From positions 69,464-133,463 of the forward strand of contig CATMOE010000004.1 of the NCBI GenBank assembly GCA_950072105.1: a DNA stretch of 64,000 nt. The letters run 5' to 3'. The DNA is from an uncultured Dehalococcoidia bacterium. GTDB taxonomy: Bacteria > Chloroflexota > Dehalococcoidia > Lucifugimonadales > UBA3495. Under the pieces are notes generated by a model. That model was not told the origin of the DNA, did no database searches, and saw only the letters and a program-made list of their open reading frames with translations. Position 1 is the stretch's first letter, and each line of letters begins with the position of its first letter. A program made the translations under genes and the position numbers. Below, piece after piece: positions 1 to 64,000 of this stretch.

Positions 1-762
1 GGCGATACCCATCCGCAAACCCTCGGCCGGCATTGGGTGGAAGTCCTGGCCGAAGTCGGTGCTTACGATGCAGTTTTCCGTGCCGATGGCCATGATCGTG
101 TCCACCAGTTCTTGGGGGGCCAGGCGATAGGTTAACGGCATCATTACGTGCAGGCAATGCTCGATGTAAGCGCCCATCGAGGCCAGGGTTTTCATGTCTT
201 CCAAGGTCATCCCGGTCCAGAATGCCATGGTGGTGCCGTGCGTCACCACAACCCTGCCGATGCCCATGTTCCGGGCTTCCTCCACCAATACCATGCTTTC
301 CTTGGTGGAGATGTGTCCGGTGGCCAACACCATATCGTGCGCCTTGATCTGGTCTAGGATGGCGTATACTTCCGGGACCAGACCGCCGGCATCGTCCAGC
401 AAGTAAATACCGCCTTCCAGTCCTTTGTGCTGGCGGTCGGCCTGGGCCGAATAAGTTGGCATCCAGACAACGCGGCTGCCCATCTTGGCGCTGCTTTCGA
501 CTGCCGCGGCGTTCAGGCCCCCAACCTCGAAATCCAGGGCAATGCCGCCGATGAGCGTGATATCCGGCACGGCCTGACTGGCCGTGTAAGCGACCGGATG
601 GGTCGGATACTCGTGGCTTTTCAGCACCATGCCCCGCATTCCCATATCCCGAGCCTGTAGAGCCACATCGATGGCGCTCCCCCGACGTTCTACCCTGGCG
701 TCGGGAGCGCAGTGGACGTGGATATCTAATGCGCCTTCCAGTAATCGGTCAACGTTGCTCAA
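1..762 (-). CDS. DUF6282-family metal-dependent amidohydrolase-like protein (3' end outside window; absent from ORF track)
   Basis: Manual translation from TTG at 762 (RBS AAGAGGAG): MSNVDRLLEGALDIHVHCAPD...GMRGMVLKSH...STDFGQDFHPMPAEGLR. HxH metal motif; runs off the window edge. Confidence 0.75.
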   Translation of the reverse strand, partial: MSNVDRLLEGALDIHVHCAPDARVERRGSAIDVALQARDMGMRGMVLKSHEYPTHPVAYTASQAVPDITLIGGIALDFEVGGLNAAAVESSAKMGSRVVWMPTYSAQADRQHKGLEGGIYLLDDAGGLVPEVYAILDQIKAHDMVLATGHISTKESMVLVEEARNMGIGRVVVTHGTTMAFWTGMTLEDMKTLASMGAYIEHCLHVMMPLTYRLAPQELVDTIMAIGTENCIVSTDFGQDFHPMPAEGLRMGIA

Positions 763-1035
763 ATCAACTCCTCTTGTGCTTGCATCCCCTGATCAGTCAC
801 CCTCCGGACCACCGCGATTGCGGCTGACCGAGGGTCTCATCAGAGGAATTCATGACGATATAACAATTAGAGGCTACTTTACAACCAGCGGAGCCCAATC
901 CGCAATACAAAGGTGAATCCTGGCGCTGATCAGAGATGATCCCACTACTAGCGGCGTGCCCTGGTACCAGTCCAAGGCTTAGCAACCCGATGCGCGATCT
1001 GCGGGAGCACGCCGATGAGGAACTTGCGCCGTTCG

Positions 1036-1797
1036 TTACTCCAGGAGGCTCTGGTAGATCTCCTGGGTCTCTTGAGAGGGTTCGGTGCCGACTTCGGCAG
1101 CCAATATTTCCCGGCATTGATGGTAGACGTTGAGGGCCTCGGCCCGGTTGCCTGCCGCCGAGTAGGCCTGCATCAAAAGTTGGTAGCCGCGTTCCCGAAG
1201 GTTGTCCAGCTTTACCGCTTCAGTTCCGGTTTCCACGGCAACCATCGGCTCACCCACCAACCTTTGGCTTTCCGACAAGCAATCCAGTGCCCGCAGCAGT
1301 TGGCGGTGTAATTTTCCTCGCAACGAATCCACCCAGAAGCCCTCGATGCCCGGGAGAAAGGGCCTTCTGGCGATACACGCAGCCGCGCCAGCCGGGCCTA
1401 GAACCTGCTCTGGGCTGCCATTTCTCAAATGGGCCTCAGCTCTGTCGACGGCCGAGAAGCCTGCCTCTAGGTCGGTCCATACATCCGCCGGCAGATCCAA
1501 TTGGTATTGCCCCGAGCTGCGGAAAAAAGAGACTCCCTCTTTCTTCAACGGCTCGATGGAAACCATGCTCCGGATCCTGCTGGTAATGGCGCTCAATGCC
1601 CCTTCCCAGGCGGGGGACATCTCGTCGGGCCAGATGACGGTTGCCAGCTCTTCCTTTGGGACCGTCCTGGTCCGTTCGTGAACCAAATAGGCAAACGCCA
1701 GCCGGCCTTGCTTGCCCCTGATTTGGGTTTGATTGACCACAACCTGGCCGTTCGCTTCCATTCCAACCCGGCCTGTGAGATAAATTCTGACGCCCAC
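1036..1797 (-). CDS. SARP/AfsR-type transcriptional regulator (winged helix + BTAD domain)
   Basis: EELATVIWPDE, YQLDLPADVWTD, LRERGYQLLMQAYSAAGNRAEALNVY..C...L..EVGTEPS are typical BTAD motifs. Confidence 0.85.
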   Translation of the reverse strand: MGVRIYLTGRVGMEANGQVVVNQTQIRGKQGRLAFAYLVHERTRTVPKEELATVIWPDEMSPAWEGALSAITSRIRSMVSIEPLKKEGVSFFRSSGQYQLDLPADVWTDLEAGFSAVDRAEAHLRNGSPEQVLGPAGAAACIARRPFLPGIEGFWVDSLRGKLHRQLLRALDCLSESQRLVGEPMVAVETGTEAVKLDNLRERGYQLLMQAYSAAGNRAEALNVYHQCREILAAEVGTEPSQETQEIYQSLLE

Positions 1798-1876
1798 TAT
1801 CTGTCAAACTTCCGCCAAAGATTCGACATGATTCGGGCTGTATTATATACGCACCAAACTAGGAAGGAGGGACCTC

Positions 1877-2029
1877 ATGGCTAAGGCAGTCAATTGTCCT
1901 TGCGGAGAGACGATCAAAGCGGATACGGACGACGAATTGGTTCAACTGGTACAAGCTCATGGGAAAGAGGTGCACAATCAAGAGGTCAGCAGAGAAGACG
2001 CCCTGGCGATGGCTCAGCCGATAGAGTAA
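1877..2029 (+). CDS. Small DUF1059-like metal-binding protein (50 aa)
   Basis: Strong RBS AGGAGG, then MAKAVNCPCGETIKADTDDELVQLVQAHGKEVHNQEVSREDALAMAQPIE*. CxC...HxxxxH pattern; below the ORF-track size cutoff. Confidence 0.8.
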   Translation: MAKAVNCPCGETIKADTDDELVQLVQAHGKEVHNQEVSREDALAMAQPIE

Positions 2030-2091
2030 TTCCCCCCAACCTGCCGGTAATTCGGATCGCCGAATCAGACCGGTGGTAGCGGCGAGCTAGC

Positions 2092-2129
2092 GGCGGCGGG
2101 GATAGGGCGAAGATATCGTCCCCGCCGTC
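2092..2129. terminator. GC-rich hairpin between convergent genes
   Basis: ggcggcgggga ... tccccgccgtc 11-bp stem; no clear U-tract. Confidence 0.35.
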
Positions 2130-3045
2130 ACCCCACCGGCGGGTTGCGGCGGTACCAGTCGGCGATCTCCCCTCCCGTCGCGGCCCAAACGCCTTGCCGG
2201 CGAACCATGTGGCCCAAGGCTTCGTCCAGGACTCCGATGCGGAAGGGCTGGCCAATGAGCCAGGGATGCACATGCAACACCATCACCCGGCCGTTGGCGG
2301 CGCCGTCCTCGTACATGGCGTCGAAACCTTCCTTGAGCATCAGAGAATAACGGTCCATGTCTACCTTGCGGTCGGCCATGGCGTTAACGTCATCCAGTTC
2401 CAACATGATGGGCAGGGCCAAGATTTCGCCCTGGGGGACGTTAAGAGGGTAAGGTTGCTCGTCGTTTGCCCAATCGCAAACGTAAGATATACCGGCCTCG
2501 GCTAGAAGCTGGGGCGTCCGGGCCGACTCGCCGTACTCCGGTCCCAGCCAGCCTTGGGGAGCGGAGCCGGTGGCAGTGGTCAGGGCTTTTAGCGATTCGC
2601 TGATGTATTCCCGCTCTTGTTCCTGGGACATGCCGCTGTTGATCATGCGGCTAACGGAAACCCCGTGTCCGATAATTTCGCAACCCCACCCCAGCAAGTG
2701 GCGCACCAAATAAGGATAATTTTCGGCGGTCATAGCGTCCAAGGCGACGGTGGCTTTTATCCCGTGTCTTTTCAGCACGTCCAATACCCGGAAGATCCCG
2801 ACGCGGTGGCCGTACTCCCGGTGGGACAGGCGGGCATAGTCGGGAAATGGGCGGGCCACCGAGCCCCCGGCCAAGCTGCGAGATTGGAAGCTGCCCTCCG
2901 GCGTACTCCATTCCATGTGCTCCAGGTTGACGATGACGCAGAGAGCTACCCTAGCGTTATCCGGCCATCGGAGAACTCCACGAGTGGTGATGGGAGACCA
3001 ATCATAATGCGGGTGGTCCATCCCAAGTTGGCGCTGTGCGGGCAT
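2128..3045 (-). CDS. Polysaccharide deacetylase/PuuE (allantoinase-like) family protein
   Basis: RWPDNARVALCVIVNLE, REYGHRVGIFR, GHG, DDEQPY-like, HVHPWLIGQPFR. Start placed at ATG 3045 behind GGAGGAAAGGGG. Confidence 0.85.
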   Translation of the reverse strand: MPAQRQLGMDHPHYDWSPITTRGVLRWPDNARVALCVIVNLEHMEWSTPEGSFQSRSLAGGSVARPFPDYARLSHREYGHRVGIFRVLDVLKRHGIKATVALDAMTAENYPYLVRHLLGWGCEIIGHGVSVSRMINSGMSQEQEREYISESLKALTTATGSAPQGWLGPEYGESARTPQLLAEAGISYVCDWANDEQPYPLNVPQGEILALPIMLELDDVNAMADRKVDMDRYSLMLKEGFDAMYEDGAANGRVMVLHVHPWLIGQPFRIGVLDEALGHMVRRQGVWAATGGEIADWYRRNPPVG

Positions 3046-3067
3046 ACCCCTTTCCTCCATACCCCTG

Positions 3068-3141
3068 GCTGTCAGCCTTCAGCGGGAACCCGGGCAGGTC
3101 CTGTCCGGTCCCCTGACGGCTGACCGCTGATAGCTGATCGC
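3068..3141. repeat. Heptameric (CTGANNG) inverted tandem repeat element, copy 1
   Basis: gtcagccttcagc ... ctgacgg ctgaccg ctgatag ctgatcg; related copies at ~49551 and ~60242. Confidence 0.6.
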
Positions 3142-4050
3142 TTACGAAAGTTTTGCCGCGTGAGCCACGGCATCGTCGTAGTAATTTTCGATGTAATAGT
3201 CGGCTATGTCGTCCGCGGTGGTCTGCCACACCCCGTCGTGGGACATGATGTGGCTTAGAATGTCGTCCAGATACTTGATCCGATGCGGCTGGCCGATAAG
3301 AAAGGGATGCAGGGCGATGCACATGACCCGTCCGCTTTCGGCTCCTTCCTTGTACAGTTGGTCGAATTGGGCTTTGCAGATCCGGGCGAAATAGTCACCC
3401 TCGTAGTGGTTGTCCCGGAGCAGCGACGAGTCATTTAGCTCGATGGAATAAGGCACCGAGACAAGCTTTCCGGACTTCACTTTGATGGGGACCGGTTGGT
3501 CGTCATGCATCCAGTCGGTGTGGTAGATGAGACCCGCTTCGGCCATCAGGTCCGGGGTCCGTTCCGTGCCGGATATAGCTGGTCCCAGCATGCCTTTGAG
3601 CTGTTTACCCGTGTGCAGCTTCAGGGTATCGATGGTGTCCCGGTAGAACTCCCGCTCTTGCTCTTCGGTGTAGGTGTAAAGGTACCGGGTATTGTAGATA
3701 CCGTGGCTCATGTAGTCGTAGTCGCGTTGGACCATTGCATCGCGGATTTCCGGGAAATGTTCCAATACGGCCATGTTCAGAGAGACGCAGCACCGGATGT
3801 TGTACTTGTCCAAGGTCTCCAGCATCCGCCAGAACCCCACCCGGTTGCCGTAGTCCCGGTAAGAGTACTGCTGCACATCGGGAAAGGGAGTGCGAGGCCA
3901 GGGGGTGCGGGCCGAATCGTCGTCGGGCATGTATTCGTAATGCTCAACGTTGGGCGAGATCCACAGGGCAACCCGCGCGTCGTTGGGCCACTTGATGATG
4001 GGCCGGTCAATGATCGGGCTGTAGTCCACCCGGTTTGGTGGCAACGGCAT
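3142..4050 (-). CDS. Polysaccharide deacetylase/PuuE (allantoinase-like) family protein
   Basis: KWPNDARVALWISPNVE, YRDYGNRVGFWR, SHG, DDQP, ALHPFLIGQPHR. Confidence 0.88.
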   Translation of the reverse strand: MPLPPNRVDYSPIIDRPIIKWPNDARVALWISPNVEHYEYMPDDDSARTPWPRTPFPDVQQYSYRDYGNRVGFWRMLETLDKYNIRCCVSLNMAVLEHFPEIRDAMVQRDYDYMSHGIYNTRYLYTYTEEQEREFYRDTIDTLKLHTGKQLKGMLGPAISGTERTPDLMAEAGLIYHTDWMHDDQPVPIKVKSGKLVSVPYSIELNDSSLLRDNHYEGDYFARICKAQFDQLYKEGAESGRVMCIALHPFLIGQPHRIKYLDDILSHIMSHDGVWQTTADDIADYYIENYYDDAVAHAAKLS

Positions 4051-4096
4051 GGAGACTACCTCCTGGTTAGGTTTGCTTCTGGAATCGACTGAAGAG

Positions 4097-5524
4097 TTAA
4101 GCCGCCACCGCCGGCCAGTGTCCGCGGCTGGGGGAGACTGATTCGTAGCCTTGGGCTACGCGAAATAGCGTGCTTTCGTCGAAGGCGCGCCCGATGAATT
4201 GGATGCCTATGGGGAGGCCCGCCTGATTGAATCCGCAGGGAACGGTGATGGCCGGCAATCCGGTGGCATTCTCAGGGCTGGTGTTTCGGGAGATGACGCC
4301 GGAGCCCGGACCGCGCACCCGGTGTTCCTCGCCGCCCAGGGTGATGTACTTGGCGTCGATGCGGGGCGCCGCCACCGGCGCGGTGGGGGTTACCAGGAAG
4401 TCCACCTCCTGGAGCACCCGGGCGTGTTCTTCTTGGATGATCCGTTGCACCTTCAGGGCTTTGGAGTAGTCCCGCCCTAGGACGAACTGGCCGGCCAGGG
4501 TGCGGTAAAGGGTATCCGGCCCATAGTCTTCCCGCTTCGCCTGGATGTACGGCTCGTGGGTCACCACGCTGTCGGCCATGCCGGAGAAGCGCAACGCCCC
4601 GGAATACTCCATGTTGGGCAGGCTAACCTCTTTGATTTCCACCCCCAATTCTTGCAGGGCCTCGATGGCCAGACGGACCGCCGCCTCCACTTCGCTGTCC
4701 ACCAGGTCGAAGAAATAGTTGGTGGGAATGCCCATCTTCATTCCATGGAGGTTTCCCTCAAGGGCAGCGGAGTAGTCGGGCACTGGAACTGGCACGGTGC
4801 TGGGGTCTAAGGGGTCGTAACCGGCGAGGGCTTGCAGTACTAAGGCACTGTCGCTGACCGAGCGGGTCATGGGACCGATGTGGTCGCCATTGAAACTGGT
4901 TACCAGCAGTCCCCGTTGGCTCAACCGGCCGAAGGTCTGCTTGAGGCCGACCACACCGCAGAAGGTCCCCGGCAGACGGACCGAGCCTCCCAAGTCGGTG
5001 CCCAAAGACGCAAAGGTGACCCCCGACGCCACGTTAGCGCCTCCCCCACCGCTGGACCCTCCGGGAATGTGGTCCAGCGCCCAAGGATTGTGCACCGGCC
5101 CGTAGTGGGGATTGTTGGATGTCGCTCCGGCGGCAAACTCTTCCAGGTTTTCTTTACCCAGAATGATGGCGCCCGCTGCTTTGCAACGCCGCACAACTTC
5201 GGCGTCTTCTTCGGGAACGTTGTCTGAGAGCACTTTAGTCCCCACCGTGGTGCGGATGCCGCCGGTGGCGATGTTGTCCTTTATCCCGATGGGGATCCCT
5301 TGAAGCGGACCCAGGTATTCTCCCCTGGCCAAAGCCGCTTCCTGCTCTCTGGCCTGGTCCATCGCTTGGTCCCGGAGGATGGTGATGAATGAGTTCAATA
5401 CGGGCTGTAGCCGTTCTGCCTGGGCCAAGGCCGCCTCGGTAAGTTCCACCGGAGAGACTTCCCCGGACAGGATCTTGGGCGCCATATCCGAGATTGTTAG
5501 TTTGAGCAGGGCCAGATTAGCCAT
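4097..5524 (-). CDS. Amidase signature family enzyme (AtzE/GatA-like)
   Basis: IGIKDNI (catalytic Lys), PGGSSGG, LGTDLGGSVRLP (Ser-cisSer-Lys triad), GLPIGIQFIG. Confidence 0.9.
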   Translation of the reverse strand: MANLALLKLTISDMAPKILSGEVSPVELTEAALAQAERLQPVLNSFITILRDQAMDQAREQEAALARGEYLGPLQGIPIGIKDNIATGGIRTTVGTKVLSDNVPEEDAEVVRRCKAAGAIILGKENLEEFAAGATSNNPHYGPVHNPWALDHIPGGSSGGGGANVASGVTFASLGTDLGGSVRLPGTFCGVVGLKQTFGRLSQRGLLVTSFNGDHIGPMTRSVSDSALVLQALAGYDPLDPSTVPVPVPDYSAALEGNLHGMKMGIPTNYFFDLVDSEVEAAVRLAIEALQELGVEIKEVSLPNMEYSGALRFSGMADSVVTHEPYIQAKREDYGPDTLYRTLAGQFVLGRDYSKALKVQRIIQEEHARVLQEVDFLVTPTAPVAAPRIDAKYITLGGEEHRVRGPGSGVISRNTSPENATGLPAITVPCGFNQAGLPIGIQFIGRAFDESTLFRVAQGYESVSPSRGHWPAVAA

Positions 5525-5717
5525 CGGCGCCAGCTCCCTCGTCCGCTTTGATCAGGCGGCTGGACATTATGCACGAGAGGTCTAGGTCCCTCAGCTTTTC
5601 TAACTCAGCCAAGTAGCTGTCCAACTCGGGTGCGATAAGATCGAACTCGCCGTCGGAAAGCTCAAATCCGTGGTAGTCCCGGATCATTGCTTTCAGGGTC
5701 TCTTTGGAAATCGCCAT
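5517..5717 (-). CDS. Small amidase partner protein (AtzG/GatC-like, 66 aa)
   Basis: RBS GGAGGT; overlaps the amidase start; acidic and helical (GFELSDGEFDLIAPELDSYLAELEKLRDLDL). Confidence 0.6.
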   Translation of the reverse strand: MAISKETLKAMIRDYHGFELSDGEFDLIAPELDSYLAELEKLRDLDLSCIMSSRLIKADEGAGADG

Positions 5718-5971
5718 TGCCTTGACCTCCGGGCCGGGGATGGTTCAGGGCAGAGTGTAAACCAGGGTAATCTGGAAAGCAACGAACCCGTCCAAAGCAA
5801 CGTAGTCCAGGGAGGTGCCGGCACCCAAAACGCCTGGGGAAATCTCCGCCCAGACTACCATACTCACTCCCTATTTTGCTCAGGGGTACATCCCGTGGAT
5901 TCGGCAGGAGTCCAGAGTTAAACTGACCTGAAGACTGACGATGAATACTCTACTTTCTATCCGGGATTCCA

Positions 5972-6595
5972 GTGAAATTATCCAGACTTAAAAAACAAAT
6001 ATCGCTCGATCAAACCCCCAAGTTGGCGTCCGACCAACGAGGAATCACCGGGCTGGAAACCGCGATCGTGTTGATCGCTTTCGTGGTCGTTTCCTCCGTA
6101 TTTGCCTTCGCGGCGCTATCCACCGGCCTGTTCTCCAGCGACAAAGCCAAAGAGACCCATACCGCCGGGCTAGCCGAGTCTAGAGGCACTCTGGAGCTCA
6201 AAGGATCGGTGGTTGCCAAGGTGAGCGGAACCACCGGCGCGACCGGCGTGGTGACGAGCATCGAATTCCAGATATCCAACGCCGCCGCCGGTGAGGCAAT
6301 TGACATGACTCCGGGTAATACCATTATCAAGTACAGCGACAAGACTCAGACGGTGAATCTGAATTCCAGCACTGAGTTCAGCGCTAGCAACATCGCCGCC
6401 TTCGGGGACACGGACTCTCTGTTGGAGATTGGCGAACTCTTCCAAATCACGCTTTTGAATCTAACCTCAAACCTCGCCACCGACTTGGGTACAAATACCG
6501 ACTTTACCATAGAGATGATACCTTCCGGGGGAGCCGTATTATTCATAGGACGGAGAACACCGGTGTCTTTGGAAGCGAGTAACCGCCTCGACTAG
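5972..6595 (+). CDS. Archaellin (archaeal-type flagellin, ArlB/FlaB-like)
   Basis: Class III signal peptide QRG|ITGLETAIVLIAFVVVSSVFAFAAL; C-terminal DSLLEIGELFQITL...FTIEMIPSGGAVLFIGRRTP typical of archaellins. Confidence 0.85.
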   Translation: MKLSRLKKQISLDQTPKLASDQRGITGLETAIVLIAFVVVSSVFAFAALSTGLFSSDKAKETHTAGLAESRGTLELKGSVVAKVSGTTGATGVVTSIEFQISNAAAGEAIDMTPGNTIIKYSDKTQTVNLNSSTEFSASNIAAFGDTDSLLEIGELFQITLLNLTSNLATDLGTNTDFTIEMIPSGGAVLFIGRRTPVSLEASNRLD

Positions 6596-6606
6596 ACCTT
6601 ATTGCA

Positions 6607-6640
6607 AGGTTTCAGACCCACGAAGGTTCCAGACCCACGA
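6607..6640. repeat. Tandem 17-bp direct repeat (2 copies)
   Basis: aggtttcagacccacga / aggttccagacccacga. Confidence 0.7.
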
Positions 6641-6769
6641 TCGAACCAAGCCCCATGCCGCTCCCGCATTTTAATTTCGGTGCGCTGGTAGTATTATGGT
6701 AAGAGAACCACCGGGCTAGGCACAGCAGATCTCAGGCCGCCGGGGGACGGCCGGTCCAGAGGCAAAAAC

Positions 6770-8605
6770 TTGAGGAACCTGGCGAATTTCCTGGTTCATC
6801 TCTTCGGGCGCGAAGGCGAACGGGACCGTATAAACCTCTCCACGGTCCACGACCGATGCTTGCTCTGCGAACAGCAGATCAGCGATTCCACGACCTACCT
6901 AACCTACCGGGTATGCCCTTATTGCCGGTTCCACTACACCCTTTCCGCTCGGGAACGGATCGAGCTTCTGGCGGATAAAGGGACCTTCAAAGAGTCCCAA
7001 AGATACCTCAGTTCTGTTGCGCCTCTGTCATTTTCCGGAAAGGCAACCTACCGGGAAATGATATCCCGTGACCAGGACCGCACCGGGTTGACCGAAGCCG
7101 CGGTAACCGGCCGATGCCGGATCGACGGCATAGATGTGATGTTGGTGGTGCTGGACTTTGGGTTCATGGGTGGCAGTATGGGCAGCGTGGTGGGGGAGAA
7201 GGTGGCCACGGCCTTGGAGACGGCGGCCCGGCGAGACCTTCCGATGGTCGCCTTGGTCACCGGCGGCGGCGCCCGGGTACAAGAAGGCGTTCTGTCTTTG
7301 ATGCAGATGGCCAAGACGGTGACCGCGGCGAACCGCCTGCGGGAAAAGCAAGTGCCCTTCATCGTGGTGCTGGCCAACCCGTCTACCGGTCAGGCCTACG
7401 CCAGCTTCGCCAACCTAGGCGACATAATCATCGCCGAACCGGGCTCGTTGATCGGTTTGTCGCCCCTTCGGACTCTGCGGGAAGTGTCTAAGACACCCCT
7501 GCCCCTAGACGCCCATACCGCCGAGGCTCACCTGGGTCACGGTCTGCTTGATAACGTAGTCGATCGTGAGGCTTTGCAACCCCGGTTGTCCATACTCCTC
7601 CAGATCCTCACCGCCAAGAAGCACAGCAATGGGAATCTCAAGGAGCTGCTCAAAACGGAGATTGAGACTCCGGAAGACGCGGAGCCGTGGGAGGCGGTCA
7701 CCATTGCCCGGGACGCCGAAAGGCCGTTGTCCTTGAACTACATGAGAGCGATACTGGATCCTTTCATCGAGCTTCACGGCGACCGGTTAAATAGTGACGA
7801 CCGGTCGATCGTTGGTGGACTGGGATTTCTCTGCGGCGAGCCGGTGGCTATCATCGGGCAGCAAAGGCGTTCCCCGGTCGATGGAGAGCGCTACCACGTA
7901 TATCCTGACGGCCTGCGCAAGGCGCAGCGCATGATTGAATTGTCGGCCCGGTTCAAGTTGCCTCTGGTGGCGTTGGTGGATACTCAAGGCGCCGACCCTG
8001 GCTTGGAGGCGGAGGAGCAAGGCATTGGCAACGCTATCGCCAAGACGCTGTCGATGATGGCCGATGCTCCTACCCCCATCGTCTCAGTAATAATCGGTGA
8101 GGGCGGCAGCGAAGGCGCGCTGGCATTGGGACTTTCCGACCGCACTTTGATGCAACAATTCGCGATCTATTCGCCGATAACGTTGAACCATAACTTGGGA
8201 GGCTCCTATCCCGACCATAAGTTGGACCGGGAAGCCGCCGAGGCTCTGATGCTGACTGCCCGGGATTGCGTGGAATTGGGCATCGTGGACCGGATCGTGC
8301 CAGAACCCCCTAACGGGTCCCACACCAATCCCAAGGAAGCGGCAGCAGCTTTACAAGTTTCGGTGCTAAAGGAACTGGCCGGGTTGTCCAAACTATCTGA
8401 GGGTAAGCTTCGCAAACAACGTTATCGCAAGTTTCGGCGCATGGGAGAGCGGAGCACCTATTCTCATGAAGCGGTGATCCGTGAAGTGGAGTTGCTGCGG
8501 GGAATATCCTCCGGGGAACGGGAGGACGGCAAAAACGGCCGCGTCCAAAAGAAAAGGACCCTGGAAGACGAGTCTTCCCATGGTCCAGTTTCCTCTGACG
8601 ACTAG
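6770..8605 (+). CDS. accDA: Fused acetyl-CoA carboxylase carboxyltransferase beta+alpha (AccD-AccA), divergent
   Basis: N-terminal C4 zinc finger (CLLC..CPYC), DFGFMGGSMGSVVGEK, GGARVQEG..SLMQMAK; C-terminal half FIELHGDR, GLRKAQR, DTQGA..G..AEEQG. Confidence 0.85.
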   Translation: MRNLANFLVHLFGREGERDRINLSTVHDRCLLCEQQISDSTTYLTYRVCPYCRFHYTLSARERIELLADKGTFKESQRYLSSVAPLSFSGKATYREMISRDQDRTGLTEAAVTGRCRIDGIDVMLVVLDFGFMGGSMGSVVGEKVATALETAARRDLPMVALVTGGGARVQEGVLSLMQMAKTVTAANRLREKQVPFIVVLANPSTGQAYASFANLGDIIIAEPGSLIGLSPLRTLREVSKTPLPLDAHTAEAHLGHGLLDNVVDREALQPRLSILLQILTAKKHSNGNLKELLKTEIETPEDAEPWEAVTIARDAERPLSLNYMRAILDPFIELHGDRLNSDDRSIVGGLGFLCGEPVAIIGQQRRSPVDGERYHVYPDGLRKAQRMIELSARFKLPLVALVDTQGADPGLEAEEQGIGNAIAKTLSMMADAPTPIVSVIIGEGGSEGALALGLSDRTLMQQFAIYSPITLNHNLGGSYPDHKLDREAAEALMLTARDCVELGIVDRIVPEPPNGSHTNPKEAAAALQVSVLKELAGLSKLSEGKLRKQRYRKFRRMGERSTYSHEAVIREVELLRGISSGEREDGKNGRVQKKRTLEDESSHGPVSSDD

Positions 8606-8619
8606 AAACCTGCTGGCTG

Positions 8620-9429
8620 TTAGGAGGCTTCCCGTCCGAACTCATGCAGGCTATTCTTGACGCGTTTGACCAAGTGAGCGTATTCCTCGCCCACCGAATC
8701 GTCCATCAAAGAAGTGGGCTTTGTTGTGTCTTGGTAAGAGGACCGCAACGCCAGGGTCCCAAGGAATGGTGTGTCTACCTCGGCCGCCAACTTCTCGCCT
8801 CCTCCCTGCCCGAATACTTCCCCGGTGTAGTTCTCCACTATTCCCAGCACGTTAAGGTTGAGTTTCCGAATCATGTTGATACAACGCCTGGCGTCGATAT
8901 TCGCCAGTTGCTGGGGGGTGCTTACAACCACGAATCCATCCATGGGCAAAGTCTGCATGACGGTCAATGGGGAGTCGGAAGTCCCCGGAGGAAGGTCGAC
9001 CACCAGGTAGTCCAAGTCTCCCCACTCGGTGGTTTGTAAAAACTGGCTGATGGCGTTGTGAATCATGGGACCGCGCCAGATGATCGCTTCTTCCTCGTTT
9101 TCTTGAAAGAAGGCCATTGAAACGACTCGGACGCCCCATTTTTCCGATGGGTGAATCTGGCCGTCCACGTAATCGGGTTTGTCTTCAATGCCCAGGACTT
9201 TGGTGACATTGGGACAGTCTATGTCCACATCCAGCAGCCCGACACTGTTTCCTTGTTGGGCGAGAGTGACCGCCAGATTGACGGCTACGGTGGTCTTTCC
9301 TACTCCGCCTTTGCCGCTGTAGACGCCAATCTTGGTTTTGATCTTGGATAGGCGATCGGTGATCTGGCGTTTCTGTTCCCAGCTGCGTTTGATCTGCTCC
9401 AGCCGGGCGTTTTCCTGGGGCGTTGGCAT
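8620..9429 (-). CDS. Mrp/NBP35 (ApbC) family P-loop ATPase
   Basis: SGKGGVGKTT, AIIWRGPM, WGDLDYLVVDLPPGTSD, LGIVEN. Confidence 0.9.
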   Translation of the reverse strand: MPTPQENARLEQIKRSWEQKRQITDRLSKIKTKIGVYSGKGGVGKTTVAVNLAVTLAQQGNSVGLLDVDIDCPNVTKVLGIEDKPDYVDGQIHPSEKWGVRVVSMAFFQENEEEAIIWRGPMIHNAISQFLQTTEWGDLDYLVVDLPPGTSDSPLTVMQTLPMDGFVVVSTPQQLANIDARRCINMIRKLNLNVLGIVENYTGEVFGQGGGEKLAAEVDTPFLGTLALRSSYQDTTKPTSLMDDSVGEEYAHLVKRVKNSLHEFGREAS

Positions 9430-9502
9430 GCGGTCCTCCAGCCGGATCTCCGGGCTGCTTAGGGTTAAGGTTAAAAAAGTCTTGCCTGGGGAATGTCGAA
9501 GC

Positions 9503-9808
9503 CTAGATGCCTAGCTGGGACCTGGCCTCTTCGCTGATAAGGTCGGGGGACCATGGAGGGTCGAATACCAGCTCTATCTCAACGTCTTCCACGCCTTCAA
9601 CGTCCTGAATCGCCCACTCTGCTTGCTGGGCAATGAAAGGGCCCATGCCGCAACCGGGGAAGGTCAATGTCATCTGAACGTAGACATCGCCTTTAGTGAC
9701 CTGCACGTCGTAGATCAGTCCTAGATCCACCACGTTTACCGGTATCTCTGGATCGAAAACGGTCTTGAGAGATTCGTAGATCGCTTCCGTGGTTAGCTCT
9801 TCCGCCAT
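9503..9808 (-). CDS. SufT/DUF59 metal-sulfur cluster assembly factor
   Basis: VFDPEIPVNVVDLGLIY, MTLTFPGCGMG, VFDPPWSPD. Confidence 0.9.
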   Translation of the reverse strand: MAEELTTEAIYESLKTVFDPEIPVNVVDLGLIYDVQVTKGDVYVQMTLTFPGCGMGPFIAQQAEWAIQDVEGVEDVEIELVFDPPWSPDLISEEARSQLGI

Positions 9809-9970
9809 AATATCCTCCCTAAGGCTTCGGCTGGGCCCGACTTTCTTAATTATATGGAAAGTCGACCTATTTGGTCAACAATTCCTGGATGTATCTAGTC
9901 CCAGGATTAGAATCGCTGAATCATGGTTCTGGTTCGGCAATCAATCTCTATATATAGCCTATATGGGCGG

Positions 9971-10939
9971 TTAAGGAATCAGCAACACCTTGCCAGTGGT
10001 GCTCCGGCCCTCAAGCTGGCGGTGGGCTTCCGAGGCCTCGGCCAATGGAAAGACATGCTCCACCCGCAGCTTTAGCTCGCCTGACTTGACCCAGCCCAGC
10101 ACGTCTCCAGCCCGCTGCTCCAACTCTTCCCTGGTGGCTGTATAGTCGGCCAGTCCGGGGCGGGTCAGGTACAGGGAGCCGTTGCCAAGGATCCTTGGGT
10201 CCATGGAGGTGACCGGGCCGCTGGAATTGCCGTAAAGCACCATGTGCCCCCTTCTACCCAAGCAACTGATGCTCTGGTCGAAAGTAGTCTTTGCCACCGA
10301 ATCGTAAACGGCCCGCACACCCTCGCCGTTGGTGGCTTTCTTTACTTCTTCCGCGAAATCCTGCTGGGTGTAGAGAATGACGTGGTCGGCGCCCGCTTCC
10401 CTGGCCAGGTCCGCCTTGGCTTCGGTGGAAACGGTGGTGAAGATATACCCGCCCAGCTTCTTGACCATTTGGATCAGCAATAATCCCACTCCACCGGCGC
10501 CGGCATGTATGACAACCCGGTCGCCTTTTTGCACCGAGTAGGTCGAGTGGCAAAGGTAGTGGGCGGTCATGCCCTGCAGCATAGCGGCGGCGCCCGCTCG
10601 CGCGTCCAATCCATCCGGCATCTTGATAAGGCGGGAAGCCGGTACTAACGCTTGCTCGGCGTAAGACCCGGGGGTGCCGCAGTAGGCAACGACATCACCT
10701 TCTTTAACTTGGGTAACGCCAGACCCGACGCCACGCACTGTTCCGGCCCCTTCCACGCCGATGGTCCGTGGAAGGGGCTGGCCAGGGTTGGCCCCCATCC
10801 GGTTGTAGACATCGGTAAAGTTGACGCCCACGGCCTGTATCTCCACCAAGGCTTGTCCTTCTCCAGGGCTCAGATCCGCCACGTCCTGGTACTTCATGGC
10901 CTCGGGGCCGCCGTGCTCAGATATCTGTACTGCTTTCAT
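9971..10939 (-). CDS. qor: NADPH:quinone oxidoreductase (zeta-crystallin/MDR family)
   Basis: GVNFTD, GSYAE, LQGMTAHYL, HAGAGGVG, YGNSSG, EGRSTTGKVLLIP. Confidence 0.9.
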   Translation of the reverse strand: MKAVQISEHGGPEAMKYQDVADLSPGEGQALVEIQAVGVNFTDVYNRMGANPGQPLPRTIGVEGAGTVRGVGSGVTQVKEGDVVAYCGTPGSYAEQALVPASRLIKMPDGLDARAGAAAMLQGMTAHYLCHSTYSVQKGDRVVIHAGAGGVGLLLIQMVKKLGGYIFTTVSTEAKADLAREAGADHVILYTQQDFAEEVKKATNGEGVRAVYDSVAKTTFDQSISCLGRRGHMVLYGNSSGPVTSMDPRILGNGSLYLTRPGLADYTATREELEQRAGDVLGWVKSGELKLRVEHVFPLAEASEAHRQLEGRSTTGKVLLIP

Positions 10940-11446
10940 GATTCATCCTCCTAGTTGACCGAGTGCTGATCAAGGGTCACTGCGATTCTCTCTCGCCGTT
11001 TGGATCATACAATCATTATCGGTTTCCCCCGACTGACGCCGCATTTCCTAATAAGTTGAGGCCAACTTCTCCGGTATATCCTAACCGCCATGTATCGGGT
11101 GAATCTGGGAGTGAGATTAACCCCATGTTGAATGAAGCGCACGCGATACCGGAGAGGTAAATCAGTCCGACGGTAGTATACTCCGAATGTATGTGCTGGG
11201 ACACGTATGGGTGCGCGGTTCAAGATTGGCCGCGGCGTATTTTTGCCGGATCGGCCTGGCCGGCATAGAGATAAAATCGGAAGTTGGTGACGTTGAAGGC
11301 CGGTTCGAAGTCGTTGATATCCCTACCGGAAACTGATATTATTGATAAGACGTTCATCGGTCATCGGTGACCGCCATCCCCCCTGAAAATTCAATCCGTC
11401 TAGTCGGCTGGAACAGCCGAATGGCCAGAAATTAGGGTTCAGAGCG

Positions 11447-11611
11447 GCCATCCAAGTATCGAACCTCCGGGTGGACCGAAGAAACCCAATCTACCGGGAA
11501 AGACCCGGTGGACTGCCTCAACCAGCGTAACCAGGACGCCCACCCAGGTAGAACGGTCCCGTTAAACCGAACGAGCAATAGTCCTTGTCCCAGGTTTGAT
11601 CTGTGGATGGT
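11447..11611 (+). ncRNA. ssrS: Putative 6S RNA (long irregular hairpin with central bubble)
   Basis: Manual folding: gccatcca/tggatggt; atcgaacct/aggtttgat; ggg..ggac/gtcc..ccc; A-rich central bubble (cgaagaaacccaa vs cgttaaaccgaacgagcaata); inner stem tctaccggg/cccaggtaga. G-U pairs favour the + strand; size fits 6S RNA. Confidence 0.6.
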
Positions 11612-11679
11612 AGGGATGCGGATGGCGTGATGGAAGGCTAAATGTTCAGCAGAGGCTGAAAATTCTGGAGGTATCTGAA

Positions 11680-12501
11680 TTGATTAGTCAAAGTGGCCCG
11701 TCGCTTTCTGAAGCCCTGACTCGGTTTATCGCCTCCAAGAAGGGCGGTAAGAAGGCCCAGGATGGGCATCAAGAGCTCGGCCGCTTTGTGGCCTGGTGTG
11801 GACGGCAAAGAAAAGTAAACGACGTTTCGCCGGCTGAGGTTGCTGAATACGCCCAGCACATCGGTCTGGGAGGCGTCGATGCGGCGCTTAGGCTTAATCC
11901 ATTAAAACCCTTCCTAGCCTATCTCAAAGATGAAGGTTGGATCGTCAATGGATTGGCGGCCCACCTAAGGGTCCCTAGGACGCGAAAAACCACCGGAGGC
12001 CGCTCGTCTTCGTCCGGAGCGTATGGGGATGATGATGCTACCCATTTGAGCCAAGAAGGATATGATCGCCTGGTGGCCCAAGTTGCGGTGCTCAAAGGGG
12101 AGCGGGTCAGCATCGTGGAAGATATCCGGCGGGCGATGGAGGACAAGGATTTTCGCGAGAACGCCCCATTGGAAGCGGCCAAGGAACGCCAGGGCATCAT
12201 TGAGTCCAAGATCCGGGAGCTAGAAGCCGGCCTGGTCAGCGCTGTTGTCATGCAGACGGGGCGCCGAACCGCTCAGCAGAAGGCTGTTGTGGGCGCCAAG
12301 TTGACTCTGAAGGACATGGATTCAGGTAAGAAGGTGGTTTACACGCTGGTAGACGTTCGGGAAGCCGATGCTTCCTCCGGGAAAATATCCACAGTCTCGC
12401 CCGTCGGTTCTGCATTGATGAGCCGCAGTGTTGGCGAAGAGATTGCGATCAACGTTCCTAAAGGCACATTGAAGTACACCATCGAAAAGATTAGCACGTA
12501 G
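11680..12501 (+). CDS. greA: Transcription elongation factor GreA with ~115-aa N-terminal extension (tyrosine-recombinase core-binding-like)
   Basis: LSQEGYDRL...DKDFRENAPLEAAKERQ...GKISTVSPVGSALM; N-terminal helical segment LSEALTRFI...ELGRFVAW...VSPAEVAEY...RLNPLKPFLAYLKDEGWI. Confidence 0.85.
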   Translation: MISQSGPSLSEALTRFIASKKGGKKAQDGHQELGRFVAWCGRQRKVNDVSPAEVAEYAQHIGLGGVDAALRLNPLKPFLAYLKDEGWIVNGLAAHLRVPRTRKTTGGRSSSSGAYGDDDATHLSQEGYDRLVAQVAVLKGERVSIVEDIRRAMEDKDFRENAPLEAAKERQGIIESKIRELEAGLVSAVVMQTGRRTAQQKAVVGAKLTLKDMDSGKKVVYTLVDVREADASSGKISTVSPVGSALMSRSVGEEIAINVPKGTLKYTIEKIST

Positions 12502-12540
12502 CATACTGCCTTATTTAAAGCCGCGTTTTAAGATTGAAAT

Positions 12541-12577
12541 AAAAAGAGGCCCGGACTTCCGGGCCTCTTTTCTTTTT
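12541..12577. terminator. Bidirectional intrinsic terminator
   Basis: aaaaagaggcccgg-actt-ccgggcctcttttcttttt between convergent greA and peroxiredoxin. Confidence 0.85.
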
Positions 12578-12582
12578 GATCT

Positions 12583-13047
12583 CTAGCCTAGTTTGTCTAT
12601 TTCCGCCAAGATATCCAACGGGTCTGGTAGCACGCCGGGAACGTAGGTCTGGCGGTACCGGATGATCCCGTCTTTGTCCACCACGATCACCGCCCTGGTG
12701 CTGGCGCCTCGCTCTTCGTTCCATAGATCGAAGGCGATCGTGGCTTTACCCTTGGGATGGAAATCCGATAGCTCGGGGTAAGGCAATCCTCCCAAAGAGG
12801 TTGACCATGCGCGGTGAGCCGCTACTGTGTCGCAACTTATGCCCAGAACCTGAGCATTTTTCTCCTCAAACCGGCTGTGATGTTGCCGGAAGAGGGTGGC
12901 TTGCGTGGTTCAACCAGATGTGAAGTCGAACACGTGGAAAGAGAGGACCACGTGCTTTTGACCCTTGTAGCTGCTTAGGGTGATGTCTCCTTCACTCACC
13001 GAAGGAAGGGTAAAATCAGGGGCTGGGTCGCCAACTTGTGCGGGCAT
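12583..13047 (-). CDS. Selenocysteine-containing peroxiredoxin (AhpC/TSA, AhpE-like); in-frame UGA at 12910-12912
   Basis: MPAQVGDPAPDFTL...FHVFDFTSG-U-TTQATLFRQ...QVLGISCD...LSDFHPKG...RAVIVVDKDGIIRY. The TGA sits exactly at the peroxidatic Cys position and the frame continues into ORF 12583..12795. Confidence 0.85.
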
Positions 13048-13231
13048 ATCCTTACCTTTCTGTTTAGATTTTGCAGACTCGTGCCCGTGGCCGGACACTG
13101 GGAGATTATACCTTAGATTTGAACGTTGTACGACCACGTAACAGCTTGACATAACTTCCTCTGAAAACGGGCATGAACGCTGTCATATTCGGGCGTCGTA
13201 CGGTGGTATACTAGCCGGGATTTCAACCACT

Positions 13232-14329
13232 TTGCGGGCTGTGAGCCCCCGTACACCAAGTCATCTACCTGTCTTGCCCCACCACGTCAACCGGTTCCGT
13301 AGCCGGGTAAGCAGCGCCCGAGTCCTGAGCAGATTGCAAGTAGTTTTTGAACGCGGCGTGTATCTCCCTGAGATAGACCTGTGGCTGGATTCCCTTAGAA
13401 AGAAGGACACCAGTCTGATTTCTCACGCCCACTCCGACCACACCGCTCGCCACCTTCGTCCCGTTCTGACGCCGAATACCCTGCTCCTCTTAGCCGATTA
13501 CCTAAAAAAATCGGACCCGATTCCCCTCTCATACCACGAGCCCCTGGATTGCGGTAAATACACTCTTACGCTGTATCCTGCGGGTCATTGCCTGGGGTCG
13601 GCTCAATCGTTGATCGAGTCCAAGAGCACCGGGGAACGAGTGTTGTACACCGGCGACATAAAGGTGAAACCCAGTCCTACCAACGAGCCCCTGGAGGCGG
13701 TACCCTGCGACACCCTGATCTTGGAAGCAACCTACGGCCGCCCCAAGTATGTTTTCCCGGATCAGGACCAGGTATTGTCCACCGCTTGCAATACCTTGCG
13801 AAACTGGTTATCTCAGGGGCGTAAACCCGTAGTCCAGGGCTGGCGATTGGGCAAATCTCAAGAGGTGATGCATCACTTGTTGAGTCAGGGTTTCGATATG
13901 GTGGTGGATGAAGGGGTTTATCAGGTTGCCCAGGTTTATCAACAGGCAGGGGTTAGCTTCCCCGGTGAATTACGCCTGTTCGACGGACAATGGCCCGAGG
14001 GAGCCGTTTTGCTTTGTCCGCCGGGGCGTGGGATGACTAAGGCGGTAAACGGCTTCCGAGGCTTGAAGGTCATGGAGCTAACGGGGTGGGCCGTGGATGG
14101 AAGCCGGGGCTGGGGCCGCCGTGGCGACGCCAGCTTGCCTTTCAGCGACCATCCGGATTTCAATGAACTGGTTGAATACGTCCGTCGGGTCGACCCCAAA
14201 GAGGTGTACACGGTTAACGGCTTTCCCGAGCTGGCGGCCCACCTAAGGGGTCTGGGGTATCCGGCGGTGCACCTGGACGGGCGGCGGGGCGAGGTACAGG
14301 ACACAGGGTTTCAGATGAAGATGATGTAG
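13232..14329 (+). CDS. MBL-fold beta-CASP nuclease/metallo-hydrolase (true start probably ~13334)
   Basis: SHAHSDH, AGHCLGS, LYTGD, LEATYG, FSDHPDF. Confidence 0.85.
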   Translation: MRAVSPRTPSHLPVLPHHVNRFRSRVSSARVLSRLQVVFERGVYLPEIDLWLDSLRKKDTSLISHAHSDHTARHLRPVLTPNTLLLLADYLKKSDPIPLSYHEPLDCGKYTLTLYPAGHCLGSAQSLIESKSTGERVLYTGDIKVKPSPTNEPLEAVPCDTLILEATYGRPKYVFPDQDQVLSTACNTLRNWLSQGRKPVVQGWRLGKSQEVMHHLLSQGFDMVVDEGVYQVAQVYQQAGVSFPGELRLFDGQWPEGAVLLCPPGRGMTKAVNGFRGLKVMELTGWAVDGSRGWGRRGDASLPFSDHPDFNELVEYVRRVDPKEVYTVNGFPELAAHLRGLGYPAVHLDGRRGEVQDTGFQMKMM

Positions 14330-14332
14330 GAG

Positions 14333-14363
14333 ATCCCCCCAACTTTCTTTACGAAAGGGGGCT
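14333..14363. repeat. REP-like palindrome family A (ccccctttacgaaaggggg), degenerate copy
   Basis: atccccccaactttctttacgaaagggggct; related copies at 54603 and 60268. Confidence 0.65.
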
Positions 14364-14393
14364 ATTCAGGAGTCGAAGAGGAATCGTCAAAAG

Positions 14394-14424
14394 CGTAGGG
14401 GCGCGTTTCAAACCCGCCCCTACG
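14394..14424. repeat. GTAG-type REP-like palindrome
   Basis: cgtaggggcgcgtttcaaacccgcccctacg, an imperfect inverted repeat with GTAG/CTAC ends. Confidence 0.65.
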
Positions 14425-14473
14425 CGCGTGAACGACTTTGCGTTGGTTGGCATAATCTGGGGGGCGCCAACGC

Positions 14474-14507
14474 CCAGCATGCGGTTGACCGCGCTCAGAT
14501 AGGCCTT
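14474..14507 (-). repeat. 34-bp exact duplicate of leuA 3' region (15854-15887)
   Basis: ccagcatgcggttgaccgcgctcagataggcctt occurs at both positions. Confidence 0.9.
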
Positions 14508-14621
14508 GTCCCTCGCCGATCCGAGTCCGTACCTTCAGCCTTGGATAGCACTTTCCGCCTACAGGGTCATAGCGGGTATCCCGGCGGCTGCGAGGGAAAT
14601 ACAAAAAAGACAGACTCCCAG

Positions 14622-14637
14622 CCTATTAATTAATAGG
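14622..14637. promoter_or_regulatory. Perfect 16-bp palindrome, candidate PadR operator
   Basis: cctattaattaatagg, immediately upstream of the padR-like start. Confidence 0.5.
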
Positions 14638-14662
14638 AAGATATATGCCTATACTGAATGCT

Positions 14663-15019
14663 ATGAGAAGAAAAGCAGGGTCTCTCATTCCGATTGAGAT
14701 CTTGATCCTGGAGGCTGGCGCTGCGCTTAAGACTCGCAGCGATCCAAGCTTTTACGGCTTCATGATCGCCAAAGAAATTAAAGAACGTGAAGGAGCGCGC
14801 CTGCTTACCGCTCACGGAACGCTTTATAAAGCTCTGGGGAGGATGGAAAAGGCGGGCTTGCTGGAGAGCACTTGGGAAGACCCGCTTATCGCTGCGGAAG
14901 AGAGCCGGCCTCGCCGACGTTCTTACAATCTGACTTCCGCAGGTGACCTAGCCCTGGCAAAAGTGAAAGCTGAGGCCAAGCGATTTCCGGCCATTGGGAA
15001 AGGACTTTTGACGGCATGA
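14663..15019 (+). CDS. PadR family transcriptional regulator
   Basis: FYGFMIAKEI...HGTLYKALGRMEKAGLLESTWE...RPRRRSYNLTSAG. Confidence 0.88.
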   Translation: MRRKAGSLIPIEILILEAGAALKTRSDPSFYGFMIAKEIKEREGARLLTAHGTLYKALGRMEKAGLLESTWEDPLIAAEESRPRRRSYNLTSAGDLALAKVKAEAKRFPAIGKGLLTA

Positions 15020-15624
15020 GATGTTCATCTTCAAGAATGGCGGCGTGGCTCGTTCGGAAATGGGTGAATTTGTACACCATTGGCCTGCCTATAGACGTCA
15101 AGAAATTTAGGGGAGAAGAGATCGCCTCCGACCTCTGGGAGCAGGCTCAAGATGCATCCGGATCAGTGAGCGGGAGGCGATCTCTTCGGGTGCACATACT
15201 TGGCCGTTTGCTGTTCGGCATACCCGACGACCTATTCTGGCGCATGGAACACTCGAAGACGACCGGAGGGAGCATCGCGATGAATCGGGCAAGATATTTA
15301 ACGTATCCTAGGACTTATATCAATCTCATCGTATTGTTGGTCGGCATGGTAGTTCTCTTCCCTATCGGCGTCGGCGGATTCGTCACCGCCATCGTGGCAG
15401 CCGTAGTCCCGCCAGTCTTGCTTGCAACTGTTTTCATGTACAAATGGACAACAGTGGCTATCGGCCCGATCCCCATAGACACATTTCCTGAGGCGCTCGT
15501 TGTCTCACTCCTCGGTCTTGTGTTACTCCTGATCGAGTTATTTGTAGCCAACGCGATTGTCTCGATACTGCGGCGCCATGTTTCAGTGCGGATCGCCCGC
15601 TTCCATTTTGGACAAGACGCCTAG
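15016..15624 (+). CDS. PadR-coupled membrane protein (cytoplasmic N-terminal domain + 2-3 TM segments)
   Basis: ATGA overlap with padR; WVNLYTIGLP...EEIASDLWEQ N-terminus followed by hydrophobic helices. Confidence 0.7.
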   Translation: MRCSSSRMAAWLVRKWVNLYTIGLPIDVKKFRGEEIASDLWEQAQDASGSVSGRRSLRVHILGRLLFGIPDDLFWRMEHSKTTGGSIAMNRARYLTYPRTYINLIVLLVGMVVLFPIGVGGFVTAIVAAVVPPVLLATVFMYKWTTVAIGPIPIDTFPEALVVSLLGLVLLLIELFVANAIVSILRRHVSVRIARFHFGQDA

Positions 15625-15734
15625 AGAAACACCCGATCTGCAATTACATCCAAGTGCATTGTCCCGCACCCCGGTCATCCACGCCTATCCGGATGACTTA
15701 TGGATCTGCCCCGCAAACGGCACTTGACGAGGGC

Positions 15735-15776
15735 AAAAACAATAGGGGCGACCCGATCGCTCGAGTCGCCCCTATT
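15735..15776 (-). terminator. Intrinsic terminator downstream of leuA
   Basis: aataggggcgac...gtcgcccctatt stem, followed on the minus strand by gttttt. Confidence 0.75.
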
Positions 15777-15803
15777 CTGCATCTGATGTGCCCTGGTGAG
15801 GAC

Positions 15804-17369
15804 TTAATCCGGGGTGGTGCCCACGGCCGGGATGCTTGACTCTTCGTCGGCGGCCAGCATGCGGTTGACCGCGCTCAGATAGGCCTTTCCGCTGGCGACG
15901 ATTATGTCGGTGTCGGCGCCCCGGCCCGTGTAGACCTTCCCGGCATTCTCGATCCGGATGGTGACGCTGCCGATGGAGTCCATGCCCTCGGTAACCGCTT
16001 GAACCTTGAAGTCCACCAGTTCGCATTCGCAGCCGATCACCCGGTCGATGGCATTGCAGACAGCGTCCACCGGGCCGTTGCCGGTGGATGCGTCGGTGAC
16101 CGATTTCTGGTCCGGTCCGATGAGCCGGACGGTGGCGGTGGCGATGTCTTGATCGCCTCCGGAGAACTGCACGTGGTCCAGGGTGTAGCTGATCGGCTCG
16201 GTAGCCGTCCGATTCTCCTCGTCCATGAGGATCTCCAGGTCGCGGTCGGTGACCTCCCGTTTCTTGTCGGCCAGCTCTTTAAAGGACTCGAATACCTTGG
16301 CCATTTCCTCTCTGGACAGGGCGTAGCCCAAATCTTCCAACCGGGACTGGAGACCCGCGCGGCCACTGAGCTTGCCCAATACCAGGGTATTGCCGGGGAC
16401 GCCCACCCGCTCGGGCTGCATCACTTCGTAAGTGGAGCGGTTCTTTATCACACCGTCCTGGTGGATACCCGAGGCATGCCGGAAGGCGTTTTCCCCAACG
16501 ATGGCCTTGTTGGCCTGAACGGCCATGCCGGTGATGCGGCTGACCATGCGGCTGGCCCCGTATATCTGGGTGGTGTCGGCGTTGATCTCTACCCCGAAGT
16601 GGTCCTTCCGGGTGTCCAACCCCATGATTATCTCTTCCAATGATGCGTTGCCGGCCCGTTCGCCGATGCCGTTGATGCAGCCCTCAACCTGGCGGGCGCC
16701 GAACTCGACGGCAATGAGGCTGTTGGCCACGGCCAGTCCCAGGTCGTTGTGGCAATGGACGCTTAGCACGACGTTTTCGATACCTTGGACATTGGCCTGA
16801 ACGTCCTTCAGCAGTTGACCGAATCCAGCGGACGAGGGGATGGCGTAGCCCACTGTGTCGGCGATGTTGATGGTTGTGGCCCCGGCCTTAATCACCTCAG
16901 ACAACATCTGGAACAAGTATTCTGGGTTGGTCCGGGTGGCGTCCATGGGGGAGAACTCGACATCGTCGCAGTAGCCCTTGGCTCGCTCAACCATGGTCAC
17001 CGCCATCTCCATGACCTCTTCCCGGTTCTTGCGCAGTTGGTGCATCTGATGGATCTCCGAGGAAGAGAGGAACACGTGGATGCGGGGGCGCTCGGAGTGC
17101 TCCACGGACCGCCAGGCTTGGTCCACGTCGTTGGCCACGGCCCGGGCCAGGGAGGCGATGATGGGTCCCTTGATCTCTTTGGCGATGTTGGACACCGCCT
17201 CAAAGTCACCAGGTGAACTGGCGGCGAAACCCGCTTCGATAATATCCACATTCATCCGCTGCAGTTGGCGGGCGATCTCCATCTTCTCTTGACCCGTCAT
17301 GCCGATGCCGGCCGACTGCTCTCCGTCGCGGAGGGTAGTGTCCAATAGCAACACTTTTTCCATAGCCAT
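15804..17369 (-). CDS. leuA: 2-isopropylmalate synthase
   Basis: DTTLRDGEQS, HCHNDLGLAVANS, NGIGERAGNA, HASGIHQDG, C-terminal regulatory domain GNGPVDA. Confidence 0.96.
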   Translation of the reverse strand: MAMEKVLLLDTTLRDGEQSAGIGMTGQEKMEIARQLQRMNVDIIEAGFAASSPGDFEAVSNIAKEIKGPIIASLARAVANDVDQAWRSVEHSERPRIHVFLSSSEIHQMHQLRKNREEVMEMAVTMVERAKGYCDDVEFSPMDATRTNPEYLFQMLSEVIKAGATTINIADTVGYAIPSSAGFGQLLKDVQANVQGIENVVLSVHCHNDLGLAVANSLIAVEFGARQVEGCINGIGERAGNASLEEIIMGLDTRKDHFGVEINADTTQIYGASRMVSRITGMAVQANKAIVGENAFRHASGIHQDGVIKNRSTYEVMQPERVGVPGNTLVLGKLSGRAGLQSRLEDLGYALSREEMAKVFESFKELADKKREVTDRDLEILMDEENRTATEPISYTLDHVQFSGGDQDIATATVRLIGPDQKSVTDASTGNGPVDAVCNAIDRVIGCECELVDFKVQAVTEGMDSIGSVTIRIENAGKVYTGRGADTDIIVASGKAYLSAVNRMLAADEESSIPAVGTTPD

Positions 17370-17420
17370 ATCTGTTACCTAATCCCTTTCTGTGTTGTAG
17401 ATTTGAGTGTACTTTTGCCG

Positions 17421-17531
17421 CTAACTGCGGCGCTCAGAAAGGGTCCGCAGGGGCATGTAGTCCACCGCCGCCAGCCCTGCTAGGACCAGCGGGCGATGGT
17501 GGACTACACTCAACGCCTCCAGATTCCTCAT
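17421..17531 (-). promoter_or_regulatory. Putative leuA leader ORF (36 aa) overlapping a strong RNA hairpin
   Basis: MRNLEALSVVHHRPLVLAGLAAVDYMPLRTLSERRS*; 11-bp perfect inverted repeat tgtagtccacc/ggtggactaca inside it. Confidence 0.5.
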
Positions 17532-17600
17532 TTTAGAATCCCCCGTCACAGATTGTTCCGATTGAGGCCGTGGACCGGCCGGGGTCCAAGTAAGATTTGT

Positions 17601-18602
17601 CTAGATCACTTTGGGGTCCATCCAGGGCATCATGGCCCGCAGTTCCTTGCCGATCTCCTCGATCTGGCTGTGCTGGGCCTGCTCCCTGAGGGGAGTGAAC
17701 CGCGGGCGTCCTTCGTCGTTTTCGGCGATCCATTCGCGGGCGAAAGTGCCGTCTTGAATCTCTTTCAAGACCGCCCGCATGTTCTCTCTCACATGCTCGT
17801 CGATGATCCGCGGGCCCCGGGTTAGGTCGCCGTACTCGGCCGTGTCGCTCACTGAGTAGCGCATGTAGTTGAACCCGCCTTGGTACATAAGGTCGACGAT
17901 CATCTTAAGCTCGTGCAAGCACTCGAAGAAGGCGATCTCCTGTGGATAACCGCCCTCAACCAGCGTGTCGAATGCTGCCTTCACCAGGGCGGTCACGCCG
18001 CCGCAGAGGATGGTCTGCTCACCGAACAGGTCGCTTTCCGTCTCGTCCTTGATGGTGGTCATCAGTACGCCCGACCCGGTGCTGCCGACTCCCTTGGCGT
18101 AGGCCAGTCCGATCTCTTTGGCGTGGCCGGTGGCATCTTGGTGCACTGCCAACAGGCTGGGCACTCCGACACCTTCGGTGAACAACTCGCGCATGCGGTG
18201 TCCGGGGGCTTTGGGGGCCACCATCATCACGTCGATGGTGTCAGGTATTACGATTTCCTTGTAATGGATGCTGAAACCGTGGGCGACCATGAAGGCGCTT
18301 CCCGGCCTCAGATTGGGCTCGATCTGCTCCCGGTAGACCCGGCCCTGAAGGTGATCGGGAATGACCATCATTAGCACGTCGGCCTCTTTTGCTGCCTCGG
18401 GAACGTCGGTCACCCGCAGCCCAGCGGCTTCGGCCACGGCCCGGCTCTTGCTTTCGGGATATAGGCCGACCACCACGTTCTGCCCGTTGTCCTTTAGGTT
18501 AAGGGCGTGGGCGTGACCCTGGCTGCCGTAGCCAATCATAGCAATGGTCTTGCCTTCTAGATGGGCCAGGTCCGCATCTTTGTCGTAATAAACTTCTACC
18601 AT
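17601..18602 (-). CDS. ilvC: Ketol-acid reductoisomerase
   Basis: [47 protein letters not shown]. Confidence 0.97.
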
Positions 18603-18661
18603 CTTATTTTCTTCCTTTCCAACTTCCGTTTTAGTATTTGGCGCTGAGTTTGGATGGGAAA

Positions 18662-19222
18662 TCAGGAATGGCTACCTGAGTTCACCTGACCGGCTTGCTC
18701 CGAGTGTCCGTTGGCCATCCCGTTAGTTTGCCCACGAACCATCGCCACTAGACCGGTCCGCAGCATCTCGATGACGCCGAAGGACGACAGCAGGTTGTGC
18801 AAGGCGTTAATCTTGTCCTCTTCTCCGGTGATTTCGATGACCATCGACTCGCTGCCGACATCGATGATGTTGGCTCGGAATAGGTTAACGATCTGGATGA
18901 TCTCACCACGGGTCATCTGGTTCGCCTTGACCTTAATCAGGGCCAACTCCCGGGTCACGGTGGACTCATTGGTGATGTCCGAAACCTCGATGACGTCGAT
19001 GAGTTTGTCCAGTTGCTTGGCTACTTGGCTCACGGTGTAGTCGTCGCCATTCACCACGAAAGTCATGCGGGACAGGCCCGGCTGTTCGCTATTGCCCACG
19101 GCCAGGCTGGTGATGTTGAATCCTCGGCGGCGGAACATACTGGCTACCCTGGTCAGGACGCCCGGCTTATCTTCCACCAAGGCTATCAGAGTGTGTTGTT
19201 CGGTGTGATTTGACCGTACCAT
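18662..19222 (-). CDS. ilvN: Acetolactate synthase small subunit
   Basis: [34 protein letters not shown]. Confidence 0.96.
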
Positions 19223-19223
19223 T

Positions 19224-20918
19224 CTAGGTAATCTCTTCGAGTGTTGGTTCTTCCAGCATCTCTTTGACAGATTGGCCGGAGGGGATGAATGGGTAGAGTC
19301 CCTCGTCTTCTTTCACCATGAAGTCGACGATGACCGGTCCGGCGGTTTCCATGGCCTGTTGCACCGCGTCCACCACCTGGTCCTTCCGGGTAACTCGAAT
19401 GCCCCGGATGCCGTAGGCCTCGGCGATCTTCACGAAGTCGGGGTTGGCCGTATATTGGCTGGCGATGTATTCCTTGTCAAAGAAGAGTTCCTGCAACTGA
19501 TGGACTAAGCCCAGGGAGTTGTTGTTTAAGATGGCGAATTTGACGTCGGCGTGGGCCTCAACGGCCGTAGCGATGTCGCACATCGTCATCTGGAAGCCGC
19601 CGTCGCCGGCGATGGACCAGACGGTGACGTCGGGCCGGCCCACCTGAGCGCCCAAGGCTGCGGGGACTTCGAATCCCATAGTGCCCAACCCGCCCGAAGT
19701 GATGAATGTGTTGGGCTCGGTGAACCGGCAATGTTGCGCGGCCCACATCTGGTGCATGCCCACGCCGGTGACCACGATACCCCGGCCCTGGGTGACCTCG
19801 GTCAACCGCTGGAGCACGTACTGGGGCAGGAGTTCATCGGACTCCCGGACTAGATGCGACGGATGCTGGGCCTTCAACTCGTTGATGTGCTGAAGCCAGT
19901 CGATGTGTACGTTGGCCTCCACTTTGGGCAGCAACTGTCCCAGGACCGCTTTCAGGTCGCCTACCATGCCCACGGTGGCCTTGATATTTTTGTCCACCTC
20001 CGAGGCGTCTATGTCCACGTGGATGAACTTGGCGTTAGGGGCGAATGCGGATATCCGGCCGGTCACCCGGTCGTCGAAACGCATGCCCAGGCCGATGATT
20101 AGGTCGGCTTCGTCGATGGCCAGGTTGGCGTAAGCCATGCCGTGCATGCCCGACATACCCAGGTTCAGTTCATGGCTGGAGGGTATAGCGCTGATTCCCA
20201 GGAGGGTGGTTATCACCGGGATCTGGGCCTTTTCGGCTAACTCGGTCATCAGCCCGTAAGCATGGGAGATGAGTACGCCGTGCCCCGACATGATGATGGG
20301 CCGTTCGGCTTGGTTGATCAACTCAGCGGCGGCGGCGACTTGGGCCTCGGGTGCTTCCGTTGGAATCTTGTACCCAGGTAGTTTGGGCTCACTGGGCCAA
20401 ACAAACTCGGTTTTATCGCCCAGCAGAACGTCTCTGGGGATGTCTACCAAGACGGGCCCTGGCCGTCCGGTTCGGGCTATGTGGAAGGCGTCGTGGATGG
20501 CCTGCGCGACGTCTTTCACGTCCATGACCAGCATGTTGTGCTTGGTGATGGGCAAGGTTACTCCGGTTACGTCGGTCTCCTGGAAAGCGTCGCTGCCGAT
20601 GGCGGGTCTGGGCACCTGCCCGGTGATGGCCACCATGGCGACCGAGTCCATCTGGGCGGCGGCGATGCCGGTCACTAGGTTTGTCGCGCCGGGTCCCGAC
20701 GTCGCGATGCAGACGCCGACCTTGCCCGTGGCCCGGGCGTAGCCGTCGGCGGCCATGGCGGCGGCTTGTTCGTGGCGCACCAGGATATGGCGGATGGCCG
20801 GGTAGACGGAGAGGGCGCCATATAAGGGCAGCACCGCTCCGCCGGGTAGTCCGAAGACCACATCCGTGCCTTCTTTAAGGAGGCTTTCGCAAACTATTTC
20901 CGCGCCGGTTAGTTCCAT
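19224..20918 (-). CDS. ilvB: Acetolactate synthase large subunit
   Basis: FGLPGGAVLP, RHEQ, TSGPGATN, FQETD, GDGGFQM. Confidence 0.97.
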   Translation of the reverse strand: MELTGAEIVCESLLKEGTDVVFGLPGGAVLPLYGALSVYPAIRHILVRHEQAAAMAADGYARATGKVGVCIATSGPGATNLVTGIAAAQMDSVAMVAITGQVPRPAIGSDAFQETDVTGVTLPITKHNMLVMDVKDVAQAIHDAFHIARTGRPGPVLVDIPRDVLLGDKTEFVWPSEPKLPGYKIPTEAPEAQVAAAAELINQAERPIIMSGHGVLISHAYGLMTELAEKAQIPVITTLLGISAIPSSHELNLGMSGMHGMAYANLAIDEADLIIGLGMRFDDRVTGRISAFAPNAKFIHVDIDASEVDKNIKATVGMVGDLKAVLGQLLPKVEANVHIDWLQHINELKAQHPSHLVRESDELLPQYVLQRLTEVTQGRGIVVTGVGMHQMWAAQHCRFTEPNTFITSGGLGTMGFEVPAALGAQVGRPDVTVWSIAGDGGFQMTMCDIATAVEAHADVKFAILNNNSLGLVHQLQELFFDKEYIASQYTANPDFVKIAEAYGIRGIRVTRKDQVVDAVQQAMETAGPVIVDFMVKEDEGLYPFIPSGQSVKEMLEEPTLEEIT

Positions 20919-21007
20919 CTTCTAGCGTCTAGTCCCCGTTTTAGTTGAATCAGATTCCGTGTCCACCACCCCGACTTTAGGTCCCCCATTTACGGTGGAG
21001 AGGACTA

Positions 21008-21047
21008 ATCCCTTCCCCCTCGACGGGGGAAGGTTAGGATGGGGGTG
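21008..21047. repeat. REP-like palindrome family B
   Basis: atcccttccccctcgacgggggaaggttaggatgggggtg; near-identical copy at 24306. Confidence 0.7.
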
Positions 21048-21125
21048 ATTCGCCGCCATCACTTTCAATTGGAATCTGTACCAGCCCCGATTTATAGAGT
21101 TCAATGGACCCCAGTAAATTTTCCC

Positions 21126-21411
21126 AATAAAAAACCCATCCCCTGAAGGGACGGGCTGGAAATTCCCGCGGTACCACCCTTCTTTTCCGAAAGTTAGGCT
21201 TCAGACTTGCGCCGGATGCCGGTGAGCCACCTCTTGGTAACCCCAACCTCGGAACTGCTCTACGGCCTATAACGAGGCCAGACGCCGCGCCTTACTCTAG
21301 TTCAGGCGGGCCGCTCCAGGACGAGTTCAGAGCCCTTCTGCCGCCGGACTTTCACCTACCTCCGGCTCTCTGGGACAGGGCACCCCTACTACTTCCTTTC
21401 GTCGCGGTTTT
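21126..21411 (-). promoter_or_regulatory. T-box riboswitch (Leu specifier CUC) leading ilvBNC-leuA
   Basis: Minus strand: stem I with GAA-CTC specifier (21323-21325), AGTA box, CGTTAT, T-box AAGGGTGGTACCGCG, then terminator cccgtcccttcaggggatgggtttttt. Confidence 0.92.
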
Positions 21412-21430
21412 CGTAAAATTATTACATGAA

Positions 21431-21459
21431 ATGCTACCAGTCCACCACGGCCTTGTCAA
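21431..21459 (-). promoter_or_regulatory. Sigma70-type promoter of the ilv-leu operon
   Basis: TTGACA-17 bp-TAGCAT with extended TG, just upstream of the T-box leader. Confidence 0.75.
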
Positions 21460-21568
21460 CTTGTCGGCCGCTCCATGGCCACTCTGAAGACGCATCGTTT
21501 ATGATAGAATACCAAAGCTGGAGCCCCCCTTGCTGTCCCGCTTAGACCGGGGAGAAAAAGGGGGGTTT

Positions 21569-23275
21569 ATGGAAGGAAAGAAACCCTTGTCCGAACGAAT
21601 CTTCATCGGGGTTGCTTGGCCCTACGCCAACGGGCCGCTGCATCTGGGCCACGTCGCCGGTTGCTATCTTTCGGCAGACATCTTCGCCCGTTATCACCGC
21701 GCCAAGGGCAATGAAGTTCTGATGGTTTCGGGAAGCGACAGCCACGGCACCCCCATCACGGTGCGAGCCGAGGCGGAAGGTGTAACCCCGGAAGAGATAC
21801 TCAACCGGTACCACCCCCAGTTCCTGGACTCCTGGGATAAACTGGGTATCTCCTTCGACCTTTTCACTTCCACCCACACCGAAAATCACCAAGAGGTGGT
21901 CCACGACCTGTTTAGTGTTCTTTTGGAAAAGGGTTATCTGTACGAGCAGGCGATGCTCCTGGCCTATTGTCCCGACTGCCAACGGTTTCTGCCCGACCGG
22001 TACGTGAACGGCACTTGCCCCCATTGCGGGTTTGAGAGAGCACGAGGCGACCAGTGCGACAATTGCGGTCGAACCCTAGACCCTCAAGACTTGATTCAGC
22101 CTAGATGCGTGATCTCCAACAGCGAGCCCGAGTTTAGAGAGTCGGAACACTTTTTCCTAAAGCTGTCCGTCTTCGAGAAACCGCTGCTGGATTGGGTCAA
22201 GCAGCAGACCCACTGGCGGCCCAACGTTCTGAACTTCACCCGCCGTTTTCTTGAGGACGGGCTCAAGGACCGGGCCATCACGCGGGACCTGACCTGGGGT
22301 GTGCCCATACCCTTGGACGGTTATGAAGGTAAACGTATCTACGTGTGGTTCGAGGCGGTGTCCGGTTATCTGTCGGCAGCCGTGGAGTGGGCCAAATTGC
22401 ATGGCGACGGCAAGGGCTGGGAAGCCTTCTGGAAGGATCCGGACACTAAGTCGTACTACTTCATCGGCAAAGACAATATACCGTTCCACACAATTATCTG
22501 GCCGGCGATTCTGATGGCCTATGGTGGAGGACTCAACCTACCTTATGATGTACCTGCCAACGAGTTCCTAAGCCTGGAGGACCGGAAGTTTTCCACCAGT
22601 GAAAACTGGGCCGTGTGGGTGCACGACTACCTGTCCCGATACGACCCGGACCCTCTAAGATACCTGCTGTCCATCAACATGCCGGAGTCCGGCGATACTA
22701 ACTTCTCTTGGGCTGAGTTCGTCCGCCGCAATAACGATGAACTGGTGGCCACGTTCGGTAACTTGGTCCACAGAGTTTTGTCCTTCACCTACCGGAATTT
22801 CGACGAAAAGGTGCCGCCTGCCGGGCCGCCGGGCGACCTAGAACAAGAGCTGCTCCAAAGTGCCCGAGAGGCGATGGATAGCGTCGACCGGGACCTGCAC
22901 GATTGCCACTTCAAGGCGGCTATCGGCAGGGCATTTGGCCTGGCCCAGCAGGTCAACCGTTATCTAGATACCAGAGCGCCCTGGCAATCCATCAAGACCG
23001 ACCGGCCGGAGGCGGCAACCACGCTGTATACCGCCATGACAGTGATCAACTGTCTCAAGATGCTGTTGTATCCCTTCCTACCGTTCAGCGCCCAGCGCCT
23101 GCACGAATTTCTGGGGTTGGACGGCACGGTTGAAAGCCTTTCGTGGGACTTCGACGAGTTAGTTCAGGCGATCCAGCCGGGCAATCCGCTCCGTCAGCCG
23201 AGCCCTCTGTACACGAAATTCGACCCCCAGGTGGTGGACGACGAAGTCCAACGCCTGGGCGCCAGCGTGGCCTAG
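21569..23275 (+). CDS. metG: Methionine--tRNA ligase
   Basis: WPYANGPLHLGH, zinc knuckles CPDC/CPHC..ARGDQCDNC, YVWFEA, GKDNIPFH, KFSTS. Confidence 0.96.
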   Translation: MEGKKPLSERIFIGVAWPYANGPLHLGHVAGCYLSADIFARYHRAKGNEVLMVSGSDSHGTPITVRAEAEGVTPEEILNRYHPQFLDSWDKLGISFDLFTSTHTENHQEVVHDLFSVLLEKGYLYEQAMLLAYCPDCQRFLPDRYVNGTCPHCGFERARGDQCDNCGRTLDPQDLIQPRCVISNSEPEFRESEHFFLKLSVFEKPLLDWVKQQTHWRPNVLNFTRRFLEDGLKDRAITRDLTWGVPIPLDGYEGKRIYVWFEAVSGYLSAAVEWAKLHGDGKGWEAFWKDPDTKSYYFIGKDNIPFHTIIWPAILMAYGGGLNLPYDVPANEFLSLEDRKFSTSENWAVWVHDYLSRYDPDPLRYLLSINMPESGDTNFSWAEFVRRNNDELVATFGNLVHRVLSFTYRNFDEKVPPAGPPGDLEQELLQSAREAMDSVDRDLHDCHFKAAIGRAFGLAQQVNRYLDTRAPWQSIKTDRPEAATTLYTAMTVINCLKMLLYPFLPFSAQRLHEFLGLDGTVESLSWDFDELVQAIQPGNPLRQPSPLYTKFDPQVVDDEVQRLGASVA

Positions 23276-23283
23276 GAGGTAAG

Positions 23284-24267
23284 GTGCTCCAAGGCCTGGA
23301 TGAACGGACTGCGTCTATCTATGCTCCGATACGTCCCCAGCTAAGTCTGGTGGAGGAGCGGCTGGGAAGCCTACGGGATACTACTCCTGATTACCTGGAG
23401 CCGCTGCTGGATCACGTGTTGGATTCGGGCGGCAAGCGCATCCGTTCCGCCATCACTTTGCTTGCCGCCGATTTCTTCTCCCATGAACAGGACAACCCCG
23501 TCATCATGGCCGCGGCGGTGGAGTTACTGCACCTGGCGACGCTGATCCATGACGATACCGTGGACGACTCGGACCTGCGCCGGGGCCGCCCCACGGTCAG
23601 CAGCCTTTGGGGTAAGCACGTGGCGGTGCTATTCGGTGACTTCTTATTCGCTACTTCCGCCACCTTTGTTTGCGACACCAACAACGTACGGGTGATACGC
23701 CGTTTCTCCGAAACTATCATGGAACTGGCCACCGGCGAGATGGCGGAATACTTCAACATCTTCAACCTGGAGCAGGCTCAGGAACGCTACCACGACCGCA
23801 TCTATCGGAAAACCGCCTCGCTCTTCCGTACTGCCGGAGAAACCGGGTCCATCCTGGGCGGCGCGGCGGAACTTCAGATTCAAGCGATGTGCGACTATGG
23901 CTATAACATCGGCATGGCCTTCCAAATGGTGGACGACCTGCTGGACGTACAGGGTGACCCGACGAAACTGGGCAAGCCGGTGGGGACCGACCTGCTTCAG
24001 GGAATCCTAACTCTGCCTACCATCATGCTGATGGAGAGGTTCCCTGACGATAACCCGGTCAAGGCCCTGTTCAACGACCGGACCGAAGACGGCCACGTGC
24101 GGCGGGCCCTGGATATGATCAACAACTCGGGAATCGTCAAAGACTGTTACCGGGTCATCAGAGAGTTCTGCGACAAAGCCACCCAGTCGTTGGAAATCAT
24201 GCCCGACTGCGATGCAAGACGCTCTCTCCTGGACCTACCCGAATACATCCGCGACCGCAGCCGGTAA
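23284..24267 (+). CDS. Polyprenyl (all-trans) diphosphate synthase
   Basis: GGKRIR, ELLHLATLIHDDTVD..RRG, KTASLF, FQMVDDLLD, GKPVGTDL; GTG start after AGGAGGT. Confidence 0.92.
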   Translation: MLQGLDERTASIYAPIRPQLSLVEERLGSLRDTTPDYLEPLLDHVLDSGGKRIRSAITLLAADFFSHEQDNPVIMAAAVELLHLATLIHDDTVDDSDLRRGRPTVSSLWGKHVAVLFGDFLFATSATFVCDTNNVRVIRRFSETIMELATGEMAEYFNIFNLEQAQERYHDRIYRKTASLFRTAGETGSILGGAAELQIQAMCDYGYNIGMAFQMVDDLLDVQGDPTKLGKPVGTDLLQGILTLPTIMLMERFPDDNPVKALFNDRTEDGHVRRALDMINNSGIVKDCYRVIREFCDKATQSLEIMPDCDARRSLLDLPEYIRDRSR

Positions 24268-24305
24268 AGCCATTCAACTCTGCCCGATAGAAGATCAGAC
24301 GCCAG

Positions 24306-24370
24306 ATCCCTTCCCCGTCGACGGGGGAAGGTTAGAGCCTGCCCTGAGCGTAGTCGAAGGGATGGGGGTG
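24306..24370. repeat. REP-like family B copy with nested 25-bp element
   Basis: Matches the 21008 copy but is interrupted at 24336-24360 by agcctgccctgagcgtagtcgaagg. Confidence 0.7.
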
Positions 24371-24433
24371 CCGGTCATTGCACTGAAACCAAGTAAACGC
24401 ACCGCCGGACTGACTTCCCCTGATTCTCTGACT

Positions 24434-26074
24434 CTAACCCCCGCCCTCCCAAACCACCTGCCCTCCCACCACAGTAAGCACGGCCCGGATCTCTTTTAGC
24501 TGCTCCGGTTCGGCGGAGAAAGGGTCGGTGTCCAGAAGAACCATGTCGGCCAACATGCCTGGTTGGATGGTTCCCTTGCGTTGTCCGGAGCCTTCCGAGT
24601 TTGCTCCGGAGGATGTGTACATCCTTAATGCTTCGGCAACCGTTATCGTCTGCCCTCGGAACCCGTTAGGCGGTAGAAAAGTCCCGTTGCTGGTGCGCCG
24701 GGTAACGGCGCTGTAGATCGCGGGCCACGGATTGGCGTCTATCACCGGTGCGTCGGACCCGAAGGCCACGGGGATTCCGGACTTGGCCAAAGCGCCAACC
24801 GGATACAGGTCGGGAAGCATGTAGGCGTTGACCCTTTCCAGATAATTGTCCCCATTCCAGAAGATGAATCCTGGCTGGGTTACGACCAGGCACCCGGACT
24901 GGGCGATCTCCGCCATAAGTTGGGGAGGGCATTCGGCGCAGTGCTCGATGCGGTCTACCGGTTGGGCGGAGGTTTCCGATGCAGGTTTGGGGAGCGGCGC
25001 CGCGCCGCTTAACACACGGACTGCGGCCTCGATGGCTTCCTGTTCGATGGCGTGAATGGCGACTGGAAATCCAGAACGATGGGCATTGTCCACCATGTCG
25101 CCCAAAGCCGCCAAGTTTGGATCCAGCGCGCCGGTGGTTAGAGTGAGCATGATCTTGGCGTGGCCCAGCCTCAGTTGATCGCCGCCCGCGCCCCAGTTCA
25201 GCCCAGCGGACTGGAATTCGGCCAGGCGGGAAACCCCGGCAAACATAGTCACCCGGCATGTCAGTGCGCCCGAGGCCTGAAGTTCCTGAAATGTTCTCCA
25301 CCGGTCCATCCCGTTGTCCGGGCCCGCGTCTTGAACCGAGGTTATCCCGTAGCCCAGGAGCGTGTTGTTCAGATGGTGAACACTGGCTTGGAAAGCAGCT
25401 TGGTCCCGCGACGCGCTCAACCGTTGGCGTAAATAACCGGACATCTCGAATAATAGACCGGAGGGTTGGCCGGTATCCACATCCCGGTGAATCACTCCTT
25501 CCACTGGGTCCGGGGTGGTTTCATTGATGCCGGCCAGATCCAGAGCTTGGCTGTTCAATACGGAGGCATGGCCGCTACGGTGGTCCAGCCGTACTGGATG
25601 ATTGGGCGCGGCACGGTCGAGGTCCCAGCGGGTCGGGTGCCGATTCTCCAAGAGGGACAGGTCGTCGTAACCAAAGCCGCAGATCCAGTGACCGGCCTCA
25701 GTGGTTTCCGCCCGGCGTTTAATCGCCCATTCCAAGTCTTGGATGGACAAGACGGCCCTAGGGCTACAGTCGATACCGTGGAGGGAAGCTGCCTGGGCCA
25801 ATACATGGCAGTGGGAATCCACGAACCCGGGCATCAGGGTCTTGCCGCTACAGTCGATGGTTTGGGTGGCCGGGGCGGCCAGTGCGGCAATTTCGCTGGA
25901 AGAGCCTACGGCGGCGATAGTATTGCCGTGTATCGCCACCGCCTGGGCGCCGGCCTGGTTGTGGTCCATGGTCAGCACCCTGGCGTTGAGCAGAAGCAGG
26001 CTGGGAGGGCCGGTCCCTTCTTGTTGACCTGATCTAGGCGCAAGATTCCGCATTGAACCGGCCCGCCTGAGCAT
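24434..26074 (-). CDS. Amidohydrolase 3 family (YtcJ-like) protein
   Basis: PGFVDSHCH, GHASVLNS, AIHAI, RIEHCA, FGSDAP, GTIQPGMLADMVLLD. Confidence 0.9.
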   Translation of the reverse strand: MLRRAGSMRNLAPRSGQQEGTGPPSLLLLNARVLTMDHNQAGAQAVAIHGNTIAAVGSSSEIAALAAPATQTIDCSGKTLMPGFVDSHCHVLAQAASLHGIDCSPRAVLSIQDLEWAIKRRAETTEAGHWICGFGYDDLSLLENRHPTRWDLDRAAPNHPVRLDHRSGHASVLNSQALDLAGINETTPDPVEGVIHRDVDTGQPSGLLFEMSGYLRQRLSASRDQAAFQASVHHLNNTLLGYGITSVQDAGPDNGMDRWRTFQELQASGALTCRVTMFAGVSRLAEFQSAGLNWGAGGDQLRLGHAKIMLTLTTGALDPNLAALGDMVDNAHRSGFPVAIHAIEQEAIEAAVRVLSGAAPLPKPASETSAQPVDRIEHCAECPPQLMAEIAQSGCLVVTQPGFIFWNGDNYLERVNAYMLPDLYPVGALAKSGIPVAFGSDAPVIDANPWPAIYSAVTRRTSNGTFLPPNGFRGQTITVAEALRMYTSSGANSEGSGQRKGTIQPGMLADMVLLDTDPFSAEPEQLKEIRAVLTVVGGQVVWEGGG

Positions 26075-26084
26075 GAATGGGGGG

Positions 26085-26615
26085 CTAGCTGGTTTTCAGC
26101 AGCCGGGCCTCCTCCATCTGCTCCAGCAACGCGGGAACCGGGTCCCTGTCTTGGAATACGTCGGCGTTGCCGTGGTCGGGAGCGTGGCCCGTGGGGTTGA
26201 TGATCCAGACCGAGGCTTCCAGAGCGATTCCGTTGGGGTCGGTGAAGTAGATAGAGTGGATGATCTTGTGGTCAATCACCGGGGTAACTTCCACGCCGGC
26301 GGCGGCCAAGCGAGCTTGAAGCTCCAACAATGCATCTTCGTTCTCAACGTCGAAGGAAACGTGGTCAAACTGGAGTTGTCCCTTGGCGGGCTGTCCGGCC
26401 GGCTTGTGGAACTCCTCCACCATGCCCGGCCATTCGAAGAAAGCGATGGTGTTGCTGGGGCCGATCTCAAAAAAGTAATGCCGGTAAGGATAGCCGCCGG
26501 GAATGTTGCCTACGGCCGCCACCAGGGGCATGCCCAATACGTCCCGGTAGAACCGGACGGTTTTCTCCATGTCGTTGGTGACCATGGCCAAATGATTTAT
26601 TCCGCCGAATTTCAT
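26085..26615 (-). CDS. VOC/glyoxalase family protein
   Basis: INHLAMVTNDMEKTVRFY, FDHVSF, SIYFTDPNGIALE. Confidence 0.9.
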   Translation of the reverse strand: MKFGGINHLAMVTNDMEKTVRFYRDVLGMPLVAAVGNIPGGYPYRHYFFEIGPSNTIAFFEWPGMVEEFHKPAGQPAKGQLQFDHVSFDVENEDALLELQARLAAAGVEVTPVIDHKIIHSIYFTDPNGIALEASVWIINPTGHAPDHGNADVFQDRDPVPALLEQMEEARLLKTS

Positions 26616-26840
26616 TTCGTTTTCCTCTCTTATCAACCGCGTTGTTTCAGTATATCACCAGTTATCGCGGCCTCACGGTTGCGGCTCAAAATTGCTTCAC
26701 TGGTGCTGGCTTACGCCATGGGCAATGTCCTCAGACTGGATTTGATTGCTAGATGAATCATTGCTCAAGCAACAATATATACGATATTACTTGCACTGTC
26801 AACTATTGCGCGGCGAATCGATTTTATTTAGAATGGGTAC

Positions 26841-27293
26841 ATGGCCTCACGATCAAGCCAAGAGCAAATATCCGTATGGCGGTCCTTTCTGGAAGTTCAC
26901 TCTGCGGTTATCAAGGCGTTGGAAAAGGAACTGATAGAGGACCAAAGCTTTTCCTTGACTTGGTACGACGTTCTGACCCACCTCTCCGAGGCGCCTGGCG
27001 CCCGCATGCAGCATCAAGCTTTGGCCGGATCCCTGCTTTTGAGCCGTAGCGGGGTCACCCGCCTGGTGGACCGCATGGCCGATGCCGGGCTGGTCTGCCG
27101 CGAATCTTCCCCTGAAGACCGCCGGGTGTCCTACGTGGTGATGACCCAACCCGGCCGAGACGCCCTTGACCGGGCATCCCCCGGGCATATGCGCGGCATC
27201 GCCCAACACTTCGTCCAGTACCTGGAAGCCGGAGACGTGCCCCTTCTTCAAGGATTTTTCTCCCGGGTGTTGGATGGGAAGTCTGGGGAGTAA
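26841..27293 (+). CDS. MarR family transcriptional regulator
   Basis: LTWYDVLTHL...LSRSGVTRLVDRM...GLVCR...DRRVSYVVMT..G. Confidence 0.9.
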   Translation: MASRSSQEQISVWRSFLEVHSAVIKALEKELIEDQSFSLTWYDVLTHLSEAPGARMQHQALAGSLLLSRSGVTRLVDRMADAGLVCRESSPEDRRVSYVVMTQPGRDALDRASPGHMRGIAQHFVQYLEAGDVPLLQGFFSRVLDGKSGE

Positions 27294-27297
27294 CCGA

Positions 27298-27927
27298 TTG
27301 AAAGCAGTGGTTTTCGATTGGGACCTAACTCTTTGGAATAGCTGGGACCTCCATCTCCAGTTGATGCAAAGTACCGCCGATGCGCTATCCTTGCCCCGTC
27401 CGTCTGGCGCCCAGGTTGCCGACGAATTCCACCGGCCTTTTTTTCAGCACCTCACCTGGTTTTTTGGCTACGATGAGCAACGAGTGGTCGATACTTACAT
27501 GGGGTTTTATCTTGAGAGCATGGCCACCGTGGGAGGGCTTTATCCGGGTGTGCCTGAGACCCTTGCAGCGCTTAAGGACCGGGGCTACCGGATAGCCTTG
27601 TTCTCGGATAAGCGGGAGCAATTCGGAGAGCTTGAGGTTGAGCTCTCGGGGATCGGTCATCTGTTGGACTACACATTGTTTCTGGTGGACGGCAGGCCTT
27701 ACAAGCCCGATCCCCATGGATTGCTCCACGTACTGGATGTCCTCGGTGTGGCGAAAGATAAGGCGGTGTATGTCGGCGATGGGAGTCACGACTTGGAGTG
27801 CGCCCGCCGGGCCGGCGTCGCTGGCGGCGCCGCCCTTTGGGGGGCGTTGAACCGGGAGGACCTGCTCAACGGACGGCCGGATCACAGTTGGGAATCGATG
27901 GATCAGGTTCTGCTGAGCCTGGAGTAA
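27298..27927 (+). CDS. HAD family hydrolase (phosphoglycolate/pyrophosphatase-like)
   Basis: VVFDWDLTL, KPDP, YVGD...D; TTG start after GGGGAG. Confidence 0.85.
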   Translation: MKAVVFDWDLTLWNSWDLHLQLMQSTADALSLPRPSGAQVADEFHRPFFQHLTWFFGYDEQRVVDTYMGFYLESMATVGGLYPGVPETLAALKDRGYRIALFSDKREQFGELEVELSGIGHLLDYTLFLVDGRPYKPDPHGLLHVLDVLGVAKDKAVYVGDGSHDLECARRAGVAGGAALWGALNREDLLNGRPDHSWESMDQVLLSLE

Positions 27928-27966
27928 GATTATCTTCGCCGAAAGAACCCATCGGAAGACATCCAG

Positions 27967-29031
27967 GTGTTAGAAAGCAACTCTGATGCAACGCCTCCGC
28001 CCTCGGTGAGCTATCGCCGGGAATTCTCCAAGCATCGGACGCGGCTATCGGTAGCGGCGGTGGTCTTGCTGGCGCTCCTAGGAGCGCTGTCCGTGATGCT
28101 GGACTGGAGGGAAGTACGGGGAGTGATCGGCCAGGCGGCCTTGATGCCGGTATTTGCTTCCCTGGGGATCACCGCCGTCTCCTACCTGACTTTGGGCTAT
28201 AGCTTCGCATTGATAAACCGGGTTTTTCGCATACCGCTGGAGCTGCCGGCACTGTTTGGGGTTGGTATTGTTTCGTCGGCGATGATCGCTACCTTGGGCG
28301 GAGTGGCTGGACACTCACTTCGGCTATTGCTGCTCACCCGGCGCGGCGTGGCCGCCGGTGACGTGATGGCTCCATCCTTGTTTCACGGTTACCTGGAAAG
28401 CCTGATATTTTTCGCCCTGATACCGGCGGGATTGGCTTATCTGGCCCTAACTCACCCGCTGTCTTCCGGATTGTCGCTGGCGGTTACTACCGGAGCTGCC
28501 GTCTTGGGAGTGGCTTTCGCCATGACAGCGGTAGTTTTCTTTGTGGGTCCGGTGCGAGCCATCGCCCTATCGCTAGTCGGCAGGACGTGGCATCTGGTGA
28601 CCCGCAAAAGTATCAAATCCGGCCTGCGGTATTTTGAATCGACGCTACGCCGCGGCATGGGAAGGATGCGGTCCCGGCCTCTGGATATGGCCCTACCGCT
28701 TTTATTGATCGTAGCGGATAGGGTTTGCCGGCTGGGCGTGGTGTGGCTGTGCTTTCAGGCGCTGGGAGGGCAAGTGGACCCCGGAGTAGTTGTTACCGGA
28801 TTCGCGGTGGGAGTCGCCGCCGGAGTGATGTCCATGGTGCCGGGCGGCTTGGGAGTGCAAGAAGGGTCGATGGCTGGGGTATATCATCTGCTGGGAGTGC
28901 CCTTGGAGCAGGCAGTGCTGGTGTCGTTTCTGTTCCGGCTGGTCTACTACATGATTCCCTTTGGCGTCAGCCTGCTCTTTTACCGGAACATTCTGAGGGA
29001 GCGGATTCCTTTGGGGGCTGCGCAAGGCTGA
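27967..29031 (+). CDS. Lysylphosphatidylglycerol synthase TM / flippase-like (UPF0104) membrane protein
   Basis: Multiple TM segments, VPGGLGVQEG motif, LFRLVYYMIP. Confidence 0.8.
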   Translation: MLESNSDATPPPSVSYRREFSKHRTRLSVAAVVLLALLGALSVMLDWREVRGVIGQAALMPVFASLGITAVSYLTLGYSFALINRVFRIPLELPALFGVGIVSSAMIATLGGVAGHSLRLLLLTRRGVAAGDVMAPSLFHGYLESLIFFALIPAGLAYLALTHPLSSGLSLAVTTGAAVLGVAFAMTAVVFFVGPVRAIALSLVGRTWHLVTRKSIKSGLRYFESTLRRGMGRMRSRPLDMALPLLLIVADRVCRLGVVWLCFQALGGQVDPGVVVTGFAVGVAAGVMSMVPGGLGVQEGSMAGVYHLLGVPLEQAVLVSFLFRLVYYMIPFGVSLLFYRNILRERIPLGAAQG

Positions 29032-29045
29032 TAATCCGGCAGTTC

Positions 29046-29948
29046 CTAACCGGTGGACTTGGCCAGATTCGCCGCGTCATGTTGTTCGTCGGCATGGTAA
29101 GAGCTGCGAACCAGGGGACCGGAGGCCACGTGTTTGAACCCCATCTTCTCTCCCGTCTCCCGTAGCTCGTCGAACTCCGCCGGGGTGTAGAAGCGGTCGA
29201 TGGGCCAGTGCTTGGACGAAGGCCGTAGGTACTGACCGATCGTCAAGAGGTCGCAGTCCACGCTGCGCAGGTCCTCCATGGTCTCCACGATCTCGTCCCG
29301 AGTCTCGCCCATGCCGGCAATGATGCCCGATTTGGTTACCATGCCGGGGTCCATTTCCTTGACCTCGGCCAGCAGATCCAGGGACAGCCGGTAATCGCCC
29401 TTGGGCCGAACCCTGGGAAAGATCCGCCGGGACGACTCGATGTTGTGGTTCAAGACGTCGGGACGGGCGTCGATGACCTTCCGTAAAGCCGAGCTTGAGC
29501 CGCCGAAGTCGGGTATCAACAACTCGATGCGGCAGTCAGGACTCTGTTCGCGGATCCTAGTGATGCAGTTGGCGAAGATGTAGGCGCCACCGTCAGGGAG
29601 GTCGTCCCGGTTCACTGAGGTTATGACGCAATAGCGCAACCCTAGCGAGCTGACGGTCTCCGCCACACGGTTAGGCTCCATCAGGTCGATGCCGGTGGGC
29701 CGGCCGGTGGTGACGGCGCAGTAGTGGCAGCGGCGGGTGCATATGTCGCCCAAAATCATGAAAGTAGCCGTTCCGCGGTCCCAACACTCGCCGATGTTAG
29801 GGCAATGAGCCTCTTCGCAGACCGTGTGTAGTTGTTGGCCCTGCATCAGGCCCTTCAAGCGCATGTAACCTGGGCTGCCCGGCGCCTTCACCTTGAGCCA
29901 TTCCGGCAACCGGGGCCTGACTGGTAGGTTTTGGGGTTGTTGGTTCAA
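29046..29948 (-). CDS. lipA: Lipoyl synthase
   Basis: TVCEEAHCPNIGECW, CTRRCHYC, GQYLRPS, VRSSYHA. Confidence 0.97.
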   Translation of the reverse strand: MNQQPQNLPVRPRLPEWLKVKAPGSPGYMRLKGLMQGQQLHTVCEEAHCPNIGECWDRGTATFMILGDICTRRCHYCAVTTGRPTGIDLMEPNRVAETVSSLGLRYCVITSVNRDDLPDGGAYIFANCITRIREQSPDCRIELLIPDFGGSSSALRKVIDARPDVLNHNIESSRRIFPRVRPKGDYRLSLDLLAEVKEMDPGMVTKSGIIAGMGETRDEIVETMEDLRSVDCDLLTIGQYLRPSSKHWPIDRFYTPAEFDELRETGEKMGFKHVASGPLVRSSYHADEQHDAANLAKSTG

Positions 29949-30031
29949 AAACGGTTCCTTCGGTCTACTGTTGCTGGTTAGTTACCGGCTCACAGCCCTT
30001 AGATCGCGCCTGGCTATCTGGGAATGGAACG

Positions 30032-30652
30032 CTAAAGAAAATCGACCACTCGTGGGCGGGTACGGCACTTCTCCGCTGTGATTATAGCGTCGATCTCAGC
30101 GACTGCTTGCTCCAATTGGCCTTCGCGGTTGACCACCCGGTAATCGTATTCGCCGACCCTGCCCAACTCGCTTTCGGCGATGCTGATTCGAAGCTCCATC
30201 TCGGACGGTTTCTCCGTCATGCGCAGGGTCAGACGGCTTCTAAGGTCGTCCAATGAACTGGGAATCATGAAGATGAAGAGGGCCTCAGGGGCCAGTTCGC
30301 GCACGGTGTCCGCCCCTTGCACGTCGACTTTTAGAAAGACGTCCTTCCCATTCCGCAATCCCTGGCGCACCTGGTTGCGGGGCACCCCGTACCAGTTGCC
30401 ATATACCTGGGCGCACTCCAATAGTTCGTCTCGTTCCTTCATCTTGAGAAACGCGCCGGTTTCCAGGAAAATATAATCGACTCCGTCCTGCTCTCCCTGA
30501 CGCTGCGTGCGGGTCGTTGCGGTTACCACGAAATGCCATGGCCGGTCTAGCAGCTTCAACGCGTCCAACGCGGCGTCTTTTCCCACGCCGGATGGCCCTG
30601 ACAGTACGACTAGCAGGGGAGGCGCTGAGCTGGCCTCAAGTATCTGTGGCAA
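30032..30652 (-). CDS. gmk: Guanylate kinase
   Basis: GPSGVGKD, TATTR..R.GE.DGVDY, YGNWYG, DVQGA. Confidence 0.95.
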   Translation of the reverse strand: MPQILEASSAPPLLVVLSGPSGVGKDAALDALKLLDRPWHFVVTATTRTQRQGEQDGVDYIFLETGAFLKMKERDELLECAQVYGNWYGVPRNQVRQGLRNGKDVFLKVDVQGADTVRELAPEALFIFMIPSSLDDLRSRLTLRMTEKPSEMELRISIAESELGRVGEYDYRVVNREGQLEQAVAEIDAIITAEKCRTRPRVVDFL

Positions 30653-30917
30653 TTATGCCGCCTGCCGTGGCTTGGTAAGAGAATGCTGAGTCAGGGCTGG
30701 GCCCCCTCTCGTTCGGAGAGCAGGGACAGGTTGCGCCGAAAGTTGGAATAATACACCGTGGCCGCGTCTGCTACCTGTATCCTGGTTTCTCCATTCAACG
30801 AAGCAGGCGAGAAGACCCTTTGTTCCAACTCGGCTAACCTCCCGCCAATACTCGCGCATTTCGATTTGGGACAAGGTATCGCGCAGTCAGTCCGCGTGTC
30901 CTGGTCGAATCGATCGT

Positions 30918-31922
30918 CTAGTCCCGGTTACGGCCCTTGCCGCGGGTAAACTCTTTCATCCTTTCCATTACTTTCCGGCCCGCGAACATCTCTCCCATGC
31001 CTTCGGAGAAGCTGGGTATCTCCGCGGCTGACGCCTCGCGTGCTCTTGAGTTCACCAGACCGGCCATCAATTTAGCGCGGGCCATTGAAGCTTCCTCGAA
31101 TATCTCGTGTACGGCTTCGACGTCCGGGCCGTCCTCGTTGGTCAGCGTGTTGCGCATCTCATAGAGTTCGCGGATAAAAGCATCTATCCATGCCACGATC
31201 GGCTCCGGGTTGGTTACGCAGATATCCCGGTGCATTATCGGGTCTCCGGATGCTAGCCGGGAGACGTCGGTGAAGCCGCCGGCGGTCAACTGGGCAATGT
31301 CCTCCCAATTGGCGCTCTTGGAGACGCAGCCGACCAGGGCGGTGGAAAGCATGAAGGGCAGGTGGCTGGCCGCTGCCACGAAGCTGTCGTGTTCGTCAAC
31401 CCCGATGAAAAAGGGCCGGGCGCCCACCGCTTCGGCCAAGGTGGTTACCTCGGAAACCGCCTTTTGTCCCACATTGGGGCCGGGGACCACGCAATATGCC
31501 TTGCCGCGGAAAAGATCGGCGTCGGCGTTCTCGGGTCCGGCGGTCTCTTTCCCGGCCATGGGGTGCCCGCCGACGAAATTCACTGTCTTGGGAAGGTACT
31601 GCTCGGCCCAGTCTAATACCAATCTTTTTGAGCTTCCCACGTCGGTGACCAGGCAGCTCTCGGGCAGCCCAGGGCCAATCACTTCCATAAGCTCCTTCAT
31701 CGCCATAACCGGGGTTGCCAGAACGACGATCTCCGCGTCCTGCACCGCCGGCATGAGTCTGTTCTCTATCTTGTGGAAGGCTTTTGATTTCTCCGCACCC
31801 CGGCGGGCGCTGCCATCGGAGTCGGTGCCCACCAATTCCACGTCTTTTAAGTTGGCCTTCTTCAGCGCTAACGCCAAGGATGTGCCGATGAGTCCGGTAC
31901 CGATAATCGCTAGTTTCGCCAA
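30918..31922 (-). CDS. tyrA: Prephenate/arogenate dehydrogenase
   Basis: IIGTGLIGTS, TDVGSSK, GGHPMAGKE, EHD...A..SHLP; TTG start after AGGAG. Confidence 0.88.
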   Translation of the reverse strand: MAKLAIIGTGLIGTSLALALKKANLKDVELVGTDSDGSARRGAEKSKAFHKIENRLMPAVQDAEIVVLATPVMAMKELMEVIGPGLPESCLVTDVGSSKRLVLDWAEQYLPKTVNFVGGHPMAGKETAGPENADADLFRGKAYCVVPGPNVGQKAVSEVTTLAEAVGARPFFIGVDEHDSFVAAASHLPFMLSTALVGCVSKSANWEDIAQLTAGGFTDVSRLASGDPIMHRDICVTNPEPIVAWIDAFIRELYEMRNTLTNEDGPDVEAVHEIFEEASMARAKLMAGLVNSRAREASAAEIPSFSEGMGEMFAGRKVMERMKEFTRGKGRNRD

Positions 31923-32191
31923 GACTATTCTCCTGGGATAGACGTTTGGGCGCATTGGCCTCAAGGTCCCGCCAAGGGCCGCGCGCCAGCTTGAATGTGT
32001 ATCTTACACTATGGCTTACCGCCATACCACCGGTCTTTCACGTCTCCCGGAGCGCCGGCCACGGGGCCGATTCGAAAGTGGGGGTGATGGCCATGTGGAG
32101 ATTGCCGGAGACGGGTATCGCCGGCCAAATACTGGGCACGTGGTTGTCAGGGTCCCATGCCGGCGTTGTTTGATGCGCTTGTTCGCGGGAC

Positions 32192-33115
32192 CTAGGCCAG
32201 GGCTTCCCGAACAAGTTCGGGGCGGACTATTTTGGCGTAGGGTTGGTGTTCTTTCACCATGCCGGCGCCCATCAAGATTTCCTGTAAACCCTCGAATTCA
32301 GGTTGCTCCAAATGGGGGGTAGCGGGCCAAGTGCCCTGCTCTTTGTACCGTGCTACTGATTTGGTGATCAGTTCGCTAGGGACGTCTGGGAAGAAACCAG
32401 AAACCGCGTCTCCAACCGTTGCGGGGTCGTTCTCGCGCAGCCACGTTAGTCCCCGGGCGTAGCCCCGGATAAATCGGTGGACTGTCTCTGTGTTGCGCTC
32501 CAAATATGCTTCGGCCGCGGCAAAGGAGCTATAGGCGATGTGACCGTTGACCGGCCCCAGGGCCACCGATAGACTGGCTGTGCCGTCGGCGATAAGCTGC
32601 TCGGCAGCCGGTTCTGGGAGGTGGATGAAATCTCCCTGGCCGCTCTTGAAGGCGGCTACGGCGTCCGGTAACGGAAGATCGGGTATTAGGGACAAACTTT
32701 GTGGGTCGACCCCATTCTTGCGCAACGCGAACTGGAATGAGGCCCATGGCATGGCGGAGAAGCCGACCGGGATGACCGTGGCCCCGCTCAAGCTGTCCCA
32801 TCGAAAGCCGTCGCCTGATTCCCTGCCCAACACGAAAAACCCGTCTCTAGAATTGATCTCAGCGAAATGGGGCAGCACGGTTTGGGCGCCCGAGTCGGAT
32901 TCTATGATTGAACGCATCACGCCGCTGCCCGAAATGTCGGCCACTCCCTGGTTCAGCGCGTTGGGAACACTGCCCAGATCGGGTGGACAACTCGAGAAAC
33001 TTACGTCCAAGCCTTCGCTTTCCAGAAAACCGCCCGCTACCGCCACGTGTATCGGCGTGTAGAAAACGGTACGAAAAACCTCCATCAGACGAAGGGAATA
33101 TCGGGTGGCGGCCAT
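32192..33115 (-). CDS. NMT1/THI5-like (SsuA-type) substrate-binding protein, no signal peptide
   Basis: FYTPIHVAVAGGFLESEGLDV, RDGFFVLGR, EPAAEQL. Confidence 0.75.
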   Translation of the reverse strand: MAATRYSLRLMEVFRTVFYTPIHVAVAGGFLESEGLDVSFSSCPPDLGSVPNALNQGVADISGSGVMRSIIESDSGAQTVLPHFAEINSRDGFFVLGRESGDGFRWDSLSGATVIPVGFSAMPWASFQFALRKNGVDPQSLSLIPDLPLPDAVAAFKSGQGDFIHLPEPAAEQLIADGTASLSVALGPVNGHIAYSSFAAAEAYLERNTETVHRFIRGYARGLTWLRENDPATVGDAVSGFFPDVPSELITKSVARYKEQGTWPATPHLEQPEFEGLQEILMGAGMVKEHQPYAKIVRPELVREALA

Positions 33116-33205
33116 GCAAACTCCTTAGAATACGTATTGGCTCCCGAACAGAGCATTTTCCCGTCAACGTGATCCGATATTGATGCGGCCTTCGGCGAAC
33201 CCGAA

Positions 33206-34006
33206 TCAGTTTTGCAGGAAGGGAAGCAGAGCGCCTACAAAAGCTTCAGGGTCCTCGATCTGGGGGATGTGTCCCAGTCCTGGCAGTACCACTTTGGAGG
33301 CATTGGCGATGTTGTTGTGGAGCAGTTCTTCGCCATCTCTCAATCGGTCCACCTCGCCGTACATGACCATGGTGGCGGATGCTTGGATCCTGGGAAGCCG
33401 AGCCATAATATCGTAGTGTGCCAGCGACTGCATCAACTTGCCCACCCAGACTCCCGCTTGGGCCCTGGTTTGGTTGGTGGCGTCGACCCATTCGGGCTTG
33501 GGGTCCGCGAAGGTCGTTGAGGCTTTTAACTCTTCTAGCGTGCGGGGCTTGGCAATATCCTGCTCGTCGTAACCGCCGGAAGCATCTTCCAGGCGCTGGG
33601 CCGCCGTGCGCGGGTCCCACACCGGACATCCGACCAGGACCAGCTTGTCCAGCCGCTCTGGGAAGCTGGCGGCCATTTCCGCGGCCAGAATGGCTCCCAC
33701 AGAGTTGCCCACGTAGTGGCCGCGATGGATATTCAAGATCTGACAGGCGTGGTCCAGCGCGTTGGCGTAATCCGGTATGTTGAAGTGGCGCGACGGCTTG
33801 TCTGACTCACCGTGTCCCAGCATGTCGAACGCGTAGCAGGTGTAATGCTGGCTGAGTGAGTCGATCACCGAGTGCCAAGCCCATGTCGAGGTGCCCAGAG
33901 GATGAAGCATCACCAAGGGGTAACCGCTGCCTTGCTTTACATAGTGCATCTCGCCTTCCGGCGTTGGCACTCTGTCGCTGAGATCCCGTCGGACGAACAT
34001 ATTCAC
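33206..34006 (-). CDS. Alpha/beta fold hydrolase
   Basis: LHPLG, DMLGHGES, GNSVGA nucleophile elbow, GHIPQIE. Confidence 0.9.
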   Translation of the reverse strand: MNMFVRRDLSDRVPTPEGEMHYVKQGSGYPLVMLHPLGTSTWAWHSVIDSLSQHYTCYAFDMLGHGESDKPSRHFNIPDYANALDHACQILNIHRGHYVGNSVGAILAAEMAASFPERLDKLVLVGCPVWDPRTAAQRLEDASGGYDEQDIAKPRTLEELKASTTFADPKPEWVDATNQTRAQAGVWVGKLMQSLAHYDIMARLPRIQASATMVMYGEVDRLRDGEELLHNNIANASKVVLPGLGHIPQIEDPEAFVGALLPFLQN

Positions 34007-34377
34007 TCCTGTTTCCCTCCGGACTTAGGGAAATGTATCCTTTCCTGAGGCTGCCAGGCAGAATTCGACGCTATCGTAACTATTGGGCTGGAGTCTGTCA
34101 ATTTGGGGTGCTGGTCCAGTCGATAGGCGGTGCTCAAACCATTACGCTGATGAGATAGTACGAGCGTATCTGAATTGCTTAAGCTTCGGTTGACCTTGGG
34201 AGAGGAGTGTGACAGAATCTTAGACGAGCCTGGTGATTCACATCCGTTCCTTATAAGCGAGGGATCCCATCCCACGCACCCCCCACCAAATCAACTTCCA
34301 CACATCATCGATTGATTTGAGACGGCATCAGACCAAACCGTTTGCGGGTATATTCCCCAACGAACAGGGCGGTGACA

Positions 34378-35880
34378 ATGCCTACTTGGAATAAAGAAAG
34401 TTTGCGGCGTCTGGTCCAACGCGAGATGGGCGAGTACCGTCTGATTGTGGTGTCCAACCGTCAGCCCTATATCCATGAGATTATCGAGGGCGAGTTGAGA
34501 TATGCAGTGCCCTCCGGCGGGGTCACGACGGCTCTCGACCCCATAATGCAGGAATGTGGCGGCACCTGGGTTGCTTACGGAGGGGGAAAGGGCGACTGGT
34601 ACGCGGTGGACGACAAAAACAGGATCATGGTTCCGCCCGACGACCCGGCCTATACCCTGCGTCTGGTGTGGCTGACGGCAGAGGAAGAACAGGGGTACTA
34701 CGACGGGTTCTCCAACGCTGCTTTATGGCCCCTTTGTCACAATGCCTACACCGAACCCGTATTCAAGCTAGATGATTGGGAGACCTACAAATCGGTTAAC
34801 CGGGAGTTCGCCAAGCAGGTCTTGGATGAGATTGGCGGACAGCCCGCGGCCGTTTTCACCCAGGACTACCACCTGGCGATGTTACCCCGGCTGATCAGGG
34901 ATGCAGACCCCGACATTATCACCGGCCAGTTCTGGCATATCCCGTGGCCCAATCCGGAGATCTTCCGTATCTGCCCTTGGCAGGATGAACTCCTAGATGG
35001 TCTGCTGGGCAACGATATGATAGGTTTCCACATCGGCGACCACTGCAATAACTTCCTGGATACCGTGTTCCGGACATTGAAGAGCCGGGTGGACCACGAA
35101 TATTCCCGGATCAACTATAAGGACGAACTGACCGTCGTCAGGCCATTCCCCATCAGCGTGGACTTCGAGCGGATCAACCAAGACGCCGAGGGCCAAATTG
35201 TTGACGAGGAGATGGACCGCCTGACCGATGAACTAAACTTGGGCGGAAAGTTGGTCGGTCTGGGAATCGACCGCATCGACTATACCAAGGGGATTCCCCA
35301 CCGCTTTCGAGCGATGGGAAGGTTTCTGGAAAAATTCCCGGAATACATCGGGAAGGTTGTTCTGGTCCAGGCCGGGGTGATTAGCCGCATCCAGGTTGAC
35401 GCCTATCAGCAGCTGTCGGCGCAGATAGAAGAGTTGCTGGAAGAGATCAACGGGAAGTTCGGCTGCGATGGGTGGCAGCCCATCATCTATATGCCCACCG
35501 ATCTGCCCGATCTTACGTTAATGGCACTCCGCCGCATGGCCAGATTCTGCGTTGTCAGCTCACTGCACGACGGTATGAACCTGGTGGCCAAAGAGTACGT
35601 AGCCAGCCGATTTGACGAGGACGGAGTGCTTATCCTGAGTCCCTTTACCGGTGCGGCCCTGGAGCTGACCGACGCATTGATCGTCAATCCCTACGCCATC
35701 GAACAATTCGCGGACGCGATACACCAAGCGGTTGAGATGCCCCGTGAGGAGCGGCGGTCGCGCATGATTCAGATGCGCGAGATCGTTCGGGAAAACAATA
35801 TCTACAAATGGGCGGCGTTGATGGTGGAGGATCTGATGCAAGGCGCCAGACGCTCCCGCCGTCCGGTCCGAACCAGATAA
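34378..35880 (+). CDS. otsA: Trehalose-6-phosphate synthase (GT20)
   Basis: VVSNRQP, GGVTTAL, YYDGFSN.ALWPLCH, QDYHL, FWHIPWP, DRIDYTKGI, DGMNLVAKEY. Confidence 0.93.
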   Translation: MPTWNKESLRRLVQREMGEYRLIVVSNRQPYIHEIIEGELRYAVPSGGVTTALDPIMQECGGTWVAYGGGKGDWYAVDDKNRIMVPPDDPAYTLRLVWLTAEEEQGYYDGFSNAALWPLCHNAYTEPVFKLDDWETYKSVNREFAKQVLDEIGGQPAAVFTQDYHLAMLPRLIRDADPDIITGQFWHIPWPNPEIFRICPWQDELLDGLLGNDMIGFHIGDHCNNFLDTVFRTLKSRVDHEYSRINYKDELTVVRPFPISVDFERINQDAEGQIVDEEMDRLTDELNLGGKLVGLGIDRIDYTKGIPHRFRAMGRFLEKFPEYIGKVVLVQAGVISRIQVDAYQQLSAQIEELLEEINGKFGCDGWQPIIYMPTDLPDLTLMALRRMARFCVVSSLHDGMNLVAKEYVASRFDEDGVLILSPFTGAALELTDALIVNPYAIEQFADAIHQAVEMPREERRSRMIQMREIVRENNIYKWAALMVEDLMQGARRSRRPVRTR

Positions 35881-35922
35881 CTTACGCGGTCCCAATAATC
35901 ACCCACTTTCCTCTTTGATCAC

Positions 35923-36705
35923 ATGCCCCACCTCTTACAAGTCTGGCCCAGCATCATCAAACGGTTGAAAGAAGCCGAACAAGTGCTTCTGCTGTCCGAC
36001 TATGACGGTACTTTGACTCCCATCGCCGCTCGACCCGAATTGGCCGTACTAGGACAGGAAGCCAGGCATACGCTGCTCAGATTGAGTCGGCAGGATAAAT
36101 ATATAGTCGGCATCGTCAGCGGCCGGAGTTTGTCAGACGTTGCCGCTATCATTGACCTGCCGCAAATTCTCTACGCCGGAAATCACGGTCTGGAGATAGC
36201 CGGGCCTGACCTGGATTTCGTCCATCCTGAAGCAAAATCGTTGGGTGAGACCCGGGGTCTTCTTCTCCATGACCTACGGGAAGATCTGGCGCTCTTCCCG
36301 GGGGTATTCGTCGAGGACAAAGGCGTGACCCTCACCGTTCATTACCGCCTGGCGGCGGACGAACTGGCCGGCGAGATAGAATCCCGCTTTAACACCGCCG
36401 TGTCCCCTTACTTAAAACCTGGCGGCTGGAAAACGTCGGTGGGCAAGAAGGTGTTTGAGGTCCGGCCGGACATCCCGTGGGATAAAGGGAAGGCGATCGC
36501 CTATCTGCAGGATGCGTACCCCCGGGCGTCGCTGACCTTCTATTTCGGTGACGACGTTACCGACGAGGACGGTTTTGAGGTGGTCCGATCCGGCGGCGGC
36601 ATCGCGATCTTCGTCGGCCAGGCAAGGCAGCCGACCAAAGCCCTGTATCGTTTGGATTCCCCGCAAGAAGTGCTGCAAGCGCTGCAGTTGATCGGGCAAC
36701 AGTAG
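35923..36705 (+). CDS. otsB: Trehalose-6-phosphate phosphatase
   Basis: DYDGTL, SGR, YAGNHG, WDKGKA, GDDVTDEDGF. Confidence 0.93.
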   Translation: MPHLLQVWPSIIKRLKEAEQVLLLSDYDGTLTPIAARPELAVLGQEARHTLLRLSRQDKYIVGIVSGRSLSDVAAIIDLPQILYAGNHGLEIAGPDLDFVHPEAKSLGETRGLLLHDLREDLALFPGVFVEDKGVTLTVHYRLAADELAGEIESRFNTAVSPYLKPGGWKTSVGKKVFEVRPDIPWDKGKAIAYLQDAYPRASLTFYFGDDVTDEDGFEVVRSGGGIAIFVGQARQPTKALYRLDSPQEVLQALQLIGQQ

Positions 36706-36884
36706 CAGGCTGAGTTCTGCACTGCGATAGCGGTTGACGAGTTTCAACTATACTGGCAGGCCGATCTAATTCCCATCCAGGCTGGCGTGTGTTAGGATGT
36801 GACCGCCTTCTCGGCAAATTGAAGCCGTTAATTGTCCCCCGCTGTTGTCCGGCGGCTCGGCGGGCCTGGAGACCAACAGGGTAG

Positions 36885-37616
36885 ATGATCAAAGCGATTT
36901 CCTTCGACCTGTATAACACTTTGGTACAGTTCTGGCCGCCGTTAGACGAAGTCCAACAGGCAGCATGTCGAGAGTTAGGCCTGAATGTGTGCAAGGCCTC
37001 CATCAGACGAGGCTATGCGGTGGCCGACATCTTTTTCAACGAGGAAAACGGCCGCGACTCCCTGGGCCTGCGCTCCGCCGAAGAGAGACTGGAATTCTTC
37101 GCCCGATATGAGCAAATGATCCTGGAGAACGCCGGGCTACCGGTTTCCCTGGATCTGGCGCGGCAAATATGGGCCATGGCCATGACTATCCCCAAAGACT
37201 TTGTGGCGTTTGACGACACCATCCCCGCATTGGAGGCGTTGCGCGCCCAGGGTTATCGCCTGGGCGTTCTGTCAAACCTGCGCCGGGATATGGATGAGCT
37301 TTGCGAAAAACTGGGGTTGGCCCCATTTCTGGATTTCTGCATCAGTCCCACCGAGCCCGGAGGCGAAAAACCCGACCCGGCCATGTTCCTGGAGGCCCTT
37401 AACCGGGTGTCGGTAGCGGCAGAAGAAGCGGTGCACGTAGGGGACCAGTACGCGTCTGACGTTCTGGGCGCCCGGGCGGTAGGTATCCACGGCGTTTTGA
37501 TCGACCGGGGTGGCTGGCGGGACGATGTTACCGATTGCCCGAAGATAAGCAGCCTTTCTGAGTTAGGCTCCCTTCTGGAAGGCGCCCCCGAATCCCTTAC
37601 TAACAACCACCGCTGA
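36885..37616 (+). CDS. HAD-IA family hydrolase
   Basis: FDLYNTL, LSN, EKPDP..F, HVGDQY.SDVLGA. Confidence 0.88.
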   Translation: MIKAISFDLYNTLVQFWPPLDEVQQAACRELGLNVCKASIRRGYAVADIFFNEENGRDSLGLRSAEERLEFFARYEQMILENAGLPVSLDLARQIWAMAMTIPKDFVAFDDTIPALEALRAQGYRLGVLSNLRRDMDELCEKLGLAPFLDFCISPTEPGGEKPDPAMFLEALNRVSVAAEEAVHVGDQYASDVLGARAVGIHGVLIDRGGWRDDVTDCPKISSLSELGSLLEGAPESLTNNHR

Positions 37617-37711
37617 TCTCCGTCCGCCAATCATGGCGGGTTGACCGGACGGTGGTTCTCAACTCTTGCCACTGCTTTTCTGTTCCGCCCTTGCCGGCAC
37701 ACGCTCTTTAG

Positions 37712-37740
37712 TTGACGACGCTTCACCCCGCTGCTAGACT
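37712..37740 (+). promoter_or_regulatory. Sigma70-type promoter of the DsbA-like selenoprotein gene
   Basis: TTGACG-17 bp-TAGACT with extended TG. Confidence 0.55.
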
Positions 37741-37787
37741 CGGTTGCATCCAGGGACGGTTGCGCCGTCCCGAACCAGGAGACCACC

Positions 37788-38426
37788 ATGACTCAATCTG
37801 CTCAGCCATCGGAAAACGGTACAACCCCGGTTAAGGTTGCTATCTGGTACGACTATATTTGACCCTGGTGCTATGTCGGCCTGGAGCGGGTCGAAAAGCT
37901 TACTCAGGAATATGAGATTGAAGTAGAAGGAAGGGCCTACCTGTTGCGCCCCGACACGCCCAAAGAAGGCAAGGTGCGAGAGCGCAGACCCGGGGAAACC
38001 GACGATGAATTGTCCGAACCTTTGCGGACTAACGCCAAGGAATCCGGACTAGTGATGCGTCCCCTCTCCAGAACACCCAACACCATGTATGCCTTGGAGG
38101 CTACCGAGTACGCTCAGCAGCACGGCAAGTTCATGGAGTTCCATCAGGCGGCCTACCGGGCGCTGTGGAGCGATAAAGAGGACTTGGGAGACCCGGACGT
38201 TCTTGGCAAGCTTGCTGAGGGTGTCGGTTTGGATTCAGCCGAACTGCTGTCGTCGTTGGAACAACAGGTTTACACCAACACGGTGATGGAGCAGTACCAA
38301 GAGGCGTTGAATCACGGCATTCGCGGGATTCCTACCTTCCTGGTCGGAAACCTGCTGTTTACCGGCGCCCACCCATACGACGTGTTCAAAGAGGCGATGA
38401 AGCGAGTCCTGGAACCGGCGGCATAG
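37788..38426 (+). CDS. Selenocysteine-containing DsbA/FrnE-family oxidoreductase; in-frame UGA at 37860-37862
   Basis: RBS AGGAG, MTQSAQ...VAIWYDYI-U-PWCYVG...; frame continues into ORF 37944..38426 (PNT, GIRGIPTF, GAHPY). Hairpin tcggcctg-gag-cgggtcga starts 13 nt after the UGA. Confidence 0.88.
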
Positions 38427-38470
38427 GGTCTATTCCAGCCGGTCTGACTAGAATATTCACCTGAAACACG

Positions 38471-38511
38471 AATCCCCCGGCGCGTCCCTTGCAGGGGCAG
38501 ACCGGGGGATT
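38471..38511. terminator. Hairpin between convergent genes
   Basis: aatcccccgg...ccgggggatt followed by a T-rich stretch. Confidence 0.55.
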
Positions 38512-38542
38512 TATATTTGGACGGTTGGCTCGAAGACGCGAG

Positions 38543-40522
38543 TTAGTTGTTGTCCCCGGGAGCCGGTGCCGGTACCGCGACAGTGCCGCTATCAGAACTT
38601 TCAGCCCCATTGGAATCTAGCCCGTAGTTGATGGCGTACAGACGGGCGTACACTCCCTTCCGTTCGAGTAGCTCATCGTGGTTCCCAATCTCCGCCACAT
38701 TTCCATGGTCCAGGACAATAATCTTGTCGGCGTTCCGAATTGTGGAGAGGCGGTGGGCGATGACGATAGAGGTGCGCCCTTGGAGCACTCTCTGCAGGGC
38801 CCGCTGTATCAGCAACTCGGTATAGGTGTCGATGTTGGCGGTGGCCTCGTCCAGAATGATTATCTTTGGGTCCGCCACCACGGCCCTGGCAAAGCTTAGA
38901 AGCTGGCGTTGGCCTATGCTCAGGTTGCTGCCGCGTTCGGCCAGTGTGGAGTTGTAACCGCCCTCTAAGGCCATGATAAAGTCATGGGCGCCTACGGCTT
39001 GCGCGGCGGCTATCACGTCTTCGTCGCTGGCCTCAACGTGAAGGTAACGTATGTTTTCGTTGATAGTCCCAGAGAACAGGTAAGGCTCCTGCAGGACCAT
39101 GCTCATCTGATTGACCATCGTCCTACGTTGCACATGCCGGATGTCATGCCCGTCCACCTTGATCGCGCCCTGGGTAACGTCGGCGAACCGGTGGATGAGG
39201 GTAACCAGAGTGCTTTTACCCGCTCCAGTGGACCCTACCAGAGCGACATTCTCGCCCGGCTGAATGTGAAGGTTGATGTCTTGTAGCACGTCGACGCCCG
39301 GGACATAGTGGAAGCTGACGTTCTCGAACTCTATCTCGCCCGTGATCGGAGGCATCACAATAGCGTCAGGATCGTCGTTAACTTCCGGTTGCAGGTCGAT
39401 TACCTCAAATATCCTCACACCGGCGGCCATGCCTCTTTGCAACTGGGTGTATTGCATGGTCAGGTGCCTTATGGGTTCAAAGAACCGTTGAATCCACATG
39501 GGGAACGCCAGCAACACACCCCATGATGGGTCGCCCGTCCCCAGGACAGCGGATCCGCCCATGACGATCACTACGCCGAAGGCAATACCGATGAGAGACT
39601 CCACGATGGGCTGTAGGCCGCCGGAAAAGCGGCTAGCCTGCATGTTGGCGTCCAAGTGCTCGTAGTTCAGGTCTTGGAAATGTTCCAGGTTCTCGTCTTG
39701 GCGGTTCAGGCTTTCCACTACCCGCACGCCGGTGATGTTCTGGTTGTATTCGCCGTTCACCATGGCGATCGCACGGCGGATGCGAGTGAAGGATCGCCGG
39801 GCGAAACGTTGCCAGTAGGCCAAGATAAAGAAAAGTACCGGGACTACACTCAGGCAGACCAGGGACAAACGCCAGTCGGCCAGCCCGAGGAGCGGCAATA
39901 TGACCAACATGATGAGCATGATGCCGACCAGGCTTAGCATATCCGCTACGCTGGTCACCATCAATTCGAAGGTCTCGGTGAGTTGCAACACGTCACTTTG
40001 GCTGCGGGACATTATCCTGCCGACCGGTGTCCTGTGGAAGAACGATGGGGAAAGGTCTTGCAGGTGGCTGAACATCTGGGTCCGTAACTGGTACAGAATG
40101 CTCTGGCTTAACTTAGGCATGAAGACGGACTGGATGTACATGGCGGTAAAGTACGATAAAGACATTGCCAGAAAGACCAAGGCCACTAGGTGGAGGCGCC
40201 AAGATTCAAAGGGAAGCCAGGCCGGAGGAGTGGAATCATACCCCTGGTTGATGCCCCACTGAATCCCCAACAACATAAATAAGGGTATCGTTACGTTGCC
40301 CACCGTGTAAGTAACGATAGCGCCGATAGTTATCAGCACATCCTTTTGGTGGGATTTAAGGTAGGTGGCGAGGCGCATAACCACTTTGTTGTCGTAAGCG
40401 CTGCCTTGGACCCCTTCGTCGGTCAGGTTGTCCAAGTTTGGAGAGTTCATGCCGCCTGACTGAAGGCCGCGCATGCCGCCCATCATTCCGCCGAAGCCAC
40501 CGCCCCCGCCTTGTGAATGCAT
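38543..40522 (-). CDS. ABC exporter half (TMD+NBD), consensus Walker B
   Basis: GSTGAGKST, LSIGQRQ, IILDEATAN, IAHRLSTI. Confidence 0.92.
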   Translation of the reverse strand: MHSQGGGGGFGGMMGGMRGLQSGGMNSPNLDNLTDEGVQGSAYDNKVVMRLATYLKSHQKDVLITIGAIVTYTVGNVTIPLFMLLGIQWGINQGYDSTPPAWLPFESWRLHLVALVFLAMSLSYFTAMYIQSVFMPKLSQSILYQLRTQMFSHLQDLSPSFFHRTPVGRIMSRSQSDVLQLTETFELMVTSVADMLSLVGIMLIMLVILPLLGLADWRLSLVCLSVVPVLFFILAYWQRFARRSFTRIRRAIAMVNGEYNQNITGVRVVESLNRQDENLEHFQDLNYEHLDANMQASRFSGGLQPIVESLIGIAFGVVIVMGGSAVLGTGDPSWGVLLAFPMWIQRFFEPIRHLTMQYTQLQRGMAAGVRIFEVIDLQPEVNDDPDAIVMPPITGEIEFENVSFHYVPGVDVLQDINLHIQPGENVALVGSTGAGKSTLVTLIHRFADVTQGAIKVDGHDIRHVQRRTMVNQMSMVLQEPYLFSGTINENIRYLHVEASDEDVIAAAQAVGAHDFIMALEGGYNSTLAERGSNLSIGQRQLLSFARAVVADPKIIILDEATANIDTYTELLIQRALQRVLQGRTSIVIAHRLSTIRNADKIIVLDHGNVAEIGNHDELLERKGVYARLYAINYGLDSNGAESSDSGTVAVPAPAPGDNN

Positions 40523-42328
40523 CTAGCTGTCTCCTCCGTCGTCCCCGGAAATGGCCGCATCCAGCAAAACCTCTTCTTGGGGACGCAACTGGAGATCGTA
40601 AATCTCCCGGTATGTGCCGCCAACCGCCATCAGTTCGGCGTGGCTGCCTTGCTCGGCGATCTCGCCGTCTTTCAACACTATTATGTGGTCGGCTTCTCTT
40701 ACCGAACTGAGACGGTGGGCGATGATGAATGTCGTTCGGCCTTTCATCACATCGGTCATGGCCTGATGAATCATCCTCTCCGTTTCCACGTCCACACTGG
40801 AAGTGGAGTCGTCTAGAATCAGGACCGGTGGATCGATGAGCACCGTTCTGGCGATAGACAGACGCTGTCTCTGACCGCCGGAAAGCGTGGCGCCCCGCTC
40901 ACCCACCCATGTATCGTAACCGTGGGGCAGGGACATTATGTGGTCGTGGAGTTGAGCCACCTTGGCGGCTTCAATCACGTCTTCTTTCGTAGCCCCAGAA
41001 GCGCCGTAGGCGATGTTGTCTTGAATAGTGGCACTGAACAAAAATATGTCTTGCTGGACTATACCCACGTTACGGCGCAATGACGCCAGCGTGAAGTCAC
41101 GGATATCCTGGTTATCTATACTGACCCGCCCCTGGGTTACTTCGTAGAACCGTGGCAGCAGGTTGATGATCGTGGTCTTGCCGCTGCCGGGTGCTCCCAA
41201 GATAGCGGTGATGCTCCCCGGGGCTGCGGAAACATCGATGTTCTTCAACGCCGGGATCCGCGGGTCGTAGGAGAACGACACATCTTCAAATCGGACGAAT
41301 CCCTCGGACCGCTCCATCTCTTTGGCATCCGGTTTCTCCACCACCGGAGATTGGGCGTCCAGGACTTCGAAGAGGCGCTTTCCGGAAGAGATGGCCCGGG
41401 AGAAGCTGCCGATGATCTGCGGCGTCATGCGTATCGGGAAGGTCAACTGGTTCATCAGCAGAAGGAAGGCGGCAAACCCGCCAGGGTCAAGGTCTCCCTT
41501 CATGAGTTCCAATCCGCCGAACCAAAGTACTATCCCCAGCGCCAGAGTAAAATACAGGGTTAGCCAGGCCGTGGTCGATTGCTGCAGCCGTTCGTTTCCG
41601 TAGTATTCCCGCTGGAGCTCCGCGGCCTTAACGGCGTATTTGTTCTTTTCGTACTCTTCCGATGCGAAGGCCTTGACGACGTGGATACCGGAAAGGTTCT
41701 CCTGAAGGATGGTTACCAACTCCCCCATCACTTCCTGGACGTGCAGCCACATGGCCCTCAACCTAACGACCACGAAGGAAGATTTAACCACCAAGAATGG
41801 GAGGAATACCAAGCTGAGGAGGGTGAGTTGCCAGTTGACGGTTGACATCAATGCCACGATCGCGATCACCCGGAGCGGGACTTCCAGGCCCCGGACCATG
41901 CCCATGTTCACGTAGCGCCGGATCGCCTCTACGTCGGAAGTAACCTTGGACATGAGATTGCCCGTGTGCTCTTTGTCATGGTAAGCGAAGCTGAGGTGCT
42001 GCAGCTTGTCGTACATGTCGTTGCGCACATCGTAGGCAACTTTTTGGGACAGGGAGTCGGTGCAGTACGTTCGGGCAAAGTCGATGAATCCCCGGATGAC
42101 GCTGGCTGCCAGCAGAATGAGGCCCAGAACCACCAGGGCACTGAATTTCGTGTCCTCCACGGTGCGTATCACACCGTCCTCAAACACGACTAGCATATTG
42201 ATGGCTTCGCGGAATGTTAGGGGGATGACTAGGGACAGACCTACCGCAATCACGATGGTCAGGTATCCGATGAGGAGACGAACACGATGGCGCCAAGCCA
42301 TCAAGTTGATTCGGTGTAATATTTGCAT
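40523..42328 (-). CDS. ABC exporter half (TMD+NBD), degenerate Walker B
   Basis: GAPGSGKTT, LSGGQRQR, LILDDSTSS. With the neighbour this forms a heterodimeric TM287/288-type exporter. Confidence 0.92.
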   Translation of the reverse strand: MQILHRINLMAWRHRVRLLIGYLTIVIAVGLSLVIPLTFREAINMLVVFEDGVIRTVEDTKFSALVVLGLILLAASVIRGFIDFARTYCTDSLSQKVAYDVRNDMYDKLQHLSFAYHDKEHTGNLMSKVTSDVEAIRRYVNMGMVRGLEVPLRVIAIVALMSTVNWQLTLLSLVFLPFLVVKSSFVVVRLRAMWLHVQEVMGELVTILQENLSGIHVVKAFASEEYEKNKYAVKAAELQREYYGNERLQQSTTAWLTLYFTLALGIVLWFGGLELMKGDLDPGGFAAFLLLMNQLTFPIRMTPQIIGSFSRAISSGKRLFEVLDAQSPVVEKPDAKEMERSEGFVRFEDVSFSYDPRIPALKNIDVSAAPGSITAILGAPGSGKTTIINLLPRFYEVTQGRVSIDNQDIRDFTLASLRRNVGIVQQDIFLFSATIQDNIAYGASGATKEDVIEAAKVAQLHDHIMSLPHGYDTWVGERGATLSGGQRQRLSIARTVLIDPPVLILDDSTSSVDVETERMIHQAMTDVMKGRTTFIIAHRLSSVREADHIIVLKDGEIAEQGSHAELMAVGGTYREIYDLQLRPQEEVLLDAAISGDDGGDS

Positions 42329-42620
42329 CTAGGCGAGTACGCCTCGAACTCCTGACGCCAACCAAGCGGGATAACCACTGATAATCTGACTGTTTGCGGC
42401 CCGCCCGGCGGCCATGTTTGTACCGGAGCAGTCAAGTGAGGTGAGGGGAACCCTCTACCACTGGGTTGAAGAGGCGCCCGCAGAGGCGGTGCGCCAGAAC
42501 AGCAGACTGTTACGGTTCGACCGACAAGTCGTATTATAGACCCAAATCCTGGCCATTTCAAGCCAATAATAATCACCGGGAGTTGTTGTACGGACGGAAT
42601 CTTTCAAATCTGGGACAGAT

Positions 42621-43910
42621 TCACCGTTGGGGATTTCCCCGGTTGTCCTGTAATGTAAGGCTTGCCACAATGCCCGATAAGATCGTCAACGCGCCTACCG
42701 AGAATATGGCTGCCCGTAGCCCGAACAGGTCTGCGATTCCCCCGGCCGAAAGGGCCGCGGCAACGAATCCGGCATCCCGCCAGAAGCGGTACACTCCCAA
42801 TGAGGTGGCTCGCTCCCGGGCAGGCACCGCGTCTCCGATGGCGGCTAGTAGCGTCGGATAAACCATGGCGGTACCTGGCCCCAAGAGGACCATCGCGACG
42901 GCCCAAGGGCCGAAGGACGTAACGAGACCAACCATGCAGATGGCGCCGCCCTGCAGCAACATACCGGTGACGATCAACGGGGTGCGTCCCAACACGTCGC
43001 TGATCCATCCGCTGCCGATCTGCAGCGACCCCCAGACCATCGGATAGATCGCCACCAAGATTCCGATACGGTCCAGGTCCAGTCCGTGGCTGGCGAATAA
43101 AAGCGGGAAGATTCCCCAGGCTAAGCCATCGTTGAGGTTCTTTACGAATCCGGCCTGAGTAATGCCGAACAGGTCCCGTCTGCGCCAGGTGGTATCGGCA
43201 AAGCTACGCCTAAGCGACACGGGATTCGAAACAGCATTGGGGTCCAACGCCGATTGCCGCGCCGTTTCCAAGGCAAGGTAAGGCGCGGTGTCGCGAACCA
43301 GAAATACGCTGAGGGCCAGCCCGATGGCGGCGATCCCAATGCCCAGATAGAATGGCTCAGGCCGCAGACCGTAAGACTGGGCAATGACCCCGGTTAGAAA
43401 CGCCGCGGCGGCCAATGCCACGTATCCGGCCGTTTCGTTGAAGCCCAAAGCCAGGCCGCGCCATCTAGGGCCAACCAGGTCCATCTTCATATTCACCGTC
43501 ATCGACCAAGTCAACCCTTGGTTGATGCCCAGCAGGACGTTGGCCCCGATCACCCAACCCCAGTCCGGCGTCCAGATCAAGATCAAAGGTACGGGCAATC
43601 CGAACAGCCACCCAACGATCAGTATTCGGCGCCGGGTCACTCTCTGGGCAAGATGCCCGGCGAATAGGTTGGACAGGGCCTTGGAGATGCCGAAAGTGGC
43701 GATGAAGGAGATGGCCGCCGTCCTGGACGTTATGCCGAATTCGGCTTCGGCCAGCACCGGAAGGATGGTGCGTTCAAGGCCGATCATGCCGCCGACGAAC
43801 AGGTTGAGGGCGACCAGCAAGGAAAATTGGCGCCAGTTTTCCACCAGCCCCAGGCGCAGCTCGCGGTCAACCGATTTCCGGCCCAGAAATAGATCGAACA
43901 AACGCATCAA
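42621..43910 (-). CDS. MFS transporter
   Basis: About 12 TM segments; GWISDVLGR motif A-like; YRFWRDAG. Confidence 0.9.
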   Translation of the reverse strand: MMRLFDLFLGRKSVDRELRLGLVENWRQFSLLVALNLFVGGMIGLERTILPVLAEAEFGITSRTAAISFIATFGISKALSNLFAGHLAQRVTRRRILIVGWLFGLPVPLILIWTPDWGWVIGANVLLGINQGLTWSMTVNMKMDLVGPRWRGLALGFNETAGYVALAAAAFLTGVIAQSYGLRPEPFYLGIGIAAIGLALSVFLVRDTAPYLALETARQSALDPNAVSNPVSLRRSFADTTWRRRDLFGITQAGFVKNLNDGLAWGIFPLLFASHGLDLDRIGILVAIYPMVWGSLQIGSGWISDVLGRTPLIVTGMLLQGGAICMVGLVTSFGPWAVAMVLLGPGTAMVYPTLLAAIGDAVPARERATSLGVYRFWRDAGFVAAALSAGGIADLFGLRAAIFSVGALTILSGIVASLTLQDNRGNPQR

Positions 43911-44001
43911 GGTCCAGATAACTGCAATAGGGTGTTAACTGGGAAGGCGATCAAGTTGGTCGAGGTAGGTGGCGCGGTCGAGTAAGTAGAGGACGGCCCG
44001 C

Positions 44002-45681
44002 TTACATCCGTTCCGGCGCGCTCATTCCCATCAACGCTAGCGAGCGGCGGAATACTATCTGGGCTGATTCTACCAGTTTCAGCCGGGCCAGATTAAGTTG
44101 GGCATCTTCCTCATGGGATGATATGACTCGGCAATTCTCGTAAAACCAGTGGAAGGCGGTGGCCAGTTCCATGGTGTAGTGGGGCAACTGATGGGGCTCC
44201 AAGGCCCTGGCCATCTGCTCCACCAACTCGGGCAACCTTATCATTGTTCGGATGAGACTCAGTTCGCTGGGGTGGGTTAACAGACCCACGTCGCCGGCGC
44301 TCCAGTCGATGTTCTGTCCGTGTGCCGCATTCAGGATACCGGCGATTCTGGCGTGGGCGTACTGGACATAATAAACAGGATTCTCCGAGGATTCCTGCTT
44401 AGCCAACTCCAGATCGAACTCCATCTGGGTGGAGGGCGTCCTGGCCAAGAAGAAGTAGCGGCAGGCATCTGCGCCAACCTCTTCGGTCAACTCCTGCAGG
44501 GTCACAAAGTTGCCAGTCCGCTTAGACGCGCGAACGACTTCGGTTCCGCGCTTCAATGTAACCATCTGTGATATCAAGATCGTCAGCCGCTCGGGAGGGA
44601 TGCCCAAGGCGGCGACGGCCGACTTCATCCGTGGGACGTGACCCTGGTGGTCGGCTCCCCAGATATTGACTACCGAATCGAATCCGCGAACTATGAATTT
44701 GTTGTAATGGTAGGCGATGTCAGAGGCAAAGTAGGTAGGCTCGCCGGTGGCCCGTATCACTACGTTGTCCTTATCGTCGCCCAATTTAGTAGAGTTGAAC
44801 CAGACGGCGTTGTCCCGCTCCGACAGGTACTCTTTGTCCCGCAATACCTGCAGCGCCCGGTCGTAATCCCCCTGGTCGAACAGGGTGCGTTCGCTGAACC
44901 AGGTATCGAAATTCACTCCGATCTGAGACAAGTCGTTCCGGATCAGAGCGATCATCTTTTCCCGGGCAATGTCGCCCATTTCCCGAAGAGCCTGCGGCTG
45001 TTCCATTCCGATGAATCGGGTTCCTTCGGTTTCGGCGATCTCCTCGGCTAGGTCGCCGATATAATCGGCGGCATAACCGTTGGGGGGCAATTCGGCCTCT
45101 TGTCCTAGAGACTGCAGATAGCGAGCGTACACCGAACCGTAGAAAGCCTCCATCTGAGTACCGGTGTCATTGATGTAGTATTCCTGGGTAACCTGATAGC
45201 CGGCGGCTGACAGTACGTTGGCTAGAGAACTGCCCAGGACTGCTCCGCGAGCATGGCCTACGTGCACCGGTCCGGTGGGGTTGACGCTGACATATTCCAC
45301 CATCATCTGCTGCCCTTGGCCCAGGTCCACGTTTCCGTATTCGTTCCCCATCCGGCGCACTTCTTCTACCTGCCCTCGGACCCATCGGTCACTGAGATGG
45401 AAGTTAATAAAGCCGGGAGGCGCGGCCTCCACCCGGTCGATCTCGTCGCAAGCAGGGATATATTTGATCAGCGATTCGGCAAGCTCCAAGGGATTGATGC
45501 GGGTAGCCCGGGCCAACCGGAGAGGCAGGCTGGTGGCGAAATCGCCGTTCTCGGCCTTTGCTGGTCGCTCTACTTGAATCTCAGGCGTAGTTTCCAGTTG
45601 CAACAAGCCTTCTCGCTGGGCCTGTTGTACGGCTTGGGAAACCAACTCTCGGACGATGTGCAAGACCGGTGGGGTTGCCAT
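44002..45681 (-). CDS. argS: Arginine--tRNA ligase
   Basis: EYVSVNPTGPVHVGHARG, EYYIND, TYFASDIAYH, WGADHQG, ENPVYYVQYAHAR, C-terminal APERM. Confidence 0.96.
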   Translation of the reverse strand: MATPPVLHIVRELVSQAVQQAQREGLLQLETTPEIQVERPAKAENGDFATSLPLRLARATRINPLELAESLIKYIPACDEIDRVEAAPPGFINFHLSDRWVRGQVEEVRRMGNEYGNVDLGQGQQMMVEYVSVNPTGPVHVGHARGAVLGSSLANVLSAAGYQVTQEYYINDTGTQMEAFYGSVYARYLQSLGQEAELPPNGYAADYIGDLAEEIAETEGTRFIGMEQPQALREMGDIAREKMIALIRNDLSQIGVNFDTWFSERTLFDQGDYDRALQVLRDKEYLSERDNAVWFNSTKLGDDKDNVVIRATGEPTYFASDIAYHYNKFIVRGFDSVVNIWGADHQGHVPRMKSAVAALGIPPERLTILISQMVTLKRGTEVVRASKRTGNFVTLQELTEEVGADACRYFFLARTPSTQMEFDLELAKQESSENPVYYVQYAHARIAGILNAAHGQNIDWSAGDVGLLTHPSELSLIRTMIRLPELVEQMARALEPHQLPHYTMELATAFHWFYENCRVISSHEEDAQLNLARLKLVESAQIVFRRSLALMGMSAPERM

Positions 45682-45918
45682 GTGGAGAAACCTATCTTGA
45701 GTTCCGAATCTGATGCCGAAATGACCGATAAAAGCCTTAAGGGCGATCAAAATTCCAGAGAACATGCTTATTTTCCTAACTTTCATCCTATCACATCAAG
45801 CCGCGGTGATTCCCTCGATTCGGCGTATGAAATTAGTGGGTCTGCCGGACTGGTACAATGACCTGAGTTTCGGCTTGGATTTTCTTCCGAAACATCATTC
45901 AGCCGGGGGGGAGCTAGG

Positions 45919-46605
45919 ATGGCAGGTGATATTGGTCTCGTTGGCGGAGAAGAGTTCCGCGTAGGTTGCGAGGACATGGACCGGGAGATAATGAGGGTGT
46001 CCGGGCAACAGCCGTCCCGAGTGCTGGTGCTGCCCACGGCGGCGGTGACCGGCCCGGCAAAAGCGGCCAACGACGGCGTCACCCATTTCGGCGGTCTGGG
46101 GGGCGACGCCCACCAATTGATGGTGTTGGACCGGACGCAGGCCGAGGACCCAGAATTTAGCCACGCGGTCGACGGGGCCGGTGTGGTCTATTTCACCGGG
46201 GGCAACCCCGACCATCTTTTGTCCGCGTTACGGAATTCTCCGCTCCTGACGGCGATCTTGAACGCGGTGGAGCAAGGCACAGTTCTGGCCGGCTCCAGCG
46301 CCGGAGCCATGGTGTTCGGGTCTTACATGCGCCGTCCCAGCGCGGGCGGTTGGATAGAAGCTCTTGGTATCGTCCCTGGAGTTGCCGTCATGCCCCACCA
46401 TGAAAACAGAGACCCCGCCGAGACTTCACGAGACTTGCAGGCCCAAGCCCCCTCCGGTTTGACGGTACTTGGGGTAGATGCCCGCACCGGTTGTCTGGGC
46501 AAGCCGGGAAACTGGAGAGTGGTGGGGTCCGGCAAAGTTACCGTATACCGGGGCGCCGAATGGACGGTCTACCAGTCAGGGGATACCCTGCCGGGAGACG
46601 TTTAA
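45919..46605 (+). CDS. Peptidase S51 / cyanophycinase-like protein
   Basis: LVGGEEF, LPTAA, YFTGGNP, AGSSAGAM, VMPHH. Confidence 0.82.
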   Translation: MAGDIGLVGGEEFRVGCEDMDREIMRVSGQQPSRVLVLPTAAVTGPAKAANDGVTHFGGLGGDAHQLMVLDRTQAEDPEFSHAVDGAGVVYFTGGNPDHLLSALRNSPLLTAILNAVEQGTVLAGSSAGAMVFGSYMRRPSAGGWIEALGIVPGVAVMPHHENRDPAETSRDLQAQAPSGLTVLGVDARTGCLGKPGNWRVVGSGKVTVYRGAEWTVYQSGDTLPGDV

Positions 46606-47222
46606 CCTCTCCGATTCCGCAGCTCCTCCCATACCTGGTTGGGCGTGACGCCGGACGCCGCCAAAAGCACCAGGGTGTGGTACAGGAGGTCGGCCACCTC
46701 TTTGGGCAGGTCCTCTTTGTTGTCTTGGACCGCCGCGATGGCGGTTTCTCCCGCTTCTTCAATCACCTTTTGCGCGATGCGGCCCATTCCTTCTTGGAGC
46801 AGTTTTGCGGTATAGCTGCCTTCCGGGGGGTCCCGCTGCCGGTCTTGGATCACCGCGAAGAGTTCGCTCAAGATTCCCGGACCGGTCTCCGTAACTTCGT
46901 ATTCCTCGGGCAGTTGTTCCATGGGCGTGTAGAAGCATGAGGTTTCCCCGGTATGGCAGGCGGGTCCGTCGGGCTTGACCTTCAGTAGAAGGGTGTCCCC
47001 GTCGCAGTCCAGCCAGGCCTCTGTCAGGTTCAGGTAGTTGCCTGAAATCTCCCCTTTGTGCCAAAGGTCTTCCCGGCTCCGGCTGTAAAACCAAACCTGT
47101 ACTCCCTCCATCGTTCGTTTCAACGAACCTGGATTCATGTATCCCAGCATCAGTACTTGGCCGGTGTCGGCGTCTTGGGCGATCGCGGGGACCAGACCTT
47201 GCTCGTTGAGTTTTACCTTCAT
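46602..47222 (-). CDS. hisIE: Bifunctional phosphoribosyl-AMP cyclohydrolase / phosphoribosyl-ATP diphosphatase
   Basis: SRSR..LWHKGE.SG, DCDGD, ACHTG..SCF, KVIEEAGE, EVADLLYH. Confidence 0.95.
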   Translation of the reverse strand: MKVKLNEQGLVPAIAQDADTGQVLMLGYMNPGSLKRTMEGVQVWFYSRSREDLWHKGEISGNYLNLTEAWLDCDGDTLLLKVKPDGPACHTGETSCFYTPMEQLPEEYEVTETGPGILSELFAVIQDRQRDPPEGSYTAKLLQEGMGRIAQKVIEEAGETAIAAVQDNKEDLPKEVADLLYHTLVLLAASGVTPNQVWEELRNRRG

Positions 47223-47263
47223 AACTTATCCTTACTGATTCGGTTATCAGACAATGTCGTGGC

Positions 47264-47965
47264 TCATTCGCCTGTGGACAATATATCGGGAAGCTCCAGC
47301 AGACTTTTTATCTGATGATTAGGTGTGAGTAACTCGGGGTCGACAGCTACCCCGGTCCGGTTGATCCAAACCGTGGTCATGCCGACCGTGCCGGCTCCAA
47401 GTACGTCTTCGAATTGGCGGTCGCCAACGTATGCCGCTTCGCTGGCCGGCACGTTCAACCGGCGCAGCATTTCCCTAAATAGTCCCTGATCGGGTTTGTA
47501 AGCGCGGCCTCCTTCCGAAGACAAGACCTCGGCAAAATCCAAGCCCAGTGCGGCCACGTTGGGCAACAGATAGCCGTCATCGGCATTGGAGAGGACCGCC
47601 ATGCGCCAGTCGCCCTGAATGGCTTTTAAGGCTTCAACGGTTTCTTCATAAGGTGCCCGGAGTGACATGTCCAGGATGGATCTGTGGGAGGCTGCTTCGG
47701 GGTCTCCATCCAGTCCAAATACGCGGAATGCTTTTACGAAGCAATCGCGCCAGCCCTCAAAATAACTCTCAAAGGGCGAATCGGGCTCCAGTCGCCGGTT
47801 TCGAAAGTTTACCTCCGCCACCTTCCACTCCCGCCACAGGTCCCCGGTCGAAACAGGGAGTTGTTGGGAGTCAATGATCTCTTGGAAAGTGGCCTGCCAG
47901 AGATGGGGGCCGTTCTCCACCAGGGTTTCGTACATGTCGAAGATGACAGTGGTTATCTGGCTCAT
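47264..47965 (-). CDS. HAD family hydrolase
   Basis: IFDMYETL, LSNAD, YKPD, YVGD...DVLGA. Confidence 0.87.
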   Translation of the reverse strand: MSQITTVIFDMYETLVENGPHLWQATFQEIIDSQQLPVSTGDLWREWKVAEVNFRNRRLEPDSPFESYFEGWRDCFVKAFRVFGLDGDPEAASHRSILDMSLRAPYEETVEALKAIQGDWRMAVLSNADDGYLLPNVAALGLDFAEVLSSEGGRAYKPDQGLFREMLRRLNVPASEAAYVGDRQFEDVLGAGTVGMTTVWINRTGVAVDPELLTPNHQIKSLLELPDILSTGE

Positions 47966-48039
47966 TGGTTTGTCATGTGCTCACCGTGATACGCCGGTAT
48001 TGAGTTAGCAGGAAATCTCGGTGCTTCCAGGAACTGGAA

Positions 48040-48867
48040 CTAGGATATCGGGTATTGCTGAGGGCGCATCGGCACGCCCTGGGCCGCCAGATACTCTTTC
48101 GCTTGAGCGATGGAATAGGTTCCGAAATGGAAGATGCTGGCGGCAAGAACGGCATCGGCTTTGCCCTGAGTGAATGCCTGGTACAAGTGGTCCAGGTTGC
48201 CCGCCCCGCCGCTGGCGATCACCGGTACCGGCACCGCCTCGGAGATAGCCTTGGTTAATTCCAAATCATACCCGGCCAGGTGGCCGTCGGCATCCATGCT
48301 GGTTAGCAAAAACTCCCCGGCGCCCAACTCTACCGCCCGTAGCGCCCACTTAACCGCGTCGATTCCCGTGGTTTCTCTTCCGCCATGAGTGTAGACCTCC
48401 CACCGGGATTCCGGGTCTAAAGAGAGGCCGTCTTGCCGGGTATCCCCGGTTTCGCCAGAATTGGAAACCCTCTTGGCGTCGATGGCCACCACTATGCATT
48501 GATTGCCGAATTGGGCCGCCCCTTCTTTAACCAGGTCTGGATTGTTGACGGCGGCCGTATTGACCGAAACTTTGTCGGCCCCGGCGTTGAGCATCCGGCG
48601 CATGTCGTCTACGCTGCGGATGCCGCCTCCCACGGTCAGAGGTATGAAGACCTGTTCGGAAACCCGGCCCACCACGTCGACCATGGTGTCTCTAGAGTCG
48701 GAGCTGGCGGTAATGTCCAAGAAGACCAGTTCGTCGGCGCCTTCTTGGTCGTAGTAAGAGGCCAACTCGGCGGGGTCGCCGGCGTCCCGCAAGTTTACGA
48801 AACTGATGCCTTTGACTACCCGGCCCGCGTCCACGTCCAAACAGGGGATGATACGCTTGGTGAGCAC
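48040..48867 (-). CDS. hisF: Imidazole glycerol phosphate synthase cyclase subunit
   Basis: [47 protein letters not shown]. Confidence 0.97.
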
Positions 48868-48894
48868 GTCGCGACTGCTCTCCTACTGGGGTTG

Positions 48895-48956
48895 CCCTCA
48901 CCCGGGCTCCTTCGGAGCCATCCCTCTCCCTCAGGGAAAGGGGCCGGGGGTAAGGG
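48895..48956. repeat. REP-like palindrome (ccctcaccc...ccctctccc...ggg..agggg type)
   Basis: ccctcacccgggctccttcggagccatccctctccctcagggaaaggggccgggggtaaggg, with an inner ggctcc-ttc-ggagcc hairpin. Confidence 0.55.
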
Positions 48957-49150
48957 TTCTACTTCGCAAGAAGTATAGCATCCGGCCTTCTTTGAACTAA
49001 ACTCGGGACCTGTTACGCGTTTACGCTGTTGGCAAACCCAATCGGGGACGGTAGAATGAGCCGTCGAGAGTTGGGACGGCTACTCATGGAGACGTCAAGC
49101 GCGTCCGGTGTACTCGTGGAGATTCAAATAAGGAATCAGGGAGGAAACTT

Positions 49151-49546
49151 ATGGCGATCACTCTGGATGAAGCTGTCAAGATTATTGAAGGGACCATCGC
49201 TAAGGCGGAGGAATTCAGCATCAAAGTAAACGTGGCGGTATGCGATGCCGGCGGGCGCCTCATCGCATTTGCGCGCATGGACGGCGCCATATGGGCCGGG
49301 GTATACGGCTCCCAAGGCAAGGCAGTTGCTTCCGCCGCCTTCGGCCGGAATAGCGGTGAGCTGGCTGAGCGGGCCGCCCTGCCCACTCCGGCAGGAATCG
49401 CCGCCGCCGAGGGCGGACATATGATTATGGGACAGGGAGCGGTGCCCATATTCCGCAACGGGGCATTGGAAGGCGCCTGCGGAGTTGGTGGAGGCACTTC
49501 CCAACAGGACGAAGACTGCGCCGCCGCCGGCGTCGCCAAGCTGTGA
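49151..49546 (+). CDS. GlcG/HbpS family heme-binding protein
   Basis: VAVCDAGG.LIAFARMDGA, KAVASA, GAVPI...GACGVGGG.SQQDEDCA. Confidence 0.9.
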   Translation: MAITLDEAVKIIEGTIAKAEEFSIKVNVAVCDAGGRLIAFARMDGAIWAGVYGSQGKAVASAAFGRNSGELAERAALPTPAGIAAAEGGHMIMGQGAVPIFRNGALEGACGVGGGTSQQDEDCAAAGVAKL

Positions 49547-49550
49547 GATA

Positions 49551-49620
49551 GCAATCAGCTTTCAGCCGTCAGGGGATCGTCCGGTGGACTTGGCTCCTGA
49601 TAGCTGAACGCTGAACGCTC
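49551..49620. repeat. Heptameric inverted tandem repeat element, copy 2
   Basis: tcagctttcagccgtcagg...cctgatagctgaacgctgaacgc. Confidence 0.6.
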
Positions 49621-50359
49621 ACTCTACAAACGCAATCACCAATACGGGAGATCCGCTGCCGCCCTGCAATCGGAGGATTCCGATAACCAGGGTGATTCCG
49701 GTTGGCGGCAGCAGGTCCAGATTGGTAAGGTTTTCCAGCGCGATCCTGGGCTGTTCCAGCAGTAACTTGTTCACGCTGAAACTGCCGTCCCAGCCGGGCT
49801 CCAATCCAGCGGTGTCCGTGCCCAATCCGGCGATGGCCCGCTGGTCTATCAGGAATCTGGCGGCGTCGTGGTTGAATCCGGGAAAGCGCGGTTCGCCGTT
49901 GGGCTCGGCTCCCAGATACGCCACGGAGTCGTGCCACTTTCTTTGCCATCCGGTATGCAAGAGAACGACCGCGTTGGGCGGAACCGTGCCGTGGCGCTCT
50001 TCCCAGGCTGCAATCTCGGCGGCACTCAGCGCGTAGCTAGGGTTGCCGATGCATCGCTCCTCAACGTCGATCACCACTGCCGGGGCGGTCAGCGACTCAG
50101 CGAGATAGGAGTCTATGCTCAAGCCGCCGGGATGGAAGGCGATGGGAGCGTTGATGTGGGTGGCGCTGTGTTCTCCCATGGAAAACCGGCGTAGGTAGTA
50201 CCCATCCCGGTCCGGCGTGGCCACCTCTTGGAATTCCACTGGGGGGTCCCCTGGCCATTGGGGTATGCCGGAGTGTATCGTGTGGGACAGGTCCACTACT
50301 CTGCTATAGGTGATTGTCTTGGTTGCCGGGGCGTCCCGCCCCTGTTCCGGTCCTACCAT
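49619..50359 (-). CDS. Cyclase family protein (kynurenine formamidase-like)
   Basis: DLSH, WPGDP, EHSATHINAP, LLHTGW, GTDT, LENLTNL, GSGSP. Confidence 0.88.
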   Translation of the reverse strand: MVGPEQGRDAPATKTITYSRVVDLSHTIHSGIPQWPGDPPVEFQEVATPDRDGYYLRRFSMGEHSATHINAPIAFHPGGLSIDSYLAESLTAPAVVIDVEERCIGNPSYALSAAEIAAWEERHGTVPPNAVVLLHTGWQRKWHDSVAYLGAEPNGEPRFPGFNHDAARFLIDQRAIAGLGTDTAGLEPGWDGSFSVNKLLLEQPRIALENLTNLDLLPPTGITLVIGILRLQGGSGSPVLVIAFVE

Positions 50360-50389
50360 TTCCTCGTCCTCACCGGGTAATCGTCTCAG

Positions 50390-50418
50390 TTGACGCTTAA
50401 AACAGGCCCGGCTAGAAT
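50390..50418 (+). promoter_or_regulatory. Sigma70-type promoter upstream of the ferritin-like gene
   Basis: TTGACG-17 bp-TAGAAT. Confidence 0.55.
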
Positions 50419-50561
50419 ACCAGGGATTTCAATTCGGCAGTCAATAGATGAGATTGTTCGCCGCCGAATCATACCCCGAAATTGTCTAATTTGAAGTCGT
50501 ATAGAGGTAATCCGTATTGGTTTCGCTAGTTAGAATATAAAATAGAAGACATCTTATCTAC

Positions 50562-51785
50562 ATGCTGTCCGAAGCCGCCGAGCTTGAGCATGGGATCATG
50601 TGCTGCTATCTGTATTGCGCCTTCAGTATGAAGAGGGATGTTGCGGAAGGGGTTACCGAGGAGCAGCTGAAAAGCATACAGGGATGGCGTAGGACTATTA
50701 TGGAGATCGCCGTTGAAGAGATGCTGCACATGTGCTTGGCCTGCAACCTTCTCACGGCGGTGGGCGGCGCCGCTCATCTGCGCCGGCCCAATCTTCCTTC
50801 AAGCCCCAGGGCCTACCCCCCATCCTTCAGACTAGCGTTGGCCCCTTTCTGCCGGGAATCCCTGGCAACGTTCGTGTACATCGAAAGGCCGCTGGATCTG
50901 GTGGAGGCTGACGAGAAGGCGTCCGGGCTATCGGCGCATCCACTCCAGACAAGGCTCAGCGATATTTTCTCCAGCGCCCGCGACTACCGGAGCCAAGGCC
51001 AACTGTATCTCGGCATAGAAGACGGCCTTGGGTACCTATCTCAGAAATACGGTGAGGACAAGCTTTTCCTTGGGCCGCCTGACTCACAGATAACCGGCTC
51101 TCATTTTGATCTTCCAGACTTGATTCAGGTCACGGATCTGGCTTCCGCCGGGCAGGCCTTGCAAGGAATCATCAAGCAGGGTGAAGGGGCCAGGGGCGTC
51201 ACCGCGGACTCTCATTACGGCAAGTTCGTCGCTATTCAAGAAGAGTATGAAGAGATTCTCAAGGAGGACCCCAACTTCGAGCCGGGACGTCCGGTGATCT
51301 ACAATCCGTATTCGATGTTGCCTGGAGACATCAGCGATGAAACCACGATCAATCTTTTAGAAGACTCCTTGAGCATCGACGTAAGCAATCTGTTCGATGG
51401 GTGCTACGAGCTCATGATGCAGATGCTTGGGAGGCTGTTTCTACACGGAGGGGAATCCCAGGAAGAGCTGACAAAACTGGCGGATATCACCGTGAAGCTG
51501 ATGTTTGGCGTGATTGGGCCTCTGGGAGAGGCGCTGACAACACTGCCCGCGGGAGCTTCCTATCCGGGTATGAAGGCAGGCGCAAGTTTCCGCTTTTCGC
51601 GGGATATCAACACACCACCCAACCAAGTGGCGGCTTGGGAATTATTCATCGAACGGTTAAAAGAACTGTCCGCCTACACCGGGTTTCTCCAAAGCCACGA
51701 GGTTGTGTCGACGGTGTTGGGACGCGTCAGAAGATCGTTGTCCCAATGTGCCGATCAGCTTGACAGTGTGAGGCAGCAAAGTTAG
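50562..51785 (+). CDS. Ferritin-like domain protein (VioB C-terminal-like); possible nonsense codon in the original N-terminus
   Basis: EAAELEH...YLY.AFS, IAVEEMLHM...NLLTAVGG, QGEG, SHYGKF. Confidence 0.75.
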   Translation: MLSEAAELEHGIMCCYLYCAFSMKRDVAEGVTEEQLKSIQGWRRTIMEIAVEEMLHMCLACNLLTAVGGAAHLRRPNLPSSPRAYPPSFRLALAPFCRESLATFVYIERPLDLVEADEKASGLSAHPLQTRLSDIFSSARDYRSQGQLYLGIEDGLGYLSQKYGEDKLFLGPPDSQITGSHFDLPDLIQVTDLASAGQALQGIIKQGEGARGVTADSHYGKFVAIQEEYEEILKEDPNFEPGRPVIYNPYSMLPGDISDETTINLLEDSLSIDVSNLFDGCYELMMQMLGRLFLHGGESQEELTKLADITVKLMFGVIGPLGEALTTLPAGASYPGMKAGASFRFSRDINTPPNQVAAWELFIERLKELSAYTGFLQSHEVVSTVLGRVRRSLSQCADQLDSVRQQS

Positions 51786-51873
51786 CCTACGGCCATCCTC
51801 TGGCCAAGTCGCGGCCGTCTCGCGAACCGAATATGAATTCTTCTAGCATCCAGACAGCCTCTGAGGCAAGCCG

Positions 51874-54567
51874 ATGATCTGCACAAGCTGTGGTTTTGAC
51901 AATCCCGAAGGGATGAACTTCTGCGGCCGATGCTCCACGCCCCTCAGTTATCTGCCCACCGGGGTAATTACCTACCTCTTTACCGACTTGGAAGGCAGCA
52001 CCCAACTTTGGCAGGAGCACCCCGGCGAAATGAGCGGCGTGTTGGCCCGCCACGATGCATTGCTCACCTCCGTGAACGAAGAGCATGGCGGCATGGTTGT
52101 CAGGAGCCGCGACGAAGGGGACAGCCTTTTCGCGGTGTTCGTTCGCGCCAGAGACGCGGCTGCCGCGGCCTGTGCCGTACAGCAAGCTATCCTCAAGGAA
52201 CCCTGGGCGTTGGAGCTCTCCATCAAGGTCCGGATGGCTCTCCATACCGGAGAGTCTGAGCTACGGGAACACGATTACTATGGTCCGGTGGTGAACCGAT
52301 GCGCCCGCCTCCGGGGCATCGCCCATGGCGGCCAAGTCGTCCTGTCTCAGGTAACTTCGGAGTTGGTGCAGGATGCCTTGCCTGAAGGCGTGTCCCTGCG
52401 CGACATGGGTACGCATCGGCTCCGGGGGATGGAGCGGCCGGAGCAAGTGTTCCAGCTTCTTCACCCAGACCTTCCCGCGGATTTCCCGGCCTTGGAATCG
52501 TTGGATGAACACCGGCACAACCTGCCGGTCCAACTTACCAGTTTCATCGGACGGCAAGAAGAGATCGATGAGGTCGCCAGCATGCTTCCCACCGCTCGTC
52601 TTATTACTCTCGCGGGCGCGGGCGGTTCCGGTAAAACGAGGCTGGCTCAGGAGATTGGCGCTACGGTCATCGAAGATTATCCCGGTGGGGTTTGGTTCAT
52701 CGGGCTAGCGGCCCTGTCGGACCCCAATGTGTTGCAATCCCACGTAGCCGAAATATTCGACGTCGGCCAAGACGCCCTCCATGGATACTTGCAAGGGAAA
52801 ACTGTGCTCCTGATTTTGGACAACTGCGAGCATTTGATCGTCGCCGCGGCATCGCTGGTCCAGTGGTTGCTTTCTTGCCCCGGTGTCTCCGTGCTTGCCA
52901 CCAGCCGGGAGCCGTTGAACCTAACGGGAGAGCGGATGTTCCAAGTGCCGCCCCTGCCCGTTCCCGTAGTCGCCGCCATCGATGACATATTGGTTGACTG
53001 CCCTTCGGTGCAACTCTTCCTAGAGCGGGCCTGGGCAGCGAGGCCCGATTTTGAGTTAACTTCTGGCAACGCAGGGTCCGTGAACCAGATTGTGCGGAGG
53101 CTCGACGGGATTCCCTTGGCGATAGAGCTGGCGGCGGCTCGGATGAAAATGATTCAACCGGCCCAGATCGCCAGCCGCCTTGATGATTGCTTTAAAATCC
53201 TGTCCGGCGGGCCGGTCGATGCCTTGCCGCACCACCAGACCATCGAGCGGGCTATCGACTGGAGCTACGACATGCTGGATCCGGAGCAGCAGATGCTCTT
53301 CCGCCAGGTCTCGGTGTTTCGCGGTGGTTTCACCCTGGACGCCGGCAGTGCGGTCATGGGAACTGAAGACGAGTTCGAGGCGCTTGATGCCATCGGCGAG
53401 TTGGTGGACAAATCCTTGGTGCGGACGATGCCCGCAGGCGAGGAAACACGGTACTACATGCTGGAGCCGCTGCGGCAGTACGCCGCTGCCCGGATCACCG
53501 CGGACGAGGCGGCAGAAGCGGGCGGCCGGCACGCCCGGTACTATCGGGATCTTGCCGAACGGGCTGCGCCGGACTTGCACGGCCCCCGCCAACTCGAATG
53601 GCTGGCGAGGCTGGAGACGGAACACGACAACTTCCGTGTAGCGATGACTTGGGGTTTGGAAGCGGGAGACGCGGATCTAGGACTACGTACTGTGGCTGCC
53701 TTGGGTTGGTTCTGGTTGGTGCGTCGGCACATGGCCGAGGCTATGGATTGGTTCGACCGGGTACTGGCTATCGACGGAGGATCTTCAAGCGCCCGTGCTT
53801 CGGCGCTGGTTCAGTCCGGATTTACCGGCTCGGTAGTGCGTCATGACGACTTCGAAGGGTGTCTGGTAAAGATCCATGATGGACTGGCGCGTTTCACCGA
53901 TCTGGGAGACGAGCAAGGGGTAAGGACGGCTGAGACCTACGAGGCCACGATCCTGTGGTTCCAGAGAGACTTGGAGGCAGCGAACCGTAAGCTTGTCGAG
54001 ATCCAGGCGGCCCACCGGTCCTATGGGTTCGAGTGGGGAGATGCGTTTTGCGACTTCTTCTTAGGTTCTTCTGCTTGGTTCGCCGGAAATCTCGCCGAAT
54101 CGGTCGAGCATTGCAGTCGAGGACTGGAAACATTCCGGCGCATCGGGGACACCGGGATGATAGCCTGGACGGGCGTCCGTTTGGGAAACACGTTACTAGA
54201 ATCTGGCAGGCTGGAAGAGGCTACCGCGCTTTATGAAGAGAGCATTCCACCGATGGCCGATCTGGGTGACCGCCTTGGCGTCGGAACGATTCAATTGGGA
54301 CTTGGATTAGCGGCTCATTTCCAGGGCGATTCGGAATCGGCCAGTCAGATACTTGGCGAGGCGCAGATCAATCTCAGGGAGGGCGGCGGAGGCCAAGAAC
54401 TGGCCTGGGCGATATCAAATGCGCTGATAGACACCTCCACCCAAGAACTTCTGATCGAGGCAGCGGACCGCTACAAGAGGGGTCTAACCCTGCCACTTGA
54501 AGATTGGGTGGAGATGGTGTGTGCCGATGGCGAGGTGTGGCGGAGCCGGACTAGGTCCGGAGACTAG
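51874..54567 (+). CDS. Zn-ribbon + class III adenylate/guanylate cyclase + STAND (NB-ARC-like) ATPase + TPR protein
   Basis: CTSC..CGRC; FTDLEGST, EGDSLFAVF, HTGE, VNRCARL; HNLP..LTSFIGR, GAGGSGKTRLA, LILDNCEH, LDGIPLAIELAAAR. Confidence 0.9.
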   Translation: MICTSCGFDNPEGMNFCGRCSTPLSYLPTGVITYLFTDLEGSTQLWQEHPGEMSGVLARHDALLTSVNEEHGGMVVRSRDEGDSLFAVFVRARDAAAAACAVQQAILKEPWALELSIKVRMALHTGESELREHDYYGPVVNRCARLRGIAHGGQVVLSQVTSELVQDALPEGVSLRDMGTHRLRGMERPEQVFQLLHPDLPADFPALESLDEHRHNLPVQLTSFIGRQEEIDEVASMLPTARLITLAGAGGSGKTRLAQEIGATVIEDYPGGVWFIGLAALSDPNVLQSHVAEIFDVGQDALHGYLQGKTVLLILDNCEHLIVAAASLVQWLLSCPGVSVLATSREPLNLTGERMFQVPPLPVPVVAAIDDILVDCPSVQLFLERAWAARPDFELTSGNAGSVNQIVRRLDGIPLAIELAAARMKMIQPAQIASRLDDCFKILSGGPVDALPHHQTIERAIDWSYDMLDPEQQMLFRQVSVFRGGFTLDAGSAVMGTEDEFEALDAIGELVDKSLVRTMPAGEETRYYMLEPLRQYAAARITADEAAEAGGRHARYYRDLAERAAPDLHGPRQLEWLARLETEHDNFRVAMTWGLEAGDADLGLRTVAALGWFWLVRRHMAEAMDWFDRVLAIDGGSSSARASALVQSGFTGSVVRHDDFEGCLVKIHDGLARFTDLGDEQGVRTAETYEATILWFQRDLEAANRKLVEIQAAHRSYGFEWGDAFCDFFLGSSAWFAGNLAESVEHCSRGLETFRRIGDTGMIAWTGVRLGNTLLESGRLEEATALYEESIPPMADLGDRLGVGTIQLGLGLAAHFQGDSESASQILGEAQINLREGGGGQELAWAISNALIDTSTQELLIEAADRYKRGLTLPLEDWVEMVCADGEVWRSRTRSGD

Positions 54568-54602
54568 AGTGCGGGCCAGCTACGCCCAAACTGGCGAGCC
54601 TT

Positions 54603-54629
54603 AAGTCCCCCTTTACGAAAGGGGGACTT
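54603..54629. repeat. REP-like palindrome family A / possible terminator
   Basis: aagtcccccttt-acg-aaagggggactt, a perfect 12-bp stem. Confidence 0.7.
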
Positions 54630-54637
54630 TGTTGTTC

Positions 54638-54832
54638 TTACAGGACAGCTAGTTGAGATTGCTGGATCGGGACCGGTTCGCCTTGAACCATATGGTGGTC
54701 CACCCATTGCATGGCTTCCCGGGACGTGGCACAGGCAGCCAACTCGACACGCTTTGGGCGGCGGCCGAAAATGGTGTAGCAGATAGACCGGAATTTCCGA
54801 TGAATGACGTAGCCTCGATAGAATAAGTTCAT
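54638..54832 (-). CDS. Hypothetical small protein (64 aa)
   Basis: GGAGGAG upstream; occupies an otherwise empty intergenic gap; YRGYVIH...AMQWVD. Confidence 0.45.
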   Translation of the reverse strand: MNLFYRGYVIHRKFRSICYTIFGRRPKRVELAACATSREAMQWVDHHMVQGEPVPIQQSQLAVL

Positions 54833-54936
54833 AAATATTGCGTCTCCTCCCTCCGCCCTTCCGCATAAAAAACAACTTGTGGCGGCCTGGGAAACACATG
54901 TTCTAATAAACCAGGCAGCTAGTCAATGAGCAAGTG

Positions 54937-56942
54937 TCAGTTCGTACCAGAGAAGGTGGCCTGAATCTCTCCACCGCTGAGGGCGCGGTTGTAGAGTTTG
55001 GCTTCGTCGATGATGCCGTCGAAAAATTGGATAGTACCTGGGTCTCCCGCGCCGATGACAAGGGCCTGCACCTGGTTGAGGACGGTCATAGTCGTTGTCA
55101 GAACCGGTACGCCATCCGCGTAAATTACCGTGCCCCCGGCGACACCGCTCTGGAAAGTAATCGCAACATGATGGAACTGCCCGTCGGCAAGGTTGACACC
55201 GGTCGACCTAGTTTGACCCGAGCCCCAGTCATGGGTAACCAAAACGCCGTTCTGTAGGAATAGGCCATAGGCTCCCCGTTTTACGACTATTCCCCGGAAA
55301 TCGCCTCCGGAGTTGGTGGTTTTGATCCAAGCTTCCAGGGTGCCCGTGGAGACCTGGAGGCTTGAGGTATTGGAGATTGCCACATAGTCATTTGCCCCGT
55401 CTAGACTGAAAGCCTGATTCACCTTTCCGGCGGCAAAGGTTGCGCCGTTCCGCATGGTTCCGTTTACGCCACTGACGATATCATTGGCGTTTCCGTTGCC
55501 GGGCCACCAGTTCAGCAGTCCAGGAGAAGGCGGCGCCGGCGTAGGTGTGGAAGGTACAGGTGTAGGCGTCGGAGGTACCGGCGTAGGCGTCGGAGGAACC
55601 TGCGTGGGAGTGGGAGGCACCGGGGTGGGCGTCGGAGGCACCGGCATCGGTGTGGAAGGTGCGGGGGTAGGCGTCGGAGGAACCTGCGTGGGAGTGGGAG
55701 GCACCGGGGTGGGAGTAGCGGTTGGCGTCGGGCCTTGGGTGGGTGCTGGTCTCGGGGTGGGGGTAGTCGTAGCGGCAGGCGCGAGAGTGGGTGCGGTGGT
55801 AGGAGTGGGAGTGGCAAAAAGAACCAGGGTCGGCATTGGGACTTGCGTGGCCGAACGCGTTTGGGTAGGGGTGGGTGTGGCGAGAGGGGTGCGAGGAGGA
55901 TTGTTATCGATCCGTTCGATGATTCGTTGATCAATGAGCCGGGCGATTCTGGCTACGTCGTCCGAGTGGACCTGGCCGCGGGGGCCTCCGGCGATCAGTT
56001 GGGCGGCTATACGGCCCTGGGCAAACCACATCATATAGACGTCTAGATTGATGGGGGGCGTCTGAACCCTCATCAAGAAACCCGCCGTAGCATCGCCGAT
56101 GGCCGGAAGGTCTATGGCCTAGACCACAACGTTCTCTGGACTAAATCCGGCCCCTTCCGCGAACGCCGGACCTGCCAGCTGGGCGAACAACTGAGGGTCC
56201 ATGGCTCTCATCACCAGAACCGGCGCACTGGCATCGGAGGAGGTGGCGTACATCTCGACGGTGCTGCTGAGATTGCTCAACTGAGACAAGCCTAGAGTGA
56301 AGAACAACCCCTCTGCCTCAAATTCCCGCTCGTACGTAAGGAGGGCGTCGGTATCTTGGACGTAGCCCTCTCCCTCGATGATCGCTCCGGGGGCTATGTC
56401 CGCCAAAGTAGGCAATAGCGCGGGCAGGTCGTTGGTATTCGTGGGATCCGTTGGCATAGGGGTCAGGGTGGGCGCCGGCGTAGGGGGGATCCAGAGGTAC
56501 GCGTCGGTGGTACGGAGGCCGGTGGCATGGCGGTGGCTCGTACGGCGGCGGAAGGTGCGAGGGTGGATGGTGCGGCGGTGGGAGGCACGGCGATGACCCG
56601 CACCAGCCTCACTATCACCGTGTGGCTGGAGTTCATGTCTATCTTGGCGGACACTCCAACCTCGTCGTAGACCGGCCCAGCCCACCGATCAACTTGCCAG
56701 CCCTTCTTGGGTAAGATATCGATCGCCACCGTGCGGCCACGCACATAGCGCCCGCCTTCGATGGGCGTGGGATTGAGGAGAACATCCGCTGCTTCGGGGG
56801 GGTCCGCTATGATTTCCAATTCGTGGGTGATTGTTATTGGTGTCGGCGTAGGTGCAGGCGGTGGGACGGGCGTCGGTGCGACGGCGCATGCCGCCCCGGC
56901 CAGAGACGCGATAATCACCAACGAGACAATCAGACGTTGCAT
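54937..56942 (-). pseudogene. Disrupted surface lipoprotein (lipobox, bacterial-repeat domain, PT linkers, C-terminal LamG-like jellyroll)
   Basis: Three track ORFs (56463-56942, 56119-56685, 54937-56076) join via a frameshift at the G6 run 56483-56488 and an in-frame TAG at 56119-56121. LAGAAC lipobox; [35 protein letters not shown]. Confidence 0.75.
55583..55713. repeat. 47-bp exact direct repeat in the Pro/Thr linker (84-bp period)
   Basis: gtaggcgtcggaggaacctgcgtgggagtgggaggcaccggggtggg at 55583 and 55667. Confidence 0.8.
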
Positions 56943-57026
56943 TAAGGCCCCTGTACAGAGTAGGCGGGTTGGGGCAGGATCGTCTAAGCCCGGACACGGC
57001 TGCCGAAGGTATTATGCCAGAACCAT

Positions 57027-58277
57027 CTAGGCGCCGGCGCTATCTAGGAACTCCTGCATGGGCTTAGTTTCCTGGGTGGATGCCTGCATGTCGCGAATCA
57101 TAACTACGCCCTGCTCGATCTCGTCGTCTCCCAAGATCGCGGTGTAAGGGATCCCCAGAGCGTTGGCTTGGCGCATCTGACCCCTTAGCCCACGGGAGCC
57201 GCTGCTCAAGATAGCTCCCACCCCGTTGGCCCGTAGCCGGGCGGCCAGTTCCAATGCGGCCGGGCGGGCAGCATCGCCCACATTGGCCACCAGATACTTG
57301 GGAGAAGGTTCATCGGGCACTTCTACTCCGCCGCGTTCCAGGTTCAAGGCCAGGCGCTCCATACCGGTGGCGAAGCCGATTCCCGGCGTGGAACGGCCAC
57401 CCAGACTCTCGATCAGTCCGTCGTAACGGCCGCCGCCGCAGATGGTGGACTGAGCGCCGCCTTCTAGGGGCTGAATCTCGAAGACGGTGCGGCTGTAGTA
57501 ATCCAGACCACGCACCAGCCGGTGGTCGATCTCGTAGGGTATAGCCACGGCGTCAAGGTATCCCCTAAGGCTGGACCAGTGGTCCTGGCAGGCTTGGCAC
57601 AAATGATCCGACGACCGGGGCGCTTCATCTCCAAGAGCCCGGCAGGTCTCAACCTTGCAATCCAAGAGACGAAGGGGGTTACGGTCCAGACGCTGCCGGC
57701 ATTCGGCGCAGAGCTTGCTTTCGTGACCCTGGTAATAGTTCTTCAGTTCGCCAACGTATGCTGGGCGGCATTCAGTGTCGCCGATGCTGTTGATCAGCAA
57801 ACTAGTGTCTTTCAGCCCCAAGGAAAGCATCAATCGCCAGGCCAGTTCGATTACCTCAGCGTCCACCGAAGGGTCGGCGTCTCCCAGCACTTCTACGCCG
57901 AACTGATGGTGCTCGCGAAATCGCCCGGCTTGAGGCCGTTCGTAGCGAAACACTGGGCAGAAGTAGTACATCCGCACGGGCTGGGGCAGGTTGTGCATAC
58001 CGTGTTCCAGGTAGGCCCGGCAGACCGGGGCGGTACCCTCGGGACGCAGTGTCACTTGGTCGCCACCCCGGTCCTCGAAGGTGTACATCTCCTTTTCCAC
58101 GATGTCCGTGCCTTCCCCCACCGATCGGATGAACAGGTTCGAGTCCTCGAACACCGGAGTGTCGATCCGGCCAAAGCCGTATTGCCTAGCCAGGTCTACG
58201 GCTTTGGATTCGATGTATCTCCAATACTTTTGGTCCTGGGGGAGCAGGTCGTTGGTGCCTCTGGGCGCTTGGAACAA
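57027..58277 (-). CDS. hisS: Histidine--tRNA ligase
   Basis: PRGTND, KEMYTF, LRPEGTA, FRYERPQAGR, LVRGLDYY, GGGRYD, GMERL. Confidence 0.97.
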   Translation of the reverse strand: MFQAPRGTNDLLPQDQKYWRYIESKAVDLARQYGFGRIDTPVFEDSNLFIRSVGEGTDIVEKEMYTFEDRGGDQVTLRPEGTAPVCRAYLEHGMHNLPQPVRMYYFCPVFRYERPQAGRFREHHQFGVEVLGDADPSVDAEVIELAWRLMLSLGLKDTSLLINSIGDTECRPAYVGELKNYYQGHESKLCAECRQRLDRNPLRLLDCKVETCRALGDEAPRSSDHLCQACQDHWSSLRGYLDAVAIPYEIDHRLVRGLDYYSRTVFEIQPLEGGAQSTICGGGRYDGLIESLGGRSTPGIGFATGMERLALNLERGGVEVPDEPSPKYLVANVGDAARPAALELAARLRANGVGAILSSGSRGLRGQMRQANALGIPYTAILGDDEIEQGVVMIRDMQASTQETKPMQEFLDSAGA

Positions 58278-58377
58278 GTTCTTTAGTCTCCTTGATTGAT
58301 GGCGTTAAGACGGCCCATTATACGTGGTCATAGTGGAGGTGGAAACCGTCGCTGATCCGGTGAAATGGTGCCGGCGA

Positions 58378-59613
58378 TCAGACAACCCGGTCCGTCTCCA
58401 TGCCCAGGAGTTGCTCCTCGGTTAGTCCACCGATGGAACACAGAATGTCATGGTTGTGTTCGCCCAACAACGGCGGGGGACCGGTGGGGGTGTCGGGGCA
58501 GGCGGTAAGGTTGATGGGTGTGTTGGCCGTCCGGAATGAGCCTCCCATGGTGTCGCCGCAGTCGACGAACATCTTGCGAGCCTCCAGGTGGGGGCATTGG
58601 TCCAGGTCGGCGGTGTTCTGCACCATTCCCATTGAGTAACCGATCTCGATGAGCTGCTCGGCCACCTCCCTTTTCGACAAGTGTTGGGACCACTCCTCGA
58701 TGGCGGGGACGATGTTCTCGAAGTAGAACTCGCCGCTGATACCCTTGCCCAGATACCGGGGGTCCTGGATCAGGTCTTCCCGGCCCACGAGTTGCCATAG
58801 GGCGACCCACTTCTCCTCGTCGCCGGCCCCGGCCAGCACCGCGTACCCATCGTTGGTTTTCAGCGCCAGTTGGGCGCTGAACATGTTCTCCCTGGCCCGG
58901 CTACTGCTTTGGCCGGTCAATTGGTACAGGGGCATGCTGCTGGTGGTGTGGGCTACCATGCAGTCGTACATGGCCATGTCCACGTGCTGTCCCTTGCCAG
59001 TCTTATGCCGGGCTTCCAAGGCCAACATAACGCCCAGGGCTGACCAGACTCCGGGCACGGTGTCGCCGATGTTGTCGCCGACCATCTGCGGAGCCCCGCC
59101 GTGGGCTCCGGTGATCTCCATCCAGCCGCCCATGCCTTGAACGCAAGGGTTGTTGGCCGGCCACTGGGAGTAGGGGCCTTGCATATCATCGGAGTCGCCG
59201 TAGCCGGTGATGCTGGCGTAGATCAGGCCGGGGTTCAATTCGGAGAGCGTTTCGTAGCCCAAACCCAGCCGCCGCAGTGCGCCGGGACCCCAGTTGTCCA
59301 GAAGGATGTCAGACTCTTTGACCATCTTCTCGAAGGCGGATCTGCATCGGGGGTCGCGTAGGTCTAAGGTCACGCTTTTCTTGTTCCGGTTGACGCCCAG
59401 GTATCTCACGGAGACTTTCTGCCCATTGGCTCCGTCCTTGAAGGGGGTATTGATCCGTGAACGATCACCGAATCCGGGCCGTTCTACTTTGATAACTTCG
59501 GCGCCCATGTCGGCAAATATCATCGAGCAGAAGGGACCAGCCACTATGTGGGTCAGGTCCAAGACCCGGATGCCTTCCAGGGGCAAGGGTAGCTTTTCGC
59601 CGTTAGCCGTCAT
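58378..59613 (-). CDS. Family III CoA transferase (CaiB/BaiF)
   Basis: LEGIRVLDL, AGPF, MGAEVIKVE, NRNKKS, SITGYG, PPLLGEHN. Confidence 0.92.
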   Translation of the reverse strand: MTANGEKLPLPLEGIRVLDLTHIVAGPFCSMIFADMGAEVIKVERPGFGDRSRINTPFKDGANGQKVSVRYLGVNRNKKSVTLDLRDPRCRSAFEKMVKESDILLDNWGPGALRRLGLGYETLSELNPGLIYASITGYGDSDDMQGPYSQWPANNPCVQGMGGWMEITGAHGGAPQMVGDNIGDTVPGVWSALGVMLALEARHKTGKGQHVDMAMYDCMVAHTTSSMPLYQLTGQSSSRARENMFSAQLALKTNDGYAVLAGAGDEEKWVALWQLVGREDLIQDPRYLGKGISGEFYFENIVPAIEEWSQHLSKREVAEQLIEIGYSMGMVQNTADLDQCPHLEARKMFVDCGDTMGGSFRTANTPINLTACPDTPTGPPPLLGEHNHDILCSIGGLTEEQLLGMETDRVV

Positions 59614-59623
59614 AGTTAAACCT

Positions 59624-60154
59624 TTATTGACCGTCGGTAGGGATCTGCAGCCCCAGGCCGGCTTTGATGTATCGTTTCATGTTCTCTACGTAGATACCGG
59701 TGGGGTCTTCCAACCGCTCACGGTGTTCCGCGGTCAGGGGGCGCACCTTGCCTGGCACTCCCAGGACCAGAGAGTTGTCTGGAATCACGGCGTCGGCCAG
59801 CACCAACGCCGACGCGCCGATGAGCACGTAGTTGCCGACTTTGGCGCTCTCCAGAATGGCGGCGTTCATGCCGATGAGCACGTTGTTGCCGACGATGCCG
59901 CCATGGATAACTGCTCCGTGGGTCATAAGAACATTGTCGCCCAACTCCAGATAGTCGTCGGTATGCAGGACGCAGTTATCCTGGATAGAGCAGGCTTTTC
60001 CGATGATTATCTTGCCGTAGTCGCCTCGAATCACGGCGCCCGGCCAGATGCTGGTGTCCTCGCCGATCTCAACGTCGCCGACTATATAAGCAGTCTCACT
60101 GACGAAACAGGAGGGATGAATCTTTGGAGTTTTTCCATCGAGGCTGCGAATCAC
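59624..60154 (-). CDS. Gamma carbonic anhydrase family (YrdA/CaiE/PaaY-like) hexapeptide protein
   Basis: IVGDVEIG..SIWPGAVIRGD, IQDNCVLH, H.AVIHG, GVPGK; GTG start after GGAGGT. Confidence 0.9.
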   Translation of the reverse strand: MIRSLDGKTPKIHPSCFVSETAYIVGDVEIGEDTSIWPGAVIRGDYGKIIIGKACSIQDNCVLHTDDYLELGDNVLMTHGAVIHGGIVGNNVLIGMNAAILESAKVGNYVLIGASALVLADAVIPDNSLVLGVPGKVRPLTAEHRERLEDPTGIYVENMKRYIKAGLGLQIPTDGQ

Positions 60155-60241
60155 GGGGACCTCCGGTGTTGCTGATTGGGCCGTTGCCCTTCCGGTAAAA
60201 GGATACACGGTGACTGGGACTATCGCCAGGGGAATTTTCGA

Positions 60242-60300
60242 GCAGTCAGCTATCAGCGGTCAGGGGAAATCCCCCCAACCCCCCTTTACGAAAGGGGGGC
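60242..60300. repeat. Composite repeat: heptamer half-element fused to a family A palindrome
   Basis: gcagtcagctatcagcggtcagggg directly followed by aatccccccaacccccctttacgaaaggggggc. Confidence 0.65.
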
Positions 60301-60326
60301 GAGACACGTTTTACGATTGAGGACTT

Positions 60327-60914
60327 TTATATGCCGAAGACTTGGGTGAGCCAGGCTAGGCTGTATTTGCAGGCGTAGGCGAAGGTGATGAACTTGATGG
60401 TCTTGCCCACCCAAACTATGCTCAGGAAGCTCCAAAGAGGGTACCGAAGGGCGCCGGCCGCGATGCCGATGATGTCGAAGATGGGGTTGGGCACTAGCGA
60501 AACCAAGAACAAGGGAAGCCAGCCCCGGCGGCGTACCAAGGGCTCCAGCCGATTGTATAGGCGAGACCTCCGGGCCATGTCTCGTCCGCTATAACCCAGA
60601 AAGTACCCTGTTAGCTCGCCCACACTCTCGCTGGTCCCGGCGATGAGACCCAGAAGCACCGGATTCAGGAATACGCTACCGGCGCATACGGCTCCCAAGG
60701 CGGGCACCGGAATTATCAGACCGGCGCTGGCGATCAGTGATGCCAGGGCCACTCCGCCGTAGCCCGCCTGAGCTGGAGTTAATTGATCCCGCAGTAAAAG
60801 AGCGGTCGCCGAGGCGGCCAGGACCGCTAGGATTATCCCGATCCGAATTAGGGTGCTGGGATCACGCCAATCCCACCGGGCGGGCGCGGAAAGGACCCGG
60901 ACCAAGCTGTTCAT
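60327..60914 (-). CDS. VTT/DedA (SNARE-associated) membrane protein
   Basis: IPVP, GELTGYFLGYSG, PNPIFDIIGIAAG, GKTIK. Confidence 0.82.
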   Translation of the reverse strand: MNSLVRVLSAPARWDWRDPSTLIRIGIILAVLAASATALLLRDQLTPAQAGYGGVALASLIASAGLIIPVPALGAVCAGSVFLNPVLLGLIAGTSESVGELTGYFLGYSGRDMARRSRLYNRLEPLVRRRGWLPLFLVSLVPNPIFDIIGIAAGALRYPLWSFLSIVWVGKTIKFITFAYACKYSLAWLTQVFGI

Positions 60915-61738
60915 AGAGAAACCGGCCCAGGGATGGACCCGCATTGGTCATCCAGGCCGCCCTGAAGAAATAATGTCAACAGGGCGTTGAACTCGTCGGC
61001 TTTTTCCATGTGGGGCCAATGCCCGCACTGAGGGAAGGTGCGTACTAAACATCGGGGGATCGTGTCTTTTATCCAGCCAGCGTGGCTTACCGGGATGACA
61101 ATGTCTTCTTCTCCCCAGAGGCACATCAGAGGAGAAGACACTTGAGGCAATCGATCAAGAATCCGCCATCGACGGCGAAGCCCCAGGAGGTTAATGCTGG
61201 AGCGGATAGAATGGAGGGTGCAACTGGTGGAGCCGGGCAAAAACTGGACACGGGCCATTTCGGTCAGCACCTCGTCGGGTATCGAAGACGGCTCATGAAA
61301 AACTCGCTTGTTGATACCCATCAGGCTGTATATCCAGCGTTGGAAGAGGAACTCCCCCAAACCCGGCACAGACATCAAACGTAACACCCAGGAAACCTGG
61401 CGGCCGATTCCTCCGGGAGCGACCAGCGCGGCCACAAGTCCTCCGGCTGAGTTACCCACCAACGAAGCTCTCTCCACCCCCAAGGCGCGGAGAAACTGTC
61501 CGGTGAAATCGACGGCGTTGCGGGGTCCATAGTCCAAATCATCTGGCTTTTCAGAGTCACCGTGGCCGGGCATGTCTGGGGCTAGAACGGTGAATCCCGC
61601 GTTGGCCAGGGGCTCAAGATTCCGCCGCCAAGTGTCCAGGGACGAACCCAATCCGTGCAACAGCAACACCACCGGCCCTTGCCCGGCCTGCACGTAGTGG
61701 ATTTTGACCCCGTTAAGGGCGATTGTCTTGTGCTCCAA
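60911..61738 (-). CDS. Alpha/beta fold hydrolase with an apparent internal in-frame deletion
   Basis: LLHGLG, DMPGHGDS, GNSAGG, WGEED, GHWPHME; the segment after the nucleophile elbow is unusually short. Confidence 0.75.
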   Translation of the reverse strand: MEHKTIALNGVKIHYVQAGQGPVVLLLHGLGSSLDTWRRNLEPLANAGFTVLAPDMPGHGDSEKPDDLDYGPRNAVDFTGQFLRALGVERASLVGNSAGGLVAALVAPGGIGRQVSWVLRLMSVPGLGEFLFQRWIYSLMGINKRVFHEPSSIPDEVLTEMARVQFLPGSTSCTLHSIRSSINLLGLRRRWRILDRLPQVSSPLMCLWGEEDIVIPVSHAGWIKDTIPRCLVRTFPQCGHWPHMEKADEFNALLTLFLQGGLDDQCGSIPGPVSL

Positions 61739-61775
61739 AAGGTTCCCCGGCCGGCGTATGGCCTCACGAATTACT

Positions 61776-62798
61776 CTACATCGCCGAATATCCTCGACAT
61801 TTCCTACTCACGATCGCTTTTCTGGCCCGAGCCCGGCTTGGTACCAGTTGCCTGGATCCCCCCTTCCTCGGAAGGGCCGGGATGACGGACCGGTAATCTC
61901 GACGGCTTTGGGTACGTTGCCCATCGATGCCATCGCGAACACCTTTGGGAATGATGCTGGCCCACTCCGGGTCTTCGGTTATATTCTCCGAGGGGACCTG
62001 GCGCGTTAGCTCACTGATAAAAAACGGATTGCCATCGGTCCGCTCATGCATGACTCCCGCGGCTTCGGGGGTTAGGGTGATTCCCACATTACCCTGGACG
62101 AATTCCGTTACTTCTTGTTGGGTAAGTCCTTGTAGTTGGACCCTGTAGAATAGCTTCTCCCGAACAAGAGCCCCAAGGGTCTGGGAAAGTGGATGTCGCC
62201 TGGAAACTTCGACGTCCCGGTAAGCACCAACCAGCAAGATGCGGCTGGTCTCGATTTCGCGGGCTACAAACTCTAAAAGTAGTAAGGATGACTGGTCGGC
62301 CCAATGGAGGTCGTCCAGGACCAGCATGAGGGGCTGACGATGCGCCGCGTTCTTCAGGAAGGTGGTGATGGAGTCGAAAAGCCGGAAACGGGCTTGCTCC
62401 GGCTCCAGGCTCGGAGGCGTTGTCAATTCCTGTAGCTTGCCCCGAATCTCGGGAACTATCTCGGCAATGTAGGAGGCGCCAGGACCCATATCTGCGGCAA
62501 GTTGTTCGGTGCTTGCCTGTTCAATGTACGACCGCATGGTCTGGACCCAGGCCCAGTAGGGCGGCGTCCCCAGTTCTTCGTAGCACCGGCCCCAGTGGAC
62601 CTGCGTCCCACGCCCTTCTGCCATCATGGCTAACTCTTGGGCGGTGCGGGTCTTGCCGATTCCCGGTTCTCCGGCAAGCATGGCCAGACGTCCTTGGCCA
62701 GACATGGCATCATCCAAGGCCGCACTGAGCTCGGCCAACTCCTGTTGACGGCCCACGAAAACACGGCTTATGTTGCGGTTCAGATGAGAATGGACCAT
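61776..62798 (-). pseudogene. Truncated AAA_16/STAND ATPase (N-terminal part only)
   Basis: FVGRQQEL, GEPGIGKT, LDDLHWAD, TDGNPFF; recognisable similarity ends at IIPKGVRD (~61930) with no TPR or HTH domains. Confidence 0.65.
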
Positions 62799-63118
62799 GC
62801 TTGTAGGGTCCGGTGGGTTGGGTATGGAGGAATACTACGTCGGAGGCAACAGGTTGTCCAGAGGGAATTCGATCACATAAACTCAGAACATGATTGGTAA
62901 GCCGCGCTCCACGATGGCAGTCCTCTGAGGCGTAGCTGTATTGAGTGTGAAATTAGGAGCACCAAAAGGACTTGGTTTCCGTGCGGTGGCAACTGGAACG
63001 AGAAATGAGGAAACCAGTCGAGTCATGAGAGATTGGACCTAACCTGCTTCTCACAGAGGGTTGTCTAGCCGAATGCGGCCCGGTAGGCTTCTTCCACTGG
63101 GTAGTTGTAAGTAACAGC

Positions 63119-63478
63119 CTATTCGGGACTTGCCACGCAGAACTCATTTCCTTCTGGATCGGCCATCACGGTCCATGTTCCATACGGCTCGTCGAATTGC
63201 TCGATTCGACTTGCACCCAGCCCTACTAAACGCTCGACATCGGCCTCCATCGTTGTTCCTGAAGGTTCGACGTCCAGGTGCAAGCGGTTCTTAACCGTTT
63301 TGCCTTCTGGGACTTTGATGAACGCTAGACGGGGCAGGTGGCCGTCGGCCGCTTGGGACAGTGCAGCGTCAAAGTTGTCCCAGTTGACGATCTCGTAGCC
63401 CAAGGCCGCACTCCAGAACAGGGCCAGCGCCTGTGGGTCATGGCAGTCAAAGGTTATGTACTTGATCACCGACGTCAA
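63119..63478 (-). CDS. VOC/glyoxalase-like domain protein
   Basis: ITFDCHDP..LA.FW, KTVKNRLHLD, WTVMADPEGNEFC. Confidence 0.9.
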   Translation of the reverse strand: MTSVIKYITFDCHDPQALALFWSAALGYEIVNWDNFDAALSQAADGHLPRLAFIKVPEGKTVKNRLHLDVEPSGTTMEADVERLVGLGASRIEQFDEPYGTWTVMADPEGNEFCVASPE

Positions 63479-63654
63479 TGAACTTCTCCCTCTTTAGGTT
63501 CCAACACGGTTATCGGAAAGCGGCGGTTTGTCACCTTAGACCTTTCCGGACTTTGAAAACAGGAAAAGATGAAAGCTTAAGCTGACATACACTCGAAAGT
63601 GAGACGGTCGCCTTCCGGATTGATAGGCTGGGTGCCGATCCCCTTCCACACTTT

Positions 63655-63883
63655 TTACCCCGATTGCTTCTCCCACAAGGCTTCCAGGACGGCCCCCGGA
63701 GACATGGGCAGAGAATTCATGCGCACGCCTATGGCGTTGTGGATCGCGTTGGCAACGGCCGGCACCGGTGGGATTATCGAGACCTCCCCCACACCTCTAA
63801 CGCCGGTAGGATGGCCCGGATTCGGCACCTCCACTAGTTGGGTGTCAATCATAGGCAGGTCGATGCTGAGCGGCATGCGGTAG
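63655..63883 (-). pseudogene. 3' fragment of a xanthine dehydrogenase/CoxL-family molybdopterin-binding subunit, interrupted by an IS
   Basis: YRMP..IDLP, GVRGVGE, PAVANAI.NAIGVR...LPMSP; similarity stops at 63883. Confidence 0.85.
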
Positions 63884-64000
63884 TGAGGTGGTCTGGGAAA
63901 TTTGAACAGGTAGCTAAGAGAGGGTCCCGCTCCTAGAATTGCAAAAAAGGAGCAGGACATGAAACAGATACGGAAGAAACACAGCCCAGCCTTCAAAGCC
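63884..64000 (+). mobile_element. IS3-family insertion sequence left end with start of transposase OrfA (63959->)
   Basis: Begins TG (tgaggtggtctgggaaatttgaaca) exactly where the interrupted gene stops; RBS AAGGAG then MKQIRKKHSPAFKA, a typical IS3 OrfA HTH start. Confidence 0.75.

Follow-up and report, generated by a model that had tools for sequence, protein, structure and literature searches.

The window analysed here, a stretch of 64,000 nucleotides from an uncultured marine Dehalococcoidia bacterium, encodes a GreA that carries, in front of its Gre domains, a helical domain with the predicted fold of the core-binding (CB) domain of tyrosine recombinases. We propose that this GreA combines a catalytic tip with a DNA tether, the CB-fold domain, which would hold it near RNA polymerase, and that the folded stretch upstream of the gene, which a first-pass annotation had taken for a 6S-like RNA, is the leader of the greA messenger. 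To this reading as a whole we give a probability of about 50%. The CB-Gre combination itself is a well-supported GreA architecture with a predicted function, and apparently has not been described so far.

The greA ORF (11680-12501, + strand) begins with a TTG start codon and encodes 273 aa; the Shine-Dalgarno sequence GGAGGT (11667-11672, +) lies 7 nt 5' of the TTG and is invariant in six of six leaders. On its 5' side are 741 non-coding bases, then a divergent gene of the zinc-binding dehydrogenase family, and relatives of the locus carry the names Dehalococcoidia or SAR202. In Pfam, the Gre coiled coil (PF03449; 12040-12249, +; residues 123-190) scores 58.9 bits against a cut-off of 24.5, and the Gre C-terminal domain (PF01272; 12274-12501 with the stop codon, +; residues 200-272) 76.5 bits against 26.9. 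Because the Gre domains begin at residue 123, the N-terminal extension amounts to about 120 residues, close to the 115 or so first counted. The acidic tip DFREN (12148-12162; residues 157-161), described as intact in the first-pass annotation, is indeed so: its five residues, D157 and E160 among them, are unchanged in 64 of 64 aligned homologues, and the string DKDFREN is found in 106 of 127 ORFs. From this motif, the protein can be expected to promote transcript cleavage. Among NCBIfam models, those for GreA come top, far above those for GreB, the best reaching 124 bits against a cut-off of 167; TIGR01462, with 114 bits against 139, is also below its cut-off. Canonical GreA, GreB and Gfh1 (1GRJ, 2P4V, 2ETN) have in common with this protein both Pfam domains, the D-x-x-E tip and the fold (fold Z of 12.9-13.0 for the full-length model against canonical Gre structures), but they lack the additional 120 or so N-terminal residues, and the protein with these residues stays under the NCBIfam GreA cut-offs. 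Gre fusions as such have precedents: NCBIfam includes long GreA fusions (models of 718 and 906 positions) that belong to other groups.

Downstream, a 13-pair hairpin preceded by an A-tract and followed by a T-tract (12542-12571) is the likely bidirectional terminator of greA and of a convergent peroxiredoxin gene; greA RNA contigs stop at 12541 in two of four RNA runs. Codon 46 of the peroxiredoxin (AhpC/TSA; 12583-13047, - strand) is an in-frame TGA (12912-12910), which falls where the catalytic residue is expected, in a T-x-x-stop context, and has a hairpin behind it; judged from these signals, the peroxiredoxin is likely to be a selenocysteine protein split by ORF callers. Elsewhere in the window, an ORF at 5972-6595 (+) matches the archaeal flagellin family PF01917 (E = 3e-20) in this Chloroflexota genome, and one short stretch is seen twice, at 14380-14600 and at 15650-15810, in the translations of spurious minus-strand ORFs (14362-14604 and 15772-16026); the interval 15647-15812 has a folding z of -4.8, and the stretch is possibly a dispersed intergenic repeat.

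The N-terminal extension comprises a helical domain (residues 7-98; 11698-11973, +), to which the model, the fold search and profiles assign a tyrosine-recombinase core-binding (SAM-like) fold, and a linker (residues 99-120; 11974-12039, +) that is flexible, basic and poorly conserved according to the model, its charge and its conservation. The helix and the flexible linker pointed out earlier are both present in the model, with pLDDT below 50 at residues 99-119. A model of residues 1-105, built from 40 class-wide sequences, reached a pLDDT of 82 and a pTM of 0.74. In a comparison with 48,161 solved chains, tyrosine-recombinase N-terminal/core-binding domains or full recombinases took all of the top 22 places: the best match, 3nrw, had a Z of 12.2 (96 residues superposed at an rmsd of 2.3), lambda Int one of 11.0 and XerD one of 9.8, and the earliest unrelated chain stood at 6.2. 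The full-length GreA model gave the same fold result for the N-terminal domain; in it, the orientation of the domain relative to the Gre part is not fixed (pTM 0.36; linker pLDDT 35). Foldseek retrieved the same recombinase families, with a best E-value of only 0.03.

The sequence signal is fainter. The domain of this protein matches no Phage_int_SAM family in Pfam, and PDB sequence searches using it returned nothing credible. Among the 40 domain members, PF02899 was matched by seven (E < 0.05) and PF13495 by five, with a best E of 0.0007. The 40-domain profile aligned to one recombinase of this genome with a probability of 83% (E = 8.7e-6, 64 columns) and to a second with a probability of 3% (hhalign), and an Atlas search with the domain led to Phage_int_SAM clusters at 0.88-0.89, which we treat as a lead only. 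The CB-like domain, first called by eye, was thus correctly identified at the level of the fold, with weak support from the sequence, and given these models we hold the CB fold of the N-terminal domain to be nearly certain.

The domain shares its predicted fold with the CB domains of recombinases (3NRW, 2OXO/1Z1B, 1A0P; PF02899, PF13495; Z of 9.8-12.2), but here the recombinase catalytic domain is absent, and Gre domains stand behind the CB domain, which is thereby fused to a transcription factor. Compared at what we presume to be the DNA-contact positions of recombinases, helix 2 begins with a shortened, variable part, and a proline, P74, breaks helix 4; this proline is invariant in 64 close homologues and present in 53% of sequences class-wide. 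Helix 2 is named as the DNA-binding helix in the part of PMC3367168 available to us. Basic residues are kept among 150 homologues at R71 (R or K, 88%), K76 (98%) and R97 (95%), and over 123 sequences the net charge has a median of +4 in the domain and of +3 in the linker; the charge of the domain spans -14 to +10 among homologues, some being net acidic. The most conserved domain residues (Q31, E32, F36, W39, G41, Y57, H95) could equally build the core or a protein-binding surface.

The fusion is widespread. The domain was matched in 124 of 151 Dehalococcoidia genomes sampled, including 88 of 108 of good quality, these being counts of domain matches of which the weakest were only partly checked for fusion. 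Each of 35 family genomes has a full-length relative, and one Dehalococcoidia family (f8), sampled seven times, gave no domain match. In other Chloroflexota classes, 8 of 81 genomes have strong matches, all eight being CB-Gre fusions; four of 13 weak out-of-class matches were inspected, and none had a Gre domain. Three unpublished genomes count in the genome tallies and support no other claim. A search of 1.84 billion proteins gave 514 matches; of the best 150, 102 have at least 200 residues, and 95 of these contain the Gre coiled coil, the rest appearing frameshifted or chimeric. The domain has a mean identity of 71%, between those of the coiled coil (74%) and the C-terminal domain (68%), with the linker at 36%, and its dN/dS is 0.065-0.082. 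On these comparisons the domain is under purifying selection, conserved as strongly as the Gre part.

In two of four genomes of one Dehalococcoidia family, a Gre with the extension ends after the coiled coil, and a separate canonical GreA is present. This short form, of 188 aa (locus L180, 1174-1740, -; a second one in L195), was scored with the N-terminal domain profile in one of the two genomes and read by eye in the other.

Cultured Dehalococcoides-type genomes have the same fusion. Their GreA (three loci) has a methionine at the Gre boundary and the tip variant DKDMREN, and older annotation may begin at this internal methionine and so omit the N-terminal domain. The GreA of D. mccartyi is acetylated at K17 according to PMC7918482, which, in the parts we could consult, does not mention an extra GreA domain. 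In the three Dehalococcoides-type proteins, residue 17 is N or S in full-length numbering and K when counted from the internal methionine, so that the acetylated K17 is probably in the coiled coil. The CB-Gre fusion is likewise not described in those parts of the literature that we could consult on GreA in Dehalococcoides, SAR202, Chloroflexota and Chlamydia, on N-terminal extensions of Gre factors and on recombinase core-binding domains in transcription.

Upstream of greA, a promoter at 11314-11342 (+) consists of TTGATA, a 17-nt spacer and a TG-extended TATTAT, matching the consensus at 10 of 12 positions with the TG present. Using a promoter profile with a threshold of 12 (30 shuffles scored at most 10.5), we found the orthologous promoter in 68 of 82 distinct close-relative loci, whose GreA are 49-100% identical; at the 14 loci without a match, there is mostly an upstream gene abutting greA or a contig end. 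The same profile exceeded 12 in just one of 28 class-wide loci. Two side observations concern promoters of this region. The bases AAAC, right before the extended -10 (11330-11333), are kept at 69-89% per base in close-relative greA promoters and at only 17-33% in 39 other TTG-17-TG promoters of this genome, a pattern from which an operator or a promoter-strength element is possible. On the opposite strand, the TG-TATACT box of the divergent dehydrogenase gene (11161-11174, -), whose leader is about 220 nt here, is also seen in the majority of related intergenic regions inspected.

With a start deduced from the -10 box, the predicted greA leader is 331 nt long (11349-11679, +), genus-specific and constrained. 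Leaders behind the conserved promoter measure 92-465 nt and fall into 31 unalignable groups, so that long, rapidly changing leaders are usual for greA in this family; their median folding z is 0.0 (66 scored), and a terminator-like site occurs in two of 68 of them and is absent from this one. The leader is 78-79% identical to that of the sister clade, a figure inflated by gapped alignment, against 54-55% at four-fold degenerate sites, and on this comparison it is under sequence constraint within the genus. Its best-supported hairpin (11490-11512, +) has 92.6% of cells paired and one pair changed on both sides between clades; another hairpin, outside the interval first proposed (11400-11424, +), is nearly invariant in six of six sequences, with no two-sided change, and its pairing is predicted. 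A conserved leader peptide was considered and rejected, clade indels of 1, 4 and 11 nt breaking all long frames. A seven-codon ATG...TGA mini-frame at 11607-11630 (+) keeps its start and stop in six of six leaders; it has no clear ribosome-binding site and could be due to chance.

Transcript data came from four marine metatranscriptomes, of 14 RNA runs containing the stretch, in the form of contigs that show neither strand, ends nor level, that may include DNA and from which small RNAs may be lost. Beyond a gap in coverage, RNA contigs start at 11357-11436 and run into greA, and in three of the four runs they span both ends of the proposed 6S-like element with at least 31 letters on each side. 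The depth of the element is about that of greA (in one run, 32-55 over the element and 47 over greA), contig depth being a weak measure. The interval 11144-11291 is without RNA contig in all four runs, which hints only weakly at a promoter region that is silent. The folded stretch is thus likely to be part of a long 5' leader of the greA mRNA, of about 330 nt.

The element in question (11447-11611, +) has a 22-pair closing stem (11447-11471 with 11589-11611) and a multibranched core. Two points of the first-pass annotation stand: the stem ends 68 nt before the start codon of the co-oriented greA, as against the 70 nt or so stated, and no terminator separates the two, the + strand having no terminator-like site within 11234-12542. 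The rod with a central bubble of about 165 nt that had been described, in contrast, was not recovered: 0 of 1000 sampled structures had one or two hairpin loops, and 780 had four, although in this sequence the first eight pairs of the closing stem are predicted at probabilities of 0.9-1.0. The stability of the element depends on the choice of its ends. At exactly 11447-11612, folding z was -4.67 or -3.86 in two computations, against -0.8 to -1.4 when shifted by 10 nt and -2.18 for 11440-11630; on a fixed grid, none of the 321 places scanned (399 planned) reached z -4, whereas with chosen ends four of six low-scoring background places reached -4.2 to -5.1.

Comparison of six homologous leaders, from two clades only, gave a mixed picture of the stem. 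In one close relative, four one-sided changes have left all 22 pairs intact. The four sister-clade sequences keep 12 of 22 pairs each and fold at z -0.2 to -1.4, so that the stem is broken at 10 of 22 pairs in a clade with an 89% identical GreA; they show three two-sided changes and nine pairs departing only by unpaired cells, and the 12 pairs kept exceed slid controls (33-42%). The stem may thus be real or decayed. The covariation score beats 500 of 500 shuffles, which, as the tool warns, related sequences can do without structure, and covariation measured by counting pairs or types was not outstanding (55 and 92 of 500 shuffles).

Searches for the element outside its genus were negative. RF00013 had no match on 11330-11690 at E up to 10, none in the whole genome (92% complete) and none in any of 60 genomes of this SAR202 family; because of this last result, its silence is weak evidence on its own. 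Rfam gave no credible family on the element, and only tRNAs 5' of greA in 20 class-wide loci. BLAST of the element against 120 family genomes returned merely four scraps of 25-34 nt, nhmmer over 140 loci found genus members only, and a covariance model of the core matched three of 100 family genomes, all of this genus, the 97 others being empty, and none of 100 loci. A pattern scan of metagenomes gave eight loci, five of which are greA leaders; the three others share just 25-26 nt with the element and were put down to chance. The element is single-copy in the genome, and the idea of a repeat or mobile element was therefore rejected. A minus-strand RNA was also considered: its consensus energy is similar, but in this clade it folds with a weaker z, and the promoter speaks for the plus strand.

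A 6S RNA has been proposed in D. mccartyi CBDB1, namely sRNA1, and this offers a closer comparison. According to the sections of PMC12961961 that we consulted, sRNA1 is monocistronic (588900-589086), lies between tRNA-Arg and hpt, has antisense short RNAs, and likewise matches no Rfam family; its normalised counts are 29,437-524,454 against 68-96 for greA, which is located about 18 kb away (607527-608327) and, with its 801 bp, would be of the long form. In three genomes where sRNA1 homologues were placed by synteny, two fold as single rods (905 and 862 of 1000 samples) and the third does so in 31 of 1000. The similarity of the element to sRNA1 is equalled by 56 of 1000 shuffles, nhmmer with sRNA1 found no match on the greA leader, and the sRNA1 terminal motifs require 6-8 mismatches there; short motifs common to both, noticed by eye, were not significant and were discarded. 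The searches made found no sRNA1 homologue in this genome. In a genome of another family, an element of about 125 nt behind a TTGACA promoter (locus L169, about 1410-1533, +) has terminal motifs like those of sRNA1 and is a probable shorter homologue of it, judging by these motifs. In sum, the element resembles 6S RNA (RF00013) and sRNA1 by its length and long closing stem, and differs from them in matching no model, in not being a rod, in being limited to a genus and, for sRNA1, in being unrelated in sequence. We conclude that it is very probably not a 6S RNA.

In the mechanism that we favour, a conserved sigma70-type promoter (11314-11342), recognised by comparison, precedes the whole element, and a single transcript would start near 11349, take in the leader and greA and stop at the terminator at 12542. 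The Gre coiled coil inserts into the secondary channel of RNA polymerase, where acidic residues of its tip promote cleavage; D157 and E160 would do so here on backtracked RNA. The CB domain, on its basic linker of about 20 residues, would bind DNA with little sequence specificity and so make the factor more concentrated around complexes that are paused, backtracked or in initial transcription. To our knowledge, Gre factors are held to find polymerase through their C-terminal domain alone, and the Gre forms devoid of this docking domain fit an anchoring role of the extension. The constrained leader, for its part, would tune greA expression in cis, in this genus only. In E. coli, GreA autoregulation requires the greA leader in cis (PMC2836576 and PMC6829880, as far as available), so that a regulatory 5' leader in front of greA has a precedent. 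However, the E. coli GraL RNAs of 40-60 nt derive from an intrinsic terminator, according to the same sources; here the leader is about 330 nt long and has no terminator-like site, and its cis-regulation may therefore follow another mechanism.

The role of the CB-fold domain is where the readings diverge, the fold alone being no proof of function and DNA binding by the domain staying putative. A DNA tether is favoured by the basic residues that are kept, by the basic and flexible linker, by the forms without the docking domain and by the precedent of E. coli FliZ, which, in the part of PMC3367168 we consulted, binds promoter DNA via an integrase CB-like region, reused there, as here, in transcription control. 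It is disfavoured by the alteration of helices 2 and 4 and by the existence of acidic members. These last two facts would suit a domain that docks on a protein surface of the polymerase (the rim helices of beta-prime, the jaw or an insertion particular to the lineage) and backs up the Gre C-terminal domain or takes its place, the leader being interpreted as above. The Gre that has the extension and lacks the C-terminal domain, in two of four genomes of one family, also speaks for docking; that family, however, also has a canonical GreA, beside which the short form may be a paralogue in decay. Moreover, basic residues are kept on helix 4 and behind the last helix, and the solved homologues among the fold matches act on DNA. 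We regard docking as rather unlikely, though worth keeping in mind. Alternatively, the domain might read specific DNA as FliZ does, and target GreA to certain promoters or repress its own. Besides the FliZ precedent, the AAAC kept in greA promoters (69-89%, against 17-33% in the 39 others) points this way, but orthologous promoters may retain extra bases through descent, the promoter profile exceeds 12 in one of 28 class-wide loci although the domain is class-wide, and the presumed recognition helix begins with variable residues. FliZ is, in addition, a repressor with demonstrated binding to extended -10 sequences, again as far as that source was available, whereas the present domain is N-terminal to an elongation factor and its binding is predicted. 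Specific reading thus seems improbable. We give no better chances to a bolder version, in which Chloroflexota would have domesticated a recombinase domain to make a DNA-targeted Gre that cleaves at chosen sites (promoter-proximal pauses, its own promoter), with the docking domain dispensable and a new, structured 330-nt leader closing a feedback loop in this SAR202 genus.

Another possibility is that 11447-11611 is a divergent 6S-like RNA cut from the greA transcript and acting with the tethered GreA. Its size fits, its stable closing stem is retained in one relative, and the Rfam model that is silent on it is silent in all 60 family genomes, as Rfam is on sRNA1. Nor is a leader position by itself a bar, since Coxiella and other bacteria have ssrS within the ygfA 5' UTR (PMC4064990, consulted in part). 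Against this, the ensemble is multibranched where two of three sRNA1 homologues form single rods (86-91% of samples), the stem is broken at 10 of 22 pairs in a sister clade with 89% identical GreA, no homologue was found in the 97 other family genomes or the 100 loci, nor any similarity to sRNA1, and the element shows no excess of depth over greA, in contrast to the counts of sRNA1. The module of RNA and Gre factor put forward in the first-pass annotation fails for a further reason: the adjacency of element and greA is not conserved beyond the genus, while the fused domain is found class-wide and beyond. Of the co-transcription that it also assumed, what survives is that the element is likely on the greA transcript, as an mRNA leader and not as a 6S module. 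We consider a 6S-like role very unlikely. Finally, the extension and the leader could be passengers without a role, for canonical GreA functions without such a domain, family f8 (seven samples) has no match, and leaders turn over fast between genera. Yet the domain has a dN/dS of 0.065-0.082, is conserved on a par with the Gre domains and is kept in several classes, which largely refutes this reading as far as the domain is concerned, and the leader is better conserved than silent sites; that both should be passengers is hardly credible.

In practical terms, the element should not receive a 6S annotation. As to GreA, if the tether reading is true, an anchor derived from a recombinase and selected across the lineage would represent a new way to aim proofreading and arrest rescue.
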